DNA of 34,302 nucleotides from a virus (Duplodnaviria > Caudoviricetes). The stretch spans positions 1-34,302 of the IMG/VR virus record IMGVR_UViG_3300012347_000071; one strand, given 5' to 3'. A program made the position numbers and the translations under genes. Positions within the stretch are counted from its first letter, which is position 1; every line of letters begins with the position of its first letter. Below the pieces are notes generated by a model. It was not told the DNA's origin. It saw nothing but the letters and a program-made list of their open reading frames with translations, and searched no databases. Of this stretch, positions 1-34,302 are shown piece after piece.

Positions 1-55
1 CCTTCGGCGACGAGCCTGATAAGGTCTTCAACAGTCTGTCCGTCAAGTTCGGCTC
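1..55. repeat. Terminal direct repeat (circular assembly overlap), copy 1
   Basis: Identical to 34248-34302; a reading frame continues across the join. Confidence 0.97.
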
Positions 56-190
56 TCTCTTTACCATCGTTGCTGGTAGTGGTGGAACATCCACTCTTGG
101 AGGCGATGGGGATGAACAGCCTTGGGCGACTAGCAATAATGCCAGACAGCTTAGTTTCAAACTCTTGCTTAACGGTTGCATCTTTTTCAT
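1..190 (-). CDS. Rz1: Rz1-like outer-membrane lipoprotein spanin embedded in Rz, 5' part (ends 34195; 80 aa)
   Basis: Alternative frame MKKMQPLSKSLKLSCLALLLVAQGC-SSPSPPRVDVPPLP: signal peptide, lipobox-like Cys, Pro-rich mature part; fully nested in Rz. Confidence 0.75.
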   Translation of the reverse strand, partial: MKKMQPLSKSLKLSCLALLLVAQGCSSPSPPRVDVPPLPATMVKREPNLTDRLLKTLSGSSPK

Positions 191-347
191 CTTGTTCATC
201 CTTCTGTTTGTTCATCACACCATTGAGCCTTGCAATCTCCAAGGCATCTTCAGTTTCTTTCTGTGCATACCCCTCATGGTGTCCATAAAAGTACGCACTG
301 ACAGCCAAAGCAATGGCCCCAAGAATCATCCAAGGGTTCGGCATCAT
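1..347 (-). CDS. Rz: Rz-like inner-membrane spanin, 5' part (continues across the join to 34169; 141 aa)
   Basis: ATG at 347 overlaps upstream TGA; MMPNPWMILGAIALAVSAYFYG N-terminal TM, coiled coil, C-terminal AELD..LIRLVAEGDRAIIELNSC; directly upstream of endolysin; missing from ORF track because it is split. Confidence 0.85.
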   Translation of the reverse strand, partial: MMPNPWMILGAIALAVSAYFYGHHEGYAQKETEDALEIARLNGVMNKQKDEQDEKDATVKQEFETKLSGIIASRPRLFIPIASKSGCSTTTSNDGKERAELDGQTVEDLIRLVAE

Positions 348-850
348 TTCTGTTCAGCCCTGGCAAGCGCTAAATGCTCACGTTCTTCCTCAGACTCCAA
401 GTGGTTTGGTGGAGTTGTTGGAGGTGGAGGTGGTGTCCATGACTCATCAAGCTCTGGATTCTTGTAACCCATGAAGTTCCAATCTGGTGTTGCAGATTGA
501 GCAGGAGCAGGTGCAACTGGAGCAGGTGATGTTGGTGTCAAGATTGGAGCAACCTTGTTGGCAATCATCTCAGCACCCTTCTTGGCAACACGCATACCAA
601 TCAGCGTAGTGATTGAGCCTGTCATCAGAAGCACGATGTCGTTCAACATCTTGGTGTAGGCCATGTCGATTGGAGCCATTGTCTTCAATGGTTGCTGCAC
701 AAATGTAACTGAGTACAGCATGGTGAACACCAATCCACCAAAGACAAGCATAACCATACAGACCACAAAGGCCCATACCATTACCTCACAAAAGGCAATG
801 AGTTCTTCAGTTGTTTGGAACAGCGCTCGCGGTGGATTGAGTAGGTTCAA
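344..850 (-). CDS. Two-TM membrane protein, holin candidate, Pro-rich C-terminus
   Basis: TTG start with GGAG SD; two hydrophobic segments; lies in the lysis cassette. Confidence 0.6.
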   Translation of the reverse strand: MNLLNPPRALFQTTEELIAFCEVMVWAFVVCMVMLVFGGLVFTMLYSVTFVQQPLKTMAPIDMAYTKMLNDIVLLMTGSITTLIGMRVAKKGAEMIANKVAPILTPTSPAPVAPAPAQSATPDWNFMGYKNPELDESWTPPPPPTTPPNHLESEEEREHLALARAEQK

Positions 851-1028
851 TTTTCTTCTCCAAGATTGGGGCTACAAGATATTCAGGACAGTCCTGAGTG
901 AATTGGCAGTCAGGCTTTTGACAACGCTTGGCTGTGAAGTTCTGTGGGTCTTGGCAAAAGTACCTGTATCTATCTTCACAAGCAGCAAGGCTACTCAGAA
1001 TCAACAGGGTCAAGGCGAGTCTTTTCAC
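807..1028 (-). CDS. Small Cys-rich lipoprotein (73 aa)
   Basis: GTG start; MKRLALTLLILSSLAAC canonical LAAC lipobox; four more Cys in the mature part. Confidence 0.8.
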   Translation of the reverse strand: MKRLALTLLILSSLAACEDRYRYFCQDPQNFTAKRCQKPDCQFTQDCPEYLVAPILEKKIEPTQSTASAVPNN

Positions 1029-1173
1029 GTTTCTTTTCCTTTTCTTCCATACGCAACACAAGCGCATCCAGCTTCTTGATCTTCTTGTCTTGATGAACAA
1101 TCAAAAATGACAGCAACATCAAGCCAAAGATTATCAAAGATACGATCACAACCCAAAAACGAAATTCATTCAT
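991..1173 (-). CDS. Small protein with N-terminal TM and charged coiled-coil tail (60 aa)
   Basis: ATG at 1173 coupled to upstream stop (ATGA); MNEFRFWVVIVSLIIFGLMLLSFLIV. Confidence 0.7.
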   Translation of the reverse strand: MNEFRFWVVIVSLIIFGLMLLSFLIVHQDKKIKKLDALVLRMEEKEKKREKTRLDPVDSE

Positions 1174-1901
1174 AGAGCGGAATACAGTCCAATCAGTTCC
1201 AGCATTCCCACCACTAGGGCTATTGCGTACACCAGCTTTGCTGTCAGGATTTCCTTTCGGTGTTCTTGTCGCCATGCGTTATCTCGTTCTTTCTTGAGCT
1301 TTAACTCACGCGCAACTTCCTGTTCTTCAAGAATCTCATCGTACTTTTCAAGGAACTCTTGGTACATTGAACCAAGCCCAAGCTCTTGTGGAGTTCCATA
1401 GATCATTGATTGCTTGAGTTGTTTGTTCAACTCTTTCATCTGCCACTGCATCTCAATACGATCAATCGCACTATCGGCAACCTTCTCTGTTGTCAGAGCT
1501 TCTTCTTCAAGTTCTCGGCAGTGCGCTTTCAAATGTCGGATGGCCTCAAAGTACACCTTCAGGTTCTCACAGATTTCATGCACCGCTCTGGCTTGGAACT
1601 CCTCATAACTTAACTCTGGCTCTGGTTCGGCTTTTGATTTTTTCGTGGATGGCTTGGTTGGTTCGGTGGTGGCAGGAAGTATTGGCGCAGACGGCTTCTT
1701 AGGCGCTGCACCAAAGAGTCCTTGTATCCATCCCCAGATGCCAGTGACTTCTTTGAAGATGGCTTTAGCGTCAGCCACGCCACCTTCAACCTGCTTCTTA
1801 AATTTTCCAATTTCAGCTTTGCCTTCTGACAGCATTTGACAGCCAGCGCGGATAGCACTGACTGCACTTTGCGCCATAAGAAGGAGGCTGATTGGGTCCA
1901 C
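1170..1901 (-). CDS. Coiled-coil protein with C-terminal TM, lysis-region hypothetical
   Basis: 243-aa ORF, helical charged middle, hydrophobic C-terminus. Confidence 0.75.
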   Translation of the reverse strand: MDPISLLLMAQSAVSAIRAGCQMLSEGKAEIGKFKKQVEGGVADAKAIFKEVTGIWGWIQGLFGAAPKKPSAPILPATTEPTKPSTKKSKAEPEPELSYEEFQARAVHEICENLKVYFEAIRHLKAHCRELEEEALTTEKVADSAIDRIEMQWQMKELNKQLKQSMIYGTPQELGLGSMYQEFLEKYDEILEEQEVARELKLKKERDNAWRQEHRKEILTAKLVYAIALVVGMLELIGLYSAL

Positions 1902-1902
1902 A

Positions 1903-2109
1903 TCACAGGCCGATCAGCTTCTTGAAGAACTCAGCAGCAGCACCTGGACCAAGCAACACTGCGGCAAGCACTGCCCAAATGTAATACTCTATCTTGGTCA
2001 TGCGCCTTTCGCCCTTGTCCAAAGACTCGGTGATTGTCTGATAGCGTTGAGCGCAAACAGCTTCATGTGTCATAAGCTTTGCCTCTGTCATTGTCACGGT
2101 ATCAGACAT
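1903..2109 (-). CDS. XhlA-like / holin-accessory small membrane protein
   Basis: THEAVCAQRY, short coiled coil, C-terminal TM; GGAG SD. Confidence 0.6.
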   Translation of the reverse strand: MSDTVTMTEAKLMTHEAVCAQRYQTITESLDKGERRMTKIEYYIWAVLAAVLLGPGAAAEFFKKLIGL

Positions 2110-2112
2110 TTA

Positions 2113-2280
2113 TTACTCCGTTTCTTCTGGTGTAAATTCTTCAACAGTCATTTCTTTGTTTACGTCAATAACAATAAACGTGCTGTCATTTAAATGCCAG
2201 CCAGGATTAACAGGGTTGTACTCAATTGGCGCATTGCTACGCCCTTGTTCAATACCATTTTTATCAACTAGTTTGTACAT
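2113..2280 (-). CDS. Small hypothetical protein (55 aa), possible tail-fibre accessory
   Basis: AGGA SD, MYKLVDKNGIEQGRS...EETE; fills the gap; below ORF-track cutoff. Confidence 0.65.
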   Translation of the reverse strand: MYKLVDKNGIEQGRSNAPIEYNPVNPGWHLNDSTFIVIDVNKEMTVEEFTPEETE

Positions 2281-2290
2281 AATTTTTCCT

Positions 2291-3949
2291 TTAGACTAAA
2301 CCGTTCAGGTAAACTGACTGCTGTGTAACAACACCTTTATTTGCAGGCACAGTGGTTGCCAAGTTGTTAAAAGAAATTAGCGGTCCATTTTGCTGCGATG
2401 TAGGCAAATCATATGCACCTGTAACAGCAACATATCCACTCGACCCATTTGAGAAAGTTGTTGTTGAAACGCCATAAATACCTGAGCGAAGCATGTAAGT
2501 TATATGGGTTTGCGGGTTTTGATCTACTGTAGCATTAGTGAAAATTTGCCAAGTTCCATCTTTTACAACAACAGCCGCCCTACATCCTGTATTTCCTTGA
2601 CTCGATGCCGTATAAATTGATGTGGTAATTGCGCTTTTGGCAGAAAAATTCAAATAAGAAGCATACGTAAATGTCTGACTACTGTTATCAAATGCAGAGT
2701 TTTGTGCTAAGAACAAACCTTCTCCAAGATAAACAATACGCATAGACGATGATCCTGGGTCATTTGAAAAGTTCACTTGACTTGGACAGCTCATGCCAGA
2801 TATGAAGGCTAAAGGTGTTACTGGAACGCCAGAAGAAGTATATGTGCCATAAGCACAAGTACTACTGTATGCAACAACCTGCACAAGACCATCTCCAGTA
2901 GTGATTGCAATATTACTGCTAGACATAGCATTGCTAATAAACAAACCGTTTGTGTATGTTCGTGCTGTTATCAACGTATTTGTTGAGCTAATAAAATACA
3001 AACCCCAATAGCCAGAGGATGCAGTATCAGAAGACAGCACAGTAACACTGTTGTCAGCATTTGCTACAGCAAGCAGTCGAGCTTGCTGCGATTGCCATAG
3101 GCTTGATGTCGTGCTGATTCGCAATGGAGAGCCAACTGCTGTACCTGTTGATGTAGCTCTAACAATATATGTATCAAAAGAATCTTGTGCAACAGAAAAT
3201 ACATCACCGTTTGGAGCTTGCCATACGCCAAAAATATACCAAGTTGCTGTAGCAATAAAAGAAATAGTAGTGCCTTGTTGAGTTCCAGACGTATTAAAAA
3301 TACTCAATGAAAGACCAGCAGACGAGCTTTTATTATAGAAAACTGCAATATTTCCGTTTGACATGACAGTGGCCTGCCAGTTGTAGTTGCCAGCAGAATA
3401 TGTGCTGCTTAACAACGCGGTTTGACCTAACACAGCAACGCCGTCATTAGTAAATGTCTGCATGTACAGTGTAGACGATACCGCATAAATTACTGCAAAA
3501 CCTCCAGCAGATAGTGCGTAAACACCATACGTAGGAATAGTTACACCTGCCGTGCTAGGAAGAATAAGTCTTGAAATAGCGCTTCCAGCGGGTGTAGTAA
3601 TGGTGAAATTCAAAGCAATGGTGGTGCTTCCAGCAGATTGAGAACCACCATAAATTGAAACAGTATTTCCATTACTCAGCAAGACGGCGGCAGGTTGCCA
3701 CCCTGAATATTTAAAATTACCAGCAGTACTGCCTGAATGCTGCATAGCCACTCCAGATGCAATAGTCTTGCCGCCTGAAGTATTATTGTTCTCGTATTGA
3801 TTGTAAGGAGCCAAAGAAGAATATGAATGCGCTCCTCCAACCTCAGTCAAAACAACAGTATCTCCTGTATTGATAGTTCCGTATTCACATTTTACTTTAA
3901 CAAGGTTTGGTGTGATGCCGCCATTTGGTGTGCTTACTGTACGTGACAT
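2291..3949 (-). CDS. Putative receptor-binding tail protein, beta-propeller-like
   Basis: 552 aa Ser/Thr/Gly-rich beta protein with recurring LSNGN/LSAGG/MSNGN/APNGD turns; downstream of tail fibre; AT-richer than neighbours. Confidence 0.65.
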   Translation of the reverse strand: MSRTVSTPNGGITPNLVKVKCEYGTINTGDTVVLTEVGGAHSYSSLAPYNQYENNNTSGGKTIASGVAMQHSGSTAGNFKYSGWQPAAVLLSNGNTVSIYGGSQSAGSTTIALNFTITTPAGSAISRLILPSTAGVTIPTYGVYALSAGGFAVIYAVSSTLYMQTFTNDGVAVLGQTALLSSTYSAGNYNWQATVMSNGNIAVFYNKSSSAGLSLSIFNTSGTQQGTTISFIATATWYIFGVWQAPNGDVFSVAQDSFDTYIVRATSTGTAVGSPLRISTTSSLWQSQQARLLAVANADNSVTVLSSDTASSGYWGLYFISSTNTLITARTYTNGLFISNAMSSSNIAITTGDGLVQVVAYSSTCAYGTYTSSGVPVTPLAFISGMSCPSQVNFSNDPGSSSMRIVYLGEGLFLAQNSAFDNSSQTFTYASYLNFSAKSAITTSIYTASSQGNTGCRAAVVVKDGTWQIFTNATVDQNPQTHITYMLRSGIYGVSTTTFSNGSSGYVAVTGAYDLPTSQQNGPLISFNNLATTVPANKGVVTQQSVYLNGLV

Positions 3950-3955
3950 ATTATA

Positions 3956-4267
3956 TTACTCCTCATATCCAAAAATAGTTACACTCACTGCTGCTGTATT
4001 TGCATACACAACAATATTCTTTGCTGCTTGTGCAACAATGCCGCCACGCTCTAAAACACCGTTTTGAGGAATAGTTGCATCGTATTCAAGATACTCAGAA
4101 ATACTTGGAGTTCCAGAAGCCGCTACAGCAAGCCTTACTGAAATTGGTGTTACGCTTGTATTACAGATACTCACAGTGAGAGTACTTACTTTACCGCTAG
4201 GAACGGTATATACCGTAGTGTTTGTTGTTGCGGCAGGATTTGACTGCCCCAAAATTCCAGTAGCCAT
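3956..4267 (-). CDS. Small virion/tail-associated protein
   Basis: 103 aa beta-rich (TTVYTVPSG..VSICN..IFGYEE), in tail module, GGAG SD. Confidence 0.65.
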   Translation of the reverse strand: MATGILGQSNPAATTNTTVYTVPSGKVSTLTVSICNTSVTPISVRLAVAASGTPSISEYLEYDATIPQNGVLERGGIVAQAAKNIVVYANTAAVSVTIFGYEE

Positions 4268-4278
4268 GTTAGGACTCC

Positions 4279-5427
4279 TTAGTTAAAACTTGAAAAGAAA
4301 AATGCTTTGCCAGTTGTTACACCAGCAGTACCAAATGAGATGTTTCCAGCGCCATCTGTAACCAATGCTTGACGCGCAACGCCATCAGTAGTTGGCAAAG
4401 CAAATGCCGTAACAAAAGCTGTCAGGTTTGAATCAAAAGCTTGAACTGTTGAGCCAATATCTCCACTTGAAAGATAACCAGTTGCTGGAATGTAAGCGGT
4501 AGCCCATGTGCCACTTGATGTTCTAACTCGCATCTCATTGGCTGTGCTGTTGAAATATAGCGCACCAGTAATTAACGCATTTCCATCATTGTCAACAGAC
4601 GGGTCACTTGCTTTTGCACCTAAGTATTGCTCTGCAAATTCAGCAACAATGGCAGCGGAAGCAGCAGTTGTTGTTGCATCAGTATCAGCAGAAGATGCAG
4701 AAGCAGCAGCAGCAGATTCGCTTGCAGCGGCAGCAGCCTCACTCGCAGCAGCAGCAGAAGCACTTGCAGTAGCAGAAGCAGCATCGACAAGCAAATACCA
4801 TTTTGCAGAGTCTGTGTTTGTGCTAATTGGTGTAGTGCCAGTAGATGTATGAGAAGTCTTGCACTGATAAATATTGCTGTTGCTACTATCTTTTACTAAG
4901 TCGCGCTCAAGATATGCTGTAGCAGAAGCCCAATTACCACGGTTATTACCAATTGAATCTGAAGCAACTGGATTACCATCAGAGTTAAATGACAATAGTT
5001 TTCCAGCACGATCTGCCTTGCGAGGCAAAGTCATGTTAATGCTTGTCGGGTCAGTCTGTGGAGCCTTCAACGCACGGTCAACAGCTTCAGCGTTTTGCTG
5101 TGCAAAGATGGTCTGTTGGTCCATCTCATCGTTTACAGTGTTAGCAAAGAAATCGCCACCAGTAACGAAGTCTGTTGTACGCTGGATGGTACGGTTGCCA
5201 ACAATAGCAATCTGAGTTGCACCAGTTGGTGATGCAGTCAAAGTGATTGAACCTGTGCCGTTGCTATTTATTGTTACCGTGTAATCGGTAGTCAATGTAA
5301 GCAGCGTGTCATCCTTGTAAACAGCGATGTCGGTGTTTGCAAGAATCTCAAAGGTGAATGAATACGGGCCAGTACCACTGGCTGTATAAACCACCCTACG
5401 AGTTACGTTTGAAATTGGTACGCCCAT
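4279..5427 (-). CDS. Tail fibre protein (T7 gp17-like N-terminal adaptor)
   Basis: N-terminal YSFTFEI..TDYTV..IQRTTDF..NDEMD pattern, Ala-rich linker, GALYFNS motif. Confidence 0.85.
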   Translation of the reverse strand: MGVPISNVTRRVVYTASGTGPYSFTFEILANTDIAVYKDDTLLTLTTDYTVTINSNGTGSITLTASPTGATQIAIVGNRTIQRTTDFVTGGDFFANTVNDEMDQQTIFAQQNAEAVDRALKAPQTDPTSINMTLPRKADRAGKLLSFNSDGNPVASDSIGNNRGNWASATAYLERDLVKDSSNSNIYQCKTSHTSTGTTPISTNTDSAKWYLLVDAASATASASAAAASEAAAAASESAAAASASSADTDATTTAASAAIVAEFAEQYLGAKASDPSVDNDGNALITGALYFNSTANEMRVRTSSGTWATAYIPATGYLSSGDIGSTVQAFDSNLTAFVTAFALPTTDGVARQALVTDGAGNISFGTAGVTTGKAFFFSSFN

Positions 5428-5445
5428 GATTTCTTCCTTTGCGTG

Positions 5446-5474
5446 ATTTTATGTGGTATTTGTCAATCTTCCAA
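5446..5474 (-). promoter_or_regulatory. Candidate sigma70 promoter for tail-fibre/lysis genes
   Basis: TTGGAA-N17-TAAAAT upstream of ATG 5427. Confidence 0.4.
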
Positions 5475-8400
5475 ATTAAAAGCAGGCTCACGTTTTTGCT
5501 GCTGATACTTGCGAATTGATAGTTGATGGTTCTTTTCGATCTGCATTGTCAAGTCAGGATATTTCGCTGCAAAAGCAGGATTCTTAATAGCCGCATCCTT
5601 GAACTCAGATTGAATCTCAGACAGTTTTGCTTTAATACCTTCGTATGCTCCAGCCGCCATTTGATTGGTATACATAGGGTCAACCAAAGCCTTGCCTACA
5701 GCACCTTTGAATGACACGCCATCTACAGCAACGCTGTTCATCATCATCAACATGTCTGAATACTCGTTGTCATTCATACGCACATTGGAGATGGAGCGAT
5801 CTGGCTTGCTGATTGGCATACCCTGACGCGCCTTGGCAATGTCAAGCAGCTTAGACTCAACAGGGTCAAGGTCTTGCACAGTCTTGTTAAATGGCAGAAT
5901 CCAGTTGAGCGAGTTGTTGTCACCAGTTTTGATTTCCTCACCCCACATATTGCGAGATGGAGCAATCTTGTCTGAGCCAAGTGGGGTCTTTGCCAGCCAG
6001 CTTTTGAATGCAAAATCAAAGTAGCGATGTTCAGGAGACAGGCTTTGGTCAACCGTAACTTCACGCTTTGTTGGGTCAATGGTGTTCTCAATCTGACGGA
6101 ACAGAGCGCCAGCAGGCATTGGAATTGGCGTTACACCACCAACCATGTTGGTTGCAATGCTGCCAAAGAATTGAGTAGCAGCAGAGTTTGCAGCTTCACC
6201 CTTGGGGTCACGCTTAACTTGCTCAACCATTGAGACAAACTTTGACATTGACGACATAAATGGCAGTTCACCAATGTATTTCACTGGCATAAGCGCAGAG
6301 TACAACAGCAGATCATGCCACTCATCATCATCTTCTTTGCCATAAACAGAGCCAATTTCAGCTAATGTTGAGGCAACACCAAGCATTCCACCAATAGGCT
6401 CAAGGCCAGCATAGCTATGGTATGTATCACCAACTTTCACCGAGAATGGTTGCCATCCAGTAGATTCACGCAAGAACTTACGACGCTCTGGGTCAGCAGG
6501 ACCAGCACCAGTGATAGTGCCATCCATTGCCATTGTGTAGCCAAGGCCCATGAATGAAGCACCCATGCTGGCTTTGCCCATTGCCATCTGACGACGAGCG
6601 CCACCAGCAGCATAGTCTTCACGGATTTCCTTCAATGCCAACTGCATCACAGGTGTACGGGCAACCATCTCTTTTTGAGCGTTGATAACTGTCTTCACGA
6701 ATGGGGCAAGAACAGTGCCAACTGGACCCATATCATTGCGAAGTTTGTTCAATGCCTGACCAAAGCTACCCAAGTCTGATTGCAAAGTACCTTGCATAAC
6801 AGCCTGGTCAATGCGGTCAATATTTCGTGCGTCAGGTGCAGCAATCTGCATTGCCATACCGTCAAGTGCTTTCTCTGAATCAACACCATTCTGGATTGAC
6901 AGCAAAGCATCACGCGCAGCCAGCTTACGAGTTTCCATCTGAGCCAGCATAGCCTTTGACATCTCATCAACAGACTGCATTGCACGGAATGGCAGACGCA
7001 CAGCTTTGCCAATGAAGTCAACAGCCATTGCCGTTGGGCTTTCAGGGTCGGCAAACAGCTTGGCAGAGATGGCAGGGTCTGGAACTTTATCAACGTCACG
7101 ACCAACTTTATAGATTGGTGCGTCAGTCACAAATGACTCAAGGCCAGCCTTTAATCCATTTGGCAGGCTATGGAAGAATGTTGCCAACTCGACAACAGCT
7201 TCAGTTGCAAACACTTCATCAGCGCTTTTGCTACCAAATAATGGGGTAACAACACCTTTATCAAGTGCGCGACCAACAGTAGAAGCAAATGTAGTGTCAA
7301 CAGATCGGGCCAAAGACAGAACCATGTTGCCAAAGAATGCACGTTCAGTGGTTGCTGGCGCGTACATCAAGCTGGACAGATACATCTCTTTCCAGACTTT
7401 GCCAATCTGCTGCGTAGTGCTACCAGCCATCTCAACAAAGCGAGATTGCTGGTCAAGTGTAAGAGTGCTGTAAGCGTTAGCCAAGTTCTTCAAGTTGCCG
7501 CGACCACCCATCTCATTCAGCAGCGCGTTAATCTGATTCACATCTGTCAGGCCAGCACTGCCATCAACAGGCAAGCGGAACGAGCGCAAGGCACGGGCTG
7601 TCTCAGTCTGAGCAGCCTTCAGCTTCATCTGAATAGCAGAGTGAGTAGCCAAGTGGTTACGGAAGTCAAGCAACAGCTTGTCGTCTTCTGTACCAACTGG
7701 CATTTCCTTGATTCTCTTGGTCAAGTCATCCAAGTGAGTAGCAGACTTAACTAGCAAGTGACGACCAGCAAGCAACTGCTCTGCATTCATTGTCTCGCCA
7801 ACCTTCATTTTCAGCAGGTCTGGAGCAATGTTCAAGCGAGTAGCCATGTCATTCAATGCTTCATCCGATACAACACCGCGCTTGGCAACGTCAGTCTCAG
7901 CCGACATCATCTTGCTGGTTGCATCAATGATTTTGTCAATGTCTGTTGGGTCTTGAATCTTGGTGAAGTTGAAGTCGATGCCAACTGCTGGCGCTTCAAC
8001 ACCATTCAGGAATGTGTCAGCCTGCTCTGGTGTGGCAGTCTTGATAATGCCAAGCAATTCTTCTTCAGTAGGTGGAGCAACCTCAACAACTTCATCTGCC
8101 TTTGTGATGGCAGTCTGCATCTCGTCAGCAGTAGCTGGAACAACTGGTTGTTCAGCAACAGGCTCACCCTTCTTGCGCTTTGGTTTAAACGCCTTCTCAA
8201 TGGCCTGAACAGCGCCAGGCACTGTCTGCTTCTCCGACTTGATTGCAGCGTCTTGTACGGTCTTCTGAGCAGCCAGAGCAGCAGTGTCATCCATAGCACC
8301 ATCTGCCATCTTGGATGGAGCAGTGATTGCCTTCTTGATTACCTTTGCTGTGCTTCCCAAAGCCTCAAGAGCAGAGCCAAGTCCAGCGACCATCACACCT

Positions 8401-8513
8401 TCTGGTTGTGGCTGTTCCATTGGATTAGCCATATCAACCTGTTTAGGTTCATCAGTAGGCACATCCTTTGGAAGCAAGCTATCAAGACGTTGGTCAAGTG
8501 GTTGAATCGCCAT
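5463..8513 (-). CDS. Large internal virion (ejection) protein, T7 gp16-like position
   Basis: 1016 aa, helical; C-terminal GWQPFSVKVGDTYHSYAGLEPIG segment typical of podoviral ejection proteins; synteny. Confidence 0.75.
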   Translation of the reverse strand: MAIQPLDQRLDSLLPKDVPTDEPKQVDMANPMEQPQPEGVMVAGLGSALEALGSTAKVIKKAITAPSKMADGAMDDTAALAAQKTVQDAAIKSEKQTVPGAVQAIEKAFKPKRKKGEPVAEQPVVPATADEMQTAITKADEVVEVAPPTEEELLGIIKTATPEQADTFLNGVEAPAVGIDFNFTKIQDPTDIDKIIDATSKMMSAETDVAKRGVVSDEALNDMATRLNIAPDLLKMKVGETMNAEQLLAGRHLLVKSATHLDDLTKRIKEMPVGTEDDKLLLDFRNHLATHSAIQMKLKAAQTETARALRSFRLPVDGSAGLTDVNQINALLNEMGGRGNLKNLANAYSTLTLDQQSRFVEMAGSTTQQIGKVWKEMYLSSLMYAPATTERAFFGNMVLSLARSVDTTFASTVGRALDKGVVTPLFGSKSADEVFATEAVVELATFFHSLPNGLKAGLESFVTDAPIYKVGRDVDKVPDPAISAKLFADPESPTAMAVDFIGKAVRLPFRAMQSVDEMSKAMLAQMETRKLAARDALLSIQNGVDSEKALDGMAMQIAAPDARNIDRIDQAVMQGTLQSDLGSFGQALNKLRNDMGPVGTVLAPFVKTVINAQKEMVARTPVMQLALKEIREDYAAGGARRQMAMGKASMGASFMGLGYTMAMDGTITGAGPADPERRKFLRESTGWQPFSVKVGDTYHSYAGLEPIGGMLGVASTLAEIGSVYGKEDDDEWHDLLLYSALMPVKYIGELPFMSSMSKFVSMVEQVKRDPKGEAANSAATQFFGSIATNMVGGVTPIPMPAGALFRQIENTIDPTKREVTVDQSLSPEHRYFDFAFKSWLAKTPLGSDKIAPSRNMWGEEIKTGDNNSLNWILPFNKTVQDLDPVESKLLDIAKARQGMPISKPDRSISNVRMNDNEYSDMLMMMNSVAVDGVSFKGAVGKALVDPMYTNQMAAGAYEGIKAKLSEIQSEFKDAAIKNPAFAAKYPDLTMQIEKNHQLSIRKYQQQKREPAFNLED

Positions 8514-9094
8514 TATTTATTCTCCGAAGCTGGTTGTTGTTCGCCTGCTGAAGTTGCGGCAGTGCCAGCAGTTGCAGCAGCAGTGGCTTTCTTGGCCTTC
8601 ACTAGAGTTTTTGCACCTTTGACATAGCCACCAGGCGCTGCCAATTCAGTGATTTTCTCAATTGGATGTGTGCCATCGCCAATCATTCCAACATTATCGT
8701 CTAACCACTTTTTGACTTCTTCAGTTGTTGGCATGGTTTTGAAGCCCATCATATTCAGGATGTCGCCAGGTGCGCCCAAGAAACCTTGAACTGGACCCTT
8801 GACTCCAGCCGCCAGTGTGTCAGCCAACCCCATAGCAGCCTCAGACATTGGCGCATCAGTACGACCAGCACCAGCACCACTGCCACCCATAGCCAACATA
8901 ACTGGTCTGCCAACTGGAACAGACTCACCATGAGGTGCGTTGTAATACACAACATCACCATCGTCAGTCATCTCAGTGGTGAACTCTGGGTCGCCAGACT
9001 TTGCACGTTCCATCAATCCTTCACGCACACCAGGTGCTGACATGAAGTAATCATGGTTGTAGATGTCTTCAATTGTTGGGCGTTTGGTAATCAT
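8513..9094 (-). CDS. Putative internal virion protein
   Basis: 193 aa, translationally coupled on both sides within the ejectosome cluster. Confidence 0.6.
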   Translation of the reverse strand: MITKRPTIEDIYNHDYFMSAPGVREGLMERAKSGDPEFTTEMTDDGDVVYYNAPHGESVPVGRPVMLAMGGSGAGAGRTDAPMSEAAMGLADTLAAGVKGPVQGFLGAPGDILNMMGFKTMPTTEEVKKWLDDNVGMIGDGTHPIEKITELAAPGGYVKGAKTLVKAKKATAAATAGTAATSAGEQQPASENK

Positions 9095-10890
9095 TGTTGA
9101 CCTTCTTGCTGGCGCTTCAAGTTCTCTTTATAAGACTTTACAGCAGCAGTTGCAGCGTTAATGTTTGTCTGATTTGCTTTTCTTGTTGTAGCTTTTGTCA
9201 TAGCTTGAGCAACAGCAGCATCATCATTTAAGTCAATGTTAGCCAACTCAGGAATCATCATCACAGCAGTTGATCGCTCTTGGTTTGCAGCCTTACCAAA
9301 TGCAGGTGACATTTCCTTCTTTGCATTGCCAGCAAGGTCAATACCTTTTTGACGTACTTCAGGTGGAGATGGCAAGATGCCTTTTTCGTTTGGTGTACGT
9401 GCGTATGTGTAAAGCTCTGAAACCAACTTGTTACGAGTCTCTTCAGCAGCCTGACGCGCATCAGCAGACTTCAACTCAGCAGGCAGTTTGTCAGAACGGA
9501 TGCCAACAGACAAGCCAATTTGCTGCACACCAAAACCTAAGTCATCGCTTGGGTTTGAAAGCTGTTGCAAGAATGTACGCTTTGAGCCAACCGTCAATCC
9601 TTTTGCTTTAATCACTTCATCAGCAGTAGATAAGCCAAGTGCAACACGTTGTGCAATAGAAGCAAATTGAGCCAAGTCGTCACGCTGAACTCCAGTAGCA
9701 GTGTCGCTCATAATAAATGCACGGGCAGTAGCCAGCATTTCAGGCGGCACAGCCATAGTCTTCAATTGCTTGAACAAAGCTTGCTGTTGAACGCCATTGT
9801 TGGTTGAGTACAACTGACGCATGATTTCGTCACCAGCGCGTTTGTCTTCATACAAAGCGTTGTCAATACCTTTGCGTCGCTGGTCAATTACTGTAGAGAA
9901 GTTTGCAATAACCTTTGAGAATGACTCTGTATCAGTAGCCATCAAGTCGCGAAGCACAACTTCTTTTGTGTTAATGCCTGCTTCGTCTGGTCGCAACTTA
10001 CCAAGAAGCAAGTTGTTGTAAGTAGTCTTGCTGTCAGCAAGGTACTCTTCCTTCATCAGTTCTTTTGTCAGCACACTGATTTTTGCAGCCTTAATAGCTT
10101 TGTCAAAGTCAGCAGTAACAGACTGAGCCATCTGTAAACCACCAGCATCAAACGCTTTGTCTTGAATGCCCTTACGATAGGTAATCAAGAAGTCGTCGTA
10201 AGAACGCTGCTCACCAGTTTTTGCATCAGTCCAGAAGCCTTGAGAAATTGATGTCTCTGCCAGCTTCAATGTGTTTGTAATGTCATCGCCCAAGATAAGC
10301 ATTTGCTTTTCTTTGCGCTTGCGTGTCTCTTGTTTGTACGCCTCTGCCATTACGGTATGAGAGTACATGCCCATGCTTGAAGCGAACTTCAATGCAGCAT
10401 CACCATCAACACTAGCCAATGACTTTGAGTAACCAGTTGTAAGTGTGTTCAGCTTCTGAGCAACACCTTCAGTTTTCAGATCACCATTTTCAACATCAGA
10501 CAACAGCTTTACAACTTCAGACTTTGCTTCAGCTTCAAATCTTCCAGCCAACTCAAATGAACGAGCCTTGCGAACTGCAACGTCGTACATATTGAATTTA
10601 CCGCCAAGCTGTAGCATGGATATATCGCCATGCTTTGCAGCTTCAATCTGCTCAAGTGTCAATGGATTGTTGGCAACATCAGTCAAAGCCTTTTGTTGAG
10701 CAAACTGTCCAGCTTCTTGAAACAGGACATTACTCATGCGATCAAGCACTTGAGACATTGAGTTTGCCGTAGCAGCCTGTGCGCGGAATCCAATGTTGTC
10801 AACCTGTTGAGGCTGAATTTGCACCATTGGTACGCCACCTTGAGGTGTACGAAGACCAACTTGACCTGATTCAATTCGTGCTGTTGCCAT
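9091..10890 (-). CDS. Internal virion protein, gp15-like position
   Basis: 599 aa helical; synteny. Confidence 0.65.
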   Translation of the reverse strand: MATARIESGQVGLRTPQGGVPMVQIQPQQVDNIGFRAQAATANSMSQVLDRMSNVLFQEAGQFAQQKALTDVANNPLTLEQIEAAKHGDISMLQLGGKFNMYDVAVRKARSFELAGRFEAEAKSEVVKLLSDVENGDLKTEGVAQKLNTLTTGYSKSLASVDGDAALKFASSMGMYSHTVMAEAYKQETRKRKEKQMLILGDDITNTLKLAETSISQGFWTDAKTGEQRSYDDFLITYRKGIQDKAFDAGGLQMAQSVTADFDKAIKAAKISVLTKELMKEEYLADSKTTYNNLLLGKLRPDEAGINTKEVVLRDLMATDTESFSKVIANFSTVIDQRRKGIDNALYEDKRAGDEIMRQLYSTNNGVQQQALFKQLKTMAVPPEMLATARAFIMSDTATGVQRDDLAQFASIAQRVALGLSTADEVIKAKGLTVGSKRTFLQQLSNPSDDLGFGVQQIGLSVGIRSDKLPAELKSADARQAAEETRNKLVSELYTYARTPNEKGILPSPPEVRQKGIDLAGNAKKEMSPAFGKAANQERSTAVMMIPELANIDLNDDAAVAQAMTKATTRKANQTNINAATAAVKSYKENLKRQQEGQQ

Positions 10891-10899
10891 TGTGGACCT

Positions 10900-11580
10900 T
10901 TAGCTTTTAGTTTTTGCGTAATCGAATGCGCCTTTTGCAAGCGTTGCATTTGAAAGCAAAGTACCTTGTTGACGCGAAGAAGATGCAGCCATCTCGTACT
11001 GACCAGCTTGGCGAGTAGCTGTAAATTCATTCAAGAAGTTTTGGTACTGAGTTGACTGAACCATCGCAGCAGCATCTTCAAATCCATACACACGTGCAGT
11101 CAAAGCATTCAAATCTGCAATGCCAACATCTCGCATTGTTGCAGCGACGTTTTCACGTTGAACATCTTGAACAGAACCACCTGCACCCAAAGCAACACCG
11201 CTTGCAGCAGCACGTGCGCGAATTGATGCGTTTGTTGCTCTCATGTTTTTAAGCAATGAGTTACCAACAATCTGGTAGTTCATTGCTTCAGACTCAGCCT
11301 TCTTTAGTGTACGACCAGCCTGAATCATTGCGTACTGTTCGCTCATGTCTGCACGAACGCCAGACACTACAACAGCATCACGCGCAGCTACCAAGTATCC
11401 AGTTTGCTGATTTATTGCGGCAGCTTGTTGAGCTTGAGATGATGCGTATGCTTGGATAAATCCAGCCGCAGCCATCATTCCACCAGCAGCACCGCTACCA
11501 GCAGAAGAGGCTGAAGAAGAAGACATATTTCCAACACTAGTACCACTACCGCCTGAAGTTAATGAATAATCTACTGCCAT
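10900..11580 (-). CDS. Internal virion protein, gp14-like
   Basis: Ala/Gly/Gln-rich, RARAAASGV motif, follows tail tubular B. Confidence 0.7.
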   Translation of the reverse strand: MAVDYSLTSGGSGTSVGNMSSSSASSAGSGAAGGMMAAAGFIQAYASSQAQQAAAINQQTGYLVAARDAVVVSGVRADMSEQYAMIQAGRTLKKAESEAMNYQIVGNSLLKNMRATNASIRARAAASGVALGAGGSVQDVQRENVAATMRDVGIADLNALTARVYGFEDAAAMVQSTQYQNFLNEFTATRQAGQYEMAASSSRQQGTLLSNATLAKGAFDYAKTKS

Positions 11581-11582
11581 AG

Positions 11583-13565
11583 TTATGTTCCTGGGTGTAC
11601 TGCTACACGGTAATCAAGGCCAAGCAGTGTTAGCTTCAATGGAAGATTCTGCGATACCTCAATGGTAGCTTCTCTTGTGTAACCAAGCACACCATTGACG
11701 CGCTTGATACCTGTAAATTCTGGCTCTGGCAAATCAGTCAATGCGTTATCAAACTGACGAAACGCTACTGGTTGATTGTTCAAAAGCATGTGTTGGCTGT
11801 TGCGAACAACTGCGTTAATCTCAACAATGCGCTTCTTAAACGACAAGCGTGAGCCTGTCTGCAACTTCACCTCGACAGGCATAGTCTTGACGTAAACAGA
11901 AATTGGCAGTCCAACTTCGTATGACGTTGTGCTGGCACGATCAAAAGTAACTGAGCCACTTGTTACAGTCTCATTTGATTGAGGTACACCGTCGCAAATC
12001 ACATTCAATGCTTTACCTTCATGTGGAAGGCTTGACTTGCTAGAAGCAACACCACCAGAAAAAGAGCAATCAGTAAACAAGGCATCGTCAAACATCTCAA
12101 CGAAGTAACGAGCAGTTCCATTGAATGTGCGCTTTGTCACTGTATACATGGTGTTCACATCAACACCAATATCAATGAACAACCCGTCTGTAGTGAACTC
12201 GGATGGACTTGTTACCTGCTGTGAGCGCATTACGCTGAATACAGCCATAGAGCCATCAGTGACGTTTGTCATCAAAAGCAAGTCGGCATCTTCAGTGCTT
12301 GAAGATTTACGTAAAGCAATGCGCTGTGGATTTTTGAGCAGATGCCCTGAGAACAGCGAGATTCGTTGTGTAATGTATGTAAGTTGCGCGTCAGAGAACA
12401 CAAACTCGTTCAATGATTTCCCTTGACGCTGGATGTAGACAGAGCCAGATTCAACAGATTGAACGCGAGTGCCAGGCTTAATGCCGTTACGAGACACGTT
12501 CTTGAATGTAAATGTCAGTGGAGTAATTGGGTCTGTGCCAGCTTGAGGCACATAGAACTCACCACCAGTTGTAAATACTTGGAAGTCACGCGACGAGATG
12601 ATGTCAGTGATGACGTTCAACTCATTGGTATCTAGCGTTGCTTCAACAGCATCATCATCCAATGATTCAGTTGGTACAAAGTCAAAGAACAAACCAATCT
12701 TGCTACCCCAAATTGTCGATGGGCGTGACTTAGAGCCGCCAAAGAACAAGCGACCTTCATGGAAGGTAACAGTGCTAGGCCAGCCTTTTACTGAACTCCA
12801 CACATCAACATATCCAGTTTCAAGCTCCCAACTTCCACTTGCAACAGCAGTTGAATTGAAGAACGGGTATTCTGTGATGACGTTTACCGAAGTACCACTG
12901 GTGTAAGAAATAATCTTTGCACGACCTTGAGGTGTTGCATTGATGTATTGATTTACGTGGTCAGCAGTAAACACGCTTGTAGATGCAGTCAATGTAATGT
13001 TCCCAGACACAGCGCTTGGTGTAAGCGTTGCAGATGGGTTTGTAATTGAAAGCGTGAAAGCGTATTTTGGAATACTGTCAAATGTGATCGTAGAGATAGT
13101 CCATGATGCGTCTGTTGCACCACGAACCATCTTTACTGGTGGAAGGTCTGGATGAACAACAATCAGCGTATCAGCAGATTGAGTCCAACACATATCGTCA
13201 ACCATATCTGAAGTAATGGTTGTCACAAGATAGTTGTTGCCAGTTCCATTGATGTTTGTAATCACAACACCATTCTTTATCACGTACATACGCAAGTGAG
13301 TAAAGCACAGCATGTAGCTGTCAGCAACAGAGAACTGGAATGGAACAAGTCTTACGCCATTGCCAGCAGAAGGTGTGCTGCTGTTTGGCAATTCAAGAAC
13401 ATGCTTAGTGCCTGGGCGACGACGTAGACCACCTTGAGGGTGAATCAATACGTTTGTGGCTTTTGCCAAAGAGTTGGAATATGTTGGAAGATCAACCCTT
13501 GAACGAAGCAAAGGGTCGAGTTCACCAGTTGAGAAGTTGCTTATTACATCAACAAAACGAGCCAT
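11583..13565 (-). CDS. Tail tubular protein B / nozzle (T7 gp12-, P22 gp10-like)
   Basis: NFSTGELDP, GGLRRRPG, WPSTVTFHEGRLFFGG; likely start MARF at 13565. Confidence 0.9.
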   Translation of the reverse strand: MARFVDVISNFSTGELDPLLRSRVDLPTYSNSLAKATNVLIHPQGGLRRRPGTKHVLELPNSSTPSAGNGVRLVPFQFSVADSYMLCFTHLRMYVIKNGVVITNINGTGNNYLVTTITSDMVDDMCWTQSADTLIVVHPDLPPVKMVRGATDASWTISTITFDSIPKYAFTLSITNPSATLTPSAVSGNITLTASTSVFTADHVNQYINATPQGRAKIISYTSGTSVNVITEYPFFNSTAVASGSWELETGYVDVWSSVKGWPSTVTFHEGRLFFGGSKSRPSTIWGSKIGLFFDFVPTESLDDDAVEATLDTNELNVITDIISSRDFQVFTTGGEFYVPQAGTDPITPLTFTFKNVSRNGIKPGTRVQSVESGSVYIQRQGKSLNEFVFSDAQLTYITQRISLFSGHLLKNPQRIALRKSSSTEDADLLLMTNVTDGSMAVFSVMRSQQVTSPSEFTTDGLFIDIGVDVNTMYTVTKRTFNGTARYFVEMFDDALFTDCSFSGGVASSKSSLPHEGKALNVICDGVPQSNETVTSGSVTFDRASTTSYEVGLPISVYVKTMPVEVKLQTGSRLSFKKRIVEINAVVRNSQHMLLNNQPVAFRQFDNALTDLPEPEFTGIKRVNGVLGYTREATIEVSQNLPLKLTLLGLDYRVAVHPGT

Positions 13566-13566
13566 A

Positions 13567-14181
13567 TCAACCTCGTACAGCAATCAAGCTGAAGTCTTCA
13601 ATAACACGCACAGGATTGTTTTGACCGTCAATTTGCATGGCAGTGCGGAAGAATCCACCACGACCATTTTCAGAGATGTCACCAGTGGCAACACGCTGCC
13701 AGTATTGAGCTTTGTCTGTTTGTTCAGTGATTGGCATAGCCAAGTGCCAAGCCATCATGTACTTGAGCAACTGAACAAAATACTGAGGCATCGCGTACTC
13801 ACCAAGAGAGTATTGATAGTCAATGTAGACATCTTGCAAGTTGGTCAACAACTTGTTCTCTTGGATTTCCCAATCTTTGTTTGGGTATGCGCCTGTGCCA
13901 GCCGATGCGTACACAGCGCGAGGGTTTGCCAGTTTGTCGCCTGGCAATTGGTATTCGTACTTCCACACGGAAGTTGGAGTTGTAATCAAACGTGCAAGCT
14001 TGATCTTCTTGGTATTAAATGTCCAAGGGTATGTGACAAGGGCAGAGTCCCGAATGTCGCCATACAAACGGTCGCAGGTATTGGATTCATCCGTACCGTC
14101 ATTGAAAGACGTAATCGCCTTTGCACCCAACATAATCAGGGCATCTGAACAGATTGAAATACCAGTATCGCCTGCTGCCAT
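13567..14181 (-). CDS. Tail tubular protein A / adaptor (gp11-like)
   Basis: ICSDALIMLGAKAITSF..YPWTFN..YEYQLPGD. Confidence 0.88.
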   Translation of the reverse strand: MAAGDTGISICSDALIMLGAKAITSFNDGTDESNTCDRLYGDIRDSALVTYPWTFNTKKIKLARLITTPTSVWKYEYQLPGDKLANPRAVYASAGTGAYPNKDWEIQENKLLTNLQDVYIDYQYSLGEYAMPQYFVQLLKYMMAWHLAMPITEQTDKAQYWQRVATGDISENGRGGFFRTAMQIDGQNNPVRVIEDFSLIAVRG

Positions 14182-14197
14182 ATAAACCTCACAATGT

Positions 14198-14234
14198 AAG
14201 AAAGGCCAGCCACCGAATACTCAGTAACTGGCCT
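14198..14234 (-). terminator. Intrinsic terminator-like hairpin after capsid genes
   Basis: AGGCCAGTTACTGA..TCGGTGGCTGGCCT followed by TTCTT; T7 T-phi-like position. Confidence 0.7.
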
Positions 14235-14251
14235 ATTCAGTTGACTACTGA

Positions 14252-14533
14252 TTAATCAGTGTCAGTTGATGTCACAGTCACGCCATCGGTAATATCGACA
14301 ACAGTACCTGTGTTGCTATTCACATAAGCAGTAGACATCACTGGAGTGCCACCCGTTGCCGAGTAACAGAAAATGATGTCGCCAACTTTGAGAATTGATG
14401 CGACAGAGTTGAAGTAACCAGACGCACGGATAACTGACTGAGCGTCAGTTGAAGTGTACGTATAGATAGATGGTGCGTTGCCAGCTTTTGACTGACCACC
14501 AATAGCGTTAAAGCCAGTGCTAGAAAATGCCAT
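14252..14533 (-). CDS. Small head/decoration protein
   Basis: 93 aa right after MCP, AAGGAG SD, GYFN..LKVGDII. Confidence 0.7.
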   Translation of the reverse strand: MAFSSTGFNAIGGQSKAGNAPSIYTYTSTDAQSVIRASGYFNSVASILKVGDIIFCYSATGGTPVMSTAYVNSNTGTVVDITDGVTVTSTDTD

Positions 14534-14553
14534 GTTAGTTCTCCTTAATTAGA

Positions 14554-15396
14554 TTAGGATTCACGGCAAGTGATTGCCACGATACCACCAGCATCAATAG
14601 TGATAGCGCCAGCAGAGAACACTTCATTCACCAACCAAGATGTCTTCTCGGGAATGTAGTTGATTTCCGAACGCATCGCGATGCCTTCACCGTAGCCGAC
14701 TGCATCTTTGTGGAATGCAAAGCACACACGGTCCAAAGAACCGTCGATAGCCAAGCCACCTTCAGTGCGGTCACCAATTGTGTGGAACTGGAAGCCCAAG
14801 AATGTGCTGATCTCGCCCTGAACCAACGCTTTAACAGTGTTGAAGTCAGAAGAAGTCACAGCAGTCTCAGACAACAAGCTGTCCAAACCGTTAGCGTGAA
14901 TCACGATGTGACGGCCTTCAGGTGGCACGTTACCCTTGTCCAACAAGCGCTTGGCAGCACGAAGCTTTGCCACGTTCAAGTTGGTAGTAGAACCGCCGAC
15001 GCTGTTAGCAACAGTCAGAGATGTACCAGAGTTTGCCAAGGCATCCAAAATCAATTGGTCTTGACGACGACCCATAGCAGAAGCCACAACTTGCACCAAT
15101 TCTTGGCGCTCGTCGAAGTTGACTTTAGCTTGAGAGAAGATGTCGCTGTACTCAGCAGCGTTCCAATCAGACAAAGTCAAAGTGACTTGGCTGAATGACA
15201 CGTTCAGAGGTGTGACATCAGTTTGGGGGATGCGAGGTGTAGCAACACCAGCACCGACTTTAGGGAACTTTACAGTTGAACCTTCGACTCCACGACGCTG
15301 GCGAACCGCTGGAACCAGCATAGCTTTACCTTGGTAGGCTTGCTTGACTTCCGCATCGAAAAGAGTAACAAAGGCGTTAGAGAGAGAAACGCTCAT
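14554..15396 (-). CDS. Major capsid protein (BPP-1/HTVC010P-like)
   Basis: FVTLFDAEVKQAYQ, AMGRRQDQLI, LVQGEISTFLGFQF; GAGGT SD; synteny. Confidence 0.93.
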   Translation of the reverse strand: MSVSLSNAFVTLFDAEVKQAYQGKAMLVPAVRQRRGVEGSTVKFPKVGAGVATPRIPQTDVTPLNVSFSQVTLTLSDWNAAEYSDIFSQAKVNFDERQELVQVVASAMGRRQDQLILDALANSGTSLTVANSVGGSTTNLNVAKLRAAKRLLDKGNVPPEGRHIVIHANGLDSLLSETAVTSSDFNTVKALVQGEISTFLGFQFHTIGDRTEGGLAIDGSLDRVCFAFHKDAVGYGEGIAMRSEINYIPEKTSWLVNEVFSAGAITIDAGGIVAITCRES

Positions 15397-15399
15397 TTG

Positions 15400-15525
15400 A
15401 TTTACCTCATAGGTGGTTGATTAGGGTTCTCGCGTCGGTATGCCGAAAATCGGGCCAATGCTTGCTGTTTACGTCAGCCACTCGTCAGTATCCACTGCGG
15501 TCAGGGTCTGTTTCCAGATGGGCCT
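15400..15525 (-). promoter_or_regulatory. Structured 5' leader of the capsid gene
   Basis: Consecutive hairpins TCTG-GAAA-CAGA, CAGT-GGAT-ACTG, GCTG-ACGTAAA-CAGC, CCG-ATTTT-CGG. Confidence 0.55.
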
Positions 15526-15563
15526 GTTGACATTGTAAACCACATATTTCTACTTGTGTCAAC
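15526..15563 (-). promoter_or_regulatory. Capsid promoter candidate
   Basis: TTGACA-N19-TACAAT enclosed by inverted repeat GTTGACA..TGTCAAC. Confidence 0.6.
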
Positions 15564-15569
15564 TATTTT

Positions 15570-15820
15570 TAGACATAGCTTCCCCAAGGGTGGATAGCAG
15601 AGGTATCCTTCCCCTCCCGAAGGGACTATCAAGTAGTCCAATCCAGAGTACCCATGAGGTAGCGATTCATCCAACAGAGCGCTTGTCCCACCGCTTTCAC
15701 TCTGTCTACCCTAGTCCCTCGCTAACAGGCTAGTCTGGTTATCTTGGGGGTGTACCAAGCCAGGTGTTTTCGGGTTCAGTCCATGCAGACCATCAGCTAA
15801 CGCGCCCTGACGGTTGATGT
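15570..15820 (-). ncRNA. Candidate multi-stem structured RNA (~250 nt)
   Basis: No credible ORF; at least six hand-identified hairpins including a cUUCGg loop. Confidence 0.5.
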
Positions 15821-15831
15821 GAAAAGACAAT

Positions 15832-15952
15832 AAAAAAACCGTTTACAACTACGCTCTGGTGGAAGTCTTTTCTAAATGCACTACTACTGGCACTTAGAAA
15901 AGACAGAACGTATGTGTAAACGGCTTCAATCTTTGTTACCTTCCACAGCAAC
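15832..15952 (-). ncRNA. Candidate small RNA/attenuator with loop-bulge complementarity
   Basis: Own promoter, 5' hairpin loop GTGGAAG complementary to internal CTTCCAC, long nested stem, U7 tail. Confidence 0.6.
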
Positions 15953-15958
15953 AGTTTC

Positions 15959-15996
15959 AGTATATACCAAAAAAAGACCCCCGACAAGCAGGGGTC
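15959..15996 (-). terminator. Terminator after scaffold gene overlapping a sigma70 promoter
   Basis: GACCCC-N9-GGGGTC-T7; contains TTGTCG-N17-TATACT. Confidence 0.75.
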
Positions 15997-16013
15997 AAAA
16001 TGGCAACTGAAAA

Positions 16014-16817
16014 TTACTTGATGTTTGCTTGGAACATCTTTTCTACCTTTTGTCGGTAGGCAGGGTCTGTCTTGTACTTGGGGTCTTGAACCATCTGATA
16101 CAGATCATTCTTGCTCATAGTACCTTCAAGTGGTGTTGAACTGACAGGGATACGACCTTCATAGGATTCGCGTACCTTCATCAGCGCATTGATACCACGT
16201 GCTGTACCGCCCATGATCTTGAACTCTTCAAAGTCATCAGAAGACCAGACACCCTTGTTCACCAAGCCACGCGCCCAATTTACCATGCCTTCGACGATAG
16301 CGTTACCGTTTGGGCCAAGTGCTTTGAGTTCAGCTTGTGGGTCAATGACATCGTTGCCCATCATCTCTTTGCCTTGAGATTGCAGGTTTGATACTAGGTC
16401 ATCAAAAGCAGCCTGAGACACACCGTTCTCTGCTGCCCACTTGGTCATTGATTGAGCAACAGGGTTATCTGCTGCGCCTTCACCAAACGCCTTGGTATCG
16501 TATTTACCGTCTGCTGGCGCTTTGTGTTTACCTTGGCTGATCTGCTTACGCAAGTCACCCCAAGATTTAGCAATGCCTTCTAAGTCAGGCTCGTTGCTGT
16601 CTTTTTTCCAGAAGTTTTCAGGCCAGAAGTCAGGCCGCTCAAGTGGTTCATCGGGTGTAGCTGCGGCAGTCGGGGCTGTGCTTGTCTTGCTATCGGGGTC
16701 TGCGCGATGGTCAATTTCTGCGGCTTGAGGATTCTCAGCTTTAGTTTCATCAGTCACTTGCACATTGTCCAATAGGCCGCTGCTTGCGGGTTCGACAGTT
16801 GTTGCTTCAGTGGTCAA
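16014..16817 (-). CDS. Capsid scaffolding (assembly) protein
   Basis: TTG start behind GGAGA; acidic N-terminus, ERPDFWPENFW, C-terminal DPKYKTDPAYRQKVE; between portal and MCP. Confidence 0.85.
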   Translation of the reverse strand: MTTEATTVEPASSGLLDNVQVTDETKAENPQAAEIDHRADPDSKTSTAPTAAATPDEPLERPDFWPENFWKKDSNEPDLEGIAKSWGDLRKQISQGKHKAPADGKYDTKAFGEGAADNPVAQSMTKWAAENGVSQAAFDDLVSNLQSQGKEMMGNDVIDPQAELKALGPNGNAIVEGMVNWARGLVNKGVWSSDDFEEFKIMGGTARGINALMKVRESYEGRIPVSSTPLEGTMSKNDLYQMVQDPKYKTDPAYRQKVEKMFQANIK

Positions 16818-16830
16818 ATGTATTCTCCAG

Positions 16831-17097
16831 TTATAGCTTCTTAGCTTGGTTAATCCGTGCTTCAATTGCCCTCACCACCGTTCTCTGCCCTTCAGCAAAG
16901 TAGGCGTGTGATGGGTCAGTACCTGGCACGGCGACAGGCACATTCACATACATATCTTTCATCCAATCCAACAGCTTCTGACCGTCTTCACTGCTAAATA
17001 CACGAAAGGTAAGGCGTGATAAGTCATCACGCTTTTGGTCAGCTTCACGGATGTCGGCACTCGGTTGCCCAATTGCGTCTAATTCATCCCAACTCAT
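16831..17097 (-). CDS. Bbp19-like small head-module protein
   Basis: FSSEDGQKLLDWM..FAEGQRTVVRAI; between portal and scaffold. Confidence 0.75.
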   Translation of the reverse strand: MSWDELDAIGQPSADIREADQKRDDLSRLTFRVFSSEDGQKLLDWMKDMYVNVPVAVPGTDPSHAYFAEGQRTVVRAIEARINQAKKL

Positions 17098-18698
17098 ACT
17101 GGCATACCCTGTGGTGGCATACCGCCGCCCTGCATAGCCATCACTTGCGCCTGTGCTTGAGCAGCCATTGCCTGTTGGTTCTTCATTTCTTCCATCATCA
17201 CAGCACGTTCAGCCTGTGTGTTACGTACAGAAGCTGGTACACCTAGCTTGTCACCGATGTAGTCCACCAGCATGTCAGTCTTGATCGCCAATTGACCATC
17301 AGTACCCATTGCAGGGTCTTGCATCATCTGCAAATACTGGATGATCGTATTGATCTCTTCCATGTTTTGAGCCATTGCCAATGGAGCAACAGGCACAACC
17401 TTGACTTCCAAGCCATTGACACGCAAAGGCATATCAATCAAGCCACGCTCATCCATGACTTCAAGAATCTTGGACACCAATGGAATCATTGTCTCGTTAA
17501 TCAGACGACCAAAGGCAGAGCCAAGGTTCTGAGACAACTCTTTCATGCGCTCAACCACCTCAGTAGCTGAACGTGCGCTCATGTTGTCAGGTGGTAACGA
17601 CTCATCCAGCAAGATACGCTTGATGTTTTGCACCAAGTCGTTGATGATGAGTTGAGATACGTTGAAGTCACCAGAGCGAGGCAGAGCCTGCAATGATGCA
17701 CCTTGAGGTCCACCGTTACGGGCAACTGGAATGATCGCACCTGGAGTGATCTTGACCGTATTGGGGTTCAATACACCATCGTCAGCCGCTGTGTAGACAC
17801 CAGCAATAGCTAATGAAGCATTCTTCAGCACCAATTCCTTGGTCTTGTTCAATGTCTTGATGTCAGGCAACGCTGTAATCAATGGGCCACGACCATAGAT
17901 TTCACCAGCCACCTTCATGTAGCGAGAGATAACCCAAGGGCTAGACTTACGACGACGGTAAACCAGCTCTTGCTTAGATTCTTTGTGAATTACGTGATAG
18001 CAATAGTCGCCACGCTTGATGTCATAGATGGTTGCTTCCAACAACTCAACATCATCAGTAGGCTTGTCGTCAATCTTGCGCTGTACGTCGTCAGGAATCT
18101 TTGCATCAGGCCATTGGCGCTGGATAGACTCACCTTTGACGCGCATACGACGGTACACGTTGTCTACTTGACCGTTTGCACCTTCTTCATAGCTGACCAA
18201 GAACAATGGAACAGGGATAAAGTTGATCTGTTGAACGTCATCACCTGGCTGAACCATCATGGCAGCAGTGCCAACAGCCAAGTCAAGCAAAAACTCACCA
18301 ATAGCAATGTCAAAGTTTGACTGCTTCAGCACGGTAAACATCTTCTCACCGTACAGATCAAAGACTGCTTGAGCTTGAGCGCGTTTCTCAAATGGAATGT
18401 CTGTGCCAGCTTCTAACTTTGCCCATTTACGCTGTGGTGGAAATACAACAGATTGCAAACGGTTGGCAAAACGCTGTGTTGAGTTGATTGCAGTCGAGTC
18501 AAACACTCGTTGCATTTTCTTTGAACCAGCAGAGCTACCTTCCCACACGCCATATAGCTGACGTTGTGGCAAAGCAAACTCGTATGCGTCTTGATAGAGC
18601 TGTTGGAAGTCGTCTTTTTTCTTCTGAGCGATTTCCTGACGCTTCAAAATGGCTTCTGGTTTAAGGCGAGTGCCGTTTGGATATTTTTTATCTTCCAT
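17094..18698 (-). CDS. Portal / head-to-tail connector (T7 gp8-like)
   Basis: FDSTA, LDLAVGTA, GEIYGRGP, RSATEV motifs; 534 aa. Confidence 0.95.
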   Translation of the reverse strand: MEDKKYPNGTRLKPEAILKRQEIAQKKKDDFQQLYQDAYEFALPQRQLYGVWEGSSAGSKKMQRVFDSTAINSTQRFANRLQSVVFPPQRKWAKLEAGTDIPFEKRAQAQAVFDLYGEKMFTVLKQSNFDIAIGEFLLDLAVGTAAMMVQPGDDVQQINFIPVPLFLVSYEEGANGQVDNVYRRMRVKGESIQRQWPDAKIPDDVQRKIDDKPTDDVELLEATIYDIKRGDYCYHVIHKESKQELVYRRRKSSPWVISRYMKVAGEIYGRGPLITALPDIKTLNKTKELVLKNASLAIAGVYTAADDGVLNPNTVKITPGAIIPVARNGGPQGASLQALPRSGDFNVSQLIINDLVQNIKRILLDESLPPDNMSARSATEVVERMKELSQNLGSAFGRLINETMIPLVSKILEVMDERGLIDMPLRVNGLEVKVVPVAPLAMAQNMEEINTIIQYLQMMQDPAMGTDGQLAIKTDMLVDYIGDKLGVPASVRNTQAERAVMMEEMKNQQAMAAQAQAQVMAMQGGGMPPQGMPV

Positions 18699-18707
18699 GA
18701 TTTCCCT

Positions 18708-19301
18708 TTATTCGTACCATTCCAATTGCATGTGTGCTGCATGTGCTGTCCCGTTGACGTTGGTCAAGCGAAACAAGTAGTTTGTCAGTGGTTTAAGCAC
18801 GTATTCAAGTGAACCAGCAGAGCCTCCACCAGATTTTTTACCAGAACCACCAGGAATTATTTGTGCATCCAGTTGAGTTCCAAGAGATGTCACTGTTGGA
18901 CCGACAACCATTGCTATTTGGCTTGGATTGCTGTCAGCATAGTTACGGTTTCTGTTTACTGGTGTCAGTGTTGTGCCGCCAGTTGTACCTGTACCTTCGT
19001 AAATGTAAAACTCAGCATCACCAAGACACATTGCATCAACTGTAATGTGTGGAAACACACCAGATGGGCTTGCAAGCACAATGTCAATGCTTGTTGTAGC
19101 AGCCAATGGTGAGCTATCTGGGTAAATCTTGTACGCAAAGAATGCGCGACCATCGTGATTGCGTTGATGGTTCACATCAACCATGATGACAGGCGCATCA
19201 GCGCCAGCAACTACCTGAGTGCCAGCGTTATTCTTTTGAGTCAGCGCAACAAACTGCGCTTTCGTGTTGTCTGACTCGCGTTCAACTGTAATGACTGCCA
19301 T
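18708..19301 (-). CDS. Hypothetical, probable virion beta-sandwich protein
   Basis: 197-aa coupled ORF upstream of portal. Confidence 0.65.
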   Translation of the reverse strand: MAVITVERESDNTKAQFVALTQKNNAGTQVVAGADAPVIMVDVNHQRNHDGRAFFAYKIYPDSSPLAATTSIDIVLASPSGVFPHITVDAMCLGDAEFYIYEGTGTTGGTTLTPVNRNRNYADSNPSQIAMVVGPTVTSLGTQLDAQIIPGGSGKKSGGGSAGSLEYVLKPLTNYLFRLTNVNGTAHAAHMQLEWYE

Positions 19302-19765
19302 TACTCGTTCAAACCTTCAAATGGGTTCTTGCCTTTTGCGTCAGTGACAGGACCACCTGGCTCCCATGTGTCGCAAGTGCGTGATGATGTGCAAGGAATG
19401 TCCCATTCAGTGCAGTAGCCACCAGATTCATTGGTATCTACCCATGATTTATCAACTTCAGGTGGAGTCACCTGTGGATACTGCTTCATCCATGCGTCAA
19501 TCTGCAAAGTCTTGTGGTAGTAACCGCAGTTACCACACACCATCTCACGTGCAGCGTTCTCGCTCACGTTCCACTTCATAGATTTGTGAAGCCAAAACAT
19601 GACTTCAGGCATCTTTGGGTTGGCAGGTCCAAGATCGGCTTTAGCAATGCAAACCTTGTGGTTGCGAATGCTCATGCCCTTGTCTTTCAAGACTTCTGGA
19701 CAAGAATCCAAGGACTCTTCTTCAGACTCCATGCTGACATCAGCAAGTAAATTACGTTCAGGCAT
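19301..19765 (-). CDS. Cys-rich metal-binding protein
   Basis: CGNC...GYC..C..RTCDTWEPGGP. Confidence 0.7.
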   Translation of the reverse strand: MPERNLLADVSMESEEESLDSCPEVLKDKGMSIRNHKVCIAKADLGPANPKMPEVMFWLHKSMKWNVSENAAREMVCGNCGYYHKTLQIDAWMKQYPQVTPPEVDKSWVDTNESGGYCTEWDIPCTSSRTCDTWEPGGPVTDAKGKNPFEGLNE

Positions 19766-19923
19766 TACTTACCCTTCTTGAGTGCTTCAGCTTCGCTCAT
19801 TGCAATGGCAATAGCCTGCTTTTCATTGGTAACTTTGTCGCCACTTGACGACTTCAGCTTGCCAGACTTGTACTCACGCATGACTTTGGCAACCTTGGCC
19901 TGCATCTTTGCTTTGTTGTCCAT
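19765..19923 (-). CDS. DUF6496-like small basic protein (52 aa)
   Basis: MDNKAKMQAKVAKVMREYKSGKLKSSSGDKVTNEKQAIAIAMSEA; TAATG coupling both sides; below ORF-track cutoff. Confidence 0.8.
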   Translation of the reverse strand: MDNKAKMQAKVAKVMREYKSGKLKSSSGDKVTNEKQAIAIAMSEAEALKKGK

Positions 19924-20576
19924 TATTCTGCTGCTCCTGCTGTTGCGCCAGACAATAACGACCTAGCGCTTCGCTTGGTTGCAGCAGTCATCTTTCCAGA
20001 TTTACGCTCACCAACTTCACGCTTAAATGTTTCTTCAGCAATTTTCCTTTTTTCTTCAAACTGGCTTGCATTAAAGTCAGCAATCGAAGGCATTTGAGGA
20101 ACTTCTGGTGGCGCAGATGGTGCTGTTGCGTCAAACGTACCTGGGTCTGTTACTTTGTAAAGTTTTCCACCTTCATAGGTGTAACCTTCTGGAATATTGT
20201 TTGCGTTATAAGATTGACCACCAATCAAAATGCTAGTTCCACCCCTAGTTCTACTGGTGATGTACTCACTTGTAGGAACTTCTGTCGTTGGATTTTCAAT
20301 TGCTTGAGCAAGTCGATTTTGATACGCAGACAAACTACTTCTGTATGAGGCAAGATCAGTCTCGTACTTTGAAAAATCTGTTTTGTATTTTTCAGTAGAT
20401 TTTTCGTATGGAGCCATCGTTGCAGCTACTTGCTTTTTGTAATCTCCATAAGACGACTCATACTGACCAGCAATGTCATTCATCTGTTGTTGAAATTGCT
20501 TGAACAGATTTTCAATATCAGATGTTTTGCGACGTTGAGCGCGTCTTTGTTGGAACTGAGTAAGTACGGTAGCCAT
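19923..20576 (-). CDS. Hypothetical coiled-coil protein
   Basis: 217-aa coupled ORF; C-terminal RSLLS shared with neighbour. Confidence 0.7.
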   Translation of the reverse strand: MATVLTQFQQRRAQRRKTSDIENLFKQFQQQMNDIAGQYESSYGDYKKQVAATMAPYEKSTEKYKTDFSKYETDLASYRSSLSAYQNRLAQAIENPTTEVPTSEYITSRTRGGTSILIGGQSYNANNIPEGYTYEGGKLYKVTDPGTFDATAPSAPPEVPQMPSIADFNASQFEEKRKIAEETFKREVGERKSGKMTAATKRSARSLLSGATAGAAE

Positions 20577-21022
20577 TACTGCACCGTCATTCCAGCGCCA
20601 AGAGTTGTCTTAATGCCAAGTTCAGCATCAGCGCGTTCAGCAGATAGCAATGATCGACGACCACCACGGGTACGGGCTTTCAAAGCAGACGCTTCAGAAG
20701 CAGCAGCCTTGCGACGCTCTTCATCAGCAGCAGCTTGAACTTCAGCAGCTTTCTTTTCCATTGCAGATTTGTTTTCTGCATACTGGAGTTGAGATGCTTC
20801 AAACTGTTTACGAGATGTCAACGCTTGAGATTCAAGAGAAGCACCTTGCTTTGCATACTCAGCAGTTTGCGCTGCAAGTTCTTGGCGCATTTTTGCTGCA
20901 TCAGCGGCTTGCTGTGCAAGTGCTGTACGCTGCTGCTCTTCAGCAGACTGTCGTGATTTTTTTGCTTGTTGTGCTTGATATGCACTACCCGTCAAAATTG
21001 CTGCTGCAATCCAAAATGGCAT
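20576..21022 (-). CDS. Ala/Gln-rich coiled-coil protein, probable virion protein (T7 gp7.3-like position)
   Basis: Hydrophobic N-terminus, RGGRRSLLS near the C-terminus. Confidence 0.65.
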   Translation of the reverse strand: MPFWIAAAILTGSAYQAQQAKKSRQSAEEQQRTALAQQAADAAKMRQELAAQTAEYAKQGASLESQALTSRKQFEASQLQYAENKSAMEKKAAEVQAAADEERRKAAASEASALKARTRGGRRSLLSAERADAELGIKTTLGAGMTVQ

Positions 21023-21023
21023 A

Positions 21024-21338
21024 TTAACCTCCGATTAAAACTTCATCAACTTTGTCGGGGTCTGTCTCATCAGTTGCATGAATACAAAACCAGACGCTAT
21101 CTTCTATTGCAACGATGCGATGTTTTTGACCTGCCTTGATAGTGATGCAAGCTGGAGCGTTGTACTCAGTAGCGTCACCATCAATGTCAACCATCACCTT
21201 GCCACTGGACAGAATGCTCAAGTGGTCATAGTCATGTGAATGCTTTACAGCATAGTGGTTGGCAGGAAGCACCATCTGCTTGGCGTACACGCCGCCAGCA
21301 AAATGATGCACAACACATAAATCAATTTCAATAGACAT
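21024..21338 (-). CDS. Cupin-fold protein
   Basis: HHFAGGVYAK..HSHDYDHLSILSSG..HRI..WFCIH. Confidence 0.8.
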   Translation of the reverse strand: MSIEIDLCVVHHFAGGVYAKQMVLPANHYAVKHSHDYDHLSILSSGKVMVDIDGDATEYNAPACITIKAGQKHRIVAIEDSVWFCIHATDETDPDKVDEVLIGG

Positions 21339-21377
21339 GCGCTGATTTTATGCCTTATTCAGAGGAAAGCAAGTGCA

Positions 21378-21398
21378 ATGCTTTCACAGTGATAGCTT
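21378..21398. promoter_or_regulatory. 21-bp palindromic operator, copy 1
   Basis: ATGCTTTCACAGTGATAGCTT, just upstream of minus-strand TTGCTT-N16-TAAAAT. Confidence 0.7.
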
Positions 21399-22950
21399 AA
21401 CCAAAGATGTCGAAGTCTGTGCTTGCTGTTGTCTGAACAGGCGCTCTGCCGCCAAGCTGAACTGATCGGGTCATACGGTTGTATTCGCCTCCACCTAGCA
21501 TCAGGTAGCCAAAGCTATCACCAATGTGTGAGTGTTCGTTCTTGTTTGGCGCATCTCGGAACCGTTCATGGCCTGCGCCGACAGCAACTCGCTTGAAGTG
21601 ATAGCCACCAGACAGGGCTTTACGCAAAAGTTTGCACTCTGTGTTGACAATCAGGCCAGGCTTGCCGTTGATTAGGCGCTGCATTGGAGCAGCCGACGCT
21701 TCACGACGCACCTTGAAGTCGTTTGACGCAGTTGGTTGCGCTTTCAGACCCAAGGTTCGCAGAAAGTCAAAGGCTGTCACCTCATAAATGGCATCACGGG
21801 CCATACCAGCAGGGTCACCCCAGATCATTACTTGGTGATTTGGGTATCTGGCATTGAGTTCACCAAGCAGTTGGTGTCCAAAACGCTCAAGGCCCATGTC
21901 AAAAGTGACGATTTCTTGGTGGACAACCCATCTTCCATTTGGCAAACGCTGTCCAATGGTGGCAGCAGGGGTCAAACCGAAGTCAAGACCTACCTGAATT
22001 GGCACAGAAGGGTCAACTTCAGTTGGGCCAGACATGCTTCCATCTTCAAACTCAGGCCAAACAGGGCGACCTTCCTGCACATAGACGTATTCGCCACCTG
22101 CATAACAGCGAATCCAATCCAATGACTTGCCAAGCAGCATCTGTTGGTAGTAGCCAGAAGGTAGGTTGTTGACGTTCTCTGCCTTTGGGTTGAGCTTCCA
22201 CCACTTGCCAGCGCTGAAGATGTGGTCATTGGCTTCAGGCATATCTGGCAGGTCTTCAGGGTCAACTGGCACAACGCCACCTGGCTGACTCCAGAATTTC
22301 CAAGCGTACTTGCCTGACATCTTCTCTTTCTCAGCCATCTTGTGCCACCAATGGTCGTCATCCATCGGGTTGGTGTCCATCAAAATGCCGTGCCAAGTAG
22401 CGCCACCATCACGTTTTGTTGGGTAGCGACCAACACGGTGAGTCAAACCGTCAATCACAGCCTTTGGCAACTCACGCGCTTCGTTCACCCAAGCCCCTGT
22501 CAGCTCCAAAGACAGCAACTTGCGAACGTCTTTAGGTTGGTCAAGGGCCAAGAAGATGACTTCCAAGTCAATGCCAGCAGCTTCGCCACGGGCAGGCAGT
22601 CGGATGTGGTGGGTAATCGGTGGAGTCCACAGCATCGGGCCAAACGTGGACTCAGGGAACAGGTCGAGCCAAGTTTTGATGGTCGTGGTCTTCAGCATGG
22701 GGTAGCTGTTACGCACGATGGCCCATCGGCTGTATCGGATGTTGTCGATTGGAGAAGGCTTCTGTTGGACAGCCTTAATAAAAATCTTGCCACAGCAACC
22801 GTATGACTTGCCAGACCCTACTGGACCCATGATGCCCTGCACAAAAGCATTGCTCTGGATGAAGTCGTAGATGACAGGGGATTTGCTGAAGTCTAGGTTC
22901 AGACCTTCAACTGGCACTTCTTTGGAACTGCGCTCTTTGGTCTTGCTCAT
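21397..22950 (-). CDS. terL: Terminase large subunit
   Basis: Walker A GPVGSGKS, Walker B AWVNEARE, DTNP, nuclease GLDFG..DPAG..HIGD. Confidence 0.95.
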   Translation of the reverse strand: MSKTKERSSKEVPVEGLNLDFSKSPVIYDFIQSNAFVQGIMGPVGSGKSYGCCGKIFIKAVQQKPSPIDNIRYSRWAIVRNSYPMLKTTTIKTWLDLFPESTFGPMLWTPPITHHIRLPARGEAAGIDLEVIFLALDQPKDVRKLLSLELTGAWVNEARELPKAVIDGLTHRVGRYPTKRDGGATWHGILMDTNPMDDDHWWHKMAEKEKMSGKYAWKFWSQPGGVVPVDPEDLPDMPEANDHIFSAGKWWKLNPKAENVNNLPSGYYQQMLLGKSLDWIRCYAGGEYVYVQEGRPVWPEFEDGSMSGPTEVDPSVPIQVGLDFGLTPAATIGQRLPNGRWVVHQEIVTFDMGLERFGHQLLGELNARYPNHQVMIWGDPAGMARDAIYEVTAFDFLRTLGLKAQPTASNDFKVRREASAAPMQRLINGKPGLIVNTECKLLRKALSGGYHFKRVAVGAGHERFRDAPNKNEHSHIGDSFGYLMLGGGEYNRMTRSVQLGGRAPVQTTASTDFDIFG

Positions 22951-23258
22951 GCTTTTCCTCTTGCTCGGATTGTGTTTTCTGCTTCTTCAAAGCACATGAC
23001 GGCATCTTCATCGCCAACTACCAATGCTTCATCTGCTAATCTGCCGCACACCTTTGCACACGCATCACGCTCTTGCTCAACAGCGTACTTGGTGCGTCTT
23101 GCAACCCATTCAGCATCAACGCCATCAGGAAGGGCTTTAGCTGCTACCAGTTTGGAAAATGCAATCAATGATGCAATCTCTGGCCCTTCATCATCAATCC
23201 AAATGCACTGGCACAACTCTGCTTGATTAGCCATCTCAATGATTTCATCTTGTGTCAT
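22947..23258 (-). CDS. Hypothetical protein between terS and terL
   Basis: ERDACAKVC..IRARG pattern; coupled on both sides. Confidence 0.7.
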   Translation of the reverse strand: MTQDEIIEMANQAELCQCIWIDDEGPEIASLIAFSKLVAAKALPDGVDAEWVARRTKYAVEQERDACAKVCGRLADEALVVGDEDAVMCFEEAENTIRARGKA

Positions 23259-23692
23259 TCGATATCCTGAATATCAGGTGCTTTGACGTTGATGCCAATC
23301 ACCGATGGTTTGTCGCTTTGGTCTTCAGGGTTGTCCAGCAAGCCAGAAGCTTTGGCAAGAATACGAAGCACTTGAACCTTATCGTACAGTTCAAGCTCAA
23401 TGGTGGCATTGCCATCTTTGTCGATACGCTGGCTAATCTTTTTGATGGATTGCAGTGCGTGTTCAGGGATTTTGTTGCTTGGCTTGACCTTCACATTGCC
23501 AAACTCATCCCATTCAAAGATGTCTGTAATCTTGGTGTTAGCCATCGCAAGCAGGCTGTACGCAACAGCTTCTCGGTTGGCAACAATAGTCTGTGAGCGC
23601 TCAATACGCTGCACAACATTACGGACACCACCCCATCCGCGAACAGAGGGGTAGCTACCGTTTGTCTTTTTCTCAATCTTTTCTTCAGCCAT
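23255..23692 (-). CDS. terS: Terminase small subunit (putative)
   Basis: ANTKITDIFEW..IELELYDKVQVLRILAK; position upstream of terL. Confidence 0.75.
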   Translation of the reverse strand: MAEEKIEKKTNGSYPSVRGWGGVRNVVQRIERSQTIVANREAVAYSLLAMANTKITDIFEWDEFGNVKVKPSNKIPEHALQSIKKISQRIDKDGNATIELELYDKVQVLRILAKASGLLDNPEDQSDKPSVIGINVKAPDIQDIE

Positions 23693-23699
23693 AGTGGGT

Positions 23700-23770
23700 C
23701 AGGGTACTCGCTTTAGCGTGACAGGTAGGGCGAACCATCTTTACAAGTCAAGGGCCATCGCTTTCCCCTG
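23700..23770 (-). ncRNA. Small structured RNA element upstream of terS
   Basis: CAGGG-GAAA-GCG...GCG-AGTA-CCCTG closing stem with GAA/AGUA loop-E-type internal loop. Confidence 0.45.
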
Positions 23771-23774
23771 TTAA

Positions 23775-24089
23775 TCAAATTTCTAAGCAATCCAACATTG
23801 CATGGACATCTGAACTTGAACTTCTCACAAGCTGCGTAAGAGATTCAACATGACCAACCATTGGTGAGCCACCATTGCGGCACTCTGGAATAGCATTTCC
23901 AGTTGCTGGCATTGGTCGCATTGCTGGACTAAGACGTTGATTTAAATGCTGCAAGCCTTCACGAAGGTAATGCAATTCTTTTTCAAGCTGGTCAAGAGCA
24001 ATACCAATAGGAGGCACTTGTCTATTTACTTTTGGTTCTTCGGCATAACCAGCAGTTACGCCAACACGGTCAAAGTTTGGTGGATACAT
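23775..24089 (-). CDS. Hypothetical coiled-coil protein
   Basis: 104-aa ORF ending LDCLEI. Confidence 0.7.
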   Translation of the reverse strand: MYPPNFDRVGVTAGYAEEPKVNRQVPPIGIALDQLEKELHYLREGLQHLNQRLSPAMRPMPATGNAIPECRNGGSPMVGHVESLTQLVRSSSSDVHAMLDCLEI

Positions 24090-24099
24090 AACTCAGTAC

Positions 24100-24399
24100 T
24101 CAGAAAGGGATGTCATCATCCATGTTGTCAAACTTGCCTGGAGCGGAAGCTTGACGAACTGGTTGCTTGTACTGTTTGGCAGGTTGAGCAGGTTGTTGAT
24201 AAGCAGGAGCAGCACCCTTGGTTTTACCAAGCTTCAGCTTGAAGTAGGGCATACCAGACTTCTTGGACACATTGGACCAAGCACTGAGATAGAACTCTAC
24301 GCCATCAGCATCCACCCATGTGCCTGTGTAGTCAGCATGAGTATCAGACTCTTTACGTGTGTTGGGCATCAGAAAGCCCGTATTGACTTGCACTTCCAT
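24100..24399 (-). CDS. SSB-like single-stranded DNA binding protein
   Basis: ADYTG..YLSAW OB-type core, acidic DDDIPF tail; AAGGAG SD. Confidence 0.8.
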   Translation of the reverse strand: MEVQVNTGFLMPNTRKESDTHADYTGTWVDADGVEFYLSAWSNVSKKSGMPYFKLKLGKTKGAAPAYQQPAQPAKQYKQPVRQASAPGKFDNMDDDIPF

Positions 24400-24572
24400 T
24401 CGTTTCTCCTTTAGTGAAGTGGTTACAACACAACTGAACCCTCACGTACTGTAGCCCGAAGACTCGCAAAGATTCAGATGTGTTGATACTGGTTACTTGT
24501 CCTGTGCGTCACCTCTATGCTGTGTGCATAGCGACTTTCCTTTGTCAGCTTTTACCAGAACCAACAAAATCA

Positions 24573-24593
24573 ATGCTATCACAGTGGTAGCGT
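24573..24593. promoter_or_regulatory. 21-bp palindromic operator, copy 2
   Basis: ATGCTATCACAGTGGTAGCGT, overlapping minus-strand TTGTTC-N17-TAGCAT. Confidence 0.7.
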
Positions 24594-24645
24594 TAGAACA
24601 AATAAATCTCTTGTTTGTCAGTAAGAACTGTGGCATAGTTGAGAC

Positions 24646-24831
24646 ATGGGGCCATCACTCAGCCCTTCAGACGGTAGGCAGCTAACCAACTGAGATAAAC
24701 GTACTGAATCCATTGGTACTTCTAGTAGGCAACGAACGGGGACATACAGGTGGAGCTAACAACTAGACACTGTTAGTCAAGTTAGATAAACAAGGTGCTG
24801 CATCCACTTGTGGATACTCTCACTTTTTTTT
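24646..24831 (+). ncRNA. Candidate plus-strand small RNA (~185 nt)
   Basis: Promoter TTGTTT-N17-CATAGT with TG extension (24611-24639); ends in ATCCAC-TT-GTGGAT hairpin plus T8. Confidence 0.45.
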
Positions 24832-24899
24832 AGTGAGTGCCATAGTTCGTCTAGATACATCGTCTAGTCAATCGAACAACCAAGCTAACTCTTGTTGTT

Positions 24900-25109
24900 C
24901 AGCAGCAGAAATTCCCTTTCCACAAAAAATCCTAGGAAAAATTCAGAGGTATACCCCTACGTGACGACGACGGGTGGGGGGGCAAGGGGTGCCTTCGCTA
25001 GTACGCGCCAGCACGACACGCCAGCGCGATACCGTGCGCGTCAACGTGCGCGTATAGGGTGAACGACAGACACAGTAGACACGACGGGTGTTATGTAAAG
25101 TAGGAATGA
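24900..25109. other. Putative replication origin and/or genome terminus/packaging region
   Basis: Non-coding, A-tracts, G-tract GGGTGGGGGGGCAAGGGG, short direct repeats, immediately 3' of the Rep-like gene. Confidence 0.45.
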
Positions 25110-25772
25110 TTACGATAGCATTACTTGCAGCTGCAGCTTAACCTCATCGATGGATGCACCTGGTCCTGCACGATCCACAGCGATTGCCAGCATGTCAGCG
25201 CCTACCGATCGGGCCAGCTGCTGCATCACAGCCTCATTGTCAGAATCTATCACTATAGTCCCATCAATAGCTATTTGCTCTAGATTACCTGCATCTACTG
25301 TTGCAATTGTTTTCTTTTTACGGGCCATTACATCATCTCCAGTATTGAATGAGTTTAGATTATCTCTGTTCTGCTGTCTGACCAGGTAGGGTGCTGCCTC
25401 GCCACTGACAGCTGCTGCCTCATCTGCTGTGATCTGGTCTGCAAATATCACCTGCCTGGTATGCGCCCGCTGGCCTGGGTAACCCTTGCAGACAATTCTG
25501 ATGTAACCCTTGCGTTCTAGGCTTTTAAGGTGTCTGCTTATGTTGCTGGCTTCGCGCTGCAGGGTCTGCGCTATCTTCTCTGCGCCTACCCAGGCCACGC
25601 CGCCCCTGTTGCAATAGCTGCACAGGACCAGCAGAACCCTTAATTGCATAGGTGTCAGCCTGTAGTCTGCTGCTGCTCTGAATGGTAGGACAATAAATTT
25701 GCGCTGATCTGGCAGTGGCTCTGCTAGTCTGATCCTGGGTTTTTTTGGCAGCTGTATCGGTTCTGTCTTCAT
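25110..25772 (-). CDS. HTH-domain replication initiator-like protein
   Basis: LTPMQLRVLLVLCSY..AWVGAEKIAQTL..ISRHLKSLERKGYI winged-HTH (HTH_36-like); start at ATG 25772 or GTG 25787. Confidence 0.7.
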   Translation of the reverse strand: MKTEPIQLPKKPRIRLAEPLPDQRKFIVLPFRAAADYRLTPMQLRVLLVLCSYCNRGGVAWVGAEKIAQTLQREASNISRHLKSLERKGYIRIVCKGYPGQRAHTRQVIFADQITADEAAAVSGEAAPYLVRQQNRDNLNSFNTGDDVMARKKKTIATVDAGNLEQIAIDGTIVIDSDNEAVMQQLARSVGADMLAIAVDRAGPGASIDEVKLQLQVMLS

Positions 25773-25779
25773 TCCTGCA

Positions 25780-25788
25780 TTATCCACA
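25780..25788 (+). promoter_or_regulatory. Perfect DnaA box
   Basis: TTATCCACA, overlapping the putative -10 of the Rep-like gene. Confidence 0.5.
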
Positions 25789-25794
25789 GGACGT

Positions 25795-25820
25795 AAAAAA
25801 ACCCTGCACTGTGGCAGGGT
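25795..25820 (-). terminator. Intrinsic terminator of early operon
   Basis: ACCCTGC-CACAGT-GCAGGGT followed by T6. Confidence 0.85.
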
Positions 25821-25825
25821 CTGGC

Positions 25826-26029
25826 TTAAGCTACCTGGCGCGCTAGTCTGCGCCTGTCTCTGATGGTTCTAACAGCTCTACTGATCGTGGTCTGATTGCA
25901 TCCGATCAGCTCTGCTGCTGCTGTCTGCGTTAACCCGTCCACCAGGACCAGTGCAGCGCCCTTGCTGGCCTGGCTGTCTGATTTGATCCTGGTTAACTGT
26001 AACAGTGTCTTGTATTCGTGCAGTGTCAT
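25826..26029 (-). CDS. TrfB/KorA-like HTH transcription regulator (67 aa)
   Basis: AAGGG SD; ALVLVDGLTQTAAAELIGCNQTTISRAV resembles the KorA HTH (GVLVDG..Q..VSQAV). Confidence 0.7.
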   Translation of the reverse strand: MTLHEYKTLLQLTRIKSDSQASKGAALVLVDGLTQTAAAELIGCNQTTISRAVRTIRDRRRLARQVA

Positions 26030-26039
26030 TGTGTTCCCT

Positions 26040-26285
26040 TTAAATTGTGCAACAGCCACAGCAGGGCGCATCGATGCACCTGCCTTGTTTATTTCGAATG
26101 AATGCCTGGGTTCCGATCTGGATCAGATAAGACCCGTCGCTGTCTGGTCTGATATCAAAATCACCTGGTTCTGCCAGCCAGGTTTTTCTGGTGGCTGTAT
26201 CGAACTGCACCTCATCACCTGGATTTATCTCTGCGCCACTGACAGCGCAGCGCCCACGATATCTTGCTGTAATGGTTTTGATCAT
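26040..26285 (-). CDS. Small protein with C-terminal RCIDAPCCGCC motif
   Basis: 81 aa, coupled to upstream stop. Confidence 0.75.
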   Translation of the reverse strand: MIKTITARYRGRCAVSGAEINPGDEVQFDTATRKTWLAEPGDFDIRPDSDGSYLIQIGTQAFIRNKQGRCIDAPCCGCCTI

Positions 26286-26932
26286 GCTGCCACCTGCTTA
26301 AGCATAATTACCTTATTCATTTTGCTCCCGTGGGCAGGGTATGCAATAACTTTCACTTTTTTGTCATAGCATGCACGACAGCCACTGCAGCGCCCGTCGT
26401 TCTCATAAGCCCTGCACAGCGTCATTCCACGTTTAACCTGGTCTGCTGTGGGTATGATCACGCTACCATGCAGGCCCTTAATGTATTCGCCCTGTACGCT
26501 GTCGCTGCTAAACCGAACGCATACATTCGGCAGCGCCTGCATGTCTGCCAGGACCTGGCGAAACTTAGGAAACTTATGCATGCGCGTGGGTAACCAGTGC
26601 TTAACCCATGGCGTGCGCTGCATCACCTCCAGAATTTTCTCCGCCAGTGCCAGGGTATACATGTCTCCAGAATCGAACCATCGCCAGTGGCTGTCTTTTT
26701 TCATCTCTGCCACCATATCGTCAGACCAGCTGATGCGCTGCCAGTCCTGTTTATTGTGGGCGCGTGGTGCTTTCACGTTCGGATAATTGTAGTTACCCGT
26801 AGTGGCATAGCAGCCCTTGCAGGCATCCACCAGAACACCAGGCGCAGAGATGCTGCCAGGACATGTCTCCAGGGCCTGTAATGACCAGCTGCGAATATTG
26901 TCTAGTTTGGATGTAATGCTGATTTTGATCAT
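26282..26932 (-). CDS. GP88-family protein (Cys-rich, radical-SAM-like)
   Basis: CPGS..CKGCYA, RWFDSGD, HWLPTR, C..CSGCRACY, YPAH; AAGGGG SD before ATG 26932. Confidence 0.8.
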   Translation of the reverse strand: MIKISITSKLDNIRSWSLQALETCPGSISAPGVLVDACKGCYATTGNYNYPNVKAPRAHNKQDWQRISWSDDMVAEMKKDSHWRWFDSGDMYTLALAEKILEVMQRTPWVKHWLPTRMHKFPKFRQVLADMQALPNVCVRFSSDSVQGEYIKGLHGSVIIPTADQVKRGMTLCRAYENDGRCSGCRACYDKKVKVIAYPAHGSKMNKVIMLKQVAA

Positions 26933-27144
26933 GTCTGGCCCCTTATTTGATAAACGACAGGGTTTCTGTCTGCTGCACAATTTGATATCCCATGCGTTCT
27001 ATGATCTGCAGGGCCTGGTGAGTCAGCGTTTTTGTGCCAGCTATACGGGCGAAATTATGGGAAACATCGCAGGCAGGGTATGCTGTCAGAACACCATAAT
27101 TGTTTTTGATTTGGATGGTTATTTGCATGTCTGGCCCCTTATTT
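26930..27144 (-). repeat. 19-bp direct repeat at two gene junctions (26930-26948, 27126-27144)
   Basis: AAATAAGGGGCCAGACATG = stop + SD + start, identical twice. Confidence 0.9.
26943..27128 (-). CDS. Small early hypothetical protein (61 aa)
   Basis: YG..YPAC..FARIAGTKTLT; AAGGGG SD. Confidence 0.8.
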   Translation of the reverse strand: MQITIQIKNNYGVLTAYPACDVSHNFARIAGTKTLTHQALQIIERMGYQIVQQTETLSFIK

Positions 27145-27231
27145 CACCAGGACATCAAAATAAGCCAGCAGCAGCATTACTGCCACCACGAACCAGACCA
27201 GGGTAAACGTCACATTAAATATTTTCTGCAT
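27139..27231 (-). CDS. 30-aa single-TM peptide, first gene of early operon
   Basis: GAGGT SD; MQKIFNVTFTLVWFVVAVMLLLAYFDVLVK. Confidence 0.7.
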   Translation of the reverse strand: MQKIFNVTFTLVWFVVAVMLLLAYFDVLVK

Positions 27232-27294
27232 TTTCAGACCTCATAAGTAGATGGTTTTTTGAAAATCAGCAGCTGATCTGCTACTGATGCACGA

Positions 27295-27338
27295 ATAGTA
27301 ATGTACTTTTCTGCACTATGTAATAGGTGTTTACCCTA
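27295..27338 (-). promoter_or_regulatory. Early promoter candidate with upstream dyad
   Basis: TAGGGTAAACACCTA dyad abutting TTACAT-N17-TACTAT. Confidence 0.5.
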
Positions 27339-27500
27339 GGTTATCAAAATAATTGCATGCAGCAGCTGAAAATCAGATAACAGGTGCAGAGATGCCAGGC
27401 ATCCACCCGATAAACTTTTTACCTAGTAAATAAACCATCTCTCAAATAGGGTTATCGGGTTTCGCTTCTAGTGCGCGTGATGCGCTACTGTCTTCAGTGT

Positions 27501-27559
27501 GCTTAATTTTTAAGCAATCGACCACTGTGAATTTCGCCAGTGCTGCCTGTTTTTTAAGC
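27501..27559. promoter_or_regulatory. Two Fis-consensus-like sites
   Basis: GCTTAATTTTTAAGC (27501-27515) and GCCTGTTTTTTAAGC (27545-27559). Confidence 0.45.
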
Positions 27560-27674
27560 AGATGAGGGAATCGGCTTGCACTACACGTCGGGCGCTACGA
27601 AATTTCTGGCTGAATCCTATCGCCAGCGGAATGCAGAATTTTTCCTGGCATTCCAAAGTAATTTCCCATGTATG

Positions 27675-27956
27675 TCAGTTGAAGTCTGAAAACACAGGCA
27701 AAGAATCGTTGTCATCCTGAATGACACGCATGTATCTACGCACTCTCTCAGGCGCATTGGCCCCATAGAACTTCTCTGTACGTGCCAAGACATCACGAAG
27801 CCATTGCCTGCGCTCTGGTGTGTCTTCCTTGCTGTGCCAGGTGCAGAGTAGCTCACGGGCGTGAGCCATCTCCAGCATTCTTTGTCCGTGTGCCATGTTC
27901 TCTATTTGCAGTTTGGTGTATGGCTTGCGCTTGTACGCATTCCATTTGCTTTTCAT
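27675..27956 (-). CDS. Hypothetical basic protein
   Basis: 93 aa, coupled start, last gene of the RHH operon. Confidence 0.7.
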   Translation of the reverse strand: MKSKWNAYKRKPYTKLQIENMAHGQRMLEMAHARELLCTWHSKEDTPERRQWLRDVLARTEKFYGANAPERVRRYMRVIQDDNDSLPVFSDFN

Positions 27957-28051
27957 TTGTCAATCCAGATAGCTACAAAGAAAGTCAGCACAGCAAATGT
28001 AACGACCACGCCAGACACTATAAGTAGGATGAGTAAGGTAAGGCTTTCCAT
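27953..28051 (-). CDS. 32-aa single-TM peptide
   Basis: MESLTLLILLIVSGVVVTFAVLTFFVAIWIDK; TAATG and ATGA coupling. Confidence 0.6.
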   Translation of the reverse strand: MESLTLLILLIVSGVVVTFAVLTFFVAIWIDK

Positions 28052-28356
28052 TATTGAATCTTATACATGGCCTCACGCCAACGTACACCCTGCAAAAAAG
28101 CCATGCGTTTCTCACGCTCAAAGTCATCGTCTTCCAGTACGTCATCAATGAAGTCGTCATTGATTGGAAGCATCTGCTCCATCAGCCTGTCTAGCTGCCA
28201 CTGCAAAAACATCCTAGCCTTGTGTTCTTTCTCCAGCAAAGCCTTCCATTGTGTGACTTCATCAAGCTCATCTGGTGAGCCTGGCTGTTCAGCATCCAAG
28301 ATAACTGGCTCAAGTTCCAGTTCGTCAAATGCTTTAGTCAATGCTTCTTTGTTCAT
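28051..28356 (-). CDS. Hypothetical acidic protein
   Basis: 101 aa coupled ORF. Confidence 0.7.
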   Translation of the reverse strand: MNKEALTKAFDELELEPVILDAEQPGSPDELDEVTQWKALLEKEHKARMFLQWQLDRLMEQMLPINDDFIDDVLEDDDFEREKRMAFLQGVRWREAMYKIQ

Positions 28357-28559
28357 AAATCAAACATCCATGTTCGTTGTCCATTCTCACGCAAGATGCG
28401 TAGTCTCAGAGCAAAGCCCCAAGCCAGCGCCCATATAACCCACAAGATTCTATGTTCCATAGTCCAGTTGGCAGGGTTGCTGTCCCAATTCACAAACCCA
28501 ATCAACACGTAGATTACAGCCAGCATGATTGGATATGCAATGTGGTCAATGTATTTCAT
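28353..28559 (-). CDS. Small two-TM membrane protein
   Basis: FVNWDSNPANW between two hydrophobic segments. Confidence 0.7.
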   Translation of the reverse strand: MKYIDHIAYPIMLAVIYVLIGFVNWDSNPANWTMEHRILWVIWALAWGFALRLRILRENGQRTWMFDL

Positions 28560-28750
28560 AGTCTTATCCCATTCTTTTCAAGAAACGATTTGATGATTTC
28601 ACGTGCAGCATCCATTCGATGCTGGTTTGGAGCCATGTTGTAGTCTTTAAGAATCTCTGTGATCTCTTGGTCTGTCAGGTCAACTAGCTTTTTCTTTTCT
28701 TTATACCCAACCTCTCGGTATGGGACTGTTATACCAACAGGCTTTCTCAT
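28556..28750 (-). CDS. Hypothetical protein
   Basis: LTDQEI..AREI..LEKNG pattern. Confidence 0.7.
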   Translation of the reverse strand: MRKPVGITVPYREVGYKEKKKLVDLTDQEITEILKDYNMAPNQHRMDAAREIIKSFLEKNGIRL

Positions 28751-28781
28751 TTTTTACCACCACCACGTTTGCGCCAGCCAC

Positions 28782-29168
28782 TCATGTGTTCATTTCCTTA
28801 ATTAAATCGGAACACAGTTGTCTTGCTGCATCATTTCCATAATGAACAGAGATAACAACCGTATCGCCCTCCACTCGGACACCTCGCATTAGCCCTACCC
28901 ACGGCTTCTGTGCTGGTTGTGACTCTTTAAACAAAGGCACGTCAACATTGAACGGAATACTCTTGATGTCAAAGTTGTCGTGAGGCTCAAGGCGGTACTC
29001 GTTGTACTCATTGCGATGGATGCACGCCACAGGCTCACCCTTCTCTTGCTTGGCTTCTGCTCTATGTGCGCGACCTTGCCAATAATGAACATCACACAAT
29101 CCACCTTGGTCAATGTCTTCTTTGTATAGATTGAAAGCGTAGCTTCCACATTTAATGCACGTGTTCAT
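28782..29168 (-). CDS. Hypothetical protein with N-terminal Zn-finger-like CxxC..CxxH
   Basis: CIKCGS..LCDVHYW; EPVA and KPWVGL segments. Confidence 0.7.
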   Translation of the reverse strand: MNTCIKCGSYAFNLYKEDIDQGGLCDVHYWQGRAHRAEAKQEKGEPVACIHRNEYNEYRLEPHDNFDIKSIPFNVDVPLFKESQPAQKPWVGLMRGVRVEGDTVVISVHYGNDAARQLCSDLIKEMNT

Positions 29169-29269
29169 AGTGGACTTTCAGGTAATTGTTGACGTTGTTG
29201 TTGCGCGTATTCTTTGATCTGCTTGGTAGTCCAAGGTGTAGGTGGGCAGGTAGGGAAAGGCCAATTCAT
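29165..29269 (-). CDS. 34-aa WPFP-motif peptide
   Basis: GGAGGA SD; MNWPFPTCPPTPWTTKQIKEYAQQQRQQLPESPL; ATGA coupling. Confidence 0.65.
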   Translation of the reverse strand: MNWPFPTCPPTPWTTKQIKEYAQQQRQQLPESPL

Positions 29270-29309
29270 AAGTCCTCCAAAAATAGCCAATCAATAAAGC
29301 AACAGACGA

Positions 29310-29792
29310 TTACTGCGGTAAGCATTCTTCAGCCTTAATCATCTTTGCTCGTTTCAATCTGATCTCACGGTCAACAATCCTGAGTGCATCCTCAAGCTGC
29401 TTGACTGTGCATTCGTCTAGCTGTGCATCATGCACATCCATGCCAAGGTTTACAGTCTGCATCTCTGGTCCAGTGAACAAGAACTTGTCACCGTTCTTTA
29501 GACCACGCTTACCCATGTTGTAGATTGCCTCTTGTGCAGCGTTAATCTCTGGCCTCCAATCAGCGCCATGCTTGAGCATTGCCAATGCCTCTGCCACATT
29601 CATAGCTGCAATCACAATGTCAATGTCGTCGCGCTTGCCACGACCCTGCGTAATGTTTGCCAGCGCATCATGGTTCTTAATCTTCAGCGCCAGCCCTGCA
29701 TGTGCAACCTGAGATACAGGCTTCATACCTGACATCACCCATGCCATCGTGTCCAGGCGAACGCCCTTTGGTTTGTACTTTTTGCGAGTCAT
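29310..29792 (-). CDS. Hypothetical helical protein (160 aa)
   Basis: ATG 29792 coupled to upstream stop; MTRKKYKPKGVRLD. Confidence 0.75.
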   Translation of the reverse strand: MTRKKYKPKGVRLDTMAWVMSGMKPVSQVAHAGLALKIKNHDALANITQGRGKRDDIDIVIAAMNVAEALAMLKHGADWRPEINAAQEAIYNMGKRGLKNGDKFLFTGPEMQTVNLGMDVHDAQLDECTVKQLEDALRIVDREIRLKRAKMIKAEECLPQ

Positions 29793-30289
29793 CGCATCAG
29801 CCCTGCAAACGGTGAGTTGTAGCGAATCCAAGACTTGCCAGCACGAATGCGACAGATCAGACTCTTGTCCACCCCATACTTGGCAGCAACTTGTCGGCTT
29901 GGTTCACTTGACAGACGAATCTCGTCAGCCTTTTCCCATGTCAACTTGCCTACTGTGCGCTGCTTGTATGCCTGAATCTTTATCTTGCGCGTAAGACTTC
30001 CACCAGCATTCTTTCCCATGTGTTGAGTGAACTGTTTGGGTGAAAGCAATTTGCTGTGGTCAGGGTTGACGCATACAGAATTGCCACACTTTGGCAATAC
30101 AAACCAACCCTTCTTTACAGGGTTGCCAAGCAAGTCTCTGAACAATCGACGAACAGAGATCATCTTTCCATCGTGACATACAGAAGGAACCTTGTTGCCA
30201 AGATAACCTGTCCAGTTCCAGCAGTCACCTTCTTCAATTGTTCTTGCCTTCAGTGTTTCAACTGTGTATTTTTTTGTGCCTTGTGTCAT
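29789..30289 (-). CDS. HNH (His-Me finger)-like protein with C-terminal HTH
   Basis: CWNWTG..CGNSVCVNPDH; KLTWEKADEIR..VAAKYGVDKSLICRIR. Confidence 0.75.
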   Translation of the reverse strand: MTQGTKKYTVETLKARTIEEGDCWNWTGYLGNKVPSVCHDGKMISVRRLFRDLLGNPVKKGWFVLPKCGNSVCVNPDHSKLLSPKQFTQHMGKNAGGSLTRKIKIQAYKQRTVGKLTWEKADEIRLSSEPSRQVAAKYGVDKSLICRIRAGKSWIRYNSPFAGLMR

Positions 30290-30714
30290 TCGATTTCTTC
30301 TTGTATTAAAACTTCAATTCTTGGTGTGTCGCTGTATGCTTTCTTCACGTGAGCAGTCACGATCTGACAGTCATCAACGTACACAATTCCATTCAGCGCA
30401 TCGGTCACAGCCTTTGCGATATTGTCCCAATCAGGTTTCTTGATTGGTTTCTCTGTGCCATCCAGACAGTCCTGTCGCAGCTTCTTTGAGTACGACTTAG
30501 GGATTGGCATGTGGATGTAGAGATAGAAGGCTACAGGCGTTTCTAGTGGCTCTGAAGAACCCATCGCATCGCTTGCAGCATCCATAACCAAGGCTTCATA
30601 GTCTTTGGTTTTCTGTGGTGTGTACGTCTGGACAAACTTCCCACGCTTTGCAAACCTTGGTCTGCCCTTGGCTACTGGGTCGCCATCCACCGTAAACGTC
30701 ACTGCAAATGTCAT
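30286..30714 (-). CDS. rusA: RusA-family Holliday junction resolvase
   Basis: PVAKGRPRF, KPDWDNIAKAVTDALNGIVYVDDCQIV. Confidence 0.93.
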   Translation of the reverse strand: MTFAVTFTVDGDPVAKGRPRFAKRGKFVQTYTPQKTKDYEALVMDAASDAMGSSEPLETPVAFYLYIHMPIPKSYSKKLRQDCLDGTEKPIKKPDWDNIAKAVTDALNGIVYVDDCQIVTAHVKKAYSDTPRIEVLIQEEIE

Positions 30715-30817
30715 CCATATCCCCTGTTAAAACTAAAGCCTGGTTGATTAGTGTCAGCGGTGCATCTCTGCCACCTTTGAGTTCATCAAGCAGTCGCTTT
30801 GCCTGAAAGTAATTCAC
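30596..30817 (-). CDS. Small hypothetical protein
   Basis: GTG coupled to upstream TGA; NYFQAKRLLD..INQALVLTGD; 3' end overlaps rusA. Confidence 0.5.
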   Translation of the reverse strand: MNYFQAKRLLDELKGGRDAPLTLINQALVLTGDMDDICSDVYGGWRPSSQGQTKVCKAWEVCPDVHTTENQRL

Positions 30818-30975
30818 TTGGTTAGCACGTATGACATCACCGTCAAGAAGAACAACCATGCTGGTATGGTCCACACAGACATAGGTTTCTTGTGCTTCTC
30901 AAACCATTCAGAATAGTCTTGAGGGAAAGCTTCTTGCAAAGTTCTTGGATATTTGCGAACAGTGTTGTTAAGCAT
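30814..30975 (-). CDS. 53-aa protein with C-terminal TM
   Basis: MLNNTVRKYPRTLQEAFPQD..WTIPAWLFFLTVMSYVLTK; AAGG SD. Confidence 0.65.
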   Translation of the reverse strand: MLNNTVRKYPRTLQEAFPQDYSEWFEKHKKPMSVWTIPAWLFFLTVMSYVLTK

Positions 30976-31159
30976 TTGGACCTTTCAGCAGTTGACTCAA
31001 GCGCTCGTCTGTACTTCCGTACTGGCGCTGAAGCGTGTCAATAATCATCGTATCTATGAGGCTTGCTTGCGATCTGCGTTGTGACTTTGCAGCCTTCAAC
31101 AACAGAGCTTTGGACTCAGGTCGGATACGAACCATGATGGGTACTAGGTGTGTTTTCAT
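30968..31159 (-). CDS. Ribbon-helix-helix (Arc-like) regulator
   Basis: beta strand PIMVRI, helix ESKALLLKAAK, RRSQASLIDTMI; first gene at the divergent control region. Confidence 0.8.
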   Translation of the reverse strand: MKTHLVPIMVRIRPESKALLLKAAKSQRRSQASLIDTMIIDTLQRQYGSTDERLSQLLKGPNA

Positions 31160-31168
31160 GCCTGCATT

Positions 31169-31189
31169 ATGCTATCACTTTGAAAGCAT
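31169..31189. promoter_or_regulatory. 21-bp palindromic operator, copy 3
   Basis: ATGCTATCACTTTGAAAGCAT in the spacer/-10 of the RHH promoter. Confidence 0.75.
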
Positions 31190-31250
31190 TTGCATCTGTG
31201 TTGAAAAAATACAACGAATAAAAATAAATATCTCCCTGCTGTGGAGCCTA

Positions 31251-31278
31251 TGCTATGATGATTGCACTGTGAAAGCAT
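31251..31278 (+). promoter_or_regulatory. Extended -10 promoter plus operator copy 4
   Basis: TG-C-TATGAT (31251-31259) overlapping ATGATTGCACTGTGAAAGCAT (31258-31278). Confidence 0.65.
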
Positions 31279-31318
31279 CTCACAGCAACATCAACCTACC
31301 AACTATGGAGAGATGACT

Positions 31319-31630
31319 ATGAAATTCGGTACTTTTTGGCAAACCCTAGTCCGACGAAACGCCCCCGTAACCAGTGTTGAAGCAGCAGCTTCATTAGATA
31401 GCGCCAGCATGGAGCAGCGTGTCTATGAAGTCATTGCCACATTTGAGAACGGGTGCATCCAAGACGAAGTGCTTGACCAACTCAGCCAATATCCATACTC
31501 AAGTGTGACAGCAAGGTTCAGCAAACTGCTCAAGAGAGGTTACATCGTGGACACAGGACTTACTAAACCAGGTAAGTCAGGTCGTCAACAACGTGTACTA
31601 AAAATCAATGAAAACAGTTCTCGCTCCTAA
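31319..31630 (+). CDS. Winged-helix DNA-binding protein
   Basis: GGAG SD; TSVEAA..YSSVTARFSKLLKRGYIVDTG..SGRQQRV. Confidence 0.75.
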   Translation: MKFGTFWQTLVRRNAPVTSVEAAASLDSASMEQRVYEVIATFENGCIQDEVLDQLSQYPYSSVTARFSKLLKRGYIVDTGLTKPGKSGRQQRVLKINENSSRS

Positions 31631-31778
31631 TGCGCCTTGGCCTGTGCAGGTCGAAGCAAAGCAGCCAAAGATACGTGTACGCAAGCAACGAGCCAACAAA
31701 AGTAAGACAGATCAAAACTTTGAACGCTGGTTAAGCGGCATTTCGCCAATCAAAACTAAAGGAAATAACAATGCCTAA
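31608..31778 (+). CDS. Small basic hypothetical protein (56 aa)
   Basis: MKTVLAPNAPWP...; fills the gap between wHTH and exonuclease. Confidence 0.55.
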   Translation: MKTVLAPNAPWPVQVEAKQPKIRVRKQRANKSKTDQNFERWLSGISPIKTKGNNNA

Positions 31779-32724
31779 ACTCACCTCGGACACGATGCTG
31801 TCCTGTTCTCAACTGCCCTCCATCATGGGCCACTCCAAGTGGGCATCGCCAAACGATACGTTGTCGTTCTGCATGAAGTCCATTCAAGGTGAAGATGCCC
31901 GTACACCAGCAGGTGAAGCTGCTGATTGGGGCAATGCACTGGAGGAATCTATCCTCAAAGAGATGGCAAAGCGCCTTGGCTTGGAGTCTTACGAGATGCC
32001 AGAAGAAGCCTTCAACCATCCAACACTGCCACTTGCTGCCAGTGCAGATGCTATTGCGCCAGCACCATTGGAAGGTTTGACAATCAAGAACGACCCAAGC
32101 AAGGGTATCTATGTCGTCGGTGCAGATGAGATTGTTCTCACTGGCAAAGGTGTACTTGAATCAAAGCTTACAAGGATGGGTCCAGAAGACACGCTGCCGC
32201 TGTATCGTGGTCCTATCCAAGTGCAGGGTGTGATGATGTGTACTGGCCTGCGTTGGGCAGCTATTGGTTGTCTGTATTCAGGCGTTGAACTGCGTATCTA
32301 TTTGTTCTCGCCTCATCAAGCAACGATGGATGCCATTGCTATTGCAGCAGATGACTTTGAATCTCGCCTTGAGAACTTCCGCGAGACAGGTGAGCCAGCA
32401 TGGTATCCACCACAAGACAGCAAAGATGCAGACCGTGTATGGCCCAATGCAAAGGATGAAGACATCGACTTGGGTGATGAAGTTGAGGGTGTTGCCAGTG
32501 CAATCGTTGGCCTGAAGCATCAGATCAAAGAGATGGAAGAACAGATTGCAGAGAAAGAGGTCAAGCTCAAGACCATGATGCAAGAGTTCAGCAGTGCCAA
32601 GTGTGGCAAGTGGTCAATCAAATGGCCCATGCGTCACTTTAAAGCACAGCCAGAAAAGGTTACGCCAGCCAAGGAACCCTACTCAATTCGTCAATCAACA
32701 CTCACCATCAAGGAAGCCAAATGA
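31771..32724 (+). CDS. YqaJ-like (lambda-exonuclease family) recombination nuclease
   Basis: WGNALE, AASADA, LESK, QVQGVM motifs; adjacent to ERF. Confidence 0.88.
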   Translation: MPKLTSDTMLSCSQLPSIMGHSKWASPNDTLSFCMKSIQGEDARTPAGEAADWGNALEESILKEMAKRLGLESYEMPEEAFNHPTLPLAASADAIAPAPLEGLTIKNDPSKGIYVVGADEIVLTGKGVLESKLTRMGPEDTLPLYRGPIQVQGVMMCTGLRWAAIGCLYSGVELRIYLFSPHQATMDAIAIAADDFESRLENFRETGEPAWYPPQDSKDADRVWPNAKDEDIDLGDEVEGVASAIVGLKHQIKEMEEQIAEKEVKLKTMMQEFSSAKCGKWSIKWPMRHFKAQPEKVTPAKEPYSIRQSTLTIKEAK

Positions 32725-33470
32725 AAGAAATCGCATCAGCCTTAGTCAAGGCACAACGTCAGTTCGGTCCAGCACTGAAGACATCTACCAACCCACACTT
32801 CCGCAGCAAGTACGCTGACCTGTCTGCATGTATCGAAGCAGTGATTGACGCACTAAATGAGAACGGTATCTTTTTGTTGCAAAAAAATCACGACTGTTCA
32901 AACGGCATTATGTGCGAAACAGTGTTTGTGCATGAGTCTGGTGAGATGCTGGAGTGTGGCATTGTTCACTTCCCTGCTGTCAAGCAAGACCCTCAAGGTT
33001 ATGCCAGTGCGCTCACATACGCTCGTCGCTACTCGTTGATGGCAGCGTGTGGCATTGCACCTGAAGATGATGATGGCAACATGGGTAGTCGCAAGCAGTT
33101 CATTGCACCCAACCCATTGGATGCTGTTAAGCCAGGTTCTATTGTTCAGGTCGAATCACCAAAGGTTTTGCAAAACATTGCCAGCAACAAGCAAGTGTTT
33201 ACATTGACCATACCTGGCAAAGAGCCACGCATCTATGAGACATCGGACACCTACATGAAAGGCACGATTGAGTTGCGTGACAAGGTAGAAAAGTCAGCGA
33301 TGGCAGCACGTACCAAGATGACTAAGCTGCGTGAACTGCGTGAAGCCAATGATGCACAGATCGACAAGATTGATGTGCAACATAAGGCCAACTTGGTAGC
33401 AGACTACAACCTGCGCCTCAAGCGTTTGGGCGCATCACTCAATGAAGGAGAACAAGATGGAGAGCAGTGA
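32721..33470 (+). CDS. erf: ERF-family ssDNA annealing protein
   Basis: NPHFRSKYADL, PQGYASALTYARRYSLMAACGIAPEDDDG. Confidence 0.93.
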   Translation: MKEIASALVKAQRQFGPALKTSTNPHFRSKYADLSACIEAVIDALNENGIFLLQKNHDCSNGIMCETVFVHESGEMLECGIVHFPAVKQDPQGYASALTYARRYSLMAACGIAPEDDDGNMGSRKQFIAPNPLDAVKPGSIVQVESPKVLQNIASNKQVFTLTIPGKEPRIYETSDTYMKGTIELRDKVEKSAMAARTKMTKLRELREANDAQIDKIDVQHKANLVADYNLRLKRLGASLNEGEQDGEQ

Positions 33471-33573
33471 TTGGAAGAAGCTTGACGACGAGTATCAAGC
33501 CTACTGCAAGACTTGCCAATCCGAAGGGAAAGTCCCCGTGGACTTTCACACTTGGTTGTTAGGCGAGAGCTGA
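33457..33573 (+). CDS. 38-aa peptide with CxxC
   Basis: AAGGAG SD; MESSDWKKLDDEYQAYCKTCQSEGKVPVDFHTWLLGES. Confidence 0.55.
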   Translation: MESSDWKKLDDEYQAYCKTCQSEGKVPVDFHTWLLGES

Positions 33574-34182
33574 TATAGCTTGTTTGGTGTGGGCAATTCG
33601 GTCAGCAAGGCCGATTGTCCCGCCATTGATTTTCTTGGTCAGCAAAGCCCAAGTCATTTCACCGTTTGTATCCAATGGCAATCCTGTCTCAGCCACTTGA
33701 TTGCAGCCATGCGTAGACCAGAACCAACCTGCTGTCATGGCAGCGTACTTAGGAGTAGATACTAGGTCTGGCTCCATCACAAAGTCAACGCCTAGCGCTT
33801 TGCCAGCATGGAAGTAATTTGCATGACCAGTAAGTTGAATGCAACCACGACCCCTAAAGCGATACCCGTCACCGCTAGACTCATCACGATTACCCATGCG
33901 TGAAGCATAGACCATGTTGGCGATTTTCTTTGGATTTCCTGCATAGGAGTTTGCCACTTCCAAAGTAGGGAAACGCTTGGGCCACAGCTTCATCAGCGTA
34001 GCAGCTTTGTAGTTGAGGTTCTCTTCCAAGATACGGAAGTGTCCACACTCATGTCCACACTGACCAATGAATGCAGCCTGTTGATTTCTTGTGACAATAC
34101 CAAAGCGATCAAACACATCGTTCAATGGGTCAACCCACTCAGCACCGATGTGCAGTTTGGCTAGTTGTTCAGCGCGTACCAT
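33559..34182 (-). CDS. Endolysin, glycoside hydrolase family 19
   Basis: FIGQCGHEC, ENLNY, FRGRGCIQLTG..NY, TKKINGG. Confidence 0.93.
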   Translation of the reverse strand: MVRAEQLAKLHIGAEWVDPLNDVFDRFGIVTRNQQAAFIGQCGHECGHFRILEENLNYKAATLMKLWPKRFPTLEVANSYAGNPKKIANMVYASRMGNRDESSGDGYRFRGRGCIQLTGHANYFHAGKALGVDFVMEPDLVSTPKYAAMTAGWFWSTHGCNQVAETGLPLDTNGEMTWALLTKKINGGTIGLADRIAHTKQAISALA

Positions 34183-34302
34183 TAAGTGTTTCCTTTATTT
34201 GGTTGTACCTGTCGATGCAGGAGTTGAGTTCGATGATGGCCCTGTCTCCTTCGGCGACGAGCCTGATAAGGTCTTCAACAGTCTGTCCGTCAAGTTCGGC
34301 TC
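34169..34302 (-). CDS. Rz: Rz-like i-spanin, 3' part
   Basis: In-frame continuation ...GDRAIIELNSCIDRYNQIKETLNGTR-stop at 34169-34171. Confidence 0.85.
   Translation of the reverse strand, partial: AELDGQTVEDLIRLVAEGDRAIIELNSCIDRYNQIKETLNGTR
34195..34302 (-). CDS. Rz1: Rz1-like o-spanin, 3' part
   Basis: Continuation ...ETGPSSNSTPASTGTTK-stop at 34195-34197. Confidence 0.7.
   Translation of the reverse strand, partial: EPNLTDRLLKTLSGSSPKETGPSSNSTPASTGTTK
34248..34302. repeat. Terminal direct repeat (circular assembly overlap), copy 2
   Basis: Identical to 1-55. Confidence 0.97.

Follow-up and report, generated by a model that had tools for sequence, protein, structure and literature searches.

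A replaceable early cassette in a freshwater podovirus with unpurged palindromes and depleted Type I-type split sites

A freshwater (lake-water) podovirus related to Methylophilales phage MEP301 carries, immediately 5' of ssb-terS-terL, a replaceable cassette, the island, in which palindromes are unpurged and split sites of the Type I kind are scarce. We analysed IMG/VR record IMGVR_UViG_3300012347_000071 over its 34,302 nucleotides (the window; features in Table 1). The island is probably first-entering DNA under Type I selection. We also lean, with less assurance, towards the fuller reading of an early cassette at the likely first-ejected end that encodes a GP88 protein disarming SAM-dependent restriction.

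Table 1. Features of the island and its borders in the window.
Feature	Position	Strand	Remarks
Right boundary element R	24935..24985		Conserved in 5 sequences aligned; candidate packaging start / genome end
Compositional island, replaceable cassette	25100..27420		Palindromes at neutral level; depletion of asymmetric words and of Type I-type pairs
repHTH, winged-helix, replication initiator-like	25110..25787	-	Pfam HTH_36, E 4.5e-10; PHROG 270/391
Terminator-like hairpin between small HTH gene and repHTH	25799..25822	-	Consensus scan only
Small HTH regulator, about 67 aa	25826..26029	-	Weak Pfam HTH matches below cut-off; L213 80% identical
81-aa protein, Cys-rich C-terminal motif	26040..26285	-	PHROG 5664/2656, function unknown
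GP88, 216 aa, candidate anti-restriction enzyme	26282..26932	-	Pfam GP88, 114.1 bits
61-aa unknown protein	26943..27128	-	Without Pfam/PHROG match; 58% identical in GP88-less L213
30-aa hydrophobic ORF, first in operon	27139..27231	-	ORF list; similar ORF in L213
Early promoter-like element, short inverted repeat 5' of -35 region	27295..27340	-	Conservation
Left boundary element L, resembles inverted copy of R	27586..27610		Absent from GP88-less L213

Palindromes are neutral in the island and purged elsewhere

A sequence-only reading of the window had described the island as loaded with restriction-type palindromes, and its counts held on recounting. CAGCTG occurs eight times in the island, at the positions it had listed, and CTGCAG four times, neither being found elsewhere; the palindrome run spans 25128-27363. 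The 25 CCWGG and 15 GATC sites were also as described (31 and 46 outside), and ATCGAT (2), TGATCA (3), CTTAAG (2) and GCATGC (3) are confined to the island. Of two pentamers counted outside, TGCAG gave 53 (said to be nearly 50) and AGCTG 29 (said to be about 20). The word "loaded" is where that reading went wrong: the island is simply unpurged, with an observed/expected ratio (O/E) for 6-bp palindromes of 1.0 vs 0.19 in the backbone. The codon-shuffle control gave the same answer, as the six island genes carry 41 such palindromes vs 36.6+-5.2 in synonymous shuffles, a neutral level and not an enrichment, and the remaining genes of the window 93 vs 362. CAGCTG (6 vs 4.0), CTGCAG (4 vs 4.5) and GATC (14 vs 10.2) are not above the shuffles of the island genes; only CCWGG (24 vs 11.3) and GCWGC (29 vs 21.9) are. 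Vsr-type T:G repair as a source of CCWGG was ruled out, because CTAG is not depleted in the island (6 inside; 2.6 vs 1.3 per kb). CCGG and CCSGG are absent both inside and outside.

The same pattern appears at related loci, where palindromes near GP88/DUF7227 genes exceed those in distant DNA in 96 of 102. An O/E of at least 0.8 was reached by the near DNA of 58 of these loci and by the far DNA of three, and near and far values correlate (rho 0.49). The release of palindromes (slot/far ratio) did not differ significantly between slots with GP88 (2.5, n=21) and those without (1.9, n=6; p=0.17). Release correlated positively with the split-site value described below (rho +0.41), stronger release thus accompanying a weaker dip, which weakens churn driven by escape from Type I enzymes as its cause. 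By eye, the leading regions of Lo5R7ANS, HTVC309P, P-SSP7 and CRP-4 show no release. The terL-anchored loci L001-L080 have mostly unpurged backbones, so that an island could not show there.

Asymmetric words and split sites are depleted

A stronger signal than the palindromes is the loss of asymmetric words and of A...T pairs. CAAC, CCAA, GAAG and CAAG occur in the island at 0.1-0.2 of the backbone rate, and CAA/TTG and AAG/CTT words are depleted irrespective of strand and reading frame, which the sequence-only reading had missed. None of the 53 Leu codons of the island genes is TTG; CTG makes up 70% of Leu codons and CAG 83% of Gln codons. Usually rare codons rise as well (ATA 26% vs 5%, AGA+AGG 47% vs 14%, with CTA and TTA also up). 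Within one backbone the words differ from one GP88 subtype to the next, and the slot equivalent to the island in L234 avoids CAG/CTG. We set aside subtype-specific vocabulary as a general rule: it is real within one backbone, and across backbones four mean shifts correlate at 0.48-0.89, with 70 of 102 loci assigned to their own subtype.

Pairs of A-half and T-half words are depleted in the island at spacers N5-N8, the geometry of Type I restriction. The N5-N8 A...T value is 0.85 there and 0.99 outside the island, and 91 overlapping control windows gave 1.00+-0.05 with a minimum of 0.90. Flanks of GP88-family genes show the pairs at 0.73 for N6 and 0.77 for N7 (distant DNA 0.95). The single-base A...T correlation is also lowered over distances 7-10 (0.87, 0.90, 0.92, 0.96); the reversed control, T..A, dips less deeply, at N4-N5 (0.89, 0.88). 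The dip was deeper near GP88/DUF7227 genes than far from them in 98 of 102 loci, or 97 when word classes were computed instead of hand-picked, counts that overstate independence because the loci are related. This Type I avoidance is a statistical signature and not one of named host motifs, and avoidance of the IIG type is judged from word counts alone. CRISPR PAM avoidance does not predict a spacer dip and was rejected.

Six of seven cultured phages also have a lower N5-N8 value in the leading region; that of Lo5R7ANS has no dip (0.97 vs 0.98). The dip is positional and not GP88-specific, being present (0.70-0.82) in five of eight GP88-less slots, L213 among them, and the inhibitor may therefore be encoded by a different gene.

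The cassette is replaceable and sharply bounded

The locus L213 carries a different allele in place of the island, on a backbone 95-97% identical to that of the window. Two near-identical lake populations, X2 and X3, do not cover the window allele; these and X4 mostly lack the island, and X1 mixes alleles, all four being seen as contigs. The search for a host gave 11 MAG contigs of mixed taxa, which point to no particular host, and among the five taxon names looked up in the methylome supplement of PMC4752239, neither Polynucleobacter nor Limnohabitans had a row.

Read on the minus strand, element R is a C-run followed by GGGG and an AATTTTT tract. Both signals end abruptly at R, as seen in a pool of 14-18 GP88-type relatives, and at the early promoter: across R the dip value passes from 0.85 to 1.01 and palindromes from 15.6 to 7.6 per kb, and across the promoter the dip value passes from 0.98 to 0.79. 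Where GP88 lies in the opposite orientation (L142, L126), the signal still starts at R. The promoter-like element recurs in 15 of 18 GP88-type relatives and is proposed from this conservation because the consensus scan did not call it. A strict pattern for element L matches 13 of 22 GP88-family slots and two GP88-less ones (L167, L271). We infer that R is the genome end or packaging start; a handful of about 110 contigs begin near R-like sequence by eye, no more than chance.

Within these limits, repHTH is a core gene of the phage group and has island composition. It holds 15 palindromes in the window vs 5 in the L213 sister gene. Four sister-group contrasts likewise gave it more palindromes when it lay beside GP88, L215 and L216 being exceptions. 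The 81-aa gene, which often accompanies GP88, lies 3' of it in 14 of 46 long loci tabulated.

GP88 is a candidate anti-restriction enzyme

By Pfam score the 216-aa protein belongs to GP88 (PF17338; gathering cut-off 24.4 bits) within GP88/DUF7227 (PF23872), a large family (5,298 matches in our search). Seven cysteines (C24, C38, C41, C173, C182, C185 and C188) are conserved in at least 90% of 106 sequences and form two clusters, the spacing C24-x13-C38-x2-C41 differing from the canonical radical SAM CxxxCxxC. The AlphaFold model (pLDDT 97) was compared with 48,161 chains using VIA-align, and the top 14 were all radical SAM enzymes, at Z 4.8-6.3 and hence all below 8; PFL activase matched best (Z 6.3, rmsd 4.4, 149 aligned). 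Foldseek returned no match at E<=0.001, a PDB sequence search none, and ESM Atlas gave DUF5131 at 0.77, below trust level. The fold is predicted to be radical-SAM-like, that of an iron-sulfur enzyme.

No function was found on record in a literature search on PF17338, DUF7227, PF23872 and Gp88-like, and no GP88 match in 72,556 plasmids. The window cassette has no Pfam/PHROG match to Ocr, SAM lyase or Ard inhibitors; L230 has an ArdC-domain protein in the slot equivalent to that of GP88. Several T7-like phages have a GP88-family gene at the start of the genome, as gene 1 in P-SSP7 and CRP-4 and as gene 2 in Lo5R7ANS and HTVC309P, a leading-gene position in which T7 carries Ocr, as described in PMC3874165. 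We give even chances to GP88 being an anti-restriction factor, and its acting through SAM consumption is a more tentative suggestion.

Proposed first entry and its alternatives

The sequence-only reading had suggested first-ejected DNA under different selection, and this gains indirect support: the island adjoins the conserved G/C element 5' of terS, has few Type I-type pairs and is sharply limited. Packaging would start at R and run through terS-terL round the circle, so that the island would be packaged last and ejected first with its R end leading. Transcription of the cassette would become possible only once the R-to-promoter stretch is inside the cell, and since this entry precedes transcription, that stretch alone would be exposed to Type I enzymes and purged of their sites. 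After cassette expression the backbone would be shielded from Type I, with GP88 perhaps disarming SAM-dependent restriction, for which consumption of SAM would be the likeliest route. According to PMC6286503, Type II enzymes that cut palindromes work without SAM, so the backbone would have to keep purging palindromes. Those of the island may be relics of a relaxed Type II selection and carry no signal. Three causes could add up to this tolerance: terminal redundancy is possible, turnover between phage lineages somewhat doubtful, and conflict with the narrowed vocabulary unlikely.

A migrant cassette, passing among phages with differing hosts faster than host-specific palindromes are purged, would make the vocabulary a trait of the cassette lineage and entry order a minor matter. 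The swapped allele of L213, the missing coverage in X2 and X3, the subtypes with their own words in one backbone and the near/far correlation all fit, and the tail-fibre block, itself variable, has likewise undergone less purging (palindrome O/E 0.38 vs 0.17-0.21). However, that block has no Type I dip (1.02), hardly any locus has far DNA that could represent a home genome, the resident repHTH is itself palindrome-richer beside GP88, and both signals end at R; we consider this account improbable. Recent acquisition, the simpler alternative of the sequence-only reading, likewise explains part of the pattern through the tail-fibre block, but neither the Type I signal nor the rarity of equally unpurged far DNA. 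Codon adaptation for fast early translation, with CAG/CTG palindromes as a by-product, would suit the CTG and CAG preferences and is reported for plasmid leading regions (PMC13478746). We give it very little credence, as rare codons rise too, the depletion affects both strands and every frame, L234 avoids CAG/CTG in an equivalent slot, and codon use does not predict the N5-N8 dip.

Two further accounts concern the palindromes themselves. As decoys or methyltransferase landing pads, an idea of the sequence-only reading, they would be positively selected to soak up enzymes or draw methylation, and the CCWGG and GCWGC excess points that way. Yet the total is neutral and most sites occur in one sequence only (38 of 52 in nine repHTH genes, 12 of 15 in that of the window), grounds on which we rejected positive selection for palindromes; moreover, CCWGG stands at 0-4.6 per kb in five of six close-type relatives tabulated, and CCGG, TGGCCA, GGGCCC and GAATTC are all absent from 17 kb of close-type islands. 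This idea is highly improbable. A long direct terminal repeat between L and R would relax palindrome selection because a Type II cut could be repaired from the other copy. It agrees with the sharp limits at two inverted conserved elements, a length of 2.4-2.6 kb (about 7% of the 34.2-kb circle), the lack of release by eye in the four cultured leading regions, and MEP301 being circularly permuted or terminally repeated, as PMC8024684 has it. Element L is nevertheless unmatched in nine of 22 GP88-family slots, the long repeat of T5 is described as purged and not relaxed (PMC10644984), and summed contig depth in X1, a sample of mixed alleles, is lower over the island and not double. As an explanation by itself the repeat is quite unlikely, but it is compatible with first entry under Type I selection and is the leading candidate for its palindrome-tolerance step.

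Comparison with known systems

The island resembles the T7/T3 early region (gene 0.3 Ocr, T3 SAM hydrolase; Murciavirus), where PMC12455610 describes a variable leading region and gives a precedent for local Type I avoidance. In both cases the avoidance does not extend to the remaining genome, and the first operon holds a candidate for the inhibitor. Unlike T7/T3, this phage has no phage RNA polymerase, transcription runs toward the inferred end, and the candidate inhibitor is GP88, without Pfam match to Ocr or the SAM-lyase family; palindromes are released here, a topic that PMC12455610 does not treat. The T5/BF23 first-step-transfer region is likewise a pre-early segment that has sharp limits and a restriction-site content of its own (PMC10644984). 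According to the same source, the T5 first-entering repeat must lack Type II sites, which are tolerated elsewhere; here it is the reverse, and the first-entering segment is not free of such sites. Two-step injection and a long repeat are features of T5, whereas the present phage is known from contigs.

MEP301 has a TerL 74% identical, similar size and similar gene classes, but no GP88 match among the records searched, no comparable island and another gene order near terS. In cluster-A mycobacteriophages, pelagiphages, roseophages and P-SSP7, GP88/DUF7227 homologues are located close to the ends of the genome. Conjugative plasmid leading regions are also first-entering, rich in anti-defence genes and distinct in composition, but PMC13478746 describes codon adaptation there and no systematic target depletion.

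Genome-wide surveys, as presented in PMC6286503, did not find Type I site avoidance in phages, and local avoidance has so far concerned single motifs in few phages (PMC12455610, PMC10644984). More speculatively, and rather doubtfully, GP88/DUF7227 might be a widespread SAM-destroying Fe-S anti-restriction family in a gene-0.3 role, spanning thousands of aquatic phages and cluster-A mycobacteriophages. Here it would lie within a long terminal repeat, redundancy lifting Type II selection and first entry imposing Type I, which would make it a genome end of inverse-T5 type that the sequence by itself reveals. The neutral palindromes of the island, the reverse of T5, still need explanation. The A...T dip at N5-N8, which does not depend on the host, singles out a region of local Type I-type avoidance at about 100 uncultured loci and in several cultured phages; with sequence as its sole input, the statistic could locate first-entering DNA and narrow the search for anti-restriction genes, and it flags GP88/DUF7227 as a testable candidate family of anti-defence enzymes.

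Palindromes in the island and across loci

A recount confirmed all palindrome site counts that the sequence-only reading had given inside and outside the island, the palindrome-bearing cassette of this phage. That reading called the island loaded; it is instead unpurged, its genes holding 41 six-bp palindromes against 36.6 expected from synonymous shuffles, while genes outside hold 93 against 362. Under an order-2 Markov model, palindrome O/E is 1.00 in the island and 0.19 outside. CCGG is absent from both the island and the rest of the window. Word loss in the island is a larger effect than this release of palindromes from purging. Compared with expectation from the backbone (the remaining genome), CAAC occurs 4 times (37.5 expected), CCAA 3 (34.7), GAAG 3 (29.4) and CAAG 8 (40.7). 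The loss affects both strands and every frame, and CAAC, CCAA and GAAG are still depleted against a codon shuffle of the island itself. Part of the contrast is backbone excess, these words being abundant there.

We gathered 261 loci including the window, covering four subtypes, and grouped them into 167 clusters (<90% gene identity), of which 102 had enough flank and 65 were left out as too short. Palindrome O/E was higher near the gene than in distant DNA in 96 of the 102 loci, which share kinship, so that the counts are not fully independent. For coding-only palindromes scored against synonymous shuffles, near exceeded distant in 40/40, 24/24, 4/5 and 25/33 loci. The release extends roughly 1.5 kb to each side of the gene, and O/E reaches at least 0.8 in 58/102 cassettes vs 3/102 for distant DNA. 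The island signal is real and general. One 58-kb contig, IMGVR_UViG_3300020036_001383, contains the GP88 (PF17338) gene in two copies (L358, L392), which may be an assembly duplication or repeat.

A replaceable slot

The window represents a phage contig that closes into a circle (its ends overlap by 55 nt) and encodes T7-type portal and tail-tube proteins, RecE/Erf, RusA, SSB, TerS and TerL. Its TerL is 74% identical to that of Methylophilales phage MEP301, and freshwater runs contain related DNA. The island is flanked by the RusA block on one side and ssb-terS-terL on the other. Two ORFs next to terS are skipped in the contigs of the close lake populations X2 and X3, and are therefore accessory. 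An inverted pair elsewhere in the genome may represent a promoter or operator motif common to the two sites.

Features of the window and of the corresponding slots in relatives
Feature	Location	Strand	Description
Island	25100..27420		palindrome-bearing cassette
repHTH	25110..25787	minus	island ORF, winged-helix
Small HTH		minus	island ORF
81-aa ORF		minus	island ORF
GP88		minus	island ORF
61-aa ORF		minus	island ORF
30-aa ORF		minus	island ORF
Element R	24935..24985		right boundary
Promoter-like site	27295..27340		early
Element L	27586..27610		boundary element
Non-coding block	24600-24830		conserved, between element R and ssb
terS-adjacent ORFs	22947-23258; 23775-24089		
Inverted pair	21377-21400 / 31167-31190		24 nt, 92% complementary, both intergenic
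Tail-fibre block	2291-5427		
L230 slot protein	L230:7105-7890		ArdC N-terminal and metallopeptidase-like domains
Acidic slot proteins	L233:6694-7020; L236:5708-6040		about 110 aa, no Pfam match
ASCH-domain gene	L262:7339-7686		immediately behind DUF7227
L234 slot	L234:1900-4300		opposite vocabulary

The island's place in relatives is a slot framed by the two conserved elements and the promoter-like site. In L213, with most of its backbone 95-97% identical to the window, the slot allele is shorter and lacks both GP88 and the signature. In X2 and X3, backbone depth is about 50 and 22, respectively, and island depth <4. Among relatives, the occupant of the slot is a close GP88, a distant one (32-34%), a GP88 of a third subtype, DUF7227 (PF23872), an ArdC-domain protein or small unknown ORFs only. 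GP88-family slots have a palindrome O/E of 0.73-0.95; seven slots without GP88, taken together, have 0.39 vs 0.33 in their own backbones. Per locus, the slot/far palindrome density ratio is 2.5 with GP88 (n=21) and 1.9 without (n=6; p=0.17); the release is therefore positional, and only tends to be larger where GP88 is present. In a 22-row repHTH tree, palindromes are more numerous beside GP88 in all four sister-group contrasts (15 vs 5; 9 and 11 vs 4 and 4; 3-16 vs 3 and 2; 15 vs 4-6), with L215 and L216 as low exceptions.

The slot of L230 has 6.9 CCGG per kb, more than its backbone (1.5 per kb). That of L234 has 21 CAG/CTG vs 94 expected from its backbone, and is enriched in CGC, AAC and CCG. 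The distant GP88 slots (L216, L237, L238, L215) have 28 ACG/CGT vs 165 expected from backbone and have gained GCA and CAA words, which is more than a Type I dip alone explains.

A Type I signature at the proposed leading end

A Type I enzyme recognizes a pair of half-sites separated by a gap, and it depends on SAM (PMC3874165). We measured how often A-containing words are followed by T-containing words at spacers of 0-21. Using 15 words picked by hand after the depleted words had been seen, pooled O/E in the flanks at N5-N8 is 0.83, 0.73, 0.77 and 0.86 (distant DNA, 0.95-0.98), and the reversed order is lowered only at N4-N5 (0.89 and 0.88). Because the list was hand-picked, list-free checks were made. 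The single-base A...T correlation drops at distances 7-10, 34 of the 40 most depleted word pairs are of the A-word..T-word type, and, with computed word classes, 97/102 loci have a deeper dip near the gene than in distant DNA. The window's island has a value of 0.85 (91 overlapping control windows, 1.00±0.05). The variable tail-fibre block shows no dip (1.02), and its palindrome O/E of 0.38 is twice that of other backbone. In six of seven cultured GP88-family phages, the leading region, delimited by eye, is lower (0.64-0.91 vs 0.95-1.00), the exception being Lo5R7ANS. As 5/8 GP88-less slots also have the dip, it marks the place rather than the gene. Among these are the slots with the acidic proteins, which are DNA-mimic candidates.

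Pooled over 18 GP88-type relatives, palindrome release and the Type I dip both stop, inside a single 500-bp bin, at element R on one side and at the promoter or just upstream of it on the other. Where GP88 points away from terS (L142, L126), the signals again begin at R and extend through the end of the early genes. These limits fit a physical genome end at R; the island would be packaged last and ejected first. Contig ends show no clear clustering at R. The available text on MEP301 leaves the ends of that genome open (PMC8024684). The non-coding block has a 24-base core matched exactly in 22 IMG/VR contigs, and could be an origin, a late promoter region or a small RNA.

A GP88 structure model built from 106 sequences reached pLDDT 97, while one from 28 close sequences only was poor. 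Its best 14 structural matches are radical SAM enzymes throughout, at modest Z (4.8-6.3); a Foldseek search returned no significant match. Seven cysteines are conserved. In P-SSP7, CRP-4, Lo5R7ANS and HTVC309P, the homologue is the first or second gene; in cluster-A mycobacteriophages, among the matches listed, it sits about 2-3 kb short of the right end. GP88 may consume SAM. T3 employs a SAM hydrolase as a defence against Type I and Type III enzymes, though not against orthodox Type II ones (PMC6286503), a split matched here, where the backbone is purged of palindromes only and the presumed leading DNA of Type I pairs. The inhibitor may instead be encoded by a different gene of the cassette. 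A literature search, with subscription papers largely outside it, found no study of GP88 or DUF7227.

Why the palindromes survive

The sequence-only reading had proposed a decoy for restriction enzymes. This is unlikely: site number is neutral, sites are mostly private (24/46 palindromes in eight GP88 genes, 38/52 in nine repHTH genes) and islands of the close type still avoid several of them (CTGCAG 12 vs 52, TGGCCA 0 vs 8). Persistence through terminal redundancy fits, agreeing with the island's sharp limits and with the absent release in T7-like phages, although the T5 repeat is purged (PMC10644984). The island's tolerance of palindromes is the inverse of the T5 pattern. Turnover of the cassette also fits, and agrees with the tail-fibre block. 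Codon usage may contribute as well; the lost TTG, CTT, CTC and CAA codons leave fewer escapes from CAG.CTG and CTG.CAG, which make up 6/11 Gln-Leu or Leu-Gln pairs.

Type I avoidance in early-injected DNA has been shown, in a paper whose available sections never mention palindromes (PMC12455610). Our literature search, again largely without subscription papers, found no paper in which terminal redundancy is treated together with palindromes, Type I and the early region. The island is a putative leading anti-restriction region, with a candidate enzyme for which no earlier study was found and a Type I signature that can be measured.
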